A DNA stretch of 64,000 bases from an uncultured candidate division Zixibacteria bacterium. GTDB taxonomy: Bacteria; Zixibacteria; MSB-5A5; RBG-16-43-9. Shown one piece after another: positions 1 to 64,000 of this stretch; within the stretch, counting starts at the first letter, position 1, and each line of letters begins with the position of its first letter. The notes beneath the pieces were generated by a model that worked only from the letters and a program-made list of their open reading frames with translations, was not told the origin of the DNA and made no database searches. Position numbers and translations under genes: made by a program. The DNA lies in assembly GCA_963713865.1 (NCBI GenBank), contig OY970208.1, forward strand, positions 672,001 to 736,000, in the 5' to 3' direction.

Positions 1-250
1 GCAGGCGTTTGATTATGACAGCCTTTTGCCTTGCTTTTCCTCGGATTTCAGAAAACCAATTGGAGACACATATGGTGGCTGAGAAGATTAGTCCGAGCCA
101 ACAAAATCCGAGATAATCGAGCTTGATCTTTTCCAGTCCGAGTGACTTCGATGTGTCGGTCGGCAAAAGGATTACGAAAAGACAGACGAAGAATACTCCC
201 CAAGCGTACTTCGCTACTGCCTCAAGTATTGTTGATATAGCTTCAATCAT
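1..250 (-). CDS. Small two-TM membrane protein, SieB (superinfection exclusion B)-like; 3' end runs off the window
   Basis: Manual translation from ATG 250: MIEAISTILEAVAKYAWGVFFVCLFVILLPTDTSKSLGLEKIKLDYLGFCWLGLIFSATICVSNWFSEIRGKARQKAVIIKRL...; two hydrophobic segments with LLP...LGL, then a basic stretch. Confidence 0.55.
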   Translation of the reverse strand, partial: MIEAISTILEAVAKYAWGVFFVCLFVILLPTDTSKSLGLEKIKLDYLGFCWLGLIFSATICVSNWFSEIRGKARQKAVIIKRL

Positions 251-336
251 ATCTTACGTCCAACATAGTTTTATCTACACTAATTAAATTGCTTTCACTA
301 TCTTTCTTGACCATATAAACCCCCTCCAAACCTCCC

Positions 337-420
337 CACATTCTTAATGACAGACTGTACTTCTCGCCATAGGTCACGCTTGTGAACAAGAAGAAATTCG
401 AGGCCATTTAGATGGGAATG
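337..420 (-). pseudogene. N-terminal fragment of a BglII/BstYI-family type II restriction endonuclease
   Basis: Frame reads HSHLNGLEFLLVHKRDLWREVQSVIKNV, which resembles the SHLNGLEFLLVH start of this family; no in-frame start; similarity ends at a half REP-like G-rich motif. Confidence 0.65.
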
Positions 421-572
421 TATTTTTCAAAAATATCAATCTCGTCATAATCAGGATTAAAGTCCCTCATTAAAGTTTTTTTCCTATTATCTGCTAAATG
501 TCGAGTAAAAAATATTTCAGGCTCCTGAATAAAACCTCTTTTGACAAAGGTTAAAATCCATATTTTTTTCAT
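408..572 (-). CDS. 54-aa hypothetical protein
   Basis: ATG 572 to TAA 408: MKKIWILTFVKRGFIQEPEIFFTRHLADNRKKTLMRDFNPDYDEIDIFEKYIPI; starts 2 nt after the stop of the upstream gene, with AAGGAG upstream. Confidence 0.6.
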   Translation of the reverse strand: MKKIWILTFVKRGFIQEPEIFFTRHLADNRKKTLMRDFNPDYDEIDIFEKYIPI

Positions 573-574
573 TC

Positions 575-1480
575 TTACACTCCTTTCATTCTCTTAAACC
601 AGCTATACACATCTCTATATTCCATAAAGTTGCAAATATCGGTCAATCCACTCGTCCTAAAGGTGGGACGACCGATCTGCCTTAGGAACATAGACCGCCT
701 TGTATCATTTGAGACAATGTTGAATTTTAGTTTCAAATTAGGTTCAATAAGATGCATATCATTAAATCTGAGTAACCCAGAATATATCGGCGTTGAATAT
801 TCAACTTCGAAAATTGCGGTTAGCTCACTAGAACCTCTCTGAATCCATATAACATCAACTTCCCTGATAATATTGTCAACCTTTTCATATCGCACTGGCA
901 AATCACTTCTACAAGCGTATTCTTCTGCCAAGCTCCAATCCAATTTATTTCTATCATTTAATGGTATCCAGATGTCATGACCTTTTATTGTCCCTATTGA
1001 GCCGATCAAAGTTTGAATTTGAGAATGACCGAGGTCCGGCATAACCACAATCTTATTTTTATCGATCAGATTATCTAAAATATGCCATCCATAAAAACCC
1101 TCTATATTGAACCGACCAGCATTGGCAATATAAAGCTCGGTTTCCTCACCAGGATAAATCTGAACCTTGTATTGACCATCAGAAGCTGGCGTCAGAGAGT
1201 TGAATATTTCTTCAAAATCTGTAAAAGGTACAAAAACAGGCTCTGTTTGAGTATCCCATAAAAAGCAAATAACAGAATTAACTCCTTCCAATTGTTTTAT
1301 ATCATCTCGCCGTAATCCAAAAAATGTCTTGTCTCTATCGTGAACTTTTGAATATCTTATATATATTCGTGCTAAGCCATCGCCTATCTCAAATAAAGAG
1401 AGACTGTTCGGTAATCGTTTTGGTTTACCATATTTACTTCTTAATTGTTCTAGAAAAGCTTTCTTAAATGGATTTGCCAT
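575..1480 (-). CDS. Putative PD-(D/E)xK-like restriction-endonuclease-fold protein
   Basis: 301 aa; C-terminal HSQIQTL..IG..KGHDIWIP.NDR...VDVIW...FEVEYSTPIYSGLLRFND pattern; lies between R-M remnants. Confidence 0.55.
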   Translation of the reverse strand: MANPFKKAFLEQLRSKYGKPKRLPNSLSLFEIGDGLARIYIRYSKVHDRDKTFFGLRRDDIKQLEGVNSVICFLWDTQTEPVFVPFTDFEEIFNSLTPASDGQYKVQIYPGEETELYIANAGRFNIEGFYGWHILDNLIDKNKIVVMPDLGHSQIQTLIGSIGTIKGHDIWIPLNDRNKLDWSLAEEYACRSDLPVRYEKVDNIIREVDVIWIQRGSSELTAIFEVEYSTPIYSGLLRFNDMHLIEPNLKLKFNIVSNDTRRSMFLRQIGRPTFRTSGLTDICNFMEYRDVYSWFKRMKGV

Positions 1481-1508
1481 AGGATTGTTATAACGTAATT
1501 TCAGTTTA

Positions 1509-1655
1509 TCATCGCACCTGCCCCACGGTGATTGTGACGATTAGTTGCAATGACTCATCCGGTATGGTCTTCAGTAGTTCTATACAATCACCGGGATAAA
1601 CAACAATTTGCTCTGACAGTGCAAATTTCTGAACTATTTTTCTCTTGTCGAACAT
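1509..1655 (-). pseudogene. Truncated N-terminus of a beta-class N4/N6 DNA methyltransferase
   Basis: 48-aa ORF MFDKRKIVQKFALSEQIVVYPGDCIELLKTIPDESLQLIVT-ITVGQVR*; GDC.ELL..IPDES.QLIVT normally precedes catalytic SPPY, which is absent. Confidence 0.75.
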
Positions 1656-1700
1656 AATACTATGATAATAAAATGTAGGTTTAGAGTCAACGGATTCATT

Positions 1701-3137
1701 TTATTTCCCTATACAAAACTCCGAAAAAATCTTATTCAGTATATCTTCAGTTACAACCTTCCCTACAATCTCACCGATTGAATCTAAAGCAACTCTCAAA
1801 TCTAAAGCCACAAATTCAAAGCTCATATTTTTCAAAAGGCTATCCTTAGCCAGAGATAGAGATTGAACTGCTTTTGCTAATGCTTCTTTATGTCTTAAAT
1901 TACTAATTAATCCGCCTAAGGCGGACTGGTCAAGTCCTTTTTTGGAAAAGAAGACCTCAGAGGCAATTTTATCTTTTAATTCCTCTATACCCCAGCCTTT
2001 CAAAGCTGAGATATTATGAATTTTTTTAGATATTTCTTTTTGCTCTAATCCTTCAGAGAGCTTCTTTTCTATTTCTTTGACTTTTTCATCTGAGACTAAA
2101 TCCACCTTATTAATCGCAATTATATAACTAAAATCAGCTAATTCTTTTTCTAAGTCTTTATCCTCTTTTGTTATACCGGTCTCCGCATCAACAACAAAAA
2201 CTATGAAGTCAGCTTTACTTATCTCAATCTTTGTCTTTTTAATCCCTTCGATCTCGATCTTATCTTTAGAGACCCTGAACCCCGCTGTATCGGTCAACCT
2301 CACCGGCAAACCTTTGAAATTAGTATATTCGCTGATCACATCCCTGGTAGTCCCTGGAATTGGGGTAACAATAGCCCGCTCCTCTTTTAAGAATGCGTTT
2401 AAAAGGGAAGATTTGCCAACATTGGTCTTTCCCACAATCACAACCCTTAATCCTTCTCTCAAAATCTTCCCCTCTTCGTAGGTCTCGATCAAACTTTTTA
2501 TCTGGGATTCAATCTTCTCTATCTTTTCTAAAACAAAAGACCTGTCCAGATCCTCAATCTCTTCCTCTGGAAAATCTATCCTTGCTTCCAATTCAGCTAA
2601 AATAGAAATCAACTCTTCCTGGATGAGATTTAGTTTTTCAGATAATTCACCCTGAAGATGTTTCAGGCTGTGTTTCAGGCTCAAATCTGTCTTCGCCTTT
2701 ATGATCTCAGCCACTGCTTCAGCCTGGGCTAAATCGATCCGTCCGTTTAAAAAAGCCCTGAGTGTAAATTCCCCAGGATTGGCAAGTCTTGCCCCACACT
2801 TTATTATCTCCTCAAGCACCCTGCAAAGAACAAGAGGGCTTCCATGACAGCTTATCTCGACCAGGTCTTCTTTGGTATAGCTTTTAGGTGCCCTGAAGAC
2901 TGTAAGATAAACTTCGTCTATCACCTGCCTGGAATCCGGAGAAATTAGCTTTCCATAATTTGCTTTATGGCTTTCTGCTTTGCTAAGTGATATTTCCCCT
3001 TTGAAGATTTTATCAGCAATAAAAATAGCTTTTTTGCCGCTAATTCTTACTATACCGATTCCGCTTTCTCCAAAGGGAGTAGAAATAGCTGTTATGGTAT
3101 CTTCTGTGTCAGAGAGATACCCCAAAGATTTCTCCAT
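1701..3137 (-). CDS. mnmE: tRNA modification GTPase MnmE/TrmE
   Basis: DTITAISTP.G..GIGIVRISG, GKTNVGKSS, GTTRD, DTAG, NKVD, C-terminal FCIGK. Confidence 0.97.
   Translation of the reverse strand: MEKSLGYLSDTEDTITAISTPFGESGIGIVRISGKKAIFIADKIFKGEISLSKAESHKANYGKLISPDSRQVIDEVYLTVFRAPKSYTKEDLVEISCHGSPLVLCRVLEEIIKCGARLANPGEFTLRAFLNGRIDLAQAEAVAEIIKAKTDLSLKHSLKHLQGELSEKLNLIQEELISILAELEARIDFPEEEIEDLDRSFVLEKIEKIESQIKSLIETYEEGKILREGLRVVIVGKTNVGKSSLLNAFLKEERAIVTPIPGTTRDVISEYTNFKGLPVRLTDTAGFRVSKDKIEIEGIKKTKIEISKADFIVFVVDAETGITKEDKDLEKELADFSYIIAINKVDLVSDEKVKEIEKKLSEGLEQKEISKKIHNISALKGWGIEELKDKIASEVFFSKKGLDQSALGGLISNLRHKEALAKAVQSLSLAKDSLLKNMSFEFVALDLRVALDSIGEIVGKVVTEDILNKIFSEFCIGK
1911..1925. repeat. 15-bp palindrome TCCGCCTAAGGCGGA in frame inside mnmE (encodes SALGG)
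   Basis: Near-identical palindromes occur in intergenic DNA at 14813, 15361, 27042 and 39895. Confidence 0.7.
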
Positions 3138-3153
3138 ATTCTTGAACTCTTAT

Positions 3154-4809
3154 CTAAACAGTAGCCACTTTGGGCTTGGTCTTGGACTTAATATAATATT
3201 GTTCGATCAAAGAGAGGATATTGAAGAAGGTCCAGTAAAGTGTTAGCCCGGCGGGAAAACTCTTAAACAGGAAGAAAAATAAAATAGGCATCATATAAAC
3301 CATAGCCATCTGCTTTGGGTCTTTTATAGTCATCTTTTGCTGCCAGAACATAGTAACTGCCATTATTACAGGTAAAATGTAATATTTATCCATTTGAGAT
3401 AAATCATTTAACCAAAAAATGAATTTAGCACCTCTTAATTCTATTGTGCTTCTGAAAACGACAAATAGACCATAAAACAAAGGCATCTGAAGTAAAAGCG
3501 GAAGACACCCTCCAAAAGGATTAACCTTTTCATCTTTATACAGCTTCATAATCTCTTGATTCATTCTCTGTGGGTCTTTTTTATATTTCTCTTTTAAAGC
3601 TGCCATTTTAGGCTGTAAATCTTGCATTTTGGCAGCAGAGGTAACGCTTTTATGAGTTAAAGGATGAAAAAGAATCTTTATTAAAATCGTAAAAACGATA
3701 ATCACCAGCCCATAATTGGGAATAACCTTATGCAGATTAACGAATATCCATAAGACTGCTAAAGAAAATGGTTTAATAATCTTCCAGCCTAAGTCAACTA
3801 TATTCTCCAAACCGATTTTATAATTTTTTAAGATGTGGTGATCGATGGGTCCAACATAAACCATAAAACTATCCTGAAAAGAATCACCCGATGCGGGAAT
3901 CTTTATAGATACCCCGATCTTTTTCTCTTCTATTTTTTTATTCTGCAAATACTTTACTGTCCGGATCCCTTCTGCTTTAAATCCTGCTCCTGGCTTGGAA
4001 ATCGGGACCAGAGAGGCGATGAAATATTTACTTCGAGTGGCCACCCATTTGGTTTCACCTGACCTATCCTCTTCTATCCTCCCGATATCTGAACCCTTGG
4101 GCTGCTGGAAGCTTTTGATTTTGATAACTTCTGTACCCATCAAGGAGTAGGCGCCAAAATAGGAGAAATCTTCAAATTTGTTAATCTCCGTAGGTTTGAG
4201 TCCACCATCCCAGGAAAGCACATAGTATCTTCCCAGTTTCTTGTCCTTTGAGGAGATTTCAAACTGGAGTTGAAAATCGTACCTGTTTTCAAAAAAAAGA
4301 AATCTTTTTATAATATTTAATCCCTTTTCATCTGAAAAAGTAAAAGTTAAAGTATCAACCGGATGAGCCTTAGAGAGAAAAAGAGTGTCTTTATCCACGC
4401 TGAAATCGAGCTGGCTTAAATTCAGGGTTAAATCAGGAAAAGTTATATTTAAAGGGTAAATTGTATCTGAAGGGATAATCTCAATAGGTCCATCCTGGGA
4501 ATACCTGTATTTTTTAAAAGTAAAACTTTTTAGAATAGCTCCTTTTGTGCTGAAAACCCCTCGGTAAAGAGAATTTTCTACAAAAACTTCTTTCTCCGGC
4601 AGCGAGGCCGAAGCAGAAGAAATTACAGCCAGGCTTTCCTGGGGAGGCTTTTCCTCTTTTCCCTGCAGAGTTAGACTATCCGAAATCACTACCTCCTGTT
4701 TAGGTGGAGGAGTAATACCTTTGCCGCCGGTGATCAAATGAACATAATAAGGGTATAATACTACGATAATACCCACGATGAGCAATCCGATTACAGTCCT
4801 TTTATCCAA
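3154..4809 (-). CDS. yidC: Membrane protein insertase YidC
   Basis: N-terminal TM, periplasmic domain, NYG..II..TI, NPFGGCLPLLLQMP, GLTLYW; canonical position. Confidence 0.97.
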   Translation of the reverse strand: MDKRTVIGLLIVGIIVVLYPYYVHLITGGKGITPPPKQEVVISDSLTLQGKEEKPPQESLAVISSASASLPEKEVFVENSLYRGVFSTKGAILKSFTFKKYRYSQDGPIEIIPSDTIYPLNITFPDLTLNLSQLDFSVDKDTLFLSKAHPVDTLTFTFSDEKGLNIIKRFLFFENRYDFQLQFEISSKDKKLGRYYVLSWDGGLKPTEINKFEDFSYFGAYSLMGTEVIKIKSFQQPKGSDIGRIEEDRSGETKWVATRSKYFIASLVPISKPGAGFKAEGIRTVKYLQNKKIEEKKIGVSIKIPASGDSFQDSFMVYVGPIDHHILKNYKIGLENIVDLGWKIIKPFSLAVLWIFVNLHKVIPNYGLVIIVFTILIKILFHPLTHKSVTSAAKMQDLQPKMAALKEKYKKDPQRMNQEIMKLYKDEKVNPFGGCLPLLLQMPLFYGLFVVFRSTIELRGAKFIFWLNDLSQMDKYYILPVIMAVTMFWQQKMTIKDPKQMAMVYMMPILFFFLFKSFPAGLTLYWTFFNILSLIEQYYIKSKTKPKVATV

Positions 4810-5059
4810 TTCTTTTCTCCTCAGGCAAATCTACCTTTTTTAGATTATATTTCAAGACCGGGTCATATCCTCCAGTAGAAAAAGGATTACATCTTAAAAT
4901 CCTTTTAAGGGAGAGCCAGCCTCCCTTTAATACCCCGAAGGATTGTAATGCCTGGATAGAATATTCAGAGCAGGAAGGGTAGTATCTACAACTCGGAGGG
5001 AATATGATTCCCAGGGTGTTCTGATAGATTCTAATTAAAAAAATGAAAAATTTATTCAT
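4802..5059 (-). CDS. yidD: Membrane protein insertion efficiency factor YidD
   Basis: CRYYPSCSEY...RILRCNPF..GGYDPV. Confidence 0.95.
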   Translation of the reverse strand: MNKFFIFLIRIYQNTLGIIFPPSCRYYPSCSEYSIQALQSFGVLKGGWLSLKRILRCNPFSTGGYDPVLKYNLKKVDLPEEKRIG

Positions 5060-5405
5060 CCGATTTTTGTTTGAGTTTAACCAGGTCCAGAAATTCAGTT
5101 AAAATATCATTATACCTTAAATTTTTTCCCTTAGACCGGTAGATCAGGATTACTCTCTCGCCCGGAAAAAATTTCTCCTTGTTTTTTCTGATTACCTCTC
5201 TCAAGATCCTTTTTACTCTGTTCCTCTTGACTGCCCCCTTTAATCCGGAACTAACTCCGATCCCGAATTTTATATTTTCTTCTTTACTTTCCAAGCGCAA
5301 AAGAATTAGATCCTGACCAAAGGTCCTAACCCCTTTTCTCATTACCTCTTCCCATTCTTTTTTCTTTTTAATTCGAAGAGATTTAGGAAACCCCTCCTTT
5401 TTCAT
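5052..5405 (-). CDS. rnpA: Ribonuclease P protein component
   Basis: FPKSLRI..., AVKRNRVKR (RNR motif); lies between rpmH and yidD. Confidence 0.93.
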   Translation of the reverse strand: MKKEGFPKSLRIKKKKEWEEVMRKGVRTFGQDLILLRLESKEENIKFGIGVSSGLKGAVKRNRVKRILREVIRKNKEKFFPGERVILIYRSKGKNLRYNDILTEFLDLVKLKQKSDE

Positions 5406-5554
5406 TATTTGCCTTTAACCTTTACGGTCAGCCTTTTTCTTTTTTTCGTCCTTCTCCGCTTTAAAACCTTTATGCCACCTTTGGTCTTAATCCTTTTCCT
5501 GAAGCCATGACCCCTTAGCTTTTTTATCCTTGAAGGCTGATAAGTTCTTTTCAT
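5405..5554 (-). CDS. rpmH: 50S ribosomal protein L34
   Basis: Not in the ORF track; manual translation [49 protein letters not shown] (49 aa); GAGGAG RBS upstream. Confidence 0.97.
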
Positions 5555-5592
5555 TTCTCACGTCTCCTCTGAATTCATTCTGCTTTTCAAGT

Positions 5593-5621
5593 ATTATATA
5601 ATCCGCTTTGGACGGAGTCAA
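5593..5621 (-). promoter_or_regulatory. Sigma70-type promoter of the rpmH operon
   Basis: TTGACT-N17-TATAAT on the minus strand about 40 nt upstream of rpmH. Confidence 0.75.
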
Positions 5622-6009
5622 GCGAAAAGAAAGGCAGATTTACATCTTTTTTTCTTATCATCTTTATCTGAATAAAGATAACCGTCTGTTTGATTTTAAA
5701 ACATAAAAATATCACAACCGATTTTCAAAAATTGCTGAAAATATTTTAAATAAAATCTTTTTAATCTATACTTCATTAACGGATTAAATTTTTTCAAAAG
5801 TTTTTTTCTAAAATCTCTTGACAAGTAATAAAAGAGTCCTATTATCAAGACAGAAACTGATGGAGGGAATTTAAGAGTATAGATTTTAATTTGAAAGAGG
5901 AGATTTTATCCAAAAGATATATTCATAGAATTTGAAATTTATTGTTTATAATTAAGGGCTATTCTATAGATATAACCTTATAACCCTAAGCCCAGCAAAG
6001 GATATTTTT

Positions 6010-6038
6010 TTATACACATCTGTGGATAACCTTCCACA
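6010..6038. promoter_or_regulatory. DnaA boxes upstream of dnaA
   Basis: TTATACACA 6010-6018, TGTGGATAA 6021-6029 (perfect consensus), degenerate CCTTCCACA 6030-6038. Confidence 0.8.
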
Positions 6039-6090
6039 TCTAAGGGAATAGGACTGTTTATTTATCAAGACTCAAAATCGAGAAATAGTT

Positions 6091-7458
6091 ATGCCTTTAA
6101 ACAACGAAAAGGTCTGGGAAGAATGTCTTGACATTCTCAGCCAGAAAATAAAAAAACAGAGTTTTCATACCTGGCTCAGACCCACCAAGGGGGTCTCCTG
6201 TGAGGAGAAGACGTTGAAGGTGGCAGTACCTAACAAATTTGTGGCAGAGTGGCTGGAAGAGCATTACCTGGAACAAATTCATGAGGCCATAGATAAAGTA
6301 ACCCGGGAGAGTCTGCCTCTTTCCTTTTTGATCTCAACGGAGATGGGCGAGACCTTAACCAGAATAAACTTTGAGGAGACAGAAAGGGAGGGAGCCGTTC
6401 TTTTAAAAAAATCTTTATTAAGTCAGAAAAAAAATTGCCAGTTCAATCCCAGATATACCTTTGAGACCTTTGTGGTGGGAGAGAGTAATCAGTTTGCCCA
6501 TGCAGCTGCTTTAGCTGTAGCGGAAGCACCGGGAAAAACCAAGTTTAACCCTTTCTTTATTTACGGGGGGGTGGGATTGGGGAAAACCCATCTGGCTCAG
6601 GCTATCGGGCATTATGTGAACGAAGAATATGTAGAGCTAAACGTGCTCTATGCCACCAGCGAGAAGTTCACCAACGACTTCATAAATTCAATAACCAATA
6701 ATACCTCTCAGGAGTTCGTGAACTTTTATCGAAATGTCGATCTTCTCCTTTTAGACGATATTCAGTTTTTGGCTGGCAAGGAGAGCACGCAGGTTCAATT
6801 CTTCCATACCTTCAATGCCCTTTACCAGAGCGGCAAGCAGATAGTCTTAACTTCAGACCGTCCGCCTAAGGAGATCAAAGGATTAGAGGAAAGGCTCTTA
6901 TCCAGGATGCAATGGGGTCTGGTTACAGATATCCAGCCGCCGGATTTGGAAACCAGGATCGCCATCCTTCAGAAAAAAAGCGAATCGGATGGTATAACCA
7001 TCCCCCAGGAAATAGCAGTATTCATTGCAGACAATGTAACTTCTAATATCCGGGAATTGGAAGGTGCACTAATCCGTCTTTTAGCTTATTCCTCCTTAAA
7101 TGGCAAGGAACTGAGCGTTGATTTATCCAAAGAGGTTTTAAAAGATGTTATTAAAAACGGCTCTAAGGAGATAACCATAAGCGATATTCGAAAAAAAGTG
7201 GCAGAAAGTTTTAACCTTTCCGAGGAAAACCTTTGTTCCAAGAAAAAAACACAAGAGATTGCCATAGCCCGGCAGGTAGCAATGTATTTAGCCCGGAGCC
7301 TGACCAAAGCCTCCCTGAAAACCATCGGCTTGGAATTCGGGGGAAGAGATCATTCCACAGTAATTCATGCCTATAATCTGATCGTGGAATATTTAAAAAA
7401 AGATCTGGATTTTAAATTAAAGGTCGATGGGATTATCAACTTTTTGTATTCATCCTAA
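6091..7458 (+). CDS. dnaA: Chromosomal replication initiator DnaA
   Basis: FNPRYTFETFV, GGVGLGKTHL, LLLDDIQFL, SNIRELEGAL, GGRDHSTVIHA. Confidence 0.99.
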   Translation: MPLNNEKVWEECLDILSQKIKKQSFHTWLRPTKGVSCEEKTLKVAVPNKFVAEWLEEHYLEQIHEAIDKVTRESLPLSFLISTEMGETLTRINFEETEREGAVLLKKSLLSQKKNCQFNPRYTFETFVVGESNQFAHAAALAVAEAPGKTKFNPFFIYGGVGLGKTHLAQAIGHYVNEEYVELNVLYATSEKFTNDFINSITNNTSQEFVNFYRNVDLLLLDDIQFLAGKESTQVQFFHTFNALYQSGKQIVLTSDRPPKEIKGLEERLLSRMQWGLVTDIQPPDLETRIAILQKKSESDGITIPQEIAVFIADNVTSNIRELEGALIRLLAYSSLNGKELSVDLSKEVLKDVIKNGSKEITISDIRKKVAESFNLSEENLCSKKKTQEIAIARQVAMYLARSLTKASLKTIGLEFGGRDHSTVIHAYNLIVEYLKKDLDFKLKVDGIINFLYSS

Positions 7459-7485
7459 TTTGTCGAATTTGACCTTGAGGGATAC

Positions 7486-7700
7486 TGTGGATAAACTGTG
7501 GATTAGATGGGAGGAAAAGATTTTTTAAATTTTATTGTTGAAATATCTCTAATTTATTAATATCTTATCAACCAAAGAGATTTATATAATACATATTAAA
7601 ATATATGCACTATAAAGAGTTAATGAAAAACAAAATGAAGTTATCCCTAAATCCACAGTATTATTAATTATATATATTTATTAAAATAATTAAGGAGGAA
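7486..7700. promoter_or_regulatory. oriC: Probable oriC unwinding region (dnaA-dnaN intergenic)
   Basis: TGTGGATAA 7486-7494, TGTGGATTA 7497-7505, tandem TTATCCCTA/AAATCCACA 7641-7657, then TAT-TAT-TAA triplets and an A/T-only tract. Confidence 0.8.
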
Positions 7701-7704
7701 GAAA

Positions 7705-8820
7705 ATGAAGTTCACAATTTTAAAAAGTAAGCTCCTTTCTGCTCTTCAGGATATTGTCAATGTAGTTCCCAGTAAAACTACTTTGCCGGTTTTATCTCAC
7801 CTGCTCTTAGAAACGGATGATTCCAAATTAAAATTAGCCGCTACAGACTTAGATATATCAATTGTAACTACCATACCGGCAAATGTGATAAAAAAAGGCG
7901 GGATAACTATTCCGGCTAAAACCTTAACTGATATAATCAGGGAATCACCCGAGACCCAGATAGAGATAAATACCACTGAAAACCGGATGGAGCTAAAGAT
8001 CGATCAAGGTGTATATAAATTACCAGGCTTGCCAGTGGATGAGTTCCCTAAATTACCAACGGTAAATCTATCCAAAGAGATAAAAATATCCGGTACAGAT
8101 TTATGCCGGATGATAAGAAAAACCATCTTTGCTATTTCTATGGATGAAACCAGACCTGCTTTAAATGGTGTTCTGTGGCACACCAAAGGTGAAAATATGC
8201 AGATGGTAGCCACAGATGGTCACCGCTTAACAAAATTTTCCAGAGTAAATAAAAAATTAAAAGGGTTACACGAAGATGTGATCGTACCACCGAAGATCTT
8301 AAATCTTTTACTCAGGTTAATCGGAGATCAGGATAAAGAGATTGGGGTGATTTTCGAGGAAAAAAATCTAATCTTCGATTTAGGGGATACGATTTTATCC
8401 ACCCGGTTAATAGAAGGACCTTACCCGAACTTCGAACAGGTTATACCCAAGGATAACGATAAAAAATTAATCGTGGATAAGGAGCTTTTAGCTTCAACCG
8501 TGAGAAGGGTTTCAATACTTTCAAATATGCTCACCCATCAGGTGAAATTCTCAATAAAAAAAGATAGTCTAGAGCTTTCTTCTGCCAACTTCGACCTGGG
8601 TGGAGAGGCCAAGGAGAAAATCCCCTGCGAATACAAAAACGATGAGATGGATATCGGTTATAATGCCCTTTACATTCAGGACGTCTTAAAACAGACCGAT
8701 GGGGATGAGGTGGTTTTTGAGTTCTCCAGCCCGGTCTCAGCCGGTGTGGTCTATTCAACCCAGAAAAAAGAAGATGAAGATTATCTCTGCCTGATAATGC
8801 CCCTGAGGTTGGTGGAATAG
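7705..8820 (+). CDS. dnaN: DNA polymerase III beta clamp
   Basis: LAATDLD, MVATDGHRL, RLIEGPYPNFEQVIP, IMPLRL; AAGGAGG RBS. Confidence 0.99.
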   Translation: MKFTILKSKLLSALQDIVNVVPSKTTLPVLSHLLLETDDSKLKLAATDLDISIVTTIPANVIKKGGITIPAKTLTDIIRESPETQIEINTTENRMELKIDQGVYKLPGLPVDEFPKLPTVNLSKEIKISGTDLCRMIRKTIFAISMDETRPALNGVLWHTKGENMQMVATDGHRLTKFSRVNKKLKGLHEDVIVPPKILNLLLRLIGDQDKEIGVIFEEKNLIFDLGDTILSTRLIEGPYPNFEQVIPKDNDKKLIVDKELLASTVRRVSILSNMLTHQVKFSIKKDSLELSSANFDLGGEAKEKIPCEYKNDEMDIGYNALYIQDVLKQTDGDEVVFEFSSPVSAGVVYSTQKKEDEDYLCLIMPLRLVE

Positions 8821-8856
8821 TCCCATTTTTTTCGAAATTATATTTTTATAAATTCC

Positions 8857-8903
8857 AAGGGGAAAGAGTTTTATTTCGTATATAATTAAAAATCTTTCCC
8901 CTT
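8857..8903 (+). terminator. Hairpin after dnaN, possible terminator
   Basis: AAGGGGAAAGA...TCTTTCCCCTT inverted repeat followed by a T-rich tract. Confidence 0.5.
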
Positions 8904-8977
8904 ATTTTTCTTTCAAAAAAAATCGTAAGTCCAAGAAAAATAGTTGCTTATTAAAATCGTAGATATTATATTAAAAT

Positions 8978-9280
8978 ATGAAGATAAGGGATAAAAAAGG
9001 ACCAGAAAGCCTGGGAGGAGTTCTTCAGAACCTCTTAAGGAACTTGGGATTAGAGAAAAGAATAAAGGAACAAGAGCTGGTTTTCAACTGGGATAAAATC
9101 GTCGGTGAGAAAATAGCAGATAAAGCTAAGGCGTATAAGATAGAAGGGAATAAACTTTTTGTCAGGGTTGAAAGCTCTTGCTGGAGGAATGAGCTTTTTT
9201 ATCTTAAAAAAAGTATCATTGAAAAATTAAATCAGTCAGTAAAAAAAGAGATAGTAAAGGATATAATCTTCCTCAATTAA
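8978..9280 (+). CDS. DUF721 / DciA-family helicase-operating protein
   Basis: W.KIVGE.IA....A.KI..NKLFVRV.SS.WR.EL; conserved position between dnaN and gyrB. Confidence 0.85.
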   Translation: MKIRDKKGPESLGGVLQNLLRNLGLEKRIKEQELVFNWDKIVGEKIADKAKAYKIEGNKLFVRVESSCWRNELFYLKKSIIEKLNQSVKKEIVKDIIFLN

Positions 9281-9307
9281 ATTTTTGATTATTATCTATT
9301 TTTGATA

Positions 9308-9476
9308 TGGCGACCCAAAAAGAAACTTTTGAAAAACCAGAATTATCAAAGTGTCATTCTGAGTCCCCGTAGGGGGCGAAGAATCTCCATATGAATCAAA
9401 GAGATTCTTCGGTCGCTACCCTCCCTCAGAATGACAGGGTGGATTTTCTCAACACACCCTAAAGGATCGCGCTACG
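9308..9476. repeat. Nested REP-like composite with a GTCATTCTGAG...CTCAGAATGAC core
   Basis: Core ~9353-9435 with terminal inverted repeats; similar copy at ~39910-39998. Confidence 0.75.
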
Positions 9477-9499
9477 AAAAGACCGGAAGAAGTAGGTAG

Positions 9500-11470
<1,971 letters not shown>

Positions 11471-11474
11471 TTTG

Positions 11475-11505
11475 GTAGGGGCACGTTGCAACGTGCCATT
11501 ACTAC
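11475..11505. repeat. GTAG-type REP-like hairpin
   Basis: GTAGGGGCACGTTGCAACGTGCCATTACTAC; related GTAG...CTAC hairpins near 14717, 15656, 29548 and 40823. Confidence 0.75.
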
Positions 11506-11524
11506 GTTTCGTTAAAGAAATATT

Positions 11525-12106
11525 ATGCAATACATTTTAATTCCATTAGTAACAATTGCCATTATAATAGTAGTAGTTTCAGTTACATTTTGTTTATCCG
11601 TCTCGGAAATTGTTCAGCTTGTAGTAGCAGGTGCTACGCTTCTTTTAGCAATTGCAGCATTCAAAAGTAGTAAGGAAAGCGAAAGACAGTTTATGAGGAG
11701 TAAATCACCTGTACTGAAGATAGATTTGAAAAAATGGAATGGATTATCGTCATATCAAGATAAAGATGGAAAAGAATTTTTCTGTGATAACGCCTTACTT
11801 ATTATTAAAAATGTGGGCTTTGCATCAACTTTTAATATAAAAATTGTTTGCAAAAGGGTAGATAAGATATATGAGGTGGATTTAGGAAATAAGCTGTCTT
11901 GTTTTGACTTGGAACAATCGGAGAATAAACAAATAAAATGCTCTTGTTCTGAGTTAACTAGAGAACATTTGGAAAAACCAATTAATATAGAGACAGTATA
12001 TATTGGTATTCTGGGAAATAAGTTGAGACAAAACTTTGAATTACCAATACAGCACGAAGGAGAATATGTAACAGCCTTGAAAACTTATTTGGATTTTGGT
12101 GTTTAG
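11525..12106 (+). CDS. Hypothetical membrane-anchored protein between gyrB and gyrA
   Basis: 193-aa ORF, visibly AT-rich, two N-terminal hydrophobic segments; no family recognised. Confidence 0.7.
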   Translation: MQYILIPLVTIAIIIVVVSVTFCLSVSEIVQLVVAGATLLLAIAAFKSSKESERQFMRSKSPVLKIDLKKWNGLSSYQDKDGKEFFCDNALLIIKNVGFASTFNIKIVCKRVDKIYEVDLGNKLSCFDLEQSENKQIKCSCSELTREHLEKPINIETVYIGILGNKLRQNFELPIQHEGEYVTALKTYLDFGV

Positions 12107-12145
12107 TACATATTGATATGGTCAATGCACTCCATAAAATATAAT

Positions 12146-14620
12146 ATGCCCCTTGAAAGAGAAAAAGTAGTTCCGGTCCTTTTAGAAGAGGAGATGAAAT
12201 CCTCCTATATCGACTATTCTATGTCGGTAATCACTGCCCGGGCTCTGCCGGATGTCAGGGATGGGCTGAAACCCTCTAATCGCCGGATCTTAGTAGCGAT
12301 GAACGATCTGAATTTAGCCCCGGGCAGACCTCATCGTAAATGTGCCAAGATAGCAGGTGATACTTCAGGTAATTATCATCCTCACGGTGAGCAGGTGGTC
12401 TACCCCACTTTAGTCCGTATGGCTCAGGATTTCAATATGAGATATACTTTAGTCGATGGACAGGGTAATTTTGGCTCCATCGACGGGGATGCACCAGCAG
12501 CGATGAGATATACAGAGGCGAGGTTTACCCCTTTTGCTATGGAGGTACTGGCTGATTTAGAGAAAGATACTGTCAATTTCGTCCCTAACTATGATGGGAC
12601 CAGAAATGAACCGGTAGTTTTACCTTCTAAATTCCCGAATCTAATCTGCAACGGCTCCTCCGGGATTGCAGTTGGAATGGCGACCAATATCCCCACTCAT
12701 AATCTTTCAGAAGTAGTAGATGCTTTAGTATCTTTAATCGATGACCCGGAATTAGAAGATGAAAAGCTTTTAAAATATATCCAGGGACCTGATTTTCCCA
12801 CCGGTGGTATCATTTACGGCAGGAGCGGGATAAAAGAATATTTTAGAACCGGAAGAGGTCGCCTGGTCTTAAGGGCAAGGGCAAATATTGAAAGGCAGAA
12901 ATCCGGTAAAGAGAGTATCATTGTCACCGAGATTCCTTATCAGATAAATAAAGCCAACCTCTTAGAGAAGATAGCGGATTTAGTCACAAATAAAGTCATA
13001 GAGGGGATCTCAGATTTAAGGGATGAGTCTGACCGGGAAGGGATGAGGATAGTAATAGAGCTGAAAAAGGAAACCCCGGCTGAGATAACCTTGAACCAGC
13101 TCTTTAAGCTGACCCAGATGCAGTCAACCTTCGGGGTGATAATGTTAGCCTTAGTGGATGGGGTGCCTAAGGTTTTAAATCTAAAAGAGCTTCTCATTTT
13201 ATTTATAGAACACCGGCATACAGTCATAATCCGCAGGACAAAATACGAGCTTGCTCAGGCAGAACACAGAGCGCATATACTTGAAGGTTTGAAGATTGCC
13301 CTGGAGAATATAGATGCGGTTATAAAACTGATCAAATCCTCAAAAGACCCGGCTGAGGCTAAAGATGGTTTAATGAAGAAGTTCAATATGACGGAGATTC
13401 AAGCCCAGGCTATACTGGATATGAGACTGCAGAGGCTTACCGGCCTGGAAAGAAAAAAAGTTGAAGAGGAATATTTAGAGTTAATTAAACTGATTGCTAC
13501 CCTGAAAGGGATATTGGAAAGTAAAGCTAAGAGGATGAATATCATTAAAGAGGAGCTTTTGGCTTTAAAGAAAAACTTTGGGGATCTAAGGAGGACTGAG
13601 ATCCGGGAAGAGGAGGAGGAGTTCACCATAGAAGACCTGATCGCCGAAGAAGATATGGTGATCACTGTTACCCATTATGGATATATAAAGAGACTGGGCA
13701 TTGATGCTTACAGGAGACAGGGTCGTGGTGGCAAGGGGGTTATCGGTATAGAGACCAGGGAAGAGGATTTTGTGGAGCATCTTTTTATCGCTTCAACTCA
13801 TGATTATATCCTCTTCTTTACCAATATCGGGAAATGCCACTGGCTTAAAGTTCACGAGATCCCGGTTGGTGGAAAGGTTACCAAAGGTAAATCGATTACC
13901 AACCTTCTGGATTTAGCTGAAGGGGAGAGGATAAGAGCTTTTGCACCGGTTAAGGAGTTTGTTGAGAACCGCTATGTGGTGATGTCGACTAAAAAAGGGA
14001 CCATCAAAAAAACCGAGCTTTCTGCCTTTTCAAACCCGCGAAGGGGTGGGATTAATGCTATAAATATTGACGAAGGGGATGAGCTGATTGAGGCGACCAT
14101 AACTGATGGAACCTGCGATATAGTTTTAGGGACAAAAGAAGGTTTGGCTATAAGATTCCCTGAAGATAAGGTTAGAAGTATGGGTAGGACAGCTTATGGG
14201 GTTAAGGGAATCTCCCTGCGGGGGAAAGCCGATAAAAGCCTTACGGCTCGTAGAGATGAGGTCGTAGGGATGGTGGTGATAAAGAGGGATGCAACATTAC
14301 TGGTAGTAACTGAAAACGGTTTTGGCAAGAGGACTCCAATTTCCGATTACCGGGTAACTAACAGGGGTGGTAAGGGGGTTATAAATGTTAAGACTTCTGA
14401 AAGAAACGGTAAAGTTGTGGCAATAAAAGAGGTTTTGGAAGATGACGAGCTGATGATTATAACCGAGAAGGGGATTATAATAAGACAGCCAGTAAAACAG
14501 ATTAAAGAGATTGGGAGAAATACCCAGGGGGTTAAGCTGATTAATCTGGATGAAGGGGATAGGGTGGTGGATGTGGCACGGGTAGTTAAGAGCGAAGAAG
14601 AAAGTTCAAACGTTCAATAA
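12146..14620 (+). CDS. gyrA: DNA gyrase subunit A (start likely ATG 12146)
   Basis: RALPDVRDGLKP, YHPHG, AAMRYTEA, GyrA-box-like QGRGGKG, beta-pinwheel repeats. Confidence 0.99.
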   Translation: MPLEREKVVPVLLEEEMKSSYIDYSMSVITARALPDVRDGLKPSNRRILVAMNDLNLAPGRPHRKCAKIAGDTSGNYHPHGEQVVYPTLVRMAQDFNMRYTLVDGQGNFGSIDGDAPAAMRYTEARFTPFAMEVLADLEKDTVNFVPNYDGTRNEPVVLPSKFPNLICNGSSGIAVGMATNIPTHNLSEVVDALVSLIDDPELEDEKLLKYIQGPDFPTGGIIYGRSGIKEYFRTGRGRLVLRARANIERQKSGKESIIVTEIPYQINKANLLEKIADLVTNKVIEGISDLRDESDREGMRIVIELKKETPAEITLNQLFKLTQMQSTFGVIMLALVDGVPKVLNLKELLILFIEHRHTVIIRRTKYELAQAEHRAHILEGLKIALENIDAVIKLIKSSKDPAEAKDGLMKKFNMTEIQAQAILDMRLQRLTGLERKKVEEEYLELIKLIATLKGILESKAKRMNIIKEELLALKKNFGDLRRTEIREEEEEFTIEDLIAEEDMVITVTHYGYIKRLGIDAYRRQGRGGKGVIGIETREEDFVEHLFIASTHDYILFFTNIGKCHWLKVHEIPVGGKVTKGKSITNLLDLAEGERIRAFAPVKEFVENRYVVMSTKKGTIKKTELSAFSNPRRGGINAINIDEGDELIEATITDGTCDIVLGTKEGLAIRFPEDKVRSMGRTAYGVKGISLRGKADKSLTARRDEVVGMVVIKRDATLLVVTENGFGKRTPISDYRVTNRGGKGVINVKTSERNGKVVAIKEVLEDDELMIITEKGIIIRQPVKQIKEIGRNTQGVKLINLDEGDRVVDVARVVKSEEESSNVQ
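14229..14255 (+). repeat. 27-bp micro-element copy 1, in frame in gyrA
   Basis: CCGATAAAAGCCTTACGGCTCGTAGAG; other copies at 16819, 37080 and 52470. Confidence 0.9.
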
Positions 14621-14837
14621 TTCAAAAGTTTAAAAGAATAAATTATTAATAGACTCGCCTTGCCCTCAAGGCGGGGGAAATGTAGAGTCCGGGTTTATCC
14701 CGGACGTTTTTTTTTCGTAGAGCGACCCTTTTAGGGTCGCCTCTACGAAAAAACTCCAAACTGTATTTCAGAGGCGGAACTGGTTGAAAACTATTTTTGA
14801 TTTGTCAAACAGTCCGCCCAAGGCGGACATGCTTAAC

Positions 14838-15337
14838 CTACGAGCTGCGGTCGTCATAAATTTTTTGTAATAGATGAACATCCAAAAGTTTCCCAAATTT
14901 TCGACCAACTTCCCTCATAATTCCTATGTGCTCAAAATCCACCGATTCGTGAAGATGAATACTTGCTTTTCCATCCTCAGCCACTCTAGCTATTACTGTA
15001 TGGAGGCCTACTTTTTGACCTTCCTGCATAATTGCTTCCAAAAGCTTCTTCCCAATTCCCTTGCCTTGAAATTCTTCCTTAACATAGAGTGAAATTTCAG
15101 CAGTATCAGAATATGCACATCTATCAGACCATTTGCTTAAAGACACCCAACCACAAGACCGTTCTCCTCTGCAACTAATATGGGATACTTAGTGCCATGA
15201 TTTGAAAACCATGCACTCTGTTCCTTAAGAGTTTTAGGCTGGGTGTCGAAGGTGGCTACTGTTCTAACAATAGCTTCATTGTATATCTCTGTAATTCGAT
15301 CCAGATCCTTTAGTTCCGCCTTCCTAATTCTCAGCAT
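14838..15337 (-). pseudogene. Frameshifted GNAT N-acetyltransferase (phosphinothricin acetyltransferase/MddA-like)
   Basis: N-half (IYNEAI..T.ATFD) and C-half (AY..TAE.SLYV...QGKGIGK.LL...GRKFG..LDV) are in different frames; shift near 15140-15150. Confidence 0.85.
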
Positions 15338-15464
15338 ATATACTCTTTAGATGATTTTAGTCCGCCAGAAGCGGAGATGGTTGACAACCATTTTTGATTG
15401 TCAAGCAGGCTAAGCCATACTTGATCTACAAGCTGTCTGTTCCTTTGTATTTGAACTCAGATTG

Positions 15465-15682
15465 TCCGTTCGGCTGAGCTCACGATGAAGCCCTCTCCTA
15501 AAAGGAGAGAAGAAATTAAGTAGGGGTGGGGTCACCCCGCCCTTTGGCGGGTCGCCACTACGAAAATATTGTAAGGACAGAACATTGTTCTGTCCCTACG
15601 CTGATTTGTCATTGCGTTCCCGTAGGGGGACTTCTTGCAATGACCAGATTTTCATAGGGGCGTATTGCAATACGCCCCTACC
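15465..15682. repeat. Cluster of REP-like hairpins
   Basis: Adjacent palindromes: GTAGGGGTGGGGTCACCCCGCCC, GGACAGAACATTGTTCTGTCC, GTCATTGC...GCAATGAC, TAGGGGCGTATTGCAATACGCCCCTA. Confidence 0.8.
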
Positions 15683-15695
15683 TTTTGTTCCATAA

Positions 15696-16691
15696 TTAAA
15701 AATGTCTATAACCGGTTTTCTTCAAATTTCTGATTTTACCATCCTGATTTAAAATCTTAACCCCTTCCTCTTTTCTCTTAATCTCTCCTATTAAGCTAAC
15801 CTGAAATTTACCCTGAGTAATTTTTCTTAGCTTCTCTTGTTCCTCTGGGCTTAAGGTGAAAAGAAGCTCGTATTCCTCTCCTGAGCTTAAAGCTAAATTT
15901 AGAGGTGAAAGGTTTAAAAGCTTACAAGCCTCTCTCGTTTTCTGGCTAACAGGAATTTTGTCAGCAGAGATTAAAGCTCCCTTATTGCTCTCCTCGCAGA
16001 TATGATATAGATCAGAAGAAAGCCCGTCGCTAATATCGATCATCGAGGTTACCTTCAAGTTCTTCACTAAAAGCCTGCTTTCCTCTATCCTCGGATAAGG
16101 GGTAAGATGTTTTTTTATAATGGAGCTATTAAATGGGATTTTATTCTTTGAGGATTTTTTCAAAAATCTTAATCCAGCCTCAGCTTCCCCCAAATCACCT
16201 GTCACGCAGATTAAATCCCCGACTTTTGCACCTGACCTGGTCTTAAACAGATTTTTTTCAACCTCTCCTAAGAGTGATATGGTTATCACTAAAGACTTAG
16301 ATGAGAAAATATCTCCTCCTACAACCGGGCACTTGAATCTTGAAGATAGGGTTTTCAGTCCGGAATAGAGCTTCAGAATATCTTCAACTTTTGTTCTTGA
16401 TGAAACCCCCAAGGAAATTATCCCGGCTAAGGGAATCCCTCCCATAGCGGCAATATCGGATAGATTTGCAGCTATACTTTTCCAGCCCACATCTCTGTAA
16501 GAACAATATTTTAAGTCGAAATGGACTTTCTCCATCAGGGTATCGGTGGTGAAAACCAAGAGTTTATTTTTTGAGTATCTGAGGACCGCCGCATCATCCC
16601 CGATATTTAAAACAACTCTTTTGTCCCTGGTATAGATTTTCTTTCGGATTAAATCAATCAGCCCGAACTCGCCTATATTTTTTAATTCCAT
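15696..16691 (-). CDS. thiL: Thiamine-monophosphate kinase
   Basis: GEFGLI, IGDDAA, NLSDIAAMGG, GGD, MIDISDGL, GEEYEL. Confidence 0.96.
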   Translation of the reverse strand: MELKNIGEFGLIDLIRKKIYTRDKRVVLNIGDDAAVLRYSKNKLLVFTTDTLMEKVHFDLKYCSYRDVGWKSIAANLSDIAAMGGIPLAGIISLGVSSRTKVEDILKLYSGLKTLSSRFKCPVVGGDIFSSKSLVITISLLGEVEKNLFKTRSGAKVGDLICVTGDLGEAEAGLRFLKKSSKNKIPFNSSIIKKHLTPYPRIEESRLLVKNLKVTSMIDISDGLSSDLYHICEESNKGALISADKIPVSQKTREACKLLNLSPLNLALSSGEEYELLFTLSPEEQEKLRKITQGKFQVSLIGEIKRKEEGVKILNQDGKIRNLKKTGYRHF

Positions 16692-16818
16692 TTTTCAGTT
16701 TCCCTCGTTGTCACAGGAGTAACAACGCTACCATCATTTCCTCCTGTAGCGTCCTCACTCCTGTCCTCCGGATCCGCTCCTAAGGATGAAGACGACTGTA
16801 TTTCTCCTCCTTTGATGG

Positions 16819-16845
16819 CCGATAAAAGCTTTACGGCTCGTAGAG
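16819..16845 (+). repeat. 27-bp micro-element copy 2, inside a REP-like element
   Basis: CCGATAAAAGCTTTACGGCTCGTAGAG. Confidence 0.9.
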
Positions 16846-16973
16846 GAGGGGATAAAGGGGAGGGTGATTCCAAAATACCTTTATATTTACCCCTCTCCTT
16901 AATCCTCTTCCACAAGGGAAGAGGAAAATATCTTCTGCTATGCTGTTAATCATACAACGTTATAATCTTTTTA

Positions 16974-18461
16974 CTAATCTATCCTTAAAGGATTATTCCA
17001 GTAAAATCTGGTTGCACCTCTTTCAGTCCCAAACCAGATATAATCCCCATCTAAAAGCAGTGTTTGAATGTTGTTGTCCAGAAGCCCATCCTCTTTATAA
17101 TACCCCTTCCAGATATTATTTTGCTTATCCAATCTCCATGCCCCCATAATCGTCCCTACCCAAAGATATTTATCATCGCAGACCAGTTTAGTAACCTCTA
17201 TACCAGGATAATTAACTGGTGATTGGTAAATCTTCCTGTTCTTGTTAACAAGATCTACACTTACGACTGCATCCCTGGTTCCAAACCACAGCTCATCTTT
17301 ATATTTGTAAATGGACTTTACCTCCTGATTCAAAATCCCTTCAGGAATATTAAAGGGAATCACCTCTCCTGATTTCTTATTCAGCTGAAAAGCTCCCCTA
17401 TCCGTTCCTATCCAGATAAAGTTTGAATCCTTCTCAATCGAATAGATGTAAGCACCTTTAATTAATTGATCTTTTATCCGGGCAACTGTGTCTCTTTTAG
17501 CTAAATATAAATTTAGCCCCGACCGTGTTCCAATCCAGAGTAATCCCTGGTCGGACTTCAAAGCTGTAACATCATTATCCCAGAGCCCCTTGAAACTATC
17601 ATAAGTTTTCCATCGATTTTTCTTCTTATCATAACGCAAAAGTCCCCTGTCAGTTCCAAACCAGACATATTGAGAATCTTTTTCCATACAGGTAATATTT
17701 CTGTTCGCCAGCTCTATTATAGAGGTAGAAACAAAATAATCCCAAACTCCCTCTTTACGGTTATATCTGCTTATTCCGTTCTCTCTCTGGAGAAAACTTT
17801 CACCCCCGAAAAAAAGATTATCCCCATCTATGATCAGAGCCTTGACATCCTGATTAAAAAGCCCGGTTTTAAACACTTTAAGTTCTAAATAGCGGGGAGA
17901 GCCCAATCCCACATTCAACCCCCAGGTCCCTATCCACAGGTTTCCCCATTCATCAAAAAGGTAATCTGTGACTTTATACCTATTCAGATAAAGATCGGTG
18001 ATGTAACCTTCCGGGTAAAAATAATAACCGAAATCCATAAAGAAGGATGGAAAAACGAAATTGGAGGAATCTCTATGCACCAACTCGTAAGGGAAATCAC
18101 TTTCAGTATAAAATTCCTGAAAAGCTGGAATATAACTGCAGACTCCGGAATAGGTTTTAAAATAAAGTTCATTTCTCTGGGGGTCATAAGCTATCTTTTC
18201 CACCCGGTTATCCAGGAGACCATCGCTTTCAGTTAAAGGCTCCACCCATTTGTCAGCAAAAAAATCATACATGGAGACTCCGCCCGTGGTTCCAAAGTAA
18301 ATAAAGTTGAAATCTTTCTCGATGCAGTTCACATATCTTAAAACCGTATAGCTTTTCCAGTCTCCTGGACGATAAGGAGGCTTGGCATAGGAAGAAATAG
18401 AAAAGAGTAGGATTAATAAAATGGATAAAACAAATAAAGTTATGATTTTCTTGTTTTTCAT
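16974..18461 (-). CDS. Secreted beta-propeller protein (ligand-binding/regulator-propeller-like repeats)
   Basis: Signal peptide; repeated W(F/I)GT..G and DGLLDN.V/I motifs. Confidence 0.75.
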   Translation of the reverse strand: MKNKKIITLFVLSILLILLFSISSYAKPPYRPGDWKSYTVLRYVNCIEKDFNFIYFGTTGGVSMYDFFADKWVEPLTESDGLLDNRVEKIAYDPQRNELYFKTYSGVCSYIPAFQEFYTESDFPYELVHRDSSNFVFPSFFMDFGYYFYPEGYITDLYLNRYKVTDYLFDEWGNLWIGTWGLNVGLGSPRYLELKVFKTGLFNQDVKALIIDGDNLFFGGESFLQRENGISRYNRKEGVWDYFVSTSIIELANRNITCMEKDSQYVWFGTDRGLLRYDKKKNRWKTYDSFKGLWDNDVTALKSDQGLLWIGTRSGLNLYLAKRDTVARIKDQLIKGAYIYSIEKDSNFIWIGTDRGAFQLNKKSGEVIPFNIPEGILNQEVKSIYKYKDELWFGTRDAVVSVDLVNKNRKIYQSPVNYPGIEVTKLVCDDKYLWVGTIMGAWRLDKQNNIWKGYYKEDGLLDNNIQTLLLDGDYIWFGTERGATRFYWNNPLRID

Positions 18462-18550
18462 ATAGCTTGGCGGGCAAGGGTGCCCGTCTTACGAGTCATA
18501 AAAGGGGTAAAATCGTAGGCAGGGCTCCCAGCCCTGCAAATAAAAATATT

Positions 18551-19744
18551 TTAAAAACCTCTCAAAAAATCAAAAACCACCTGAGCCAACAAGCTTGAAC
18601 CTATATAAATTCCCTCCTCATCTACTTTCCATTTAGGATGGTGCCAGGGATAGACTGCCCCGATTTTTTCATTTCTGATTCCCAGTCTTATAAACGAACC
18701 TTGAACCTCTCTTAAATAATAGGCAAAATCCTCAGCCCCCATCATCGGCTCTTTGATCTCGTGAATTGCCTCTTTGCCGAATAAGTCAGTAATTGAACCC
18801 CTGACCAGGTCTGTCATAACTATATCATTTATCAAAACCGGATAGCCATAATTATATCTCAGTTCAAAATCAGCACCATAACCTTTGGCAACACCTGCGA
18901 CGATCTCTTTTATCAGGGCTGGTATTTTTCTGGTAATGGATTTCTCTAAAGTTCTGGCAGTTCCTTTTAAAACCACCTTATCGCAGATTATATTTCTGGC
19001 AGTTCCGCCTTCGATTACCCCTACACTTACAACCACTGGTTTTAAGGGGCTAATTCTCCGGCTGGGAATAGTCTGCAATGCCTGAATAACCGCTGAGGCA
19101 ACTACAATTGCATCCACTCCATCCTGGGGTTTGGCACCATGCCCTCCTTTGCCGATTATGGTAATATCAAAATCATCTGCTTCTGCCATCATCGGACCAT
19201 TTTTTACACCAATTTTCCCAACCGGGATATTGGAATCACAATGTAAGCCGAATATCCCATCAACTTCAGGATTTTTAAGCACCCCAGCTTTAATCATCGG
19301 ATAGGCACCACCTGGAGTTGCCTCTTCACTCGGCTGAAAAATAAATTTTACCTTTCCCGGCAGTTCATCTTTTAAACTCGATAAAATTTTAGCAGCCCCT
19401 ATAACACAAGACATATGCACATCATGTCCACAGGCATGCATCTTTCCAGAAATCTTAGATTTGTAAGGAAGACCAGTCAACTCCGTGACCGGCAGGGCAT
19501 CAATATCCGCCCGCAGTGCAACAGTTTTACCCTTTTTATTTCTATTCAATAACCCAACCACACCCGTCTTAGCCACACCCTTTTTAATATCCAGACCAAT
19601 CTTTTGAAGCTCCCGAACGATAATCTCTGAAGTTTTAAATTCCGTATAGGCAACTTCAGGATACTGATGAAGCTCCCTTCTCAGTTTAACCAATGAGGGG
19701 AAAAACTCTTCAGATAGATTTTTTATTTTTTCTTCAATCTTCAT
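18551..19744 (-). CDS. M20D-family amidohydrolase
   Basis: RRELHQYPE, LRADIDALP, MHACGHD, FQPSEE, GAEDF, HHP; start ATG 19744 with GGAG RBS (the ORF extension upstream is repeat DNA). Confidence 0.93.
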   Translation of the reverse strand: MKIEEKIKNLSEEFFPSLVKLRRELHQYPEVAYTEFKTSEIIVRELQKIGLDIKKGVAKTGVVGLLNRNKKGKTVALRADIDALPVTELTGLPYKSKISGKMHACGHDVHMSCVIGAAKILSSLKDELPGKVKFIFQPSEEATPGGAYPMIKAGVLKNPEVDGIFGLHCDSNIPVGKIGVKNGPMMAEADDFDITIIGKGGHGAKPQDGVDAIVVASAVIQALQTIPSRRISPLKPVVVSVGVIEGGTARNIICDKVVLKGTARTLEKSITRKIPALIKEIVAGVAKGYGADFELRYNYGYPVLINDIVMTDLVRGSITDLFGKEAIHEIKEPMMGAEDFAYYLREVQGSFIRLGIRNEKIGAVYPWHHPKWKVDEEGIYIGSSLLAQVVFDFLRGF

Positions 19745-19770
19745 TCTATAACTCCTCCAGAAAGAGTAAT

Positions 19771-19824
19771 TGGAGTGTAAAGCTTTAGCTTTACCTTTTG
19801 GCAAACCTAAGGGTTCGCACTCCA
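19771..19824. repeat. TGGAGTGTAAAGCTTTAGCTTTAC-family hairpin repeat
   Basis: Related copies near 27031, 31186, 43773-43889 and 60844. Confidence 0.75.
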
Positions 19825-19865
19825 AAATCTTTTTAACATACCTCAATCTCAGCCGATTTGGTTTA

Positions 19866-21437
19866 TCACTCGACTAACTGTTTCAACACCTCTGGCAATT
19901 TCTCCATCATATCCCCGGCAATCATCCCCATCTCACCTTTTTCCTCCTTAGCTAAATCTCCACATAGTCCATGAATGTAAACCCCGGCTAAAGCAGATTC
20001 AAGCATGCTCTTTTTAATATCCTGTTTCTTCAGCAGAATCATCTGAGCTAAAAGCCCGATTATAATCCCGGTCAAAACATCCCCAGAGCCTGCGGTTGCC
20101 ATACCGGCATTGCCAGTAGGATTAACATAAATTTCTCCTTCTGGCTCACCGATAATCGTAGGTGCTCCTTTAAAGACAAGCACACAATTAAATTTCTTGG
20201 CTGATTCGGAAGCATACCTTATCCTGTTTTTGGCAATCTCTTCTATGGGGACACTAGTCAATCTGGACAATTCGCCTATATGCGGAGTTAAAATCAGAGG
20301 AGCTTTTGACTGATTTAATATCGAAGAATCTTTGGCAATAGCATTCAATCCATCCGCATCTATGACCATAGGCAGCTCGATCTTAGTAATCAATCTTCTG
20401 ACTAACTCCACAGTCTCGAAATGCTGACCCAGGCCCGGACCTAAAGCCACACAATCCGCCCATTTTAAAGCCTGCATTATCTCACCTAATCCCCGCAGGG
20501 CTAAAACTCCTTTTTTTCTCACATCCGGCAATGGTTTGGTCATAACCTCAGTAACTTTTATCTCCATTATCTCGTTCAGGCTTTTTGGAATCCCCAAAAT
20601 TGCCATCCCGGCACCAGCTTTTAAACAGGATAAAGAAGCTAAAGTTGCTGCACCGGTCATCCCGGTTGAGCCAGCTATAAGAAAAGCCTTACCGCAGTTT
20701 CCCTTATGCGCATCTCCCAGACGTTGAGGAAGAGAACTCTTAACCTCTTGTTCGGTTATTAAATTCAGATTTATTTTCTGCTCCTCTATTACCCCTTGAG
20801 GTACACCTATATCTATAACATCTACTTTTCCGCAAAAACTTTTACCTGGAAAGAAAAATTGTCCTATCTTGGGCAATCCCATAGTTGGGGTAGAGTCTGC
20901 TTTCACACATACCCCTTCAACAGAGCCGGTATCAGCATCCAAACCTGAGGGGATATCTATGGATAAAACTTTTATCGGGGTCGAATTCATCAGGAGTATC
21001 GCCTTTTCTTCCAAACCAGTTGCTTTACCTTTGAAGCCGGTGCCGAAGATCGCATCCACTATCAGATCAGCTTTAAACTCAAAGGGAAGCTCCTTTTCTT
21101 TTAAAATCTCTTTGACAGGTAAGTTTAAATCAATTGCCTTTTTTAAATTAACCAGAGCATCCCCTTTAACCTCTTCTTTTTTTCCTAAGAGGTAGAATTC
21201 TACTTCCGCTCCCCAGGAAGATAAATATCTTCCTACGACAAATCCATCTCCACCATTGTTTCCTTTTCCGCAGAAGATAATCACTTTTTTATCCTCAACT
21301 TCTCCATTCAGAATCTTTTTTGCCACAAGAGATGAACCCAGTCCAGCTTTTTCCATTAGCTCCAGGCCGGGAATACCTATCTCTTCGATAGTGGTCTTAT
21401 CTATTTTTCTCATCTGCTCTGAGGTTACTAATTTCAT
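19866..21437 (-). CDS. nnr: Bifunctional NAD(P)HX epimerase/dehydratase
   Basis: LMEKAG, GKGNNGGDG, DAIFGTG, DIPSG, HKG..G, GPGLG, DADGLN, TPH.GEL, AGSGDVLTG. Confidence 0.96.
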   Translation of the reverse strand: MKLVTSEQMRKIDKTTIEEIGIPGLELMEKAGLGSSLVAKKILNGEVEDKKVIIFCGKGNNGGDGFVVGRYLSSWGAEVEFYLLGKKEEVKGDALVNLKKAIDLNLPVKEILKEKELPFEFKADLIVDAIFGTGFKGKATGLEEKAILLMNSTPIKVLSIDIPSGLDADTGSVEGVCVKADSTPTMGLPKIGQFFFPGKSFCGKVDVIDIGVPQGVIEEQKINLNLITEQEVKSSLPQRLGDAHKGNCGKAFLIAGSTGMTGAATLASLSCLKAGAGMAILGIPKSLNEIMEIKVTEVMTKPLPDVRKKGVLALRGLGEIMQALKWADCVALGPGLGQHFETVELVRRLITKIELPMVIDADGLNAIAKDSSILNQSKAPLILTPHIGELSRLTSVPIEEIAKNRIRYASESAKKFNCVLVFKGAPTIIGEPEGEIYVNPTGNAGMATAGSGDVLTGIIIGLLAQMILLKKQDIKKSMLESALAGVYIHGLCGDLAKEEKGEMGMIAGDMMEKLPEVLKQLVE

Positions 21438-21439
21438 AT

Positions 21440-22255
21440 CTACCCCTTTTTTCTATATAGATTGAATGAATCTCTTAATCTCTTTGCCTCTTCTCTGGCA
21501 GATTGAGCAAAATCTTTTTCGGATGAAGCATAGATGACCCCTCTGGAGGAATTAATTATGGCTAACTCCCCGTTCTTGTCAGTTCCATACTTAACAGTAA
21601 GCTCCGCATCCCCTTTCTGAGCTCCTACTCCCGGGATTAAGATAGGGAAATCTTGAGCTATTTCCCTTATCTCTTTCAACTGTTCAGGATAAGTAGCACC
21701 AACTACCAAACCGCAATTCCTTTTCTTATTCCAGCTTTTGACCTTTTCAGCCACGATCTTGTATAATGGTTTCCCATCAATATTCTGAAGTTGAAAATCT
21801 TTAGCTCCAACATTAGAAGTTAAACAGAGGATAAAAGAGCATTTATCCTCATATTCCAGGAAGGGAGCTAAGCTATCCTCACCTAAATAGGGATTCAAAG
21901 TCACACCATCTGCTTTGAATTCATCAAAAATTGCTTTAGCATACATCTTGGATGTATTTCCGATATCCCCTCTTTTAGCATCCAAGATAACCGGGATATT
22001 TTCAGGGATGTATTCGCAGGTTTTCTTCAAAGCCTCAAGCCCTTTTATCCCATAAGCCTCATAAAAGGCTAAGTTTGGCTTATAAGCACAAACCATATCC
22101 TTGGTCGAATCTATAATTTTTTGATTAAAACTAAAAATCGGGTCTTTTTCCTGAAGTAAATATTTAGGGATTTTCTCTAATTCAGTATCCAAGCCAACGC
22201 AGAGAAGAGAGTTGTTTTTGTGAGACACATTTTTTAGTTTTTCGATGAATTTCAT
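21440..22255 (-). CDS. pyrF: Orotidine-5'-phosphate decarboxylase
   Basis: LCVGLD, KPNLAFYE, DAKRGDIGNT, GATYP, PGVGAQ, INSSR. Confidence 0.96.
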   Translation of the reverse strand: MKFIEKLKNVSHKNNSLLCVGLDTELEKIPKYLLQEKDPIFSFNQKIIDSTKDMVCAYKPNLAFYEAYGIKGLEALKKTCEYIPENIPVILDAKRGDIGNTSKMYAKAIFDEFKADGVTLNPYLGEDSLAPFLEYEDKCSFILCLTSNVGAKDFQLQNIDGKPLYKIVAEKVKSWNKKRNCGLVVGATYPEQLKEIREIAQDFPILIPGVGAQKGDAELTVKYGTDKNGELAIINSSRGVIYASSEKDFAQSAREEAKRLRDSFNLYRKKG

Positions 22256-22340
22256 TTAATATCCTTTCGAAATTAACCTCACAGCTGATTATTAAGATTA
22301 AGCTGATGCTCTGCTGTAAAAATTTGTTTAATCCGCTCAA

Positions 22341-23261
22341 TCAGCTATGAACCTTCAACTTTCCTACCAAATCTCCAATCTTTTTTATCCTCTTTTCCTT
22401 AAAATATTTTCTTAATCCTTCAACAATTTTTACCGAGCATTCCGGGTCAACGAAATTTCCAGTGCCTATTTGTATCATAGAGGCACCAGCTAAGATAAAT
22501 TCTAAAGCATCCTGGTAATTCATAATCCCGCCTATCCCTATAATCGGGATTTTCACCTGTTGGGCTACTTTCCAAACCATAGCCAAAGCCACGGGCTTAA
22601 TCGCTGGACCGGAAAGGCCTCCAGTTATATTTTTAAGTTTCGGTTTTTTAGTCTCTAAATCTATTGCCATACCCACCAGGGTATTGATTAAAGAGATCGC
22701 ATCTGCACCAGCATCCTTTACTGCTAAGGCAGTTTTCACGATATCGCTGACATTTGGGGAAAGCTTAGCTATAATCGGAAAAGAGGTACTCTCTTTTACA
22801 GCTTTTATGCATTTATAAGCAGATTCAGAATTGGAGCCGAAAGCAATCCCGCCTTCTTTGACATTAGGGCAGGAGATATTTATCTCTAAGAGGTCTATCC
22901 CCTTTTTACATTCTAATCTTTTCACCACCTCAACATATTCTTCTATTGAGCTCCCCGCTACATTGACAATCACTTTTGTCTTAAGGGTTCTTAAAAAAGG
23001 CAGCTTCTCTTTGATAAACCTTTCTACCCCCACATTAGCTAAGCCTATGGCATTCAGCATCCCGGCTGGGGTCTCGCAGGTTCTGGGTGGAGGATGACCT
23101 TCTCTGGGGTTTAAGGTGACCGACTTGGTGATTATCCCGCCTAATCTATTCAAATCGAAAATGGAACCATATTCTTCACCATATCCAAAAGTCCCTGAAG
23201 CCACCAGTACCAGGTTGGAGAATTTGACCTTTCCTATTCTAACTGAAAGATCCGGGTTCAA
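22341..23261 (-). CDS. pyrD: Dihydroorotate dehydrogenase B catalytic subunit
   Basis: ASGTFG, MLNAIGL.N, NISCPNV, KLSPNV, INTL, GGLSGPAIKP. Confidence 0.96.
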   Translation of the reverse strand: MNPDLSVRIGKVKFSNLVLVASGTFGYGEEYGSIFDLNRLGGIITKSVTLNPREGHPPPRTCETPAGMLNAIGLANVGVERFIKEKLPFLRTLKTKVIVNVAGSSIEEYVEVVKRLECKKGIDLLEINISCPNVKEGGIAFGSNSESAYKCIKAVKESTSFPIIAKLSPNVSDIVKTALAVKDAGADAISLINTLVGMAIDLETKKPKLKNITGGLSGPAIKPVALAMVWKVAQQVKIPIIGIGGIMNYQDALEFILAGASMIQIGTGNFVDPECSVKIVEGLRKYFKEKRIKKIGDLVGKLKVHS

Positions 23262-24085
23262 TCTAAGATCACCTCCCTGGCATCAAATACCGGTCCCTCT
23301 TTACACACCCTCTTATACCCTTTAACTGTATTTACCACACATCCTAAGCAGGCACCTATACCGCAGGGCATATGGTTTTCTAAAGAGACCTGGCAGTTAA
23401 GATTTAATCTTCTTGAAATAGAAGAGACCTCCTTGAGCATCGGATTTGGTCCACAGGCATAAAACTTCGTATTTTTTAAATTTATTCTTTTTTCTTTTAA
23501 CTCCTGATAAAAAAGTGAAGTTATCATCCCCCTGTATCCGACGCTACCGTCCTCTGTAGCAATATGAAGTTTAATCACGGATGAGACAAGTTCCTCTATC
23601 AAGATAAGTTCCTCCTTTTTTTTAACACCGAAGAAAAGAGTGATCTTTTCTGGGCTATATTTTTTCTTTAAAAGAAAATCTATAAGATAAAATAAAGGAG
23701 CTATCCCCATTCCTCCAGCTAAAAGAACTGTATATTCTCCTTTATCAGGAAAAGTAAAGGAGTTCCCCAGAGGAGCCAAAAGGTCAATTTTCTCTCCCGG
23801 ATTTTTCCTGGATAAAATCTCTGTGCCGGGTCCTACAACTTTAATCAGAAGCTCAAAACTATTCTTCTCTTTTTCCATCTGATGAAGACTGAAAGCCCTT
23901 CTCAGAAGAGGAAAATAAGTTTGGTTTACTCTCAGATGGCAGAAGTTACCAGGCAAAGCTTTCTGTGCGATATTCGGTGAAAAAATCTTTAATCTGAATA
24001 CCTTCTGGTTTAAACTCTCAATTGAAAAAATCGAGCCTTCTTCTTTATAAATCATCTTTTCTTTTACGCTCCATTTTTCGTTCAA
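23258..24085 (-). CDS. pyrK: Dihydroorotate dehydrogenase electron transfer subunit (start may be ATG 24055)
   Basis: LRRAFS, GGMGIAP, ACGP, M.CGIGACLGC...VCKEGPVF. Confidence 0.94.
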   Translation of the reverse strand: MNEKWSVKEKMIYKEEGSIFSIESLNQKVFRLKIFSPNIAQKALPGNFCHLRVNQTYFPLLRRAFSLHQMEKEKNSFELLIKVVGPGTEILSRKNPGEKIDLLAPLGNSFTFPDKGEYTVLLAGGMGIAPLFYLIDFLLKKKYSPEKITLFFGVKKKEELILIEELVSSVIKLHIATEDGSVGYRGMITSLFYQELKEKRINLKNTKFYACGPNPMLKEVSSISRRLNLNCQVSLENHMPCGIGACLGCVVNTVKGYKRVCKEGPVFDAREVILD

Positions 24086-24097
24086 AAAGTTATTCTT

Positions 24098-26110
24098 TTA
24101 ATCAGTGCTTTGAGGAGGTGGATTGACATCTATCTCATATAAGAACCATTTCCCCAAATCCAATGGGTCAATAAGCTGAGGGTTAAAGGTAGTATTTAAA
24201 GCGGCATTTTTAGCCGCTTCGTCGATCTCCGCATTGTTCAGGGAATTTAAAATCACCGCTTCAGTTACTTTCCCGGTGTAATCAATTATTATCTTCAAAA
24301 CCACTTTGCCTTTTGTTCCCGTCTCTATCTGGGACTCAGGATAAATAAATGTACCTGTAGTCACTGGCTGAGGTGCCTTGGGTATTTCCGGGGGTTTGGG
24401 TACTTTGGTCGTATCGGAAGTATCTGCAGGGGTTGTGGTTTGAGTCTGCGGCTGGGTTGCTGGAGCAGGTGTCTTAGCTGCTTTCTGTCCTAATTTCTTT
24501 CTGGCGAAATCAGCATACTCTGTTCCCGGATATTTATCGATTAGAGATTTATAAGCTAAAGCTACACTGCTGTCCCCGGGATTATTGTAGTTCTCTAAAA
24601 TCCAGGTAAGTGCGAACTCAGATTTAGAGGCATATTTGGATTGAGGATAATCATTAACGATCTTTTTAAATATGGCTACAGCAGAATCAACCTTTTCAGC
24701 TTTAAAGAGGAGGCTTTCCGCTAATATATACTCCTTTTCCACCAAATTTATCCCAAGAGAGTCCTCAGATAGACCAAGGAATAAAAGCGATTTTTTAGCA
24801 TAATCACAATTCGGATATTTATCTACTATCTCCTGATAGTAATCCTTTGCCTTTGTGCTATCCTGAAAGATATTCTCATAGATCCAGGCAATAGCATAAA
24901 GCGATTTCGGAACATATTCGGTTTCCGGATATTTATCTACAATGCCCTGGTATTCAGCTAAAGCTGATTCAGGCAGGTTCATCTTGATAAGATAGAACTC
25001 CGCCAGAAGGAAAAGGGGCTGGACCGCTTTTTCCGATTCCTCTTTGGTTACCTGCTCCTGGTAGCTGGATAATTTTGAGATATCCGCACTCTTCTCTAAG
25101 GCTAATTTGGCAGAAGGTGAGTCTGCTTTATCGGTTTTAGCCTTATCGAAATACTCCTGGGCTTTTTTAAAATCCTTTTTTTGTTCTAAATAGATCATCC
25201 CGATTCTATAGAAAGCCTCAGATGATTCGTTGGTTTTCGGATAGGCCAGGCTTATCTTTTCAAATTTCCCTAAGGCTAAATCCAGACTGTCCTGCAGTTT
25301 ATATCCTTCTGCTATCTTCAGCTCTATCTGGGGAAGGTATTTAACATACTTTTTCTCCCTGGATAAGTCTGAAAAAATATTTAACCCCTCTTTATAGTTT
25401 TTTAAATTGTAAATCGCCTCTCCGGTCCAGAAAATCGATTTATAAACCAGCTCTCCCTGTTCCCCGTATTTTCTTACTGCGGAGAAGCTCTCTTTTGCCT
25501 GGGTAAAATCTTTTAGCTTAAAATAACCCTCTCCAATCCTGAACTGAGCTAAGGCGTTCAACTCATCTTTAGGATATTGAGAAAGCATCCTTTTGTAGAA
25601 GGTTATTGCTTCAGCATATTCGCCTTCCTCAAATTTTATCTCCCCTAATTTGAAACAGACTTCAGACTTCCTTTTCTTCAGCTTGGGATTATCCAGAAGT
25701 GATTTTAAAGCTTCTGTAGCTTCAAATCTATTCCCCTGTTTATACTGACTTAAACCTAAGTAATAATAGGATTCCTCACTAAATTCGCTTTTAGGAAAAT
25801 TAGTGATCAGCTCCTGAAACTTCCTTTCCGCCTTGGCATAATCCCCCATATTGAAATAGGACTTTCCAATCAGAAAAAGGGCATCATCCACCCATTTGGA
25901 TTTAGGATGAAAAGTCAGAACTTTGGAAGCTTTCTTTATAGCTTCATCATAATACTTAGCCTCACCCGAGGAAGCCACTTCCCTCCCTGCCTTTTTTTGA
26001 GCTTTCTCCGCCTTTTTATAACTTTCCTCTGCATGATAAAAGGTGTTATAATATATACAGGAGAAAATAAAGAGCAAGGAAATCCCCAGGATTAAAACAC
26101 CTTTTCTCAT
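24098..26110 (-). CDS. TPR-repeat putative lipoprotein with a Pro/Thr linker and C-terminal TonB-C-like domain
   Basis: Signal ending FIFSC, many TPR/YP.S..A repeats, PAPATQPQ linker, YPE....G.KGKVVL..IID..GKV......S.....DEAA..AA...F.P. Confidence 0.75.
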   Translation of the reverse strand: MRKGVLILGISLLFIFSCIYYNTFYHAEESYKKAEKAQKKAGREVASSGEAKYYDEAIKKASKVLTFHPKSKWVDDALFLIGKSYFNMGDYAKAERKFQELITNFPKSEFSEESYYYLGLSQYKQGNRFEATEALKSLLDNPKLKKRKSEVCFKLGEIKFEEGEYAEAITFYKRMLSQYPKDELNALAQFRIGEGYFKLKDFTQAKESFSAVRKYGEQGELVYKSIFWTGEAIYNLKNYKEGLNIFSDLSREKKYVKYLPQIELKIAEGYKLQDSLDLALGKFEKISLAYPKTNESSEAFYRIGMIYLEQKKDFKKAQEYFDKAKTDKADSPSAKLALEKSADISKLSSYQEQVTKEESEKAVQPLFLLAEFYLIKMNLPESALAEYQGIVDKYPETEYVPKSLYAIAWIYENIFQDSTKAKDYYQEIVDKYPNCDYAKKSLLFLGLSEDSLGINLVEKEYILAESLLFKAEKVDSAVAIFKKIVNDYPQSKYASKSEFALTWILENYNNPGDSSVALAYKSLIDKYPGTEYADFARKKLGQKAAKTPAPATQPQTQTTTPADTSDTTKVPKPPEIPKAPQPVTTGTFIYPESQIETGTKGKVVLKIIIDYTGKVTEAVILNSLNNAEIDEAAKNAALNTTFNPQLIDPLDLGKWFLYEIDVNPPPQSTD

Positions 26111-27030
26111 TCTATAAACCCTTCCTTCTGCACCCAGCCACAGGATAAGCCACAGGAGTCAAAGTAGTTAAAAGCTAACTCATATTCCGATTTTTTTATC
26201 CTGCGATCCAGTGGAGGGAAATCTTTTGCCTGATAGGCAGGGAAATATTGCCCCATCAGGCTGATCCAGACTTTAGCTGAAACCTCTTTTGCTAAAAATT
26301 CAAAGGATTCAAAACTCCCAGCTATATTTTCAGGCAGAACCAGATGCCGAACTATAATTCCGGATACGGCCAGACCGGAACTATTCAATTTCAGATTCCC
26401 TGTCTGTCTAAACATCTCTTTTATATTTCTCCGATTTATCTTGACATACTCTTCAGCTCTTGAAAAGTTATATGCTTTATCATCTTCAGAATAACGCATA
26501 TCCGGTAGGTAGACATCCACAACCCCATCTAAAAGAGACAAAGCTTCTTTTGATTCATAACCTGAGGTATTATAAACTACAGGCAGAGAAAAACCTTTCC
26601 CCCAGGCAAAAAAAAGCGCCTCTAAGATCTGAGGGATAAAATGAGTTGGAGTTACCAGGTTGAGATTATGGGCACCCTTTTTCTCCAAATCAAGGAACTT
26701 CTCGGCTAACTCTATAGTGGAAACCTTTTTACCTTTTCCCATCTGGCTAATGGGATAGTTCTGACAATAGACACAGCTCAGACTGCAGTTGGTAAAAAAG
26801 ATTGTGCCTGAGCCCTTTTCTCCTGAAATGGGTGGCTCCTCACCAAAATGCAGATTGGCACTCGAAATAAATACCTCCTTGCCACTTCTACATCTTCCTT
26901 TTTCACCCTTAAGCCGATTAACACCACATTCAAACCCACAAAGATGGCAGGAGCTCAAGATTTTATAACCTTCCTCAACCCTACTCTCAATGTCGTTTAC
27001 TCTCATACAAATTAATACGATACAAACCAA
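26107..27030 (-). CDS. Radical SAM protein, PflX-like
   Basis: C..C...CGVNR, HFGEEPPISG..GSGTIFF, CSLSCVYCQN, VRHLVLP. Confidence 0.9.
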   Translation of the reverse strand: MVCIVLICMRVNDIESRVEEGYKILSSCHLCGFECGVNRLKGEKGRCRSGKEVFISSANLHFGEEPPISGEKGSGTIFFTNCSLSCVYCQNYPISQMGKGKKVSTIELAEKFLDLEKKGAHNLNLVTPTHFIPQILEALFFAWGKGFSLPVVYNTSGYESKEALSLLDGVVDVYLPDMRYSEDDKAYNFSRAEEYVKINRRNIKEMFRQTGNLKLNSSGLAVSGIIVRHLVLPENIAGSFESFEFLAKEVSAKVWISLMGQYFPAYQAKDFPPLDRRIKKSEYELAFNYFDSCGLSCGWVQKEGFIE

Positions 27031-27140
27031 CTGGAGTGTAATCCGCCTTTGGTGGACAGCTTTACTTTATACCCTGGTCGATTCAAAAACAAAACGATTC
27101 ATTTTGATAAACCTGAAGGTTTATAATCCAAAAACCTATC

Positions 27141-27890
27141 CTATGGATTTACTTCTCGCATAGAGTCTATTATCTCAGGCATAATTTCCCCAGCCTTCCC
27201 CAGGAAAACCTCATCCGCTAAACTGGAGAGTTCAGTCCTTTCTAAATTCACCTCAATTAAATAAGCTCCTGCTCTTTTAGCTATCAATGGCAAGGAAGCT
27301 GCTGGATAGACTATGGCGGAAGTCCCGATGGAGAAAAAAAGGTCGCAGAAGGAGGAGAATTCAAAAGCTTTCTTTATCGCCTCTTCAGGAAGCATCTCCC
27401 CAAACCAGACTACATCCGGGCGTAGCATCCCACCGCATCTGCATTTGGGCGGAATCTCCTCAGATGAAAACTCCAGCTCTTCTAATTTTTGCCCGCAGTC
27501 TATACATTTATTTCTCTTGATATTCCCGTGAAGCTCGATAACCTCCTTTGACCCAGCTTTCTGATGCAAGCCATCCACATTCTGGGTTATCAGATGGAAA
27601 TTTTCAAAATAGGATTGCATTTCCACTAAACTCCAGTGAGCAGGATTAGGCTTAACCTCAGAGATAAGTTTTCTCCGGTATTCGTACCATTCCCAAACCA
27701 ATTGCGGGTTGGAGATAAAAGCATCAAAAGTGGCTAATTCCTCCGGCTTGAACTTCTTCCAGAGCCCATCTTCTCCTCTAAAAGTAGGAACACCGCTTTC
27801 CGCAGAAATCCCAGCCCCGGTTAAAACCACCACCCTTTTATCTTTTTGAAGATAAGATTTTAAAACATCTGAAAGTATATATCTATCCAT
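27141..27890 (-). CDS. cobB: NAD-dependent protein deacylase (sirtuin)
   Basis: LTGAGISAESGVPTFR, TQNVDGLH, ELHG, RPDVVWFGE, GTS..VYPAA; start ATG 27890. Confidence 0.95.
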   Translation of the reverse strand: MDRYILSDVLKSYLQKDKRVVVLTGAGISAESGVPTFRGEDGLWKKFKPEELATFDAFISNPQLVWEWYEYRRKLISEVKPNPAHWSLVEMQSYFENFHLITQNVDGLHQKAGSKEVIELHGNIKRNKCIDCGQKLEELEFSSEEIPPKCRCGGMLRPDVVWFGEMLPEEAIKKAFEFSSFCDLFFSIGTSAIVYPAASLPLIAKRAGAYLIEVNLERTELSSLADEVFLGKAGEIMPEIIDSMREVNP

Positions 27891-27942
27891 TTGAATAATA
27901 ATATATTTTTGATAAAAAAATATCAAGGATTTATTTTTAGTA

Positions 27943-29389
27943 TGTTATAGCAAGATTAAAATGTCCTAATTTCTACAAAGTTAAAATGTCCTGTTTTCAT
28001 GTTTTAGTTAATAGTAGCTTTTGTTCTTTTTGTTCATAAGGTCTATATTGTGAATTAACCTTAAACTTCCGCCAGGGATGATCCACTGGAGGTATATAAG
28101 CCGTTTTGAGTTTTAATATGGGTAGTTTTGGAGTTTCTTTTTCTCTCTTAGGCCTGATGATAATCTCTTTAAACTTCAAGATGGTATCTTTATAGGTAAT
28201 TAGCATAGAGCCATCTATCATATCTTCTACTATCACATTGTTAGTTCTTACATTATCCTTTATCTGATAGAGCCTGTTATTATGCGCTACCGTGAAGTCG
28301 TTCCTTAAAGCCCTTTCGGTCTTAAAGCATAGTATTCGATCCAGGTTAAGAGCTATGGGAACAGGTCTATGAAGATCAAGCTCTTCTGCCGCCCTAAAGC
28401 TGAATCGCTTATTATATATGGGCAGGTAGTATCTTAAGAGTCGATTGGCTTCTTCTATGGTCTTAATACCTCTTAGCCTCATCTCCTTTATTAGGCGATC
28501 CTGGAAAGTCCTGAATTGTCTCTCTATCCTCCCCTTAGCCTGAGGAGAATGGGCATAGATAATCTTAACTCCCAATTCCTTAAAAGCTCTGGCAACCTCA
28601 CTCAACGGCTCTATTCCCTTAAGCTGGTCTTCTATAGAAGGCTTCTTAGTTGATTTATATGTGGTATGCTTGTCTAAATATATGCTCAGCGGAATACCAT
28701 ATTTTTTGATATAACGTTTAAAACTGTCCATAGCTGGAATGGTGCCTTCATAAGGATAAAATCTTGCAAAGACATTACCGGTAGCGTCATCCACATAACC
28801 CATAAGAACACATTCCGGACCCCTGCTCTCCAGCCAATCATGATGAGAACCGTCCAGCTGGATCATCTCGCCAAAATAACGCCTCCTCTGACGCCACTGA
28901 CGATGAGCCTTTCTCTTTCGACCCCGGTACTCTATCCCTTTCTCCTTGAGCCAGTTCCTTAAGGTCTCTCGACTTAAACCTATCTTGTCTATCTCTAAAA
29001 GCTTCTCTGTCGCTAAGGTCGGACCAAATCCTGCATATCTCTCCTCATAAAGCTCAAGAACCCTTGTCTTTATCATATCCGGTGTCATATTATGCGATGG
29101 TTTTCCTCGAGATCTGTGGACTATACCTCGGTCGCCTTCTTCTATCACCCGCTTTATTATTCTTCTGACCTGCCTATCGCTTAAACCTAATATCCCAGCT
29201 GCCTCTACTTGAGTTAAACCCTTGTCAATTGCCTGGTGAATCACATTTATCCTCTTTAGCTCCTCCTGGCTCATCTTTATTATGTCCTTCCCTGCCATAA
29301 TATCCTCCTTTGGAAAAAGATACTATGGCAATCTCTAAATAGGACATTTCTGCTTTGCTAAAACAGGACATTATTATATTGCGATTACA
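27943..29389 (-). mobile_element. Complete IS, IS1202-family-like (formerly ISNCY), with 16-bp target-site duplication
   Basis: Ends TGTTATAGCAAGATTAAAATGTCCT and (reverse complement) TGTAATCGCAATATAATAATGTCCT, each with two AATGTCCT motifs; perfect direct repeat GGATTTATTTTTAGTA at 27927-27942 and 29390-29405. Confidence 0.92.
27997..29298 (-). CDS. DDE transposase
   Basis: N-terminal HTH, GEMIQLDGSHHDWLE, VDDATG, YLDK, SPQAKGRIER..TFQDRL. Confidence 0.95.
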   Translation of the reverse strand: MAGKDIIKMSQEELKRINVIHQAIDKGLTQVEAAGILGLSDRQVRRIIKRVIEEGDRGIVHRSRGKPSHNMTPDMIKTRVLELYEERYAGFGPTLATEKLLEIDKIGLSRETLRNWLKEKGIEYRGRKRKAHRQWRQRRRYFGEMIQLDGSHHDWLESRGPECVLMGYVDDATGNVFARFYPYEGTIPAMDSFKRYIKKYGIPLSIYLDKHTTYKSTKKPSIEDQLKGIEPLSEVARAFKELGVKIIYAHSPQAKGRIERQFRTFQDRLIKEMRLRGIKTIEEANRLLRYYLPIYNKRFSFRAAEELDLHRPVPIALNLDRILCFKTERALRNDFTVAHNNRLYQIKDNVRTNNVIVEDMIDGSMLITYKDTILKFKEIIIRPKREKETPKLPILKLKTAYIPPVDHPWRKFKVNSQYRPYEQKEQKLLLTKT

Positions 29390-29609
29390 GGATTTATTTT
29401 TAGTAAGGCAAACCTCCAGCTTTGCTCAGGCAACTCAAAAAAATAGAGACGCATAGCAATGCATCTCTACAAATTCTTTTCCCCTCTCCTCCCAGGAGAG
29501 GGTGAGGCTACCATTTCGCAACCTCATCTTGCTCTAAAAGTGAAATCGTAGGGGCAATGCATGTCCAATTGGATCCATCTCGAAATTGCCCCTACCAGAA
29601 TATTTAATC

Positions 29610-30026
29610 CTACTTCATCTTCAAGAGAGTCTTAAACGAATCCAGATGCCCTTCTTCATCCCCCAGGATTTCTTCAAACAACCTGCGGGTGGTGACATCA
29701 TCTTCTTTATTTGCCAATTTGATGATCCCCTTATAAAGCTTAATAGCATCCAGCTCTGCCGCGATGTTGTCCTTAATCATCTTCGGTAAGCTACCACCAA
29801 CCATAATCGTGGTGGGCTTGGTCGTAGGGGTTCCACCCAGGAAGTTTAACCTCTCCGCAATAGCCTCAGCATGTTTCATCTCCGTAATTGCGGTTTTCTC
29901 AAAAATCCCACTCACCCCCGGGCTTTCCATCCCCTCGCCCATCACATGCTGCCACATATACTGGATGGATACCGCGATCTCCCGGGCAATTGCCTGATTC
30001 AGCCTGTTATTTAGCTCCTTGCTCAT
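29610..30026 (-). CDS. Ferritin-like / bacterioferritin-like protein
   Basis: E....QY, EMKHAE..AER...LGG.P, E..AI..Y, DEEGH ferroxidase pattern; GGAGG RBS. Confidence 0.88.
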   Translation of the reverse strand: MSKELNNRLNQAIAREIAVSIQYMWQHVMGEGMESPGVSGIFEKTAITEMKHAEAIAERLNFLGGTPTTKPTTIMVGGSLPKMIKDNIAAELDAIKLYKGIIKLANKEDDVTTRRLFEEILGDEEGHLDSFKTLLKMK

Positions 30027-30209
30027 CCTATCCCTCCGTTTTTGATTATGGGTTAACTTATTTATTCTATTTTAATAAAACTACTAATTATAAAGAAAGC
30101 AAGGAAATTTTTGAAGTATAAAAAGATATTTTTTGTTTTCTATCTTATCCTGTCATTGCGAGAAGTCTCGCCGAAGGAGGGACTCGCAATGACGTCCTAT
30201 TAATAGCCT

Positions 30210-31175
30210 TTATTTCTTCCTCAAAAAATCCAACAGATTTTTCATATCCTCTGGCAATTCCGATTCAAATTCCATATATTTTTCAGTTCTCGGATGAACA
30301 AAACCGATTTTTTTTGCATGCAGGGCTTGTCGGTCTATTAATTTCAAGACCTGATTAGCTTGAGTCTGCAAACTTTCCTTTATCATTCCAAGATGCTTTT
30401 TCCTGCCACCATATTCCGGATCGCCCATAATCGGGTGGTTCAGAAACAAAAAATGGACCCTGATCTGATGAGTCCTTCCGGTTTTTAACTTTATGCGGAG
30501 ACGATCTCCGAGTGGAAATCTTTCCAGTACTTCATATTCGGTAATAGCCTCCCTACCGTCTTTTCTTAACACAACCATTTTCTTCCGGTCCTTTACCGAT
30601 CTACCGATCAGAGTCTCAATTATACCCCTTTCCTTGGTGATATTACCCCAGCAGAATGCTGCATATTCTCTGGTTAGAGTTCTTTCTTTAAGTTGAGCGA
30701 CCAAACCATTATGGGCATAATCGTTTTTAGCCACAACTAAAAGTCCGGAGGTATTCTTATCCAGGCGATGGACAATACCTGGACGCAAAACCCCGTTTAT
30801 CCCAGATAAATCTTTGCAGTGAAATAAAAGGGCATTGACTAAAGTATCTTTATAATTCCCGGCAGCAGGATGAATCACCATCCCGACAACTTTGTTCACC
30901 ACCAAAAGGTCTTTATCCTCATAAACAATATCTAAGGGTATATCCTGTGGCTCCAAAGATAATTTCTCGAGTGGTGGAATCTGAATGGAGATTTTCTCTT
31001 CGCCTTTTATCTTGTAATGCGATTTAACCATTCTATCCTGAACTAAAATCTTCCCTTCTTTGATCAACTTCTGAATCCGGGAGCGGGAGAGACCAAGCTC
31101 TTTCTCAGACAAGAATATATCTAACCTTTTGCCTTTATCCTCTGGTGCGGTTATTAATTTAAGAAGCTCATCCAT
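30210..31175 (-). CDS. rluD: RluA-family pseudouridine synthase (RluD-like)
   Basis: S4 domain RLD, GIVHRLDKNTSG, GRTHQIRVH, RQALHA. Confidence 0.93.
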   Translation of the reverse strand: MDELLKLITAPEDKGKRLDIFLSEKELGLSRSRIQKLIKEGKILVQDRMVKSHYKIKGEEKISIQIPPLEKLSLEPQDIPLDIVYEDKDLLVVNKVVGMVIHPAAGNYKDTLVNALLFHCKDLSGINGVLRPGIVHRLDKNTSGLLVVAKNDYAHNGLVAQLKERTLTREYAAFCWGNITKERGIIETLIGRSVKDRKKMVVLRKDGREAITEYEVLERFPLGDRLRIKLKTGRTHQIRVHFLFLNHPIMGDPEYGGRKKHLGMIKESLQTQANQVLKLIDRQALHAKKIGFVHPRTEKYMEFESELPEDMKNLLDFLRKK

Positions 31176-31440
31176 TTAATTTTCACTGGAGTGTAAAGCC
31201 ATCAAGGTCTTGTCCACAGGATCCTGGTGAAGACTTTAGCTTTACAATTTTCTTATTATCTTTTATAAACCTAAAAGTTTATACTCCACCCTCTGGTAGC
31301 GTCCTTTTTCTGTGGTGACGATATACGTTTTTCGTCGTTGCGAGGAGTCCCGCCTTTGGCGTGACGACGAAGCAATCCGTACCTCATTGCGTGAACAGAT
31401 TGCTTCGCAATGACAACTCAAATCTGCTTCGTCTGCTCCA

Positions 31441-31965
31441 TCAATCAGGTGTGAATGCTCCTTTCCGGGGTCTTATCACATACCACAAAATCAATAACAT
31501 TCCTATCGTTACTGCGCCATCTGCAACATTAAAGACTGGCCAGCGGTCTAAATAAATGCCTGAGAAGTTTATATATCCGAATTTAATCGGGGGTATTCGA
31601 ATATCGAAAAAATCAAAATCCAAAAAATCCAATACCTCGCCATATCTGAAGCGGTCTATAAGATTTCCTAAAGCCCCTCCTAAGATCAGGGGAAAAGTAA
31701 AATGTAAAAATTTTTCCTCTTTCTTGCTTTTGAAATAAAACCAGACCGCTACGATTATTGCTAAAACCGAGAGGATGGTATAGAAGATATTGCTGCCTAA
31801 CTTAGTTCCAAAAGCCCCACCGGGATTTAAAACATAGGTTAACCTAAAAAAATTGCCCAAAACCGGGATGGACTCACCCATTTTCATAGATGAGGACACC
31901 ACAGTCTTGGACAATTGATCCAAAACCAATACCAACAGGCTAAACCATAAAAATTTTTTTCCCAA
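31441..31965 (-). CDS. lspA: Lipoprotein signal peptidase II
   Basis: DQLSK, NPGGAFG, GALGNLIDR, V.DF, WPVFNVAD. Confidence 0.96.
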   Translation of the reverse strand: MGKKFLWFSLLVLVLDQLSKTVVSSSMKMGESIPVLGNFFRLTYVLNPGGAFGTKLGSNIFYTILSVLAIIVAVWFYFKSKKEEKFLHFTFPLILGGALGNLIDRFRYGEVLDFLDFDFFDIRIPPIKFGYINFSGIYLDRWPVFNVADGAVTIGMLLILWYVIRPRKGAFTPD

Positions 31966-31984
31966 TTCCTAAAAGCTAAAAAGA

Positions 31985-32374
31985 CTATTCGCTCTCCACC
32001 AGTTTCTTCTTCTCTTCCTTAGCCTTGCAATTGATACAGAGCCGTGCATGAGGGACTGCTTCTAATCTGGTCGTATTTATCTCCTGATCACATTCCTGAC
32101 ACTTGCCGTAAGTTTTGTCTTTTATGCGGCGCAGAGCCTCGTCGATGTGATAGAGCAGTCTTCCGTTCTTGGAGGCGAAAAGAAACGCCTTTTCCCTTTC
32201 CATGGCATCGGTTCCCTGATCAGCCATATGATAGGAATAAGAGGACAGGTCTCCGGTGGAGTCCTTAATAGTTGTATCCAGAGCCTCCTTCTTCAAAAAA
32301 CCCATCTCCGCTATCAGCTCAGCCCTTTTAGCCAGAAGGAGCTTCTCGTATTTTTCCAGATCTTTTTTCTTCAT
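31985..32374 (-). CDS. TraR/DksA C4 zinc-finger protein
   Basis: HMADQGTD, EALRRI...TYG.C..C...I...RLEAVP.ARLC..C. Confidence 0.92.
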   Translation of the reverse strand: MKKKDLEKYEKLLLAKRAELIAEMGFLKKEALDTTIKDSTGDLSSYSYHMADQGTDAMEREKAFLFASKNGRLLYHIDEALRRIKDKTYGKCQECDQEINTTRLEAVPHARLCINCKAKEEKKKLVESE

Positions 32375-32377
32375 AAT

Positions 32378-35300
32378 TTAGATCCTGGTTACAGAGATTT
32401 CTGCTTTTTCTCCATTTATATCCCATTCTAAGGTGAGTTCTCCTTTCTCTCCCTTGTGGGATATAACCTTGGCTAAAGTCTCCTTTTTTATATAATCCTC
32501 AAAAGATTTTATAGCCTTTTCTAATCTTTCGGTTCCAATTATATTAACTTTAATCCGATCCATAACCTGAAATCCGGCCTGTCTCCTCATATTCTGTATC
32601 TTGTTCACTAACTCCCGGGCAAAACCCTCATCTTTTAAAGCCTCATTGATATACGTATCAATCCCTACTTTGTATCCATCTCCGGACTCAACTAAAAGAC
32701 CTTCTTTCTCTTTTTCTTCCAATTCCAGATCCTCTAAGGAAAGCTCAATCTTTTCACCTTCTGATTCTACCTGAATTTTTTCCTGAGCTTTCAGCTCCTT
32801 CAGCTTCTCAGAACTTAAAGACCGTATAAGCTCAACCACCTGATTTACTTTCTTCCCGAACTTCGGACCCAGGCACTGGAACTTAGGCTTGGCTTTATAA
32901 TCGACCAGAAATAGTTCATCCTGAACCAGGTTTATATGTTTAATATTTATTTCCTCAGAAATCAAGAGTAAAATTGGCTCAAGCTCATCTTTTTTTGCCC
33001 GCGGAGGGATTAATACGAACATCTTCTCCAAAGGCTGTCTTATCTTTATTCCAGCCCTGTTCCTTCCGGCACGGGCTAAGGATGCGATGATCCTGGCCTT
33101 GTCCATCCTCTCCTCTAATTTGAGATCGATTAACTTCTCCTTATAATCGGGGTAATCCTCTAAATGAACGCTTTCATGAGTGCTATCAAACCTTCCAGCT
33201 AATTCTTGAAAGAGCTCCTCTGAGATAAAGGGAACAAAAGGAGCAATCAATTTAGTCAAGCTTACCAGAACCTCCCAGAGAGTTTGATAAGCACAATATT
33301 TATTTGAATCCAATCCGGATTGCCAGAACCTTTTGCGGTTTCTTCTCACATACCAGTTAGATAAATCCTCGATCACGAACTCCTGTATCTTCCTGGATGT
33401 CCTGGTAATATCATAATTATCTAAATCTGCTATCACTTCTCTGGTCAAAGAATTAAGTTTGGAGATAATCCACCTGTCGATCTCCGGACGATTCTTTACC
33501 TCGATTTTTTCCTTTTCAGGCTCGAACTTATCAATGTTAGCATAAAGGGCAAAGAAGGAATAGGTATTCCTCAGGGTGCTCAAGAATTTCCTTTCGACTT
33601 CCGTTACCCCCTCCATATCAAAACGGGTAGGAAGCCAGGGCTGGCTTACCCAGACCAGATACCATCTTAAGGCATCTGCTCCTTGATTATTCAGCACGTC
33701 CCAGGGATCAACCACGTTCCCGATATGTTTGCTCATCTTCTGCCCTTCTTTATCCTGTATGAACTCGATAACGATAACGTTCTTATAAGCCGGCTGGTCA
33801 AAAAGGAAGGTAGATATGGCTAAAAGTGAATAAAACCATCCACGGGTCTGATCTATGGCCTCGCTTATAAACTCAGCCGGGAACATCTCCTTAAAATATT
33901 CTTTATTCTCAAAGGGATAATGAAACTGGGCATAAGGCATAGAGCCGGAATCAAACCAGCAGTCGATAACCTCAGGCGTCCTTTTCATTAAACCCTTACA
34001 TTTCGGGCAGGTTAAAGTTATTCCGTCTATCATCGGCTTGTGCAAATCTAATCCTTCAGGAACCTCTTTGCTCAAATCCTTTAATTCCTGAATACTGGCA
34101 ACAGATTTCTCCTCACCACATTTCTGGCAGATCCAGATATTCAGGGGGGTTCCCCAGAACCTTTCTCTGGAGAGTGCCCAGTCGACGTTATTCTCCAGCC
34201 ACTCCCCAAACCTCCCTTCTTTGATCTCCTCCGGATACCAGTTTATCTTCTTATTATTAGAAATCAATTTATCTTTATAAGCAGTGGTCTTGATGTACCA
34301 GGATTTACGCGCATAATAAATTAAAGGGGAATCACATCTCCAGCAGAAAGGATAGGTATGCAGGTATTTTCCAGAATAGTAAAGGATTCCTCTTTTTTTC
34401 AAATCCTCCAGGATCAAAGGGTCAGCATCTTTTACAAATTTACCTTTCCAGGGGGTCACTTCATCTGTAAAACTTCCGGTAGAATCCACTGGTTGGACTA
34501 AAGGCAGGTTGTAAACTATTGATAAGTTGTAATCATCCGCTCCAAAAGCTGGTGCAATATGCACAATCCCGGTTCCATCTTCAGTGGTAACAAAATCAGC
34601 CAAACAGACATAGAACGCTTTTTTCCGGTCTAATTTCGCATATTCAAACAGTGGGAAATACCTTATCTTTTCTAAGTCTTTCCCCTTAAACTCTTCTAAG
34701 ATTTTATATTCACCTCGAATGACTTTATCTAAAAGTGGTTTTGCCAGGATTAATTTATCTCCTTTATGTTCGATTTTAACATAATCGACATCCGGATGAA
34801 CTGCTAAGGCAACATTGGAAATCAAAGTCCAGGGTGTAGTAGTCCAGACCAAGAAATAGGTGTCCTCAAACTCCTCCAATCTTATTTTCACAAAAACCGA
34901 AGGATCTTCTACTTCTTCATAACCCTGGGCAACCTCATGGCTGGAAAGGGTTGTGCCGCACCTGGGGCAGTAAGGAACGATCTTGTGTCCTTTATAGATT
35001 AACCCTTTCTTATAATACTCTGATAAAATCCACCAGACCGATTCTATATATTCATTGGTATAGGTGATATAGGCATCTTTTAAATCCAGCCAGTAACCGA
35101 TCCTCTCGGTCAGCTCATCCCAGTCCTTTAAATACCTGAAAACGCTTTCCTTGCATTTAGCGTTGAAATTCTCAATCCCGTATTTTTCAACATCCTCCTT
35201 GGTTTTTAAACCTAATTCCTTTTCAACTTCAATCTCCACTGGAAGGCCATGCGTATCCCAGCCAGCTTTCCTATCCACCCTGTATCCCCGCATAGTCTTG

Positions 35301-35515
35301 TATCTACAGATCAAATCTTTTATGGTCCGGGAGATAACATGATGAACCCCTGGTTTTCCATTGGCAGTAGGCGGACCTTCATAGAACACGAATTTTGGAG
35401 AATCCTTCCTTTTCTGGATGCTCTTTTCAAAGATTTTATTCTCCTTCCAGAAGGATAAAATCCTTTTCTCCATCTCCGGATAGTTAAAATCTTCCTTTAT
35501 CTCTTTAAATGCCAC
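32378..35515 (-). CDS. ileS: Isoleucine--tRNA ligase, type 2
   Basis: FYEGPPTANG, GWDTHGLPVE, WTTTPWTL, SRERFWGTP, DQTRGWF, KMSKH; long IleRS2 C-terminus without a zinc finger. Confidence 0.98.
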   Translation of the reverse strand: MAFKEIKEDFNYPEMEKRILSFWKENKIFEKSIQKRKDSPKFVFYEGPPTANGKPGVHHVISRTIKDLICRYKTMRGYRVDRKAGWDTHGLPVEIEVEKELGLKTKEDVEKYGIENFNAKCKESVFRYLKDWDELTERIGYWLDLKDAYITYTNEYIESVWWILSEYYKKGLIYKGHKIVPYCPRCGTTLSSHEVAQGYEEVEDPSVFVKIRLEEFEDTYFLVWTTTPWTLISNVALAVHPDVDYVKIEHKGDKLILAKPLLDKVIRGEYKILEEFKGKDLEKIRYFPLFEYAKLDRKKAFYVCLADFVTTEDGTGIVHIAPAFGADDYNLSIVYNLPLVQPVDSTGSFTDEVTPWKGKFVKDADPLILEDLKKRGILYYSGKYLHTYPFCWRCDSPLIYYARKSWYIKTTAYKDKLISNNKKINWYPEEIKEGRFGEWLENNVDWALSRERFWGTPLNIWICQKCGEEKSVASIQELKDLSKEVPEGLDLHKPMIDGITLTCPKCKGLMKRTPEVIDCWFDSGSMPYAQFHYPFENKEYFKEMFPAEFISEAIDQTRGWFYSLLAISTFLFDQPAYKNVIVIEFIQDKEGQKMSKHIGNVVDPWDVLNNQGADALRWYLVWVSQPWLPTRFDMEGVTEVERKFLSTLRNTYSFFALYANIDKFEPEKEKIEVKNRPEIDRWIISKLNSLTREVIADLDNYDITRTSRKIQEFVIEDLSNWYVRRNRKRFWQSGLDSNKYCAYQTLWEVLVSLTKLIAPFVPFISEELFQELAGRFDSTHESVHLEDYPDYKEKLIDLKLEERMDKARIIASLARAGRNRAGIKIRQPLEKMFVLIPPRAKKDELEPILLLISEEINIKHINLVQDELFLVDYKAKPKFQCLGPKFGKKVNQVVELIRSLSSEKLKELKAQEKIQVESEGEKIELSLEDLELEEKEKEGLLVESGDGYKVGIDTYINEALKDEGFARELVNKIQNMRRQAGFQVMDRIKVNIIGTERLEKAIKSFEDYIKKETLAKVISHKGEKGELTLEWDINGEKAEISVTRI

Positions 35516-35537
35516 TTTGTATCACCTCAAGTTTATT

Positions 35538-35592
35538 ATATACGCAAATTTCATTGTCCTAAGTTGCACAAGTGAAACTTATTACAGGGTAA
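35538..35592. repeat. 55-bp direct repeat, copy A (diverged duplicate of the CDF gene 3' end)
   Basis: 47/55 identical by manual alignment to 37131-37185. Confidence 0.85.
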
Positions 35593-35593
35593 C

Positions 35594-35681
35594 CGCTCCC
35601 TGCATAAAAGAAGTTCCGCCGAAAACGGAATTTGGGTGAAGGTGCGAAGCACAAACACCGTGTTAGCTGAAGTATTTTTAA
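35594..35681 (-). other. Remnant attC-like site downstream of the HNH gene
   Basis: Minus-strand AGCTAAC (R''-like) followed by hairpins; 35662-35681 is an 18/20 inverted repeat of 37042-37061. Confidence 0.6.
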
Positions 35682-35694
35682 TTTTCACTTTTCT

Positions 35695-37026
35695 TTAATA
35701 AATTGTATCCAATTTGCCTAAATTACATTCTTTACAAAGTGTCTGTAGATTATCAAAAGTTGTTTCTCCTCCATTTGAATATGGTATTTTATGGTCAATC
35801 TGTAATTCAATTTCAGGTGGTTTTCTTCCACATATCACACACATAAATTTATCTCTCTGCAAAACTCTAAAACGTAATCGAGGAGATGGAATCCTGGGAG
35901 TTTTCATTTCAATAATTTGAGTTTCTCCAGTTTTTTTTGCTTCAGTTGTTCCCTTTTGGGTTATCAAAGGGGTTACTTCTTGCTTATCCTCTTCAATATT
36001 CGTTTTAAACTCTTTATTTTCTGTATGCTCCTCATAATCACCTTTACGGTCATCAACAAATGAATAAATTGCTTTCGTCCAGCTTCCAAATTTCTTTGCA
36101 AAAACACTCCGTGAAATTTGGCTATATTGATTCATTTCCCTCCATGTTGGCTGTCTTCCAAGCTTTTCCCAAATTCTTTGTAACTCAGAAAAAAGTTCCT
36201 CTCGTGAGTATTTTACATGACCGTCTTTCATACCAATCTTTTTTACGGCATTTTCCCAGCTACCAAAATGATTTTGAAAAGTTCCAATAGAATATTTGCC
36301 TCCATATTTTTTATAAGCTGAAAACTTCAATACCTTTAATTTATTTTTTTCAGCTATTGTCTTTAATTGGGATAATAATAATTCAGGTGTAGCTTGACCT
36401 ACCAATCCTTTTATATCATAACCAAATTTTAAACAAAATACTTCTACTGATTTTTTCCATGTTCCAAATTTTCGCTCGTAAACCCTCATGCTTATATTAC
36501 TATTATCTCTAAATTCATCATAGGAAGGGCGTCTGCCGAACTTACCCCATACTCTTGACATTTCTAAAAATAATTCTTCTTCTGTAAATCCCCTTGGCTT
36601 AGGTTTAATAATTTTAATAATCTTTGGCTGTTTTTTCAAAGATAAAACATTTTCTAACAGGTTCTGCCAGGAATTATGCCCTAAACGCTTTTTTAATGTT
36701 TCTACGCTATATTTTCCACCATTCTTAACATAGAAAGTCTGAGTAAAATACTTTCCTTGATTTAAGTCCTTTATTTTATTTAAATCTTTTGTCAAATCTA
36801 TCGAGTTAATTGGTCCTCTCTCATATGGAAACCCACCTTTTTTCATTGCCTCTGGCCAAGAACCAAAGCGCTTGATTATAGTACTCGTATGAACTCTTGA
36901 ATACCTATTAAAATCCCCTGTCTTTGGGGCTTTATTCATAAAATATGTAGATACTACTCTCTTAATTTCAGCGATTATTGCTTCATCGCTATAATTTGTT
37001 AAACGATTTGGTTCGAAATTATTCAT
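35695..37026 (-). CDS. HNH endonuclease with homing-endonuclease-associated repeats
   Basis: About five repeats ending (F/L)G.W..(A/S/L); C-terminal LRFRVL.RD.F.C..CG...LQIDH.IP.S.GG....NLQTLC..CN..K. Confidence 0.9.
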   Translation of the reverse strand: MNNFEPNRLTNYSDEAIIAEIKRVVSTYFMNKAPKTGDFNRYSRVHTSTIIKRFGSWPEAMKKGGFPYERGPINSIDLTKDLNKIKDLNQGKYFTQTFYVKNGGKYSVETLKKRLGHNSWQNLLENVLSLKKQPKIIKIIKPKPRGFTEEELFLEMSRVWGKFGRRPSYDEFRDNSNISMRVYERKFGTWKKSVEVFCLKFGYDIKGLVGQATPELLLSQLKTIAEKNKLKVLKFSAYKKYGGKYSIGTFQNHFGSWENAVKKIGMKDGHVKYSREELFSELQRIWEKLGRQPTWREMNQYSQISRSVFAKKFGSWTKAIYSFVDDRKGDYEEHTENKEFKTNIEEDKQEVTPLITQKGTTEAKKTGETQIIEMKTPRIPSPRLRFRVLQRDKFMCVICGRKPPEIELQIDHKIPYSNGGETTFDNLQTLCKECNLGKLDTIY

Positions 37027-37079
37027 TGCAATTTTTTCAATTTAAAAATATTTCCGCTAACTTGTTCATCTCTGCATTG

Positions 37080-37106
37080 CCGATAAAAGCCTTACGGTTC
37101 GTAGAG
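37080..37106 (+). repeat. 27-bp micro-element copy 3
   Basis: CCGATAAAAGCCTTACGGTTCGTAGAG. Confidence 0.9.
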
Positions 37107-37143
37107 CGAATATTATCCCATTTTAGGGGCATATACGCAATTT

Positions 37144-38049
37144 TCATTCTCCTAAGTTGCATACTGGAAACTTACTACAGGCTAAACATTCCAACTGCAA
37201 AGTGGTATGGGTAATGCCAAACTTCTCCTGCAAAATTCTATTTGCCTCTTTTAACATCTGGTCGCTTTTGCTCACCATCTGGTCCTCTATAACTAAATGC
37301 CCGGATAAAGCGTAGATCCCTGAAGATATAGTCCAGAGATGCAAATCATGCACATCCTTAACTCCTTTGATCTTCTTGATCTCCCCAGCGATAGTTTCCG
37401 CATTCAGATGTTTAGGAACCGCCTCCAAGAGTATATTACTTGACTCGGTAATCAAACCTATAGCCCCTCTCAAGATTATTCCGCCGATCAAAATTGCAAC
37501 AATCGGGTCAATTAAATAGAATTTAGTAAAAAATATAATTATCCCTGCTACTATTACTCCGATCGAAGACAAGGCGTCCCCTAAGATATGCAAGAATGCT
37601 CCTCTGATATTCAGATTACCCCTGCTTGAGCCTTTTAATATTAAGATCCCAATTATATTTACCACAAGCCCTAAGGTTGCAACTCCTAACATCAAAGGTG
37701 CTTTTATCTGCGGAGGGGCAAGAAAGCGTCTATAAGCTTCATAGAATATGTATCCAGAAATAAAAATCAAGGTTACTCCATTCAAAAGGGCAACTAAGAT
37801 TTCCGTTCTGTGAAATCCGTAGGTTCTCCTGGCATCTGCCGGTCTTCTGGATAATTTTAAAGCAAAAAAACTCAAAGCCAGGGCTAAAGTATCGGTGAGC
37901 ATATGCCCGGCATCACCGATTAGGGACAAACTACCGGATAATATCCCACCCAGAAACTCCACTAAGGTCATCAGTGCAGTTAATAATAGAGGAATTACTA
38001 AAACCTTTGGCTCAGGTTTGAAATTATTGTTGTGATTATGCTCAGACAT
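37144..38049 (-). CDS. Cation diffusion facilitator (CzcD/ZitB-like)
   Basis: SL.L..DAGHMLTD, TYGFHR.E, N.RGAFLH.LGD, VHDLHLW, HTTLQLE; start ATG 38049. Confidence 0.93.
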   Translation of the reverse strand: MSEHNHNNNFKPEPKVLVIPLLLTALMTLVEFLGGILSGSLSLIGDAGHMLTDTLALALSFFALKLSRRPADARRTYGFHRTEILVALLNGVTLIFISGYIFYEAYRRFLAPPQIKAPLMLGVATLGLVVNIIGILILKGSSRGNLNIRGAFLHILGDALSSIGVIVAGIIIFFTKFYLIDPIVAILIGGIILRGAIGLITESSNILLEAVPKHLNAETIAGEIKKIKGVKDVHDLHLWTISSGIYALSGHLVIEDQMVSKSDQMLKEANRILQEKFGITHTTLQLECLACSKFPVCNLGE

Positions 38050-38078
38050 ATTGATCTTTCGTAGCGTCCTCACTTTTT

Positions 38079-38173
38079 GTCATTGCGAGGAGTCCACAGG
38101 ACGACGAAGCAATCCGTCCCTCACAGAGTAAACAGATTGCTTCGTCTCGCCTTTGTGGCGGACTCGCAATGAC
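38079..38173. repeat. GTCATTGCGAG...CTCGCAATGAC REP-like element
   Basis: Related copies near 15609, 30152 and 31335. Confidence 0.8.
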
Positions 38174-38239
38174 AAGAGAAGATGATAGCCGCAACCTTTA
38201 GGTTGCGTAAATCCTGATTTCGCAGGCTTAAGCCTGCGG

Positions 38240-39067
38240 CTACCACTTCAACTCCTCAACCACCTTAACTATAATCTTCTTCAGATTTGGCTCAGCCTTA
38301 TTGGCTGTAGCTATTATCTCCTCTAAATTTGTCGGCTTTAAAGCATCTGGTAGCCCCATATCCGTGACAATCGAAAAACCCAGAACCTTCATTCCCTGAT
38401 GCCTTGCTACTATAACCTCAGGCACAGTTGACATCCCAACCACATCTGCTCCAGTTCCTCTTAAAAATCTATATTCAGCTGCAGTTTCCAAATTAGGTCC
38501 GGCTACTGATACATAAACCCCTTTTTGCAATTTTGTGCCTAATTTCAATGCACAATTTTCTGCTAAAGCGATCAATTCTTTATCATAGCAGTTATACATA
38601 TCCGGGAACCTTGGACCTAAAAACTCATCATTTGGACCAATCAGAGGATTACTCCCTAAAAGATTTATATGGTCAGAAATAACCATTATATCTCCAGCTT
38701 TATATTGAGGATTCAATCCTCCGCAGGCATTAGAGACAATCAAAAGCTCAATCCCAAGGGCTTTCATCACCCGTAAGGGGAAGGTTACCTGCTGCATTGT
38801 ATAACCTTCATAATAATGGAACCTCCCCTGCATAGCTAAAACCTTTTTATCTGAGATTTTGCCAAATAAAAGCCTTCCAAAGTGGCTTTCCACAGTTGAG
38901 ACCGGGAAATGGGGAATGTCCTGGTAATCTATCTTATGTTCTACTTTAATCCCTTCAGCTAAGGAACCCAGCCCTGTGCCCAGGATAATCCCTATCCGGG
39001 GCTTGTAATCTGCTTTTTTTAGAATAAAATCTTTTGCCTGTTTGATTTTTTCTTTCAGGTTTTCCAT
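38240..39067 (-). CDS. Purine nucleoside phosphorylase (trimeric type)
   Basis: ILGTGLG, GRFHYYEG, NACGG, RFPDM, GPNLETAAE, VGMSTVPE. Confidence 0.95.
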   Translation of the reverse strand: MENLKEKIKQAKDFILKKADYKPRIGIILGTGLGSLAEGIKVEHKIDYQDIPHFPVSTVESHFGRLLFGKISDKKVLAMQGRFHYYEGYTMQQVTFPLRVMKALGIELLIVSNACGGLNPQYKAGDIMVISDHINLLGSNPLIGPNDEFLGPRFPDMYNCYDKELIALAENCALKLGTKLQKGVYVSVAGPNLETAAEYRFLRGTGADVVGMSTVPEVIVARHQGMKVLGFSIVTDMGLPDALKPTNLEEIIATANKAEPNLKKIIVKVVEELKW

Positions 39068-39301
39068 TATTTACATCCGTTTTTTAAGATTCAAATTTCT
39101 TTCTAAGGTAGCGTACCCACTCTCGTCCTGCGGATCCGTTAATAGGATGAGGACGAGCATATTTCCCCTCCCTTGATGGGAGGGGATGAAGGGGAGGGTG
39201 AGATTATTTTTATTCCCCTCTCCCTAACCCTCTCCCACAAGGGGAGAGGGAATCATATCTCCGCTACCAGAGCAAGCCCTTGTTGGGCACGAGTGGCATC
39301 G

Positions 39302-39856
39302 CTACCGTCTATCTCCTCTAAAATTTTCCTTCTTTTCAAACTGGTCAATCACCTTTTCCATCTCCTCATCTGATAAATCTTTTCTCTTTTCAGACCGAGA
39401 TCCATCAGAGGATTCCTCTAAGCCCTCTAAAAGACTTTTATGCAGATCAAGCATAGATTTAACCTTCAGGAGATACCCATCCTTCAGGTTTTTTAACTCA
39501 TAAATCCCCCTCTTAAGATCGGACAGCTTCAAATTCGATTCCTCTAATAACCTCTGGCTTTTAAGCTTTGCCTCCCGGATTAATAGTTCAGCTTCCTTTT
39601 CTGCGTTTTTCTTAAGCTCGTCTGCACTTTTCTGAGTGGTGAGGATGACATTCTGAAGAGTCTCTTCCATATTCCTGTATTCGGAAAGCTTGTTTTCAAA
39701 GGAGGAAAGCTTCTCCTTTAAAAGATTAATTTCTTTTGTCCCCTCCTCAATCTCTCCTGCTAATATCTCTAAGAAACCATCCACCTCTAAGGGGTCATAC
39801 CCCTTAAATTTCTTTTTAAACTTCTGATTCTTTACTTCAAAAGCTGTTATCTTCAT
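39302..39856 (-). CDS. DivIVA-domain protein
   Basis: F.KKFKGYD..EVD.FL followed by a coiled coil; next to yggS. Confidence 0.92.
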   Translation of the reverse strand: MKITAFEVKNQKFKKKFKGYDPLEVDGFLEILAGEIEEGTKEINLLKEKLSSFENKLSEYRNMEETLQNVILTTQKSADELKKNAEKEAELLIREAKLKSQRLLEESNLKLSDLKRGIYELKNLKDGYLLKVKSMLDLHKSLLEGLEESSDGSRSEKRKDLSDEEMEKVIDQFEKKENFRGDRR

Positions 39857-40003
39857 CTTTCACCTCCGGGATTTACTTGGGCTGTCATTGCGAGTCCGCC
39901 AAAGGCGGGTCATTCTGAGTCCGCAGGACGAAGAATCTTCATTTGAATCAACGAGATTCTTCGGTCGTCTCGCTAAAGGCGGACTCCCTCAGAATGACAG
40001 GTT

Positions 40004-40692
40004 TTATTTTCTGGGACCAAAAATAGCTGTCCCAACTCTAATCATATTTGCTCCTTCCTCAATCGCCATTTCAAAATCCGAGCTCATCCCCATAGAAAGA
40101 TATTTCATCTCTACATTTTCCTTTCTCAAATTCTTCATGGACTCAAATATATTCCTTAACTTTACAAAACAGGGTCTTGCTTTTTCTAATTCATCCGTGA
40201 ATAGACCAACGGTCATCAAACCTTTTATCTTTATATTCTCCAACCTCGACACTTCTTCCACTAATCCCGAATCTCACCCGGTTTAACTCCATATTTAGAT
40301 GGCTCATTTGAGGTATTCACCTCAATTAAAACATCTGCTAACTTTCCCTTTTCTTTTGCTCTTTTTGATATCTCCCGAGCTAAATGCAGGCTATCTACGG
40401 ACTGTATCAGATCAAAAAGCTCCAGCGCCTTTTTAACTTTATTGGTCTGCAGATGCCCAACTAAATGTTTTTCGACATCTCTTTTAATAAACTTGAACTT
40501 CTCCTCAGCTTCCTGAATACGATTTTCTCCTATTATCTTTATCCCGGCATCAATTGCCTCATTTATACTCTCCGGCTCAACGTTTTTAGTTACCGCTACC
40601 AGGGTTATATCTTCCCTTTTGCGACCTGATTTTATAGCCGCTTTCTTAATCCTCTCCTCTAATCTTTTTAAATTCTCAACTAAAGAGTTCAT
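40004..40692 (-). pseudogene. yggs: Frameshifted YggS/PLP homeostasis protein
   Basis: VAVTK, GENRIQE, H.VGHLQTNK in one frame; GLMT, LSMGMSSDF, RVGTAIFG in another; one base missing near 40262-40265. Confidence 0.9.
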
Positions 40693-40749
40693 CGAATTAA
40701 ATTATTATAATATATATTTTTAATAAAAAAGCAACTGAAATTAATGTTT

Positions 40750-41390
40750 TTAGGGATAGGACGGTGTCCTGTCCTCTAAGTATTCCCTCTCCTTTTTAAG
40801 GGGAGAGCAGGGCGAGGTTTATGTAGGGGAAACCTTAAGGTTTCCCCTAAAAACAATGGAAGGTTGAAGCCTTCCGCTACAAACAAAAAACGCAGAGTCG
40901 GGATCAGGCGTTACAATTTTTTTCCTTTGAACCTTAATCCTTTTAACTATTGAACATTTATTTTGGCAGCCATTGGATGCACTTCATAGTTTGAATAACT
41001 AATACCTTTTCACTGCTCTCTTCTTTTTAAGGAGAGGAGGAATGCATAGGGGTTACCCCCTCCTTCGGCTCTGCTCAAGACGGTGCGCTTATCGAACCGT
41101 GTGGTCGCCCATTATCAGGGCAGGCACGGGGGCCTACCCCAATAATATATTTGACCTCTCCTCTCCTACGGATACCTATTGGGAAAGACCCGTTTTTCGG
41201 GAAAAGAGAGGGTAAAAAATTTTTGTAGCGTGTCCCTTTCAGATTCGTCTAAAAAAGAGACGTATTGCTATGCATCTCTACCTCTGATATTCGCAGAGGG
41301 GTGGGTAGTTTGAAGCCCACCCTTACTCCTCTTTCCCTGCGATATACCAATCATGCATTGTCACGGACGGTGCACTCCGTATATTAAAAA
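40750..41390. repeat. Non-coding tract of fragmented REP-like repeats
   Basis: Many short palindromes (e.g. TAGGGGAAACCTTAAGGTTTCCCCTA, GGAAGGTTGAAGCCTTCC); no credible ORF. Confidence 0.65.
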
Positions 41391-41502
41391 ACTGTTGACA
41401 TTTTTTTTCAAAACATTACTTTGCCTTCAAAAGTTGGGGTGAACGAAGCGCAAGGATTTAGTCTTCTCCCCTACGGGGAGGGAAAGGGAGGTGGGGTAAG
41501 GT

Positions 41503-41694
41503 ATGGAAAAAGATTTTCCAGAGTGCCTTAAGTGTAACAAAGGAATTCTTTTGCCTCTCTCCGATTATGGCAGAGAGGGTGCAAGCATAAGATATAAAGC
41601 CTGGGTTTGCTCTAACCCAGCCTGCGGATTTTCCATCCGCATAGACAACGGTGAGATAAGCTTTGGCAAGACCATAGCTAATTCTAATAAGTAA
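41503..41694 (+). CDS. 63-aa putative zinc-ribbon protein
   Basis: CxxC...CxxxxC; GGAGGTG upstream; TTGACA at 41395-41400. Confidence 0.75.
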   Translation: MEKDFPECLKCNKGILLPLSDYGREGASIRYKAWVCSNPACGFSIRIDNGEISFGKTIANSNK

Positions 41695-41801
41695 ATAATT
41701 TTTTTAGTCTTTTAAATGCGCTTCGTTCCTTCTCAACTTTATTAAGTTATTTCGGGAAACGGATCCTTCCAGTCTAGGATGGATCCAGAAGATAGGGAAA
41801 G

Positions 41802-42725
41802 ATGTGGGAGAAATTGTTGGATAATCTCTGGCTGAAATTTGGGGCGATCCTTTTAGCCTTCCTTTTGTGGTTTTATGCTTCAACTGATAAGCCTTATGAA
41901 TATACTTTCAATTACGATTTGAAATTGATTAACCTTTCCCCGGAGCTAATCTTGGCTGAACCTCTGCCGGATATGGTTAAGGTGAAAATCTATGGCAAGG
42001 GGAAGGAGCTTTTAAAGCTATTTGTTTTAAAAGAAAGAAGCTTGAAAATCGACGTTCAGAAATATTCTGGTGGAGAGTTTGAGTACCAAATTAAAGCTGA
42101 GATGGCAACTATTCCAGAGGGATTAAATCTATCAGCCATTGAGGTCGTTTCACCTAAGATCCTGAAGATCAATTTACAAAAAGTTGAAGAGAGAAAAGTT
42201 CCAATAATCTCTCAGCTTTCTTTTTCATTAGAGGAAGGTTATTTTCAGAAAGGAGAGATAAGATTTACTCCAGAGAAGGTCTGGATTAAAGGTCCATCTG
42301 AGAATGTTAACAAAATCAAATATATTCTGACCCAGAAGAAGGAATTTCAGGACTTAAGTGAATCTTTTACCGGAAAGATAGATTTAATTTCTCCACCTTT
42401 TTTTAATCTCAAGATATCGCCTCCGAGGGTTGATTTCTCTGTAGAGGTTCAAAAGGGAGAGAAGAAAAGGTTAGAGAATTTACCAATCACAATCATAAAT
42501 ATCCCCAGGGGGAGAAAAATCCACCTGACACCCAAGACTATCAATCTGGAGCTTTTGGGAGAAAAAGAAATACTTGAAAAACTTACTTTAGAGAAAATAA
42601 AAGTAATTATAGACTGTCAAGGAATAAAAAGGGGAGAGACAAAAACTTCTCCTTTGATTCAGCTTCCAGAAGATATACTACTTTTTAAGACAGAGCCAGA
42701 TAGTTTTAACTTAATTGTAAATTAG
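41802..42725 (+). CDS. YbbR/CdaR-like protein
   Basis: N..LK..A..LA.LLW N-terminal anchor, repeated P..V...G YbbR-like domains. Confidence 0.8.
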   Translation: MWEKLLDNLWLKFGAILLAFLLWFYASTDKPYEYTFNYDLKLINLSPELILAEPLPDMVKVKIYGKGKELLKLFVLKERSLKIDVQKYSGGEFEYQIKAEMATIPEGLNLSAIEVVSPKILKINLQKVEERKVPIISQLSFSLEEGYFQKGEIRFTPEKVWIKGPSENVNKIKYILTQKKEFQDLSESFTGKIDLISPPFFNLKISPPRVDFSVEVQKGEKKRLENLPITIINIPRGRKIHLTPKTINLELLGEKEILEKLTLEKIKVIIDCQGIKRGETKTSPLIQLPEDILLFKTEPDSFNLIVN

Positions 42726-42726
42726 T

Positions 42727-43737
42727 ATGCTTGTCTTAGGAATTGAAACCTCCTGCGATGAAACCTCAGTAGCTGTAATTCAGGATGGGCGGAGGATACT
42801 TTCCAATGTGGTTTTCTCCCAATGGGTTCATAAAAGATACTGGGGCGTTGTCCCAGAGCTTGCCTCCAGAGAACATATAAAGACGATTTTGCCCATTTTA
42901 AAGACTGCTCTGGATGAAGCTAAAGTCACTCTAAAGGAGATCGAGGGTATCGCGGTTACCTGTGGTCCAGGTCTGGTTGGCTCTCTTTTAATCGGGCTTT
43001 CCTTAACTAAGGGATTAGCTTATGGTTTAAAGGTCCCGTTTATCGGGATAAATCATCTTGAAGGGCATATCTTCGCCAATTTCTTAGAGTATCCTGACCT
43101 TTCACCTCCTTTGATCTGCCTTATAGTCTCTGGAGGGCACTCCACCTTAGTTTATATTAAAGATAAGGGAGAGTATAAGGTTCTGGGACGAACGAGAGAT
43201 GATGCTCCTGGGGAGGCATTTGATAAGGTGGCAAGGATTCTGGACTTAGAATATCCGGGGGGGCCTTCTATTGATAAATTAAGCCAGAGTTGCAAATCTT
43301 CTAAGATGAAATTTCCCAGAGCTTTTTTAGAAGAAGGGAGTTTTGATTTCTCTTTTAGCGGATTGAAAACTGCAGTAGCTATATATGTTTCTAAATTATC
43401 TGTAAAGGAGAAGGAGGAACAAAAGTCCTGTATAGCTAAAGGATTTCAAGAGGCAATCGTGGATGTACTCGTAGAGAAATTTTTAAAAGCTGCCATGGAA
43501 CTTAAAGTAAAGAAGATCGCTTTATCCGGAGGAGTGGCTAATAATAGTTACTTAAGGCAGAAATTGAGTCTGGAAGCTAGCAAAGAAGGGTTGGAGCTTT
43601 ATGTCCCCTCACCTGTCTTGTGTACAGACAATGCAGCCATGATAGCTTCAGCTGGTGATTTTCATCTTCAAAGAAAAGAAAGCTCTTCTCTTAATCTAAA
43701 CGCCTTTCCACATCTTCCTTTGGGTCAAAAAGTATAA
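42727..43737 (+). CDS. tsaD: tRNA threonylcarbamoyltransferase TsaD
   Basis: LGIETSCDET, GVVPELASREH, NHLEGH, VSGGH, FSFSGLKT, CTDNAAMI. Confidence 0.98.
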   Translation: MLVLGIETSCDETSVAVIQDGRRILSNVVFSQWVHKRYWGVVPELASREHIKTILPILKTALDEAKVTLKEIEGIAVTCGPGLVGSLLIGLSLTKGLAYGLKVPFIGINHLEGHIFANFLEYPDLSPPLICLIVSGGHSTLVYIKDKGEYKVLGRTRDDAPGEAFDKVARILDLEYPGGPSIDKLSQSCKSSKMKFPRAFLEEGSFDFSFSGLKTAVAIYVSKLSVKEKEEQKSCIAKGFQEAIVDVLVEKFLKAAMELKVKKIALSGGVANNSYLRQKLSLEASKEGLELYVPSPVLCTDNAAMIASAGDFHLQRKESSSLNLNAFPHLPLGQKV

Positions 43738-43967
43738 ACTAAAATTTATTTTAAAAGATGTTTTAGGAATTCTGGAGTGTAAATCTTCAGGTTTACTAAA
43801 ATTAACTTCACAGCTCTTTTTCACGGATTTTTCAATCCACCTTCAGCAGAAAGGTAAAGCTATCCCGCTGATGGCGGGATACACTCCAGTTTTTTATAAA
43901 GCATGACGATAAAGTATATATAAAATTCTTTAATTGTCCAAAAGGGGGCAGAAAAGAGTTCATCTAT

Positions 43968-46967
43968 ATGGATGTGGATATCACGGAACGCAAGCAGGCG
44001 GAAGAGGCTTTGCGTATGTCCGAGGAGAAATACCGGTTTCTCTTTGAGAAAAGTCCTACCTTAAACATAATAATCAGCGTTGATGGCGTGATAAAAGATA
44101 TAAATGAAGGTATGATCAAACAGTACGGTTATGCAAAAGAGGAAATCATCGGCAGGTCTGCGTTAGATTTTGTAATTCCTGAACAAAAGGAGGAAGTAGC
44201 CAAGATACTGGAAAAAGATTTTAAGGATGAATATACCCCTGAAATCGATGTAAGTGTGAAAGCTAAAGACGGGTCGATTCATACGGTATTGTTCATGCCC
44301 GGTAGTATAATATTCTATGAAAAGAATCAGTCTGCCAGCATACTTATCACAGGGATTGACATTACCGAAAGCAAGAAAGCAGAAAAGGCTTTGCGGGAAA
44401 GCGAAGAGAAATTCAGGAACCTTGCGGAACAATCACCAAACATGATCTTCATCAACAAAAAGGGTAGAGTAGTCTATGCCAATCAAAGATGCGAAGAGAT
44501 TATGGGATATTCAAGAAATGAGTTTTACTCCCCTGATTTCGACTTCCTTTCTTTGATCGCACCAGAATGTGTAGATTTAGTAAAGTCAAGTTTTAACATG
44601 CATGTGAAGGATGAAGAGATCACTCCATACGAATATACACTCATCACCAAAGAAGGGGAAAAAGTAGATACCATACTCACCACAAAATTGATAACCTACG
44701 AAGGAGAGAATGCCATCCTTGGAACAGTAACAGATATCACCGAGCGCAAGAAGATGGATGAAAAGATGATCCAGGCAAATGAAGAGCTTAAAGCTTTAAA
44801 TGCCATCGCCTCCATCGCCAACCAAACTTTAAACTTAGAGATGATCCTAGAAGAGACCATAGATAAAGTTCTGGAGGTAACTGAATGCCATGCTGGAGGA
44901 ATTTATATACTAAATCAGGCCACCAAAGAGTTGGAGTTAAAAACCTGCAGAGGTCTTTCCTCTGAAGCAGTTAAAGAGGTTGACAAGTTAAAATTAGGAG
45001 AGGGGTTTTCTGGAAGGATCGCCTTAAACGGTGAGCCCATTATGGTTGAGGATATAACTCAAGATCCCCGGTTAACCCGCTTGATAATGAAGAAAGAAGG
45101 GGTTCATTCTTATTTGGGAGTTCCGCTAAAATCTAAGGGAAAGATACTGGGTACCCTTTTTGTTATCACCCAAAAGAATAGAAAGTATAACTTGGATGAG
45201 GTCGAGCTTTTACTCTCCATTGGAAATCAGATCGGTATGGCTGTGGAAAATGCTTACCTTTTCAAAGAGGCTGAACAATGGATTATTCAGTTAGAGGCTA
45301 TAAGGAACATAACCAATAGATTGAATAAGTTAAATGATGTTAAAACCGTAGCCTCCTCAGTTATGGAAGAGATAAAAAAGGTGATAGATTTTGACAACTG
45401 CAGGGTTTATCTTTTGAGCGAAAATAAAAATGAGCTTATCCCAGTTGCATTCGGGAGTGAGGTTGAGGAATATAGAGGGGAGACTGAGGAGGTCCTGCGT
45501 CTTAAAGTGGGGGAAGGAATAACGGGTTGGGTTGCCCAGACCGGTGAGCCCCAGGTAATAGATGACGGGGAAAGGCACCCTCGCTCCCGGCATATCTCTG
45601 GTTCTCCTTATGTGGATGAATCGATGATTGTCTCACCTATGACCTATGAGGGGGAGGTCAGAGGGGTTATCACCCTGTCCAAATTGGGATTGAAGCAGTT
45701 CAATCAAAACCATCTGACTCTGCTGAATATACTGGCGAATGAGGCGGTAGTGGCAATTGAGAATGCAAAACTTTTCCAGAGCTTAAAACAGGCTTATGCC
45801 AAGCTGAAAGAGGCACAGGAGCAGTTGATTCAGTCTGAGAAGCTGAGGGCTTTAGGGGAGATGGCTGGAGGAGTGGCGCATGATTTTAATAACCTTTTAG
45901 GTGCGATCTTGGGAAGAGCACAACTCTTACTCCTTTCTACCCAGGAGAAAGAGACAAAGAAGGGGCTGAGCGTAATCGAGAAAGCGGCATTAGACGGTGC
46001 GGAGACGGTCCGGCGAATTCAGGAATTCACCCGTTTAAGAACGGATGAAAACTTCAAGCTGCTTGATCTGAACGAGATATTAATGGAATCTTTAGAGATA
46101 ACTAAACATAAATGGAAAGATGAAGCGCAGAAGAAAGGGATTTTGATCCAGGTCGAAACTGATTTAAACCAGAACCTTGCTCCGGTCGCCGGCAACCCTT
46201 CAGAACTGCGTGAGGTTTTCGTCAATATGATCTTGAATTCGGTCGATGCCATGACTAAAGGAGGAACTCTTAAAATCTCCTCACAGATAAATGAAAATCA
46301 TATCCTTGCCTCGATTACGGATACAGGTATAGGGATGTCCGAAGCAGTCAAAAGGAAGGTCTTCGATCCCTTTTTCACCACAAAGGGTCCAAAGGGGAAT
46401 GGATTGGGTATGAGCTTAGCTTATGGGATAATCGTGCGGCACAGTGGAAAGATTTTAATTGAAAGTCAGGAAGGAGAAGGGACCACCTTTACGGTGAGAC
46501 TGCCGAAAAGAAAATTTGACGAGCTAAAAATAATTAAAGAAAAAATTTCAGGGGAAAACCAGTCTGAAAACATTTTGATAATCGACGATGAACCTGCTAT
46601 TCGGGATCTGCTTTGTGATCTCATCCAGTCAAAGGGACACCAAGCTATGGCTGTAGATAACAGCTTAAAAGGGATAGAGTTATTTAAAAAAGGGGAATTC
46701 GGGATTGTCTTTACTGATCTGAGTATGCCGGAGATGTCCGGCTGGGAAGTAGTTGAACAGCTGAAAGCTTTAGAACCGGAGGCGGTGATTGTGATGGTAA
46801 TTGGCTGGGGAACTCAGGTGGATAACAAAAAAATAAAAGCTAATTCGGTAGACCTTTTAATGGATAAACCACTTGAGGTAAAAAAGTTTTTTGAAATCTT
46901 AAACCAGGCACTGAAGATTAAAAAGGACAGGTGGAAAAAGAGATTGGAAAAGGTCGCTTCTCATTAA
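43968..46967 (+). CDS. Hybrid sensor histidine kinase (PAS-PAS-GAF-GAF-HisKA-HATPase-REC)
   Basis: DITERK PAC motifs, GAF ..A.ENA.L, GGVAHDFNNLL, DTGIGM, FDPFFTTK, GLGMS, C-terminal receiver. Confidence 0.93.
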   Translation: MDVDITERKQAEEALRMSEEKYRFLFEKSPTLNIIISVDGVIKDINEGMIKQYGYAKEEIIGRSALDFVIPEQKEEVAKILEKDFKDEYTPEIDVSVKAKDGSIHTVLFMPGSIIFYEKNQSASILITGIDITESKKAEKALRESEEKFRNLAEQSPNMIFINKKGRVVYANQRCEEIMGYSRNEFYSPDFDFLSLIAPECVDLVKSSFNMHVKDEEITPYEYTLITKEGEKVDTILTTKLITYEGENAILGTVTDITERKKMDEKMIQANEELKALNAIASIANQTLNLEMILEETIDKVLEVTECHAGGIYILNQATKELELKTCRGLSSEAVKEVDKLKLGEGFSGRIALNGEPIMVEDITQDPRLTRLIMKKEGVHSYLGVPLKSKGKILGTLFVITQKNRKYNLDEVELLLSIGNQIGMAVENAYLFKEAEQWIIQLEAIRNITNRLNKLNDVKTVASSVMEEIKKVIDFDNCRVYLLSENKNELIPVAFGSEVEEYRGETEEVLRLKVGEGITGWVAQTGEPQVIDDGERHPRSRHISGSPYVDESMIVSPMTYEGEVRGVITLSKLGLKQFNQNHLTLLNILANEAVVAIENAKLFQSLKQAYAKLKEAQEQLIQSEKLRALGEMAGGVAHDFNNLLGAILGRAQLLLLSTQEKETKKGLSVIEKAALDGAETVRRIQEFTRLRTDENFKLLDLNEILMESLEITKHKWKDEAQKKGILIQVETDLNQNLAPVAGNPSELREVFVNMILNSVDAMTKGGTLKISSQINENHILASITDTGIGMSEAVKRKVFDPFFTTKGPKGNGLGMSLAYGIIVRHSGKILIESQEGEGTTFTVRLPKRKFDELKIIKEKISGENQSENILIIDDEPAIRDLLCDLIQSKGHQAMAVDNSLKGIELFKKGEFGIVFTDLSMPEMSGWEVVEQLKALEPEAVIVMVIGWGTQVDNKKIKANSVDLLMDKPLEVKKFFEILNQALKIKKDRWKKRLEKVASH

Positions 46968-47099
46968 AATGACATTCTGTTAATAAGCTCAATTCTTATG
47001 GAAAGCCGTAGCAATAAATTGCATCGGCTTTTTTTATTGACTTTTGATTATTTAGAGATGAAATTAGGAATGAAAAGAATCTTTATAAAAAGAGACTAC

Positions 47100-47477
47100 A
47101 TGGGAAAAAAAGATGAGCATCAAAATACAGGTTATGAACTTCAAAAATGGCATCATCCCGGTGGTAAACTCAGAGAATTTGGCGCCAAAAGCCTTTCAGA
47201 TGCGGAATTGCTCTCAATTCTGATCTCCACAGGTATCAAAGGGAAATCAGCAGAGAAGATTGCAGAAGAAATACTGGCAAAGTTTGGCTCTTTCAAGGGG
47301 ATGTCAAACCAGCCACTGGAGAAATTCTTAAAGATAAAAGGGCTTGGTGATGTAAAGATTATACGGATTGCTGCAGCTTTTGAAATCGCCAAGAGGTGTG
47401 TTGATTTAATTGTCAAGGATTTAAAAGAGGATAAAGAGTTGCGAAAAGAGGTTCTTGGGGGTAAGGAAGATGAGTAA
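47100..47477 (+). CDS. Stand-alone RadC/UPF0758 N-terminal (HhH) domain protein
   Basis: G..SLSDAELL.IL..TG..GKSA...A.E.L..FGS...L.IKGLG.VK...I.AAFE.AKR; no JAB (HxHPS) domain. Confidence 0.8.
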   Translation: MGKKDEHQNTGYELQKWHHPGGKLREFGAKSLSDAELLSILISTGIKGKSAEKIAEEILAKFGSFKGMSNQPLEKFLKIKGLGDVKIIRIAAAFEIAKRCVDLIVKDLKEDKELRKEVLGGKEDE

Positions 47478-50400
47478 ATTAAAAGGAAAGCAGACCAAAA
47501 GTCCCAGTCCTTTTGAAATGAAAACGCACAAAACTGAGCAGACAGCGGTTGCAATTTTGATGCACTGGATGAGGGAAATTATTAAGAAGAAGAGCTTAGA
47601 CTTGGGAATGCCTGATGTTGAAACTTCAGGTACTGATAGGAAGAGACCTGATACTGTCATATATGAATCACGACGAAGCCAAAATGTCCTATGCGTGGTT
47701 GAAGCCAAACAACCTTTTTTCGATGTTTACGATGAAACCTTAAAAGATGATGCAAGAAAGAAAGCCAACAAAAGAGGTGCACGATATTTTGTTACAACCA
47801 ATTTCAAAAAGTTAATATGGTGGAAAACTCAAGAAGCTAACAATCCTAGCATACCTGAGCCAAAACAAATCGTTGATACATATTACCTCTCAGAGATTGA
47901 AAATCTTGATGATATAGAACAGATAAGATACACTGAACCTATAAAAAGGAAACTTGAAGAGTTTCTCACCAAACTCTACGCGATTTATTCTGGTAAAGAA
48001 CCTGAGCCCAAAAAAGCTATAGATGAGCTTTTAATCTTTACCCTTCACGAGAAGATAAGAGTTCTTTCAACTTATTACAGAAGGATTATTGATGACCAGT
48101 GTCATAAGGATACAGTTTTTGCCAAAAAACTAAAAAACTGGTTTTTAGAACAGGGGTGGGGTTTTGCCTGGCAACCGCAGGACTTTGATAAAGCTGCTAG
48201 ACAAACAGCATACCTTCTTGTCAACAAGATTCTTTTCTATAACCTCCTTCAGACAAAAAGACCAGGTGAACTTGACCCCCTCGAAATACCTGAGGGTCTT
48301 ACCAAAGGCGCAATGCTTCAGACAACCTTACAGGGTTATTTCAACCAGATTTTGAAAATAGATTATGAAACCATCTATACTGCGGACTTTATAGATACAA
48401 CTGCTTTCCCTGAGGCAAAAGAGGTTGTAAGGGAAATTAAGGAAATAGTAAACATCTTCAAAAAATATGATTTTTCCACACTTGGTTACGATGTTCTCGG
48501 CAGAATCTTTGAGCGTCTTATCCCGCAGGATGAGCGCCACAATTTAGGTCAGTATTTCACCAGCCCCGATGTGGTTGATTTAATCCTCAGGTTCTGTTTA
48601 CAGCATGAGGATGATAAAATCCTTGACCCAGCTTGTGGAGCTGGAACTTTTCTGGTGAGGGCTTATCAACATAAAAAATTGATGAATCAGAGACTTGGGC
48701 ATGAAAGAATTCTGAATACTCTCTGGGGTAATGACATTGCCAAATTCCCAGCTACCCTTGCTACGATTAACTTGGCTATTAATGACCTGGGTGTGGATAA
48801 AAATTACCCTAATATACTTCAAGAAGATTTTTTTGCCCTTCTTGTGGGAAGGGAAGGTTTTGACCCTGATAAGTGGAGAAAAGCCAGAGCAAAAACTCTT
48901 AGACTCGAAGAGCGAGAGGTTACCTATCCTCGATGGTTTGATGCGATAGTTGGCAATCCACCATATACAAGGCAGGAAGAGATAGCAGAAATATCTCCTG
49001 AGGATATTGAGTATAAGGAAAAACTTATAAAAAAAGCCCTCTTAGATTTACAAGGCAAAAAAGTAGCCGAAATTGGGAAAAGAGCAGGAATACACGCCTA
49101 CTTCTTTGCTCACGGAACAAAGTTCTTAAAAGAAGGTGGACATTTCGGTTTTATCGTCTCCAATTCCTGGCTGGATGTGGATTATGGCAAGGGGTTACAG
49201 GAGTTTTTCCTGGGGAATTATAAGATCATTGCCATCATCGAATCTAAGGTGGAACGCTGGTTTGAAGCCGCAGACATAAACACCTGTATAGTTATTCTTC
49301 AAAAGTATAACGATAAGAAAGAGCGTGACGAAAATATCGTTCGCTTCGTTTATCTTAAAAAGAAACTCCGTGATTTTATACCTCCAGCTCAGGATATGTG
49401 GGAAAAACAGGTGGAAAGATTAAATGCCATAGACAAATTAAAAAAGACAATTCTTGCTCATAACAATCTTTATGAGAATGAAGAACTGAGGATATTTCCT
49501 AAGAGTCAAAAAGAGTTATGGGAGGAAGGATTTGATCCAGAAGAGGACAAATATACCGGAGCAAAATGGGGGAAATATCTGAGAGCACCGGAGATTTTCT
49601 TCAAGATTTTGGAAAAGGGGAAGGGAAAGCTTGTTCCATTGAAAAAAGTTGCTAAAGTGCGCTTTGGAATCAAGACTGGTACCAATGAGTTTTTCTATCT
49701 AACGGAGGAGGAGATAAAGAAAAAAGGGATTGAAAAAGAATTCTGGATGCATAAGGGTAAAAGGGGGAATTGGGTGCCGAATTATGTGATAACATCGCCA
49801 CGAGAGTGTAGGTCTATTGCTGTAAATCCAGAAGGTTTGAAATTTCGTGTTCTGATGATTCACAGTGATAGAAAGAAATTAGAAAATACAAAAGTTTTTA
49901 AGTATATTGAAGCAGGAGAAAGGAAAAAATTTAATGTAAGACCGACTTGTGAAAGTAGGGAAAGATGGTATGATTTAGGGTATCAAACACCTCCCGATGG
50001 TATCTGGTTTAAAGCTTTCAACGATAGATTCTTAGCCCCTCTTAACATTTGGCAAGCCTTCTCAAGTGATAGGTTTTATGCAATTTATCTTAAAAACAAA
50101 GTTTTTAAAAACAGTTTATTTCTCTATCTTAATTCGACATTACCTATCTTAGTCGTTGAACTCTTTGGGAGAGTCAATTTGGGTGAAGGCGCGCTTGATA
50201 ACATGACTTATGAGGCAGCAGCAATGTTTGTTCTAGATGTTAGTAAGGAACATATCAGTAATGGTAGAAAATTTAGAGAAATATTTAATCGTCCCATAGA
50301 GGATGTTTTCAGAGAACTCGGTGCCTCCTTTCCTGAGGAAGTTTCTTTTGACAAGGTCAAGCCTGACCGCAGGGAGCTGGATAAAATTATTATGGGTGAA

Positions 50401-50577
50401 ATCTTGGGCTTAACAGATGAGGAGCAACTGGAAGTTTATCGGGCGGTGGTGGATTTAGTGAAGTCAAGGATTGAGAAAGCGAAGAGTGTGGGGAAAAATA
50501 ATAAGATAGTAGAGGGGATCAATTTATATGCAATTAAGAAAGTGATTATGGATAATATGCTAAGTGATGGAGATTGA
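47470..50577 (+). CDS. Type IIG (Eco57I-like) fused restriction endonuclease-methyltransferase
   Basis: KRPD...VVEAK nuclease motif, GQYFT, ILDPACGAGTFL (motif I), IVGNPPY (motif IV), C-terminal TRD; start ATG 47470 after AAGGA. Confidence 0.9.
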   Translation: MSKLKGKQTKSPSPFEMKTHKTEQTAVAILMHWMREIIKKKSLDLGMPDVETSGTDRKRPDTVIYESRRSQNVLCVVEAKQPFFDVYDETLKDDARKKANKRGARYFVTTNFKKLIWWKTQEANNPSIPEPKQIVDTYYLSEIENLDDIEQIRYTEPIKRKLEEFLTKLYAIYSGKEPEPKKAIDELLIFTLHEKIRVLSTYYRRIIDDQCHKDTVFAKKLKNWFLEQGWGFAWQPQDFDKAARQTAYLLVNKILFYNLLQTKRPGELDPLEIPEGLTKGAMLQTTLQGYFNQILKIDYETIYTADFIDTTAFPEAKEVVREIKEIVNIFKKYDFSTLGYDVLGRIFERLIPQDERHNLGQYFTSPDVVDLILRFCLQHEDDKILDPACGAGTFLVRAYQHKKLMNQRLGHERILNTLWGNDIAKFPATLATINLAINDLGVDKNYPNILQEDFFALLVGREGFDPDKWRKARAKTLRLEEREVTYPRWFDAIVGNPPYTRQEEIAEISPEDIEYKEKLIKKALLDLQGKKVAEIGKRAGIHAYFFAHGTKFLKEGGHFGFIVSNSWLDVDYGKGLQEFFLGNYKIIAIIESKVERWFEAADINTCIVILQKYNDKKERDENIVRFVYLKKKLRDFIPPAQDMWEKQVERLNAIDKLKKTILAHNNLYENEELRIFPKSQKELWEEGFDPEEDKYTGAKWGKYLRAPEIFFKILEKGKGKLVPLKKVAKVRFGIKTGTNEFFYLTEEEIKKKGIEKEFWMHKGKRGNWVPNYVITSPRECRSIAVNPEGLKFRVLMIHSDRKKLENTKVFKYIEAGERKKFNVRPTCESRERWYDLGYQTPPDGIWFKAFNDRFLAPLNIWQAFSSDRFYAIYLKNKVFKNSLFLYLNSTLPILVVELFGRVNLGEGALDNMTYEAAAMFVLDVSKEHISNGRKFREIFNRPIEDVFRELGASFPEEVSFDKVKPDRRELDKIIMGEILGLTDEEQLEVYRAVVDLVKSRIEKAKSVGKNNKIVEGINLYAIKKVIMDNMLSDGD

Positions 50578-51002
50578 TGAGGAAGCTAATTGGAGAAATC
50601 TATAGAGAAAAAGTCCTGTCTTTGCCTAAAAGGTCGTTGCGTAAGGTGGAGCTGGAATATTCTCCTGAGAATTTAAGGATAGAGAAAGACCTTTTCGGCT
50701 GGAAACTATTCTATACAAGATATGGACGGAAAGCTGAATATTTTTTAGAATGCCGTTCAGAAGAAGAGGCTCGTTTTTTGAAGGTATTTTTTGAGTTAGG
50801 GCTAAAGGATATACGCGTTCCCAAAGATGAGGAATATTTGAAAAACATTCTACCAGAGCTTGAGAAAGAAAAGAACAGAACAGATGAAATCCTCAATTCT
50901 TATCTCGAAACCATATTGAATCGTCACGCCAGAGAACAGCTTAAACATGAGGTCTATATGGAAGTTCTCGAGAGGGATTCATCTTCAGTTTCTAAGAAAT
51001 GA
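50574..51002 (+). CDS. Hypothetical protein coupled to the IIG gene
   Basis: 142-aa ORF overlapping the IIG stop codon. Confidence 0.7.
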   Translation: MMRKLIGEIYREKVLSLPKRSLRKVELEYSPENLRIEKDLFGWKLFYTRYGRKAEYFLECRSEEEARFLKVFFELGLKDIRVPKDEEYLKNILPELEKEKNRTDEILNSYLETILNRHAREQLKHEVYMEVLERDSSSVSKK

Positions 51003-51198
51003 AGGATACCAAAATAAAGCTAAATCGTCATATTGCCACTCCTGTGACAACGAAAATCCTATCGTCCTCACAGGAGTGAGAATGTTACATTGATAACTCC
51101 AGTGGTAATGATTACTCGTCCTCATCCTAGAAACGGAGACTACGTCTGGCGGAGCCACCGTAGTACAGGTGTGAGGACGCTACCGGGGAAAATATAGT

Positions 51199-52359
51199 AT
51201 GGGAAACATTACCCAGATACTTTTCAGTTTATTTTTGATCTTTGCCTCAGCCAAGCTTCTGGGAGAGGTCTTCGAGAGATTCAAGCAATCTGCGGTTATT
51301 GGGGAGATCTTAGCCGGGGTTATCCTGGGACCACAGGTTCTAAACCTGATTGGCACCTCGGAGATTTTTCCAGTTTTAGCGGAGATAGGTGTTATAATCC
51401 TTCTTTTCACGATAGGGCTTCAAACCAAAACAGAAGAGATAATGAAGGTTGGGACAACCTCTCTTTTAGTGGCGGTTTTGGGTGTTATCTTCCCTTTTAT
51501 CTTCGGTTATCTTTATACCCTGATCATAGATCATACTACAATTGAAGCGATGTTCATCGGTGCGGCTATGGTGGCTACCAGTGTAGGGATAACTGCCAGG
51601 GTTTTTGCGGATTTGGGAATTGTTGAGACCAGAGCTGCCAGAGTTATCTTAGGTGCAGCAGTTATAGATGATGTCATCGGATTGATAGTACTTGCAGTTG
51701 TTACCGGCTTGGGAAAAGGGACTTTATCTCTGGTAAAAATAGGTCTGATCATGCTGGAGGCAGTCGGATTTATAATCTTTTTGATAATAGTCGGTAGAAG
51801 GTTAATTCATCGTATGGTTCCGAGAGTGGCATCATTCAGGACGAAAGATGCAGTCTTATCCGCAGCTATTATTCTATGTCTTTTCCTCTCCGTAGTCTCC
51901 AGTTACATAGATTTAGCAGCAATCGTTGGTGCGTTTTTAGCCGGGATGGTTCTTTCCGAGTTAAACTTAGAGTATAATCTATCCATCAAAACCGAATCTT
52001 TGTATAATTTTTTAGTCCCCTTCTTCTTCGTAATCCTGGGTTCCTGGATCGATCTCTCTATTTTCTCTCAGCCTACTCTTTTATGGGCAGCTCTGATAAT
52101 TACTCTTTTTGCTATTTTAGGGAAGCTTTTAGGGTGTGGACTGGGTGCACTTAATCTGGGTAAAAAAGAGGCTTTAATGGTGGGGTTTGGAATGGTTCCG
52201 AGGGGCGAAGTGGGGATGATAATTGCCTCGATCGGTTTGAGTATGAAAGCTATAACCTCGGACCTTTACACGGTGATTATATTTATGGTGATGGCAACCA
52301 CCTTTATTACCCCTCCGATATTGAGGAGATTGGTAATAAAAGAAAGAGGTGAGACGTAA
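51199..52359 (+). CDS. Cation:proton antiporter (CPA2)
   Basis: GEILAGVILGP, LF.IGL, ATSVGIT, AAVIDD, GAFLAG, GMVPRGEV. Confidence 0.93.
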   Translation: MGNITQILFSLFLIFASAKLLGEVFERFKQSAVIGEILAGVILGPQVLNLIGTSEIFPVLAEIGVIILLFTIGLQTKTEEIMKVGTTSLLVAVLGVIFPFIFGYLYTLIIDHTTIEAMFIGAAMVATSVGITARVFADLGIVETRAARVILGAAVIDDVIGLIVLAVVTGLGKGTLSLVKIGLIMLEAVGFIIFLIIVGRRLIHRMVPRVASFRTKDAVLSAAIILCLFLSVVSSYIDLAAIVGAFLAGMVLSELNLEYNLSIKTESLYNFLVPFFFVILGSWIDLSIFSQPTLLWAALIITLFAILGKLLGCGLGALNLGKKEALMVGFGMVPRGEVGMIIASIGLSMKAITSDLYTVIIFMVMATTFITPPILRRLVIKERGET

Positions 52360-52469
52360 GACGGGAGACGATAGAAGATAGCGTTGCCTCTTCTAAGGCA
52401 ACGGATGATTTCAAATTCCCCTCCCTTGATGGGAGGGGTAAGGGGAGGGTGACCCCTCTCCCGCAAGCG

Positions 52470-52535
52470 CCGATAAAAGCTTGACGGTTCTAAGGGCTAC
52501 CCCGCCTAGCGGCGGAGGTTACGCTTCTCGTAGAG
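52470..52535 (+). repeat. 27-bp micro-element copy 4, itself interrupted
   Basis: CCGATAAAAGCTTGACGG-[~39 nt containing CCGCCTAGCGGCGG]-CTCGTAGAG. Confidence 0.75.
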
Positions 52536-52613
52536 AGGGGACCTGGAATACAGGAAAGGGACGTTACAGCATCGAATGTGGATAAAATATATGTAAGGTG
52601 ATCAGGTTTAGTT

Positions 52614-53612
52614 ATGGAAGCAGAAAAAAAACTCAAAATAGCTTTAGGTGCCCTTCTGATTGTGATTCTAATTGGCACTCTGGGATATAGTTTAATAGAA
52701 AGATGGAGTATCTTAGATTCGCTTTATATGTCGGTTATAACCATTGCTACTGTAGGGTATAAAGAGGTATGTCCGCTCTCGTTTACCGGCAAGGTCTTCA
52801 CTATCTTTTATATAATCTTCGGGGTGGGGACCACCCTTTATGCAGTAGGAGCGGGAGCGCAATTGATGTTAGAAGGGCAGATCAGGAATATCTTAGGGAG
52901 GAGAAAGATGAGCAAGAAAATAGAGGAGTTAAAAGACCATTACATAATCTGCGGATACGGAAAGGTGGGACAGCAGATCTACAATGAATTATCTTTAAGG
53001 CAAATCCTCTGCACGGTGGTGGAAAAAGATTTACAGACAGTGGAGAATGCTATTAAAGACGGGGTTCTGGTAATTCAGGGAGATTCAACCGAGGATTCTG
53101 TCTTAGAGGAAGCAGGGATAAAGAGAGCCAGGGGGCTGATCTCAGCAGTAGCATCCGAGGCGGATAACGTTTACATTTCACTTTCGGCCAGAGTACTTAA
53201 TCCAAAAATATTAATTGTAGCCCGGGCTGAAACAGAGGGGGCTGAAAAAAAGCTTTTAAGGGCTGGTGCAAATAGAGCAATTTCCCCGCATACCTTAGGA
53301 GGAAGCAGGATGGCTATGGCGGCTTTGAGACCTCATGTGGTTGATTTTATGTCTGTTGCCACTTCCTCCGAAGGAATGGATATCAGGATAGAGGAGTTAG
53401 AGGTAAAGGAGGGAAGCTCTATCTCAAATTCAACTTTGAGGGATTGCGAGATAAGGCAGAAGGTAGGAACGATTGTGTTAGCCATCCATAAAAAGGATGG
53501 GAAGATGCTTTCAGCCCCTTCCTCAGATTCTAAAATAGAGCCAGGGGATATTCTGATCGCCATTGGTAAAAGAGATGAATTGGAGAAGTTGGAAAAGCTG
53601 GTTAGCAGTTAA
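52614..53612 (+). CDS. Potassium channel protein with RCK domains (MthK-like)
   Basis: Two TMs with TVGY pore, HYIICGYGKVG RCK-N, C-terminal RCK-C. Confidence 0.92.
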   Translation: MEAEKKLKIALGALLIVILIGTLGYSLIERWSILDSLYMSVITIATVGYKEVCPLSFTGKVFTIFYIIFGVGTTLYAVGAGAQLMLEGQIRNILGRRKMSKKIEELKDHYIICGYGKVGQQIYNELSLRQILCTVVEKDLQTVENAIKDGVLVIQGDSTEDSVLEEAGIKRARGLISAVASEADNVYISLSARVLNPKILIVARAETEGAEKKLLRAGANRAISPHTLGGSRMAMAALRPHVVDFMSVATSSEGMDIRIEELEVKEGSSISNSTLRDCEIRQKVGTIVLAIHKKDGKMLSAPSSDSKIEPGDILIAIGKRDELEKLEKLVSS

Positions 53613-53635
53613 ACTTGGAGTGCAAAAAATAAACT

Positions 53636-54637
53636 ATGCCAGAGATAAGACAGAATCGAGCTACCAAGGAGTGGGTTATCATAGCCACGGAAAGGGCTAA
53701 AAGACCGGATGATTTTAGGCCTGAGGAAGAGAAGAAAATCCTTCCAGCTTTTGATAAGGATTGCCCTTTCTGCCCGGGAAATGAAGATAAAACTCCTTCA
53801 GAGATTTTCTCCTACAGAAAGCCAGGAACAAAAAAAGATGGAACCGGCTGGTGGGTCAGGATTACCCCGAATAAATTCCCGGCTCTGACTTCCGAAGTGG
53901 AACTTTCCAGGATCACTGAAGGGTTTTTCCGCAGGATGGAAGGTTATGGCAGGCACGAGGTTATAATCGAATCACCGGAGCATAATCTTTCCCTGGGTAA
54001 TATGAGCTTGAAACAGGTGGAGGAAGTCTGTTTGGTTTACCGGCAAAGATATATCGAGCTTTCTGCCGAGAAGAATATCAAGATAATTATTATCTTCAGA
54101 AATCATGGAGAAGCGGCTGGTACCTCCCTTTTACACCCTCATTCACAGTTAATCGCCTTGCCCCTGGTTCCTACCCATATCCGGCATCTTTTAGAGGAGG
54201 CGATGAGATATTATGATGACCACGGCGTTTGCGTTTTCTGCGATATGATAAAAGAAGAGTTAGAGTTCAAAAAAAGGGTGATTCTGGAAACAGAATCTTT
54301 TGTAGCTTTCCAGCCCTTTGCCTCCAAGGTTCCTTTTGAGACTTGGGTAGTTCCTAAAAAACATAATGCCGGCTTCAGCAATGTATCGACAGATGAAACC
54401 AAAGGTTTGGCTTTTGTCCTCAGAGAAATCTTAGGGAGACTCCATTCAAAATTATCTGATCCGGATTACAATTTAGTCCTGCACACTGCACCGATAAAAG
54501 ATTCGAATGAGGACTATTATCACTGGTATATTCAAATCCTTCCACGTCTCACTACACCGGCTGGATTTGAGTTAGGCTCAGGAGTATATATAAATACCAT
54601 CCTGCCGGAGGAAACCACGAAATTCATTTCCAGTTAA
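53636..54637 (+). CDS. galT: Galactose-1-phosphate uridylyltransferase
   Basis: RAKRP, CPFCPGNE, NKFPAL, HPHSQ, HW...I.PR. Confidence 0.93.
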   Translation: MPEIRQNRATKEWVIIATERAKRPDDFRPEEEKKILPAFDKDCPFCPGNEDKTPSEIFSYRKPGTKKDGTGWWVRITPNKFPALTSEVELSRITEGFFRRMEGYGRHEVIIESPEHNLSLGNMSLKQVEEVCLVYRQRYIELSAEKNIKIIIIFRNHGEAAGTSLLHPHSQLIALPLVPTHIRHLLEEAMRYYDDHGVCVFCDMIKEELEFKKRVILETESFVAFQPFASKVPFETWVVPKKHNAGFSNVSTDETKGLAFVLREILGRLHSKLSDPDYNLVLHTAPIKDSNEDYYHWYIQILPRLTTPAGFELGSGVYINTILPEETTKFISS

Positions 54638-54744
54638 AAGGAGTTTTATGCCAGCCTCGTAGGTCAGGTGCCCTGAGCACCTGATAGGAATAATATCAGG
54701 AGCACAAGGCTACTGACCTACAAAACTGATCTCAGGTTATTCTT

Positions 54745-55431
54745 ATGAAGGTTTTAGTTATCCAGAACTGTAAAACAGAAGGTATTGGATTATATGAAGA
54801 GTATTTCAAGGAAAAAGAGATAGATTATTATGTTTTCCCTGCTTACACTGGGATAAGATTTCCCCCGATGAAACAATTCGATGCGTTTATTGTCGCTGGA
54901 ACTCCGATTTCTGCTTACGAGATTCACAAACATCGTTTCTTAAAGAATGAGTGGAGATATTTGAAAAAGGTCATTAAATTAAATAAACCTTATCTGGGTA
55001 TCTGTTTTGGAGCTCAATTACTGGCTCGACTGCTTGGGGCAAGAGTGAGAAGAAATCCGGTAATGGAGATTGGAGGATATGAGGTGAAGCTTACCTCCGA
55101 TGGTGAAAAGAATAGATTTTTCAAAGGATTTCCGAACAGGTTTCCTGTATTCCACTGGCACGGTGATACATTCGACCTACCCAAAAAAGCTGAATTGCTG
55201 GTTCAGGGAGTTGACTGTAAAAACCAGGCATTCAGCTATAAGAAAGCAGTTGCTTTACAGTTTCATCTTGAGGTTACTTCCAGAGAAGCCAGTATCTGGG
55301 CAGATAAATACAGGAATGAGCTGAAAAGAGTTAATAATACCAAAAAACAAGTGGTCCAAGAAGCTCAAACCAGAGAAAAGAAGATGAAAAAGTTTGCCTT
55401 TTTGTTATTGGATAATTTTCTTAAGAGATGA
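54745..55431 (+). CDS. Type 1 glutamine amidotransferase
   Basis: LGICFGAQ, FHWHGDTF, QFHLE. Confidence 0.9.
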   Translation: MKVLVIQNCKTEGIGLYEEYFKEKEIDYYVFPAYTGIRFPPMKQFDAFIVAGTPISAYEIHKHRFLKNEWRYLKKVIKLNKPYLGICFGAQLLARLLGARVRRNPVMEIGGYEVKLTSDGEKNRFFKGFPNRFPVFHWHGDTFDLPKKAELLVQGVDCKNQAFSYKKAVALQFHLEVTSREASIWADKYRNELKRVNNTKKQVVQEAQTREKKMKKFAFLLLDNFLKR

Positions 55432-55521
55432 TGGTTGGTCTCCAGATTTAGGGATATATCCGAACTGGTTCGGTGACAACCAAATTAGCCGAAATTGACT
55501 GGATGCCCAGGAGGAAGTAAA

Positions 55522-56313
55522 GTGTTAGAAGGTAAATCTAATGATATTGAAAGAATTAGAACTCGATGGAACGAACGCGCGGAAAGCTATGATGAATACT
55601 ATAAGAATTTCAGGGGTGCGGTTGAGCATTATGTAGAATGGGAGTTACTGAAGAAGTATCTGCCGAAAAACAAAAATGTAAAAATCTTAGATGCGGCTGG
55701 AGGAACAGGAAGGATTACACTACCTTTAGCAAAAATGGGATATTCAGTTACTTTATGTGACATATCCCCTAAGATGCTGGAGGTGGCTAAGCAAAAAATG
55801 CTCAAAGAAAAGGTGTCGGATAAAGTGACCATCTTAGAATGCAACGTGTATAATATGCCTTTTCCTGATGAGAGCTTTGACTTTGTTCTCTGCTATGGTG
55901 GAGGGATAAAGGCTGTAAAAGAGCTGGTAAGGGTTACAAAGAAGAAAGGAAAAATTTCGATGTGCATAGCGAATAGGTGTGGAACTGCGATTAATAAGTT
56001 TCGTGAATACCCCGAGCATGCTCTTGCATTGCTAACATCGAAATCGAATTATGACTGCTATGAAGATGAGAAATACAGGGTTTTCAGCGAAAAAGAGGCC
56101 AGGGAGCTCCTTGATAAGAAAGGATTCAGGATTGTTGCGATCTATGCCTGCGATATATGGGACTCGCTCTCCATCCCCAAAAGAATTCTTGAGTCTTGCG
56201 ATTGGGATAAAAACTTCTTCAGGCAGACAACAGAGGTAATATTAAGATTGGCTAAAGAGCCAGCCGTTAGAGGGATTTCAAAGCACTGGGTTCTATATGG
56301 GGAGAGAATTTAG
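55522..56313 (+). CDS. Class I SAM-dependent methyltransferase (cassette 1)
   Basis: ILDAAGGTG, DIS..ML, PFPDESFD; GTG 55522 after AGGAGG. Confidence 0.88.
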   Translation: MLEGKSNDIERIRTRWNERAESYDEYYKNFRGAVEHYVEWELLKKYLPKNKNVKILDAAGGTGRITLPLAKMGYSVTLCDISPKMLEVAKQKMLKEKVSDKVTILECNVYNMPFPDESFDFVLCYGGGIKAVKELVRVTKKKGKISMCIANRCGTAINKFREYPEHALALLTSKSNYDCYEDEKYRVFSEKEARELLDKKGFRIVAIYACDIWDSLSIPKRILESCDWDKNFFRQTTEVILRLAKEPAVRGISKHWVLYGERI

Positions 56314-56365
56314 AATGGGAAAGCCACATATGACGGCCACATCTCAAAAATTTAGTGAGCCAACA

Positions 56366-56460
56366 TCGCCTAGCAGAGCGTGTCTGGCTCTGTGCCTTCG
56401 GCACTCCGTCCAAATCCAGCTGTACGGCTGGATTTCAGATACGCTCGGAACGTTAGGCGA
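56366..56460 (+). other. attC-like recombination site
   Basis: TCGCCTAGC...GTTAGGCGA outer arms, GAGCGTGTCTG/CAGATACGCTC inner arms, two internal hairpins. Confidence 0.8.
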
Positions 56461-56480
56461 AACAGCAGAGGTGATAAATT

Positions 56481-57230
56481 ATGAGCATCTATGAAAAATT
56501 CGCATACTTCTATGTAAAAGGACCATACCCTCAATATACCGAGAGAATGGCAGAATTACTTCACCCTGTGCTTACGCGATTTGGTGCAGAACCACGGACG
56601 ATTTTAGATCTAGCCTGCGGAGAAGGGACATTCGCTGTGGTAATGGCAAAGAAAGGATTTCAAGTGATGGGTGTTGATCTATCTCCACAGATGCTACAAT
56701 TTGCCCGAGAACGGGCTGAAAAGGAGAATGTAAATGTAGAGTTTCTCCTTCATGACATGCGATCCCTGCCCTTTGAAGGGAGATTCGATCTTGTGACTTG
56801 CTGGTATGATAGTTTGAATTACCTCCTGGAGTTAGAGGATTTGGAAAAGACTTTTGCAGGTGTGTGGCTGACACTGAAGAAAACAGGACTTTTCATTTTT
56901 GATATGAACACTATTTACGGGTTGGCTGTTAACTGGCAACGGTATCCCTGCAATGTTCAACAAGATACTCCCCAGTTGTTTGAGCTCCACCGTTCAAGCT
57001 ATGACTTTGAGAAAAATATAGTTACTCTAAGAATTGCGGGATTTGTGAAGGAAGAGAGGGGATGGACCCGGATGGACGAAGAACATAAGGAGCGTGGATA
57101 TTCCCTGGAGGAGATAAAACAATGTTTAAAGAAATCCGGCTTGAAGGAACTCGCATGCTGGGGGAGTTTGCAAGAAATGAGCGAACCTCAGCCAAACAAC
57201 GGGCGCGTATGGTTCGTGACGCAGAAATAG
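56481..57230 (+). CDS. Class I SAM-dependent methyltransferase (cassette 2)
   Basis: ILDLACGEG, VDLS..ML, DSLNYL, GLFIFD, H.ER.Y. Confidence 0.92.
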   Translation: MSIYEKFAYFYVKGPYPQYTERMAELLHPVLTRFGAEPRTILDLACGEGTFAVVMAKKGFQVMGVDLSPQMLQFARERAEKENVNVEFLLHDMRSLPFEGRFDLVTCWYDSLNYLLELEDLEKTFAGVWLTLKKTGLFIFDMNTIYGLAVNWQRYPCNVQQDTPQLFELHRSSYDFEKNIVTLRIAGFVKEERGWTRMDEEHKERGYSLEEIKQCLKKSGLKELACWGSLQEMSEPQPNNGRVWFVTQK

Positions 57231-57246
57231 ATGTAATTCTGCCGCA

Positions 57247-57343
57247 TCGTCTAACACAGCATATACCCTTCGGGCTTACGCCCGTGCCCTTTGGGACATT
57301 GCTCCCTTCGGCCGCAACGTCGTATATCCCGGGAACATTGCAC
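57247..57343 (+). other. Degenerate attC-like site
   Basis: R'' GTCTAAC 57249-57255, ATATAC/GTATAT inner arms, R' position reads ATTGCAC. Confidence 0.65.
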
Positions 57344-57368
57344 TGAGTAACAAAAAGGAGGTAGCAAG

Positions 57369-57971
57369 ATGAGTGAAGAAAAGAAAATTCTGCTTAAGAA
57401 GATACGAAAATGGTTGATTTTGTTTATATTTATTGCTTTCATTGGAACAACCTCAAGGATTCTATCGGGACAATCTGATACAGGAGGTAGCAAATTGACT
57501 GAAGATGAAAAGTTTACAGAACAAGAATGTCACAAGAAGTTCGCAGTTAGCTTGAATAACCTGGTCTGGAGCTTATTGGGGAAAAAGGATAGAACCGGAC
57601 AGGAAAATGAGACAATGATTCATGCGGCCCATGCTTCCTGTTTTCACTGGGGCAAGGTTGGAACCGCGGTGAATTTACAAAGAGGCGAATGGCTGATTTC
57701 TCACGTATATGCAGTTCTAAACAGGGCTGAACCAGCACTCTATCACGCTGAGAAATGTATAGAGATCACCCAAGAGAATAATCTGGTTGACTTTGATTTT
57801 GCCTATGCTTACGAGGCGATGGCAAGAGCGTATGCTGTTGCCGGGGAAAAATCCGAGTGCGGCAAATACATTAAGTTAGCCAAAGAGGCCGGGGAGAAAA
57901 TAAAAGCCAAGGAGGACCGGGACATTTTCTTAAATGATTTTGAAACGGGTCCCTGGTATGATATGAAGTAG
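57369..57971 (+). CDS. Hypothetical helical protein (cassette 3)
   Basis: 200 aa; HAAHAS.FHW..VG..N..RGEW.IS.VY..L; AGGAGG RBS. Confidence 0.8.
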   Translation: MSEEKKILLKKIRKWLILFIFIAFIGTTSRILSGQSDTGGSKLTEDEKFTEQECHKKFAVSLNNLVWSLLGKKDRTGQENETMIHAAHASCFHWGKVGTAVNLQRGEWLISHVYAVLNRAEPALYHAEKCIEITQENNLVDFDFAYAYEAMARAYAVAGEKSECGKYIKLAKEAGEKIKAKEDRDIFLNDFETGPWYDMK

Positions 57972-57981
57972 GGTCTGTTAC

Positions 57982-58065
57982 TTCGCAAAACAAAGGCTTT
58001 GCCCCTCCGTTACATTTTACCCAAACCGCCTGAACTCTTCGCAAAACCCGGGGAGGTTGGGCAAA
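57982..58065 (+). other. Degenerate attC-like site
   Basis: TTCGCAAAAC...GGCTTTGC/GCAAAACC...GTTGGGC (56-62 = R' consensus, 58056-58062). Confidence 0.6.
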
Positions 58066-58090
58066 ACGATACCTTCCGAGAGGAGGTGGA

Positions 58091-59062
58091 ATGCTGAACA
58101 ACCTGATTGACAAACTGCTCAAATCAGATGAGCCATCGATCCGATTCAAAATTCTGGTGAATGTTCTCGGCAAAGAATTAGAATCCACTGAAATCAAAAA
58201 ACTGCAACAGGAGATAAAATCTTCTCCCCGGGTGAGAGCGCTTTTATCGGAAAGAGGCAGGAATGGGAAAATACCGTTTCACCCTTATCGCAAATGGTAT
58301 GGTGCTCATTGGATTCTGGCAACTCTGGCAGATATCGGCTATCCTGCTGGTGACAAATCACTCATCCCCTTAAGGGAACAGGTCTATGACTGGCTCTTTT
58401 CAAAGGATGAGGAGAAAAACATAAAAACCATACGCGGCCGGGTGAGAAGATGCGCCTCACTCGAAGGAAATGCGCTTCACTACCTGCTCTCGCTCGATCT
58501 GGCAGATACTAAAATTGAGCGGCTGGTGGAGCGCTTGGTTAGGTGGCAGTGGTCCGATGGCGGATGGAATTGCGACAAGAACCCGAAAGCCGTAAATTCG
58601 TCTTTCATGGAAAGCCTTATTCCTCTTCGAGCACTGGCTCTTTATGGAAAGCTAACCGGTTGCCGGGATGCTAAAAGGGCGGCAAGGAATGCTGCTGAGA
58701 TTTTCCTCAAAAGAAAAATGTTTAAAATTAAGCCGAGAAGAAGATGGAGCAAAGAGGACTTCCTAAAGCTTCATTATCCCTGTTACTGGCATTATGATAT
58801 CCTGTTTGGTCTGAAGGTTATGGCAGAGTCAGGTTTTATCGGCGATGAACGGTGCGGTGATGCTCTGGAGTTACTGGAATCAAAATGGCTGCCCGACGGT
58901 GGGTTTCCAGCGGAGGAGAAATATTATCAAGTTATGCAAAAAGGTAAAATAACGAGCGGGCGCTCGTTGGTCGACTGGGGAGGAACAAGCAAGACCTGTA
59001 TGAATGAATTCGTAACGGCAGATGCTTTATACGTATTTAAGAAATCAGGACGATTGATATGA
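58091..59062 (+). CDS. Hypothetical protein, terpenoid cyclase/prenyltransferase-like repeats (cassette 4)
   Basis: QWSDGGWNC, LHYP.YWHYDIL.GL, PDGGF. Confidence 0.7.
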   Translation: MLNNLIDKLLKSDEPSIRFKILVNVLGKELESTEIKKLQQEIKSSPRVRALLSERGRNGKIPFHPYRKWYGAHWILATLADIGYPAGDKSLIPLREQVYDWLFSKDEEKNIKTIRGRVRRCASLEGNALHYLLSLDLADTKIERLVERLVRWQWSDGGWNCDKNPKAVNSSFMESLIPLRALALYGKLTGCRDAKRAARNAAEIFLKRKMFKIKPRRRWSKEDFLKLHYPCYWHYDILFGLKVMAESGFIGDERCGDALELLESKWLPDGGFPAEEKYYQVMQKGKITSGRSLVDWGGTSKTCMNEFVTADALYVFKKSGRLI

Positions 59063-59265
59063 TACGGAGATTGTCGTTAGCTCCCCGCGAGAGGAGGGAG
59101 GAGAAGATCCCCTCTCCCCTTGTGGGAGAGGGTTAGGGAGAGGGGAAAATAAAAATGATATCACCCTCCCTTAGTCCCTCCCATCAAGGGAAGGAGAGAA
59201 CTTTTAGGTTCACACATAGGCGATCCGCCTTTGGCAAATCAGCCCATCCAAAAAATGGAGGATTT

Positions 59266-59748
59266 ATGGAAACCAAAATCTATAAGTTGAAAGTTCCTGA
59301 AGGAATAAATGTTATCTTAGGGCAGACGCATTTCATTAAAACGGCTGAGGATTTGTATGAAGTTTTAGTAAGCTCTGTCCCGCAGATAAAATTCGGGCTT
59401 GCCTTCTGTGAGGCTTCGGGTCCCTGTCTGGTTCGCTCTGAAGGCAATGATGAGGAACTAAAAAAACTGGCTGAAACTTCTGCTTTTGAGATCGGAGCAG
59501 GTCACAGTTTTATCATCTATCTCAAAAACGTCTTTCCTATAAATATTTTGAATGCGGTGAAGAACTGTCCTGAGGTCTGCAATATATTCTGCGCTACTGC
59601 CAACCCGGTGGAAGTCATAATTGCAGAGACTGAGCTGGGAAGAGGTGTTTTAGGTGTGATAGATGGCTTTAAGCCTAAGGGGATTGAAAAGGAAGAGGAT
59701 AAAAAACACAGAAAGGAGTTCCTGCGTAAGATCGGCTACAAGTTATGA
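59266..59748 (+). CDS. Adenosine-specific kinase family (DUF355) protein
   Basis: [45 protein letters not shown] 59266 after GGAGG. Confidence 0.9.
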
Positions 59749-60743
59749 TCGAATATAAAAACGGAATACATATCCAGGATACCCTTTTCTGGCTGGATGC
59801 CCGGAAGAAAACCGATTTCTCCTTTATCTCCCACGCCCATATTGACCACATTGCCCGGCATAAGGAGATTCTGGCAACGGCGGAGACTAAGGCTTTATAT
59901 GAGCATCGCCTGGGTAAGATTAAAGCTATTACTTTGGGGTATCATATCCCTAAAAGAGTTAAAGGGGTTAAAGTTGAGCTTTTTCCATCCGGGCATATAC
60001 TCGGCTCTGCCCAGATTCTGCTTGATTTAGCCGGGACAAAGATAATCTATACGGGTGATTTTAAATTAAGAAAATCTTTGACTGCTAAAAGAGGAGAGAT
60101 CAAGAAATGTGATATCCTGATTATGGAATCAACCTTTGGACTTCCAAAGTATATCTTCCCACCAGTTGAGGAGATTTATAAGAAGATTATAGACTTTGTG
60201 GAAAAAACTTTAAATCAGAAAAAAGTACCGGTGATATTAGCTTATTCTCTGGGCAAAGCTCAGGAAGCAATAAAGCTCTTAGGGGATAAAGGTTTTAAAT
60301 TAAGTTTGCAGGGAGCGGTTTTCAATCTGGTCGAAATATACGAGGAGTTCGGGGTGAAGTTTAAAAATTACGAAAAATATGAATCTGAAAACCTTAAAGA
60401 TAAAGTCCTGATTACCCCTCCTCACACCCGGAAATTCAAAATGGTGCAAGAGATACCCCAAAAAAAGATTGCTTTTTTAACGGGCTGGGGAATAGATAAT
60501 GGAGCCAAATATTCCTATGGTGTGGACGAGGTTTTTCCTTTATCCGACCATGCGGATTTTAAAGAGCTTCTGGAATATGCAAAAGAATCCAACCCTCAGA
60601 AAATCTATGTAGTTCACGGTTTTAAGGAATTTGTGGAACATTTAAAAAAATTGGGCTTTGATGCGGAAGAATTAAATGAGGGGACAAAATTCGACAGAAA
60701 GTTGAGTAAGGAGATTTTGTTGAATTATGATTTGTTTAGATAA
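59745..60743 (+). CDS. MBL-fold beta-CASP-like nuclease
   Basis: [40 protein letters not shown]. Confidence 0.88.
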
Positions 60744-60927
60744 AATTAAATAGCAAAAAGGTATCAGGAGGTAACTCCTGATACCACAATTAAAATTCTA
60801 TATGCCTGTCGTTCACTTCTGGAGGACTAACCCGATGTAAAAAGTAAAGCTAAAAGCTTTACACTCCAGGTCATTTAATTAGTGGACAGCACAATGTCCT
60901 GTCCCTACAATTTTTTCCAGAGACTAC

Positions 60928-62775
60928 CTACTCTTTCTTTTTGAGTTCGTATTCACCAGAAGGATCGATCTGTTTTAAGGCTTTGACTTGGTTATTTTCC
61001 ACCATGAATACGAAGGTGTAGTCAGCGAATTGTTTTATCCGGAAGGTGTGGGTTTTGACGGGTACCAATTCGTACACTGGTTGGCCCGGCACAGACAGGT
61101 AGAGACTGTTGTCAGTTTTTAGTATGACTTCAATGGTCGTGCCTGCAATTTCGTATTTTCCAGCATATTGTTTCAGGATATCGGGGTCGGTGAGAGAAGC
61201 ATCTGTCTTCCGGACAAAGGTTGCTTCGGATTCGTCCAGAGAAAATACCACCCGGTCGATATCACCCTGGGGATTGGTGTAGAAGTTTAGCGACCATAAC
61301 CCGTATTGCTCATCGTTCGGGGTATCGAACCGGTCGTAGTGATAATGATTGAGAGGAAGCTTTATCTTGTGGAAATCAAATTGCAGAGCAGTATCTTCCT
61401 TAGAGATGGTCAGAATTCCATAGGCTGGATGTTCATATTGACCAGCATAATCTGAGAGCGGGTGGGATGGTTTAGTATTAGCAATACGATCCTGTCCAGC
61501 CTTTTGTCTCCCTTCTTTACCAGCCTGTTTACCTTTGATACGGTCCTCCAATCGCCTTTCATTCCAGGGTGTCTGTTTCAACCCAAGAAGTCGCTCATAG
61601 ATATTGTAGGAAATAACGTTGTATAAAGGAGCACCGTGATCTCCGATGACGAAGACGATAACCCCGATACTGTCATAGGGCATACAGGAGATCTGGGAAT
61701 GGAAACCATCGATGTCTCCTCCGTGATAAGTTAAATAATGACCTCTGTAGGAGGCAAACCATCTGCCCATACCATAAACCGAATTCAGCAGCTCTTCATA
61801 ACCCTTGTTTTCCAGATTGGTATTGGGTAGTGCAATGGATGGCTCCAGGGTTGCTTTAACCACGTTCTCCGGGATAACCTGTTTCCTTTCATATTTTCCG
61901 CCATTCATCAAGGCTATTAACCAATGTGACATATCCTGAATGCTTGAAATGATGGAACCGGCTGGACCCATTCCCTGAACATCTTCATAGTATGGAATTC
62001 TATAAAGCAAAGTAGTATCTCTTTTCTCATTATAGGGAACTGCAAAGTCGGGTTGTTTGGTCATTTCCTCTATGGAGAAAAGGGTACTTTTCATATCCAA
62101 TGGTTTGAAGATCCGCTCACGCACGAAATCTTCCCAGGTTTTTTGGGTCAGATACTCGATGATATACCCTGAGGCGGCATACATCATATTGTTGTATAAA
62201 AAACCCTGTCTGAGGGGTTGGCTTGGCTCAAGATATTTCAGACGGTCGAATAACTCCTTGCGCGTAAAGTTCGATTTATACCAGATCATATCATGACGGG
62301 AAATCCCGGTGCGGTGGGATAACATATCGCGGATAGTGACAGTGTTGTTTAATTCGTCATTATAAAACTCTATGATCGGCACATACTGGCGAACAGGTTT
62401 ATCCCAATCTAATTTCTTCTCCTCGACGAGCAGCCCGATGGCTGATGATGTAAATAATTTTGTATTTGAAGCAATCTGGAATAAGGTATTAGGTGTAATC
62501 GGTAGTTTTTTCTCATAGTCCCGGTATCCATACCCCTTGGCGAAAACTAACTGGTCTTTGACAACTACCCCAACTCCAACACCAGGAGTGTTCCAATCCT
62601 TAAGCACTTTTTCCATATACTGGTCAAAACCTTTTAGCTTTTTTTGAACATCCCGGGTTTGAGCGAAAACTGTAAATGGAAGTTGAAAACATAGAAATAT
62701 GAGAATTATTATGCTCAACTTAGTTTTGATAAATGAACGCATATTACCTCTCTCTGGTAAAGGCGTGATTTTCAT
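60928..62775 (-). CDS. Secreted serine hydrolase (beta-lactamase/AmpC-like) with C-terminal DUF3471-like domains
   Basis: F.IASNTK (SxxK), LSHRTG, YNN, HGG, Y.G.Y.HPAYG. Confidence 0.9.
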   Translation of the reverse strand: MKITPLPERGNMRSFIKTKLSIIILIFLCFQLPFTVFAQTRDVQKKLKGFDQYMEKVLKDWNTPGVGVGVVVKDQLVFAKGYGYRDYEKKLPITPNTLFQIASNTKLFTSSAIGLLVEEKKLDWDKPVRQYVPIIEFYNDELNNTVTIRDMLSHRTGISRHDMIWYKSNFTRKELFDRLKYLEPSQPLRQGFLYNNMMYAASGYIIEYLTQKTWEDFVRERIFKPLDMKSTLFSIEEMTKQPDFAVPYNEKRDTTLLYRIPYYEDVQGMGPAGSIISSIQDMSHWLIALMNGGKYERKQVIPENVVKATLEPSIALPNTNLENKGYEELLNSVYGMGRWFASYRGHYLTYHGGDIDGFHSQISCMPYDSIGVIVFVIGDHGAPLYNVISYNIYERLLGLKQTPWNERRLEDRIKGKQAGKEGRQKAGQDRIANTKPSHPLSDYAGQYEHPAYGILTISKEDTALQFDFHKIKLPLNHYHYDRFDTPNDEQYGLWSLNFYTNPQGDIDRVVFSLDESEATFVRKTDASLTDPDILKQYAGKYEIAGTTIEVILKTDNSLYLSVPGQPVYELVPVKTHTFRIKQFADYTFVFMVENNQVKALKQIDPSGEYELKKKE

Positions 62776-63125
62776 TGTGTCCTCCTGTTCTTAGATTATT
62801 TAACTTACTAAACTAAATTACCGTATTCGAATTTCTGAGTTATGACGTTCTTCTTTCAATTTGACGTGATAAAATCCAAAAGGTTTCATTATTCTTTTCC
62901 TGCAGATTTATAAATCGGACTGTAATCTAACTCTTGGAAAATATTTAGCAAGGAATTTTTGCGGGGGGAAATGATATCGCCCTCCCTCTATCCCTCCCAT
63001 TCCTACGGATCCGTTTAGGACAAGGGAGGGAAAATATAAGGACAGAACATTGTTCTGTCCCTACAAAAATCGGTGGTTCCACCTCCTACTCCAGGCTAAT
63101 TCACTCTGTAATCCGAAAAAAACAT

Positions 63126-63158
63126 AAGGGCTGGGAGAGCCTGAGGATTCCCAGCCCT
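63126..63158 (-). terminator. Probable intrinsic terminator of the 215-aa gene
   Basis: AAGGGCTGGGA...TCCCAGCCCTT stem, followed on the minus strand by ATGTTTTTTT. Confidence 0.6.
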
Positions 63159-63199
63159 TCAGGAGGGGGGCTGTTGGGTTGAAGAATTTATCTTTTTAG

Positions 63200-63847
63200 C
63201 TATGGTGAGCCGTAATTTTTCACCATAAACAAAATACTCTGCAAGGCACCGCTGACATTGGATAATATTTTGGAATATCTTTTCAAAAGCTCACTATACT
63301 GCCAGCGGATGCTGAACGCCTTTTCCGGGAACTCGAAAAGGTCTAAAAGGGTTTTTTTATAAATCTCATCTAAATATTTTAAAACGAAATAGGGATAATC
63401 CGGGACATTAGGATCCTGCACTTCTCCTCTGGATAATCTTTCTTTGTACATCTCAACTTTCTCTAAGATAACTGTACCAAAGCACCAGGGAGACATTATC
63501 ACCTCTAAATCAGAAGAATCAGCATAATAGGTGTAGATATATTTCAGCACCTGATCAGCCAAAAGCCTTTTAGCTCGATAATAGGAAAGGCTCTCGATTT
63601 TTTTAGGGTCACACTGGCTGATCTTTTTATCTATCTCCTTTTTCTCCTCCAGGCATCTGGCTTCTACCCTTTCTAAAAACTGGTAAAAATCCTCAAAATA
63701 AACCTTTACATTCTCATTCAGGGTTAAAATGTAAGACCCTCCCTCATCCCTCTTTATCCTAGGCTCCTTAAGTGAAGAAACCCTTTCTTTTGGAAAACCT
63801 CTTTTTAAACCAGCTTTTAGCATCGATTCCCCTTTCCCAAAAGTCAT
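63200..63847 (-). CDS. Hypothetical protein
   Basis: 215-aa ORF; no family recognised. Confidence 0.75.
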   Translation of the reverse strand: MTFGKGESMLKAGLKRGFPKERVSSLKEPRIKRDEGGSYILTLNENVKVYFEDFYQFLERVEARCLEEKKEIDKKISQCDPKKIESLSYYRAKRLLADQVLKYIYTYYADSSDLEVIMSPWCFGTVILEKVEMYKERLSRGEVQDPNVPDYPYFVLKYLDEIYKKTLLDLFEFPEKAFSIRWQYSELLKRYSKILSNVSGALQSILFMVKNYGSP

Positions 63848-63879
63848 AAAACCTGAGAAACAAACACACTAAATACAAA

Positions 63880-63895
63880 AGCAAAACCTATGCCG
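63880..63895 (-). promoter_or_regulatory. Sigma54 (-24/-12)-like promoter
   Basis: Minus strand CGGCATAGGTTTTGCT = GG-N10-GC. Confidence 0.55.
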
Positions 63896-64000
63896 TTAGG
63901 ACTGGTAACCCCTTGAAGTATAAGCTATTATTGAGGTTGACCTTGTATTTATGGGAGAATTCCTATAATAAGTTTCAACCTTATATTATGCAACCACATT

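Follow-up and report, generated by a model that had tools for sequence, protein, structure and literature searches.

A short insertion repeat with REP-like features in gyrA and at other sites of Zixibacteria genomes

The window, that is the whole 64-kb stretch of DNA analysed here, contains a gyrA gene whose product matches PF00521 (1.7e-162) and, in six stretches, PF03989, corresponding to a DNA_topoisoIV domain and six gyrase C-terminal blades. A 27-nt sequence lies within this gene and recurs elsewhere in the window (Table 1). The initial annotation had placed it at 14229, 16819 and 37080, and a pattern search allowing up to three mismatches returned exactly these three matches, each with 0 mismatches and on the plus strand; none of 100 dinucleotide-preserving shuffles matched the pattern. 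The copy at 37080, whose site is also filled in the metagenome loci L205 and L261, carries a T at position 19, which replaces G-C by G-T in the pair that hairpin 1 forms with the flanking G and also produces T-G at the mini-hairpin pair 19-27. A copy described earlier as interrupted is indeed present at 52470, but it is rather a 66-nt long-form member of the family that starts with CCGATAAAAGC, ends with CTCGTAGAG and holds an extra GC-rich hairpin (CCCGCC-TAGC-GGCGG) between the usual 5' and 3' modules. All four copies follow a G, as had been noted. The uninterrupted host repeat (CCCTTGATGGGAGGG), reported near 39172 and 52426, was recovered at both places and once more on the minus strand. 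The window encodes no evident mobilising enzyme, in agreement with the earlier reading.

Table 1. Repeat copies, the gyrA host gene and empty targets in the window.
Feature	Position	Strand	Remark
Host gene gyrA (type IIA topoisomerase subunit A)	12113..14620	+	ORF, 835 aa
27-nt family copy in gyrA	14229..14255	+	in frame; adds ADKSLTARR in loop of C-terminal beta-propeller blade
27-nt copy within host hairpin repeat CCTCCTTTGATGG^GAGGGGATAAAGGGGAGGG	16819..16845	+	between two minus-strand genes
27-nt copy	37080..37106	+	in 118-nt spacer of minus-strand genes 35695..37026 and 37144..38073
66-nt long form	52470..52535	+	in host repeat CCCCTCTCCCGCAAGCG^AGGGGA
Empty target (uninterrupted host repeat)	39170..39184	+	
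Empty target (uninterrupted host repeat)	52423..52437	+	
Empty target (uninterrupted host repeat)	59176..59190	-	

Judged from sequence comparison, the 27-mer in gyrA is a true insertion. The compared part of the gene measures 717 nt in the genomes G000 and G002 and 690 nt in G001 and G007:C3, at a protein identity of 99-100%, and the alignment check proposed in the initial annotation revealed that the site is seamlessly empty in G001, in G007:C3 and in every more distant relative aligned. The 27-nt gap is clean in six of eight aligned DNA rows, and 10 of the 12 aligned GyrA C-terminal domains show the empty form GK/DEVVG; ADKSLTARR is an in-frame addition that these 10 lack. The suspicion that the 27-mer might be an assembly or library artefact, in favour of which nothing was found and to which we assign next to no probability, is refuted by the same insertion in a second species-level genome (G002) and in the metagenome contig L237, and by filled gyrA alleles in contigs from four runs of four independent studies, with one contig bridging the insertion. 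The occurrence of the family in 10 genomes and in the 80 retrieved of 96 matching metagenome stretches points in the same direction. The empty allele was not listed in the four runs, an absence of little weight given that these are contigs and not reads.

Further conserved genes host members of the family. In nadC (QRPTase) a copy lies in frame, and relatives show the empty site: the gene is 843 nt long in both G000 and G001, against 816 nt in G002 and lengths of 810-813 nt among five other aligned genomes. A 36-nt variant lies in frame in a DUF6599 gene in two of eight aligned rows, with an empty site in relatives, and metagenome contigs carry copies within uvrA and an IMS/DinB-type (dinB-like) gene. 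All verified coding copies lie on the sense strand and read (A/V)DKS(L/F)T..RR. Every copy found within an ORF has a length that is a multiple of 3 (27, 36, 48 or 57 nt), as the earlier argument on length had supposed, and intergenic copies also measure 26, 28, 35, 37, 38, 46, 47 or 70 nt. Copies with a length divisible by 3 persist in frame within conserved genes; the loops that they contribute there are hydrophilic, comprise 9-19 residues and are situated at blade turns or at the limits of domains.

About 45 curated copies were found in G000, on both strands (27 plus, 18 minus), so that the restriction to one strand noted before holds for the four copies of the window but not for the genome. 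The presumed leading-strand bias was not substantiated either, as the genome-wide count of about 27-28 versus 17-18 is not significant, with origin and terminus uncertain because the GC skew is irregular. Family members range from 26 to 70 nt and share common ends; the 27-mer, first taken for a stand-alone unit, is instead the commonest class (22 of 45 copies). All 45 are singlets, none having another copy closer than 400 bp, the nearest pair being 1663 bp apart in the same orientation. With up to two mismatches, 27-mers numbered 34 in G001, 24 in G007, 21 in G006 and 20 in G000, and a reversed-pattern control gave 0. The phylum scan matched 10 of 285 Zixibacteria genomes, comprising all nine of family f1 and one copy elsewhere; in public genomes the pattern was found in Zixibacteria-type MAGs only, and 96 metagenome stretches match it, 80 of which were retrieved. 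When longer, autonomous elements delimited by the 5' module and the 3' module were sought, just short or decayed copies came up, and no tandem or circle junction (3' end joined to 5' end) was seen in G000 or in the loci then collected.

The element consists of a 5' hairpin, (G)YCG-A-TAA / loop AAGCN / TTA-CGR(C), with a stem of 4+3 bp and a bulge, and a 3' tail of sequence CYC-GTA-GRG that is able to fold into a mini-hairpin of 3 bp with GTA as its loop. Extra GC-rich hairpins are optional and lie between the modules or replace the loop. Among 83 distinct copies, pair 1-18 is CG in 47, TA in 31, TG in 4 and CA in 1, pair 20-26 is TA in 51, CG in 28 and TG in 3, loop position 12 varies freely, and G22, T23, A24 and G25 are each kept in 79-82 copies. 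The covarying pairs largely delimit two sublineages. Folding energies of -1.8 to -4.7 kcal/mol (z -0.2 to -1.6) are no better than those of shuffles; the hairpin being thermodynamically weak, the structure rests on one or two covarying pairs.

Selection for a function, as an RNA or DNA signal or as a useful peptide loop, would offer an explanation of the similarity of the copies that needs no mobility. It would agree with the excess of G-T over C-A intermediates on the top strand, a pattern that folding as RNA or as a single strand would produce, with the position of several copies directly 5' of a Shine-Dalgarno sequence and with the uniform sense reading of the coding copies. A crude test of copies shortly upstream of gene starts, internal ORF starts included, counted 9 sense versus 5 antisense of 45 and was set aside. 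However, a search of Rfam at permissive thresholds with the gyrA copy and the 66-nt form returned nothing relevant (all E >2, far under the gathering thresholds), the copies occupy coding, intergenic, sense and antisense settings alike, and the insert is missing from gyrA, nadC and DUF6599 of close relatives. The G000 copy in nadC has moreover decayed at 7 of 27 positions, and function alone does not explain identical boundaries. We therefore regard maintenance by selection as very improbable.

These boundaries are seen in the filled/empty pairs. In gyrA, nadC, DUF6599 and five sites filled in G001 and empty in G000, the junction is ambiguous by 0-1 nt; the ends of the element, CCGAT... and ...GTAGAG, are not inverted repeats, and junction ambiguity is at most 1-2 nt. 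The pairs thus bear out the earlier proposal of a precise insertion that lacks terminal inverted repeats and duplicates no more than 1 nt (G). When 208 copies were collapsed to 56 site clusters, a target consensus ARG^RNG (in its longer form A-R-G^R-N-G-A) emerged, with G at -1 in 52, R at -2 in 53 and G at +3 in 46 of the 56 clusters, at a background G frequency of 0.20. The -1 position is G in all 66 distinct metagenome sites. Most targets are the loop of a hairpin or its 3' edge, in other REP families, Shine-Dalgarno regions and purine-rich coding sequence, and a folding energy of -8 kcal/mol or better is reached by 60% of the 45 empty sites that were reconstructed, compared with 15% of random and 22% of RGRRG-matched sites. 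Read on the bottom strand, both junctions show a C-Y dinucleotide.

The presence of the element does not follow the relationships of its hosts. The maximum-likelihood tree of the gyrA locus, (G001,(G000,(G002,G007C3))), has a support of 100/99 and site patterns of 82 vs 8 and 11, and the insertion states in this order are -, +, + and -. NadC of G000 is nearer to that of the empty G002 (94% aa) than to that of the filled G001 (88%). These conflicts suggest repeated insertion at the same site or seamless loss, although short-tract recombination could alternatively be the source of the discordance in both genes, in the case of gyrA by a conversion tract of less than ~160 bp. Comparing the 34 27-mers of G001 with G000, 5 sites were empty, 8 were shared and 21 were not resolvable. 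One orthologous site holds a 27-mer in G001 and a 48-mer in G000, suggesting that a copy can acquire or shed internal hairpins while staying at its site.

Such observations also bear on the idea that no dedicated enzyme is involved, and that hairpin-promoted template switching or slippage and short-tract recombination generate the variation, with most copies being passengers of RAYT-spread host REPs. Hairpins between repeats of 1-2 nt are prone to deletion; the allelic pair of 27-mer and 48-mer and the possible conversion tract in gyrA would fit as well. Most copies lie in a few host-repeat contexts (the largest clusters comprise 37, 19, 17 and 12 copies), and many may have spread passively within host REPs. 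In contrast, 22 of the 56 clusters are singletons at unrelated unique sequences, conserved genes included, identical 27-mers are found in differing contexts, and the same exact ends together with a common target motif are unexpected from template switching without homology. An origin without a dedicated enzyme hence appears improbable to us.

We hypothesize here that the 27-mer is the minimal and commonest form of a lineage-specific, non-autonomous, REP-like mobile family that is moved in trans as single-stranded DNA by a Y1 transposase, and assign this a probability of roughly 55%. The element would move by seamless cut-or-copy and paste, the mover being an HUH tyrosine (Y1) transposase of the RAYT/IS200 type, and the bottom-strand C-Y junctions would represent the kind of site (CT or CA) that TnpA-REP enzymes cleave. 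G000 has 8 Y1_Tnp genes and, as the sole further transposase family found, 3 IS110 copies; no TnpB, RT, rve or DDE_Tnp_1 was found in it. The suggestion that a copy abutting a transposase gene might reveal the mobiliser did not succeed: none of the eight Y1 genes of G000, and none of 28 Y1 loci in G001, G002, G007 and G008, has family copies on both flanks (the Y1 loci of G003-G006 entered the ortholog table only). A single, incidental copy lies within a REP that adjoins a RAYT. Across the nine family genomes, the presence of no Y1 ortholog matched the abundance of the family, a comparison limited by MAG incompleteness. The lack of a doubly flanked Y1 gene and of an ortholog tracking abundance, a GTAG polarity other than that of canonical REPs, the weak hairpin, the absence of a clear replication-strand bias, such as IS200/IS605 elements have, and of a tandem or circle junction all count against this reading, as do possible passive spread within host REPs and short-tract recombination. 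While no cognate enzyme was found, it is probably one of the eight Y1 (RAYT/IS200-like) transposases.

A mobile element served by another activity, be it a recombinase of the IS110 type, a tyrosine recombinase that works on folded single strands as in integrons, or some enzyme that escaped recognition, would account for the missing cognate Y1 and for a GTAG polarity that is wrong for known RAYT substrates. IS110 is present, and its copies themselves insert into REP hairpins. The target consensus extends to both sides of the insertion point, which is atypical of IS200/IS605, elements that read the left flank only. On the other hand, IS110 and integron reactions require much longer donor sites, the R''/R' core-site consensus (RYYYAAC/GTTRRRY) has no visible counterpart in the 27-mer, and Y1 genes far outnumber every other transposase type found. 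The ends of IS110 are unrelated to the element. We consider a mobiliser outside the Y1/HUH group rather unlikely.

The preferred reading, a REP-like family moved by a Y1 enzyme, draws on a comparison with known systems. Rickettsia palindromic elements, at ~100-150 bp, are about four to five times longer than the 27-mer. That the latter is far smaller than these or MITEs, as initially stated, is correct; it is not unprecedented, since REPs of 20-40 bp, some of them intragenic and in frame, and one studied REP of 23 nt are described (PMC3733652, PMC8266576). TnpA-REP cuts REPs in single-stranded form, at CT or CA sites that lie on both the 5' and the 3' side of the hairpin, and the mode of REP spread is still described as poorly understood (PMC8266576); uvrA, uvrB and polymerase genes are among those in which intragenic REPs are recorded (PMC3733652). 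Set against these accounts of GTAG-REPs (PMC3733652, PMC8266576), the family described here agrees in its size, in a predicted stem-loop with a conserved GTAG-containing tail, in size variants due to extra internal GC-rich hairpins, in tens of copies per genome, in insertion within other palindromes, in in-frame copies, notably in replication and repair genes, in a Y1-rich genome and in the C-Y dinucleotides at both bottom-strand junctions. It differs in that its GTAG is found on the 3' side of the hairpin, with 2 nt left before the end and partly in a mini-hairpin of its own, while CTAC precedes the hairpin on the complementary strand; GTAG-REPs have an unpaired GTAG 5' of the stem-loop on the strand bound by the transposase. 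The stems of GTAG-REPs measure 5-13 bp, next to 4+3 bp with a bulge here. The hairpin of the present family is AT-rich and weak, its copies form no dimers or BIMEs, and no RAYT is flanked by the family (no REPtron). The clear target consensus and several seamless filled/empty pairs have no counterpart in the portions of the REP literature consulted.

REPINs are likewise miniature, non-autonomous and hairpin-forming. According to PMC3116915, they move as inverted doublets, the presumed mover in trans being a Y1 transposase present in one copy; their excision has been seen in populations, and singlets are deemed immobile remnants. Direct evidence of REP movement is sparse, consisting of a few excision reads in that study. 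In G000, however, 45 of 45 copies of the Zixibacteria family are singlets and no inverted doublets occur, yet the family is insertion-polymorphic. With IS200/IS605 elements it shares the lack of terminal inverted repeats and target duplication, a short specific sequence adjoining the insertion, and presumably seamless excision and dependence on single-stranded hairpins, and like miniatures derived from them it inserts 3' of a short conserved sequence. Hairpin-ended miniature IS200/IS605 derivatives are called PATEs. The hairpin at each end and the guide tetranucleotides of IS200/IS605 were not seen in the family, nor were ends common to an autonomous IS, TnpB or a clear equivalent of their lagging-strand template bias, and the Y1 flanks are unrelated. 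Unlike MITEs, it has neither terminal inverted repeats nor a target site duplication of >=2 bp. Rickettsia palindromic elements resemble it by in-frame insertion in ORFs whose products stay functional (PMC3733652), but they belong to another phylum and are treated as a separate family. The literature searched yielded no specific prior description from Zixibacteria and no specific empty-site evidence for intragenic REPs, and the supplementary tables of PMC3733652 may hold comparable cases.

A bolder version, which we find doubtful albeit conceivable, is that a lone 27-nt hairpin is the full substrate for sequence-specific, seamless insertion and excision, needing neither a doublet nor a flanking transposase and with reversed tag polarity. 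Its mover would be a Y1 enzyme that has been domesticated and recognises its substrate in a novel manner, or else an as yet undescribed activity. If true, few mobile DNAs for which a target is defined would be as small, and the unit would be a recurrent source of 9-residue loops in essential DNA-metabolism proteins (GyrA, UvrA and a DinB-type polymerase). On the preferred reading, the repeat is a very small and readily compared example of REP-type mobile DNA, in which exact boundaries, a target logo from 56 independent clusters and natural filled/empty pairs, three things rarely found together, are combined. The pairs span genomes that are 91-98% identical, and some of them require either recurrent insertion or loss without a trace. 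The question of which activity mobilises one REP-like hairpin hence becomes testable, with eight candidate enzymes and a 28-nt substrate that is easily synthesised. The family further shows that insertions of nine residues, at blade turns and domain boundaries, are tolerated by a conserved type II topoisomerase subunit and by NadC, and probably also by UvrA and a Y-family polymerase. In a predicted structure of a 239-aa C-terminal GyrA fragment, used solely for placing the insert, the added residues lie in a low-confidence coil (residues 109-116, pLDDT <50).

Three matches to the degenerate 27-mer, all on the + strand and without mismatch, lie in the window at 14229, 16819 and 37080 (0 of 100 shuffles matched), and the interrupted fourth copy reported by the initial annotation is a 66-nt form of the same repeat; each of the four follows a G, as had been described. 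The host repeat broken at 16819 recurs unbroken at 39170 and 52423, again as claimed, and also at 59176. The copy at 14229 is inserted in frame in gyrA and adds the residues ADKSLTARR. Searching 31 related genomes with the C-terminal 239 residues of GyrA gave a match length of 717 nt in the genome holding the window (G000) and its congener G002, 690 nt in G001 (also a congener) and in contig G007:C3 (99-100% protein identity), and 675-690 nt elsewhere. In the DNA alignment, 6 of the 8 rows show a clean gap of 27 nt, and nine residues are missing from 10 of 12 protein rows, which read GKDEVVG at a seamless empty site, the very form predicted for gyrA without the copy. Contigs running from flank to element were recovered from both sides in four runs of four studies, with one 356-nt contig spanning the element, and metagenome contig L237 also carries the filled site; together these rule out an assembly or library artefact. 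AlphaFold modelling of the GyrA fragment (mean pLDDT 77) places the insert in coil preceding a strand, with residues 109-116 below pLDDT 50.

The distribution of the gyrA copy is not that of a single gain. A maximum-likelihood tree computed for the locus after deleting the insert has the topology (G001,(G000,(G002,G007:C3))), with support of 100/99 and 100/100 and site patterns of 82 versus 8 and 11, while the states in that order are empty, filled, filled, empty. These states conflict with the tree, and the pattern requires a gain and a seamless loss, two gains at one and the same position, or gene conversion over less than about 160 bp. Under the loss option, the lineage that lost the copy has 97.8% identity to one that is filled; the filled copies of G000 and G002 agree at 27 of 27 positions, with 8 differences in 180 flanking bases. 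At nadC, G000 shares more amino acid identity with the empty G002 (94%) than with the filled G001 (88%). Bin G007 contains two gyrA genes (G007:C3 and G007:C41), 99% and 90% identical to G000 in protein, and probably combines two related organisms.

Coordinates and character of element-bearing genes, the long form and candidate mobilisers
Feature	Position	Character	Occurrence or basis
gyrA ORF with copy at 14229	window 12113..14620	835 aa; type IIA topoisomerase A subunit, six C-terminal propeller blades	
Long form	window 52470-52535	66 nt; first 11 and last 9 bases as in 27-mer	
DUF6599 gene		36-nt variant, in frame, adds ADNPPQADTARR	G000, G001; missing from 6/8 aligned rows
nadC (QRPTase)		27-nt copy, in frame	G001, G000; none in G002 and five others
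Four further G000 ORFs		rve_3-like (weak match), LiaF-like, 154-aa ORF, N-terminus of TPR/PEGA protein	G000 sequence alone
Metagenome Y-family polymerase (IMS)		copy between thumb and C-terminal domain	uninterrupted ORF, Pfam
Metagenome UvrA		copy directly after interaction domain	uninterrupted ORF, Pfam
Metagenome sigma-54 activator		copy between TPR repeats and ATPase domain	uninterrupted ORF, Pfam
Metagenome PDZ-bearing protease		copy directly after PDZ domain, 24 residues before C-terminus	uninterrupted ORF, Pfam
Y1 genes L016-L019	G000 489120-489794, 801428-801868, 1449548-1449955, 1501786-1502337		
Y1 genes L020-L023	G000 1824898-1825404, 2205429-2205875, 2527191-2527871, 2548250-2549023		
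IS110 copies L055-L057	G000 ~197 kb, 1082 kb, 2436 kb	each inside hairpin repeat GCGACCCTGAAAGGGTCGC...GTCGCTAC	

Besides gyrA, in-frame copies in two conserved G000 genes, nadC and the DUF6599 gene, were compared with relatives. In G001 the nadC copy is still intact and encodes ADKSLTARR; in G000 it has decayed at 7 of its 27 bases and encodes ADKSLKVPE. The metagenome scan of ORFs covered the sense frame, and for the polymerase, UvrA and the sigma-54 activator a Pfam domain lies on both sides of the insert. All ORF-located copies have a length that is a multiple of 3, in line with the earlier proposal that this property allows a copy to persist in an essential gene.

The G000 genome is a single contig of 2,723,046 bp (G+C 40%), in which the window spans 672001-736000. 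It contains 21 matches at up to 5 mismatches, 12 on the + and 9 on the - strand, so that the placement of all copies on one strand holds for the window only. An end-anchored search gave 51 hits, from which six were removed by eye as chance (genome 119125, 297420, 512990, 2151078, 2204342 and 2489277). The remaining 45 copies measure 27 nt (22 copies), 46 nt (6), 48 nt (5) and 45 nt (2), with one each of 26, 28, 35, 36, 37, 38, 47, 57, 66 and 70 nt. The 27-mer, initially taken for a stand-alone unit, is thus the commonest size class of a 26-70 nt family. Long forms carry additional GC-rich mini-hairpins between the 5' and 3' modules, or in some cases have the loop swapped for TCCGCC-N4-GGCGGA instead. 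Size classes interconvert in place, since one orthologous site, lying in a GTAGGGGCGG^AGTTTATCTCCGCCC repeat, is occupied by a 27-mer in G001 (L113) and by a 48-mer in G000 (genome 71504-71551), differing by a 21-nt internal GC-rich segment. None of the 45 copies has a neighbour within 400 bp. G000 yielded no long element with the two modules as its ends, and no tandem or circle junction (3' end joined to 5' end) turned up in G000 or the other loci searched.

Among 285 genomes of the phylum, 10 match at up to 2 mismatches, namely all nine of one Zixibacteria family (f1) and G010, so that the scan of relatives placed the repeat across the whole family; the reversed pattern matched in none of the 285. 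Counts were 34 in G001, 24 in G007, 21 in G006, 20 in G000, 6 in G002, 5 in G008, 3 in G004 and 1 each in G003, G005 and G010. An exact-pattern scan of public data, with one genome per species, gave 31 stretches in Zixibacteria-labelled MAGs, one Ignavibacteria-labelled bin and one Terriglobales-labelled contig (L054); the last is probably a misbinned Zixibacteria contig, given its 68-76% DNA identity to several G000 genes and its G+C of 43%. In metagenomes 96 stretches matched, and the 80 of these that were examined hold 78 copies at 66 distinct sites.

Across 83 distinct 27-mers, pairs 1-18 (CG 47, TA 31, TG 4, CA 1) and 20-26 (TA 51, CG 28, TG 3) covary and loop position 12 is free to vary (T 36, C 24, A 23), which lends limited support to a predicted 5' hairpin and a CYC-GTA-GRG mini-hairpin. 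The pairing intermediates are G-T pairs of the top strand. The two covarying pairs largely mark two sublineages, although a recombinant type (T-A with T-A) is present, and in predicted DNA folding energy the element does not surpass shuffled sequences. GNA triloops are specially stable.

The filled/empty pairs (gyrA, nadC, DUF6599 and five sites filled in G001 and empty in G000) leave a junction ambiguity of 1 nt (G) only, or 2 nt in gyrA, which agrees with the precise integration, duplication of at most one G and lack of terminal inverted repeats first proposed. Compared with G000, the 34 copies of G001 comprise 8 shared, 5 empty and 21 unplaceable sites (flanks repeated or non-collinear). 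When the 208 copies from every source were grouped by flanking sequence, 56 site clusters resulted (22 singletons), and a logo with one representative per cluster has A at -3 (32/56), R at -2 (53/56) and G at -1 (52/56; background G 0.20), followed by R at +1 (47/56), G at +3 (46/56) and A at +4 (35/56). Empty target sites have an unusual degree of structure: of 45 reconstructed sites, 60% fold at -8 kcal/mol or better, versus 15% of random sites and 22% of sites matched for RGRRG. Insertion typically falls within a hairpin loop or on the 3' edge of the loop. Other repeat families, at least five of them, serve as hosts. Native gyrA carries TCGTAGGG 6 nt 3' of the insertion point (window 14256-14275), resembling the element's own 3' module; its predicted pairing with the upstream CCCTGCG places the insertion site in the loop of a potential target hairpin (CCCTGCG/CGTAGGG, -14.6 kcal/mol).

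As to the mobiliser, G000 has no match to TnpB, reverse transcriptase, rve or DDE_Tnp_1, and its three identical IS110 copies have ends unlike the element. Its eight Y1_Tnp (PF01797) genes are RAYT/IS200-like, and each has REP-like hairpins of its own on its flanks, a set of REPtron-like loci that is unusually rich for 2.7 Mb; the hairpin family differs per gene, and several have the canonical 5' GTAG. We infer that Y1 enzymes probably move the element, because these genes are abundant, the targets are of single-strand, hairpin-loop character, TIRs and TSDs are lacking, loss is apparently seamless, and both bottom-strand junctions are C-Y, comparable to the sites of TnpA-REP enzymes, which cut REPs in single-stranded form at CT or CA, to either side of the hairpin (PMC8266576). 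The link is held at this strength because no Y1 gene in G000 or the four relatives scanned has copies on both flanks, and because no Y1 ortholog in the nine family genomes tracks element abundance. Against it also stand the GTAG on the opposite side of the hairpin from canonical REPs and the lack of a clear replication-strand bias of copies in G000, where the proposed leading-strand placement did not extend genome-wide. The cumulative GC skew of G000 is not a simple V (falling from 1.9 Mb through 0 to 0.45 Mb, flat to 1.05 Mb, rising after, net total negative), and origin and terminus are for that reason not confidently placed.

Neither the small size nor the coding insertions are new in kind, since REPs of 20-40 bp are known, often with variable internal hairpins, some inside other palindromes or intragenic and in frame (PMC3733652); one studied REP measures 23 nt (PMC8266576). 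Like REPs as described in PMC3733652, the element occurs in excess in DNA-metabolism genes, with small numbers here. In contrast to REPs, it has the other GTAG tag polarity, a weak, AT-rich hairpin, no REPtron and exclusively singlets, which PMC3116915 regards as immobile remnants, and the insertion evidence differs in quality. We keep the family outside the GTAG-REP superfamily. G000 also contains other short repeats in many copies, built around a central CCCGTAGGG as GTCATTCTGAG..CCCGTAGGG..GAAGAATC (for example at window 9366-9400 and 15619-15650), and the CGTAGRG motif is therefore common to several of its repeat families.

Follow-up and report, generated by a model that had tools for sequence, protein, structure and literature searches.

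A long-range RNA helix closes the first gene of a putative operon in an uncultured Zixibacteria bacterium. In the window (the whole stretch of 64,000 nucleotides that was analysed), a gene for a 63-aa Cys4 zinc-ribbon protein, referred to as zr hereafter, has in its leader a segment that is complementary to a segment in the spacer following its stop codon. A comparison of the homologous loci shows that the helix formed by these two arms exists, is under selection and is tied to the zr gene in several lineages. The evidence is laid out below for the window, for the order to which its genome belongs, and for more distant lineages, and the possible functions of the helix are weighed. The features concerned are as follows (positions are those of the window).

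41395..41422, + strand: promoter-like element (TTGACA at 41395–41400, a 16-nt spacer and TACTTT at 41417–41422)
41430..41452, + strand: 5′ arm of the helix (outer part 41430–41439, bulged T41440, conserved core 41441–41452)
41466..41480, + strand: leader hairpin CTCCCCTACGGGGAG, between the 5′ arm and the Shine–Dalgarno sequence, specific to family f1
41486..41493, + strand: Shine–Dalgarno sequence GGGAGGTG, strong and unpaired inside the loop of the helix
41503..41694, + strand: zr, gene of the 63-aa Cys4 zinc-ribbon protein (open reading frame with C8, C11, C36 and C41)
41717..41740, + strand: 3′ arm of the helix (core 41717–41728, unpaired CT 41729–41730, outer part 41731–41740)
41802..42725, + strand: ybbR, a YbbR-domain gene (Pfam PF07949, E 3.4e-14), probably co-transcribed with zr
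42727..43737, + strand: tsaD, a subunit of the tRNA t6A transferase (TIGR03723, 419.9 bits against a cut-off of 296.1)

The helix in the window

Direct reading of the DNA confirmed the pairing with which the original prediction began. GAACGAAGCGCA (41441–41452) and TGCGCTTCGTTC (41717–41728) are perfect reverse complements over 12 bp, and the outer extension, formed by AAAGTTGGGG (41430–41439) and TCTCAACTTT (41731–41740), adds 10 bp, two of which are G·U. Between the core and the outer part, T41440 on the 5′ side and C41729/T41730 on the 3′ side are unpaired; in total, the helix of the window amounts to 22 bp, interrupted by a small internal loop. The promoter hexamers, the leader hairpin, the Shine–Dalgarno sequence and the 63-codon open reading frame, which had been described along with the arms, were also all found in their places. 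The helix closes a loop of ~265 nt that contains the leader, the Shine–Dalgarno sequence and the entire open reading frame: its core ends 50 nt before the ATG of zr, and its 3′ arm lies 22 nt past the stop codon of zr and 61 nt before ybbR.

The duplex energy of the two arms alone is −31.5 kcal/mol, and the minimum-free-energy (MFE) structure of the RNA 41425–41745 has the long-range pairing as its closing helix (z = −4.06 against shuffled sequences). Taken alone, the 12-mer pairing in this single sequence is within chance expectation: two perfect 12-mer inverted repeats with arms 100–500 nt apart were observed in the 64 kb, and the first-order Markov mean is 3.7. The reality of the helix therefore rests on its conservation and covariation. 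A crude control was also made, in which the duplex energy of the 100-nt flanks (100 × 100 nt) was compared with that of non-cognate flanks; the window's own flanks gave z = −0.56, and z ≤ −2 was reached in 20 of the 28 loci of the order and also in 6 of 121 other loci, this energy being a noisy measure on whose z values no weight was placed.

The element was then placed among known RNAs by the Rfam search that had been proposed for it, and it belongs to no Rfam family: at gathering score, Rfam 15 gave no match in the whole window, and the E-value mode applied to 40600–41900 gave two chance-level matches only (E 0.55 and 0.95), both of which lie off the element. No tRNA or tmRNA was found in the scan for these genes.

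Conservation and covariation within the order

The zr gene was located in 80 loci of the class, 28 of which belong to the order of the window (families f1–f4, about ten genera); the set of 28 leaves out three f2 genomes in which zr is only fragmentary at contig ends. All 28 loci carry the motif G[AG][AG]CG[AG][AG]G[CT]G in the leader and its partner past the stop codon. The 28 sequences, each taken with 14 nt beyond the core at either end, were aligned with MAFFT (alignment A1), and in the RNAalifold consensus of this alignment, the closing helix is exactly the pairing between the leader and the spacer.

One feature of the alignment is the completeness of the pairing: the 10 core pairs (columns 15–24 with 375–384) are standard in 280 of 280 cells, of which 265 are Watson–Crick and 15 are G·U. 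Another is that both sides have changed at four positions, namely, 16/383 (GC 18, AU 7, GU 3), 17/382 (AU 25, GC 3), 20/379 (AU 24, GU 3, GC 1) and 23/376 (CG 25, UA 2, UG 1). Alignment of the flanks of homologues, which had been suggested as a check on the helix, thus gave complementary flanks at every locus of the order, together with compensatory changes. The covariation score (18-pair version) was 0.243 as compared with 0.174 in shuffles, and none of the 500 shuffles reached 0.243; when the partners were slid by 1–3 columns, the covariation was 0.07–0.14.

The pairing also continues outside the core in family-specific helix extensions. In family f1, the helix gains ten pairs on its outer side, behind the bulge, and in f4 and most of f2, it gains three or four contiguous pairs on that side; in genus g10, the gain is five pairs on the inner side. 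The core helix occurs in the MFE structure of all 28 order sequences, with a mean pair probability > 0.9 in 26 of them. When 200 nt of downstream RNA were added, the core pair probability was > 0.5 in 25 of the 28 sequences, and the pairing was lost in L010, L013 and L015.

Pairing at the level of RNA or DNA

The mismatches in the core bear on the strand in which the pairing operates. Among the non-Watson–Crick cells of the core in the 28 sequences, 15 are G·U or U·G and none is A·C or C·A; the motifs used for anchoring allow either purine or either pyrimidine at the variable positions and carry no bias for G·U over A·C. These cells correspond to ~13 separate one-sided transitions, as counted by hand by genus and species and not on a tree, all of which lead to G·U. 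If both kinds of mismatch are equally likely, the probability that all 13 fall on one side is about 1 in 8000. Because a DNA repeat would give both kinds equally, the pairing is, to judge from these mismatches, an RNA helix in the sense of the mRNA. The suggestion that the G–U pairs of the window favour an RNA helix is borne out in this way across the order.

The arms are also inverted repeats around a discrete segment just downstream of a promoter, an arrangement that would suit a DNA-level element such as an invertible segment, a paired protein-binding site or the termini of a mobile element. We give such a reading almost no probability: in addition to the strand bias of the mismatches, the orientation of zr relative to ybbR is identical in 28 of 28 loci, and these two observations rule out an invertible DNA segment and a pair of DNA sites. 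Neither the 351-nt element nor either of its 11-mer arms has a second copy in the 2.72-Mb genome, which disposes of the possibility, raised with the original prediction, that the arms are the termini of a dispersed repeat. Short dispersed repeats do lie in the long upstream spacer, but they end well before the arms and do not include them. A genome-wide scan with degenerate motif pairs found about 10 weak pairs of 11–13 bp elsewhere, which we judged to be due to chance.

Leader, promoter and operon context

The transcription start predicted from the promoter-like element is at ~41429–41431, i.e., at the first base of the helix. A promoter right before the 5′ arm had been part of the original prediction, and it proved to be conserved in the order: by eye, most of the 28 loci show TTGACA-N16/17-TAnTTT at a constant distance upstream of the 5′ arm, and in these, the predicted start lies 0–10 nt before the first paired base. 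In genus g10, TTGAC is visible in L019 only, and L013 and L014 have none. Outside the order, L190 and L198 of the Latescibacteria group have a promoter of the form TTGACT-N17-TAAATT directly before the 5′ arm. The consensus promoter scan omits the window's own site at 41395 because of its weak −10 hexamer. The same scan, which goes by consensus only, gave no promoter-like site on the − strand of 40600–42000, and no antisense partner was seen there.

Between the 5′ arm and the Shine–Dalgarno sequence, the other f1 genera have, as seen by eye, hairpins with a different sequence at the leader position of CTCCCCTACGGGGAG, and the leader hairpin is absent in f3 and f4. The 3′ end of the 16S rRNA is GATCACCTCCTTT, and GGAGGTG occurs upstream of only 20 of the 1577 long open reading frames in the genome. 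The Shine–Dalgarno sequence of zr sits 34 nt from the 5′ arm and is free of both arms; in all of the 40 helix-bearing loci listed, the helix core starts 36–97 nt before the ATG and does not overlap the Shine–Dalgarno sequence.

Downstream, ybbR follows zr on the same strand in 28 of 28 order loci, and the order zr–ybbR–tsaD was found in all 27 of those whose DNA reaches tsaD, the 28th ending inside ybbR; this gene order is kept across the class. Co-transcription of zr with ybbR is therefore probable. From 41694 to 41802, the scan lists no terminator-like site on the + strand. Only in family f1 is the 3′ arm succeeded by a T run, which f2, f3, f4 and the other lineages do not have; the 3′ arm was rejected as an intrinsic terminator on these two grounds. 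Because the co-oriented synteny of ybbR and tsaD is conserved and a terminator-like site is lacking, the 3′ arm is intercistronic, located in the spacer before ybbR–tsaD, and is not a proven transcript 3′ end. The original prediction had seen here a closed-end mRNA of ~310 nt, which does not agree with the position of the 3′ arm ahead of two co-oriented genes with no terminator between. A more fitting picture is an operon transcript whose first cistron is closed by a helix, the 5′ terminus pairing with the spacer that precedes the second cistron.

As for RNA data, only one public run, a sediment metatranscriptome, contained any of the region, with 5% of the sampled words. It yielded two short contigs of relatives that cover 41483–41647 only and include neither ends nor joints; zr copies of relatives do appear in this RNA library.

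Distribution beyond the order

In the other families of the class (52 loci), the best flank stems were 7–16 bp, and the motif was found in none. A wider set of species genomes provided 80 loci among the at least 595 species genomes that bear zr. Six of these loci are from the order and have the helix, 72 are without it, and two are outliers, L093 with a 20-bp stem and L129 with a 16-bp stem; the helix is absent in all Gemmatimonadota, KSB1 and Eisenbacteria loci among those 80. The expectation that homologues of zr would keep complementary flanks accordingly holds for one part and fails for another: all 28 loci of the order have the helix, whereas the other Zixibacteria families and Gemmatimonadota are without it.

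The two outliers were followed into their relatives. Among the relatives of the genome of L093 (G263), zr is bracketed by a helix of 15–23 bp, in two sequence types, at 7 of 9 loci. Among the relatives of the genome of L129 (G264, a Latescibacteria MAG), a helix of 12–19 bp does so at 10 of 30 loci. These helices covary as well, e.g., from CGGATGG/CCATCCG to CGAATGG/CCATTCG. When the loci were lined up on the pairing, an 8-bp core, GGRYGRRG/CYYCRYCC, was found to be common to the order and these two other lineages: the order has the version GGACGAAG, and the other lineages have GGATGAAG, GGATGGAG, GGATGAGG and GGGTGGGG. The commonest difference in the core is one compensated transition (C–G in 24 and U–A in 15 of the 40 loci listed), and this 40-locus table, having been selected by requiring eight pairs, shows sequence homology and is not an independent proof of pairing. 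From the comparison of these loci, we conclude that the helix is old, being common to several lineages and lost in many, and not a single invention in the order of the window.

The relatives of L093 also bear on a reading in which the helix hides or exposes the start of ybbR, acting by long-range repression or by coupling ybbR to the translation of zr. In L093/L175, L170 and L171, the 3′ arm starts 9–10 nt past the zr stop codon and contains an in-frame ATG of ybbR, and in family f4, the ybbR start codon follows the helix by 10–13 nt (by eye). The zr–ybbR spacer, moreover, is ~10–50 nt long where there is no helix and 43–164 nt long where there is one. Nevertheless, we regard control of ybbR as a very unlikely general function, in view of the distance from the 3′ arm to ybbR, which is unconserved and ranges from 10 to > 60 nt: the ybbR start lies 61 nt after the helix in the window and ~50 nt after it in group B.

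The zr protein and the conserved core

The zr gene was found in 48 of 61 genomes of relatives and in 104 of 257 genomes of the phylum. Its protein matches 1935 protein clusters in a large collection, and the titles of the records in which zr was found name Zixibacteria, Gemmatimonadota, Latescibacterota, KSB1, Calditrichota, Eisenbacteria and others. Identity to the protein of the window is ~70% across phyla, and 27 columns are invariant or nearly so across 23 homologues, among them those of the four cysteines and of an LPLSDYGR(E/D)G loop. Such strong conservation upholds the view that the open reading frame encodes a real Cys4 protein. Helices internal to the open reading frame, namely, one that joins the start codon to the FSI codons and one that forms the CCUCUCUCC hairpin, were tested as well and were rejected as RNA elements, their pairing being largely explained by coding constraint. 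In a full-text literature search, a description of the zr gene or of its helix was not found.

The structure prediction that had been proposed for the protein was made with AlphaFold2, which gives four beta strands forming a zinc-binding sheet (pLDDT 74). For this model, Foldseek returned nothing at E ≤ 0.001, a weak match being WRKY (prob 0.8–0.9, TM ~0.5, E 0.65), and in VIA-align, WRKY had the best score (Z 4.5, within noise), with the NrdR zinc ribbon at Z 4.0. At the level of sequence, no Pfam family passes its cut-off (DUF1936 is at E 0.002), none in NCBIfam passes, no match in the profile search of the PDB was below E 0.06 (the Rpb9 C-terminal ribbon is at E 0.076), and only unnamed clusters match in the ESM Atlas. 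The zr protein is possibly nucleic-acid-binding, all of the fold and sequence matches being below significance.

These matches enter into a reading in which the zr protein, or another sequence-specific factor, binds the GGAYGAAG/CUUCRUCC duplex and autoregulates zr or the operon. The core is kept in distant lineages in its sequence, beyond its pairing, where the remaining leader and spacer are unalignable; the helix is always tied to zr and is unique in the genome; and the best, although weak, matches of the zr model are to nucleic-acid-binding zinc domains (WRKY, NrdR, Rpb9). The idea of an RNA–protein module, one of the possibilities raised originally, becomes somewhat more plausible through the conservation of the core sequence across lineages. 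We nonetheless think the autoregulatory reading quite unlikely. Apart from the insignificance of those matches, most zr-bearing lineages are without the helix, so the protein must have another target, and slow compensated transitions alone could keep the purine/pyrimidine pattern of the core. Nor is there a sign of target mimicry: no copy of an arm with ≤ 2 mismatches was found in the 16S/23S rRNA of the genome itself, and among its 49 tRNAs, three matched an arm, only at 2 mismatches. Target mimicry was rejected on this basis. In its boldest form, which we hold to be decidedly improbable, the duplex would be an operator that is ancient across phyla, with the zr protein binding the GGAYGAAG/CUUCRUCC duplex by which its own cistron is held together end to end. 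If this were true, zr would be a self-regulating closed-loop unit of mRNA and protein, in which the sites of termination and re-initiation are held close together, and cleavage of the operon transcript may release the unit as a separate RNA whose ends are paired.

Possible function of the helix

The explanation that we tentatively prefer, at a little less than an even chance, is that a cis helix resembling that of the hbs mRNA closes the first cistron of the zr–ybbR–tsaD mRNA and sets its stability or processing. According to this explanation, transcription would start right upstream, and the transcript would have at its very beginning the 5′ arm with the core GAACGAAGCGCA, which would pair with the spacer after zr. 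Both arms would then be beyond the reach of an initiating or terminating ribosome, and zr should be translatable with the helix intact because the core ends well before the ATG and begins only past the stop codon. With the 5′ terminus and the intercistronic spacer buried in the duplex, the first cistron would be shielded from 5′-end-dependent and endonucleolytic decay, and zr would form a separately stable, highly translated unit relative to ybbR–tsaD. A protective or insulating effect of the helix is what we infer from this arrangement. As for the enzymes concerned, profile matches show genes for RNase E/G, RNase Y and RNase III in the genome; for RNase J, no protein passes the cut-off.

Several observations stand against this explanation. 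One is that the 3′ arm is intercistronic, whereas the partner in hbs is in a true 3′ UTR. Another, which argues against pure protection, is that the sequence of the 8-bp core is kept across lineages that differ everywhere else in the leader; this kept sequence points to sequence-specific recognition. The helix is also dispensable, because other Zixibacteria families, Gemmatimonadota, KSB1 and others carry zr without it. In the L093 lineage, an in-frame ybbR ATG under the 3′ arm suggests control of the downstream gene rather than protection. The last is that in 3 of 28 sequences the helix drops out of the predicted ensemble once downstream RNA is added.

The position of the 3′ arm exactly at the cistron boundary would also suit RNase III, which may cut the leader/spacer duplex and thereby separate the zr cistron from ybbR–tsaD, giving the two parts different fates. 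The enzyme is encoded (241.8 bits against a cut-off of 166.25), and the 22 bp of the window's helix are interrupted by a small internal loop. Typical RNase III substrates, however, have roughly two helical turns, and the contiguous helix is only 12–17 bp in most relatives; besides, the 5′ arm is at the predicted start of the transcript, so cleavage there would hardly shorten the RNA at its 5′ side. We consider this cleavage unlikely as the function of the helix, although a precedent is provided by the 5′/3′ duplex of the icaR mRNA, which is given as an RNase III substrate in a review (PMC7821165).

Comparison with known systems

The protective cis helix preferred above, with a protein-coding cistron between its arms, can be set beside several known cases of long-distance pairing. 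The mRNAs of type I toxins such as hok fold back by long-distance pairing between their 5′ and 3′ parts (fbi). As in hok, the 5′ end here pairs with a 3′ region, and a small open reading frame is closed into a compact RNA. Unlike in hok, the small gene specifies a soluble, conserved zinc-ribbon protein and belongs to a housekeeping-like operon, and the helix gives no sign of blocking translation. The analogy to type I toxins, which was among the possibilities raised originally, was abandoned: the zr protein is a conserved Cys4 protein that is soluble, beta-rich, single-copy and present in at least 595 species genomes, and no small hydrophobic toxic peptide is encoded.

The flanks of rRNA precursors pair over hundreds of nucleotides to form RNase III processing stems, and as in these stems, the paired flanks of zr bracket exactly one functional unit. 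The unit here, in contrast, is a protein-coding cistron, and the helix is shorter; the arm motif was not found in the 16S and 23S flanks of the genome of the window. In the RNA phage MS2, the long-distance pairing known as the Min Jou interaction couples the translation of the replicase to that of the coat protein; its upstream partner is within the translated coat gene, so ribosomes open the pairing. Only the L093 group is similar: the region where the next cistron starts is paired there with a sequence far upstream, but, unlike in MS2, this upstream partner is in an untranslated leader.

The closest system is the hbs mRNA of B. subtilis, in which a 14-bp pairing of the 5′ and 3′ UTRs modulates RNase Y cleavage in the leader and protects the mRNA (Braun, Durand and Condon 2017, PMC5737220). 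The two systems share a small protein open reading frame behind a strong Shine–Dalgarno sequence, a leader that pairs at long range with the region past the stop codon and leaves the ribosome-binding site free, and the presence of RNase Y, here as a gene in the genome of the window. They differ in that the 3′ partner of the present helix is an intercistronic spacer ahead of two more genes, that its 5′ partner is at the predicted 5′ terminus, that it is conserved with covariation across an order and recurs elsewhere, and that it is known from comparative genomics. Functional 3′ UTRs such as that of hbs are usually unconserved even among close relatives, as stated in the review (PMC7821165).

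In Staphylococcus aureus, a UCCCC motif of the icaR mRNA prevents translation by pairing with the ribosome-binding site (Ruiz de los Mozos 2013, PMC3868564; PMC7821165). The icaR mRNA resembles the present case in that 5′ and 3′ parts of one mRNA pair into a duplex that is a possible RNase III substrate. It differs in the site of pairing: the 3′ arm here pairs with 41430–41452 and misses the Shine–Dalgarno sequence, and an icaR-type 3′ UTR with an anti-Shine–Dalgarno function was rejected for this reason.

Significance

An element of this kind is already known; what is new is how deeply it is conserved, that it has a conserved core, and where it lies, around the first cistron of an operon. In bacterial mRNAs, pairing of a 5′ with a 3′ part is known from a handful of species-specific cases (hbs, icaR and RNAIII), and the zr helix offers comparative evidence of a kind that has been missing for such end-to-end pairing. 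With a length of ~300 nt, the element may serve as a compact test object for reporters, in which the stability of a cistron, its separation from the downstream genes and the re-use of ribosomes can be addressed. The analysis also brings to attention an uncharacterised 63-aa zinc-ribbon protein that is ~70% identical across phyla.

Pairings within the zr reading frame

Besides the long-range helix between the leader of the zinc-ribbon gene zr and the spacer before the ybbR-like gene, two pairings internal to the ORF were found. The start codon region AUGGAAAA (41503–41510) is able to pair with UUUUCCAU (41629–41636), which corresponds to columns 113–120 and 239–246 in the alignment of 28 loci from the same order. 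Over the 28 sequences, these columns are paired to 95%; coding constraint accounts for almost all of that value, and a single synonymous double change, confined to one genus, is seen among them. The other is a hairpin at 41554–41578, in which the anti-SD-like CCUCUCUCC, the codons for P-L-S, pairs with GGCAGAGAGG. At one pair of this hairpin, both partners change at synonymous positions among the 28 sequences, and the same pair fails to form in 8 of the 28 cells.

In one locus, L008, the 5′ arm of the helix has a second possible partner, TTTCGTTCATCCCGG (15 bp), which lies approximately 65 nt past the zr stop codon, downstream of the regular 3′ arm. Such a second partner is absent from the sister locus L005.

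Other inverted repeats in the window

Apart from the 12-mer of the helix, the only perfect 12-mer inverted repeat in the window with units 100–500 nt apart is that at 42122 and 42377, within the ybbR-like gene. Elsewhere, mirror-image ORFs overlap on both strands (38077–38172, + strand; 38080–38175, − strand) and point to a long palindromic sequence at 38042–38194, between the genes of a CDF transporter and a purine nucleoside phosphorylase.

Region upstream of zr

Two features were recorded here:

41297–41324, + strand, terminator-like hairpin (terminator-like site scan)
40004–40692, − strand, split yggS (TIGR00044 profile match)

The spacer upstream of zr (40693–41400) is unusually long, approximately 800 nt, and its ORFs are all short (< 60 aa). 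Around 40780–40890 it contains short palindromic repeats, of which the genome has at least 15 further partial copies, and a same-genus relative (L003) shares only the last 350 nt of the spacer. The PLP-binding yggS is broken into two ORFs at 40261, which cover positions 1–143 and 149–229 of the profile, respectively; the split may reflect a frameshift, an error in the sequence or a genuine interruption of the gene.

Protein family and gene order

The 63-aa zr protein (41503–41694) maintains approximately 70% identity across several phyla, as seen in comparison with loci L082–L207. The gene lies outside the zr–ybbR–tsaD row in Gemmatimonadota and Eisenbacteria, and this row is fixed in Zixibacteria, KSB1, Calditrichota and Latescibacteria.
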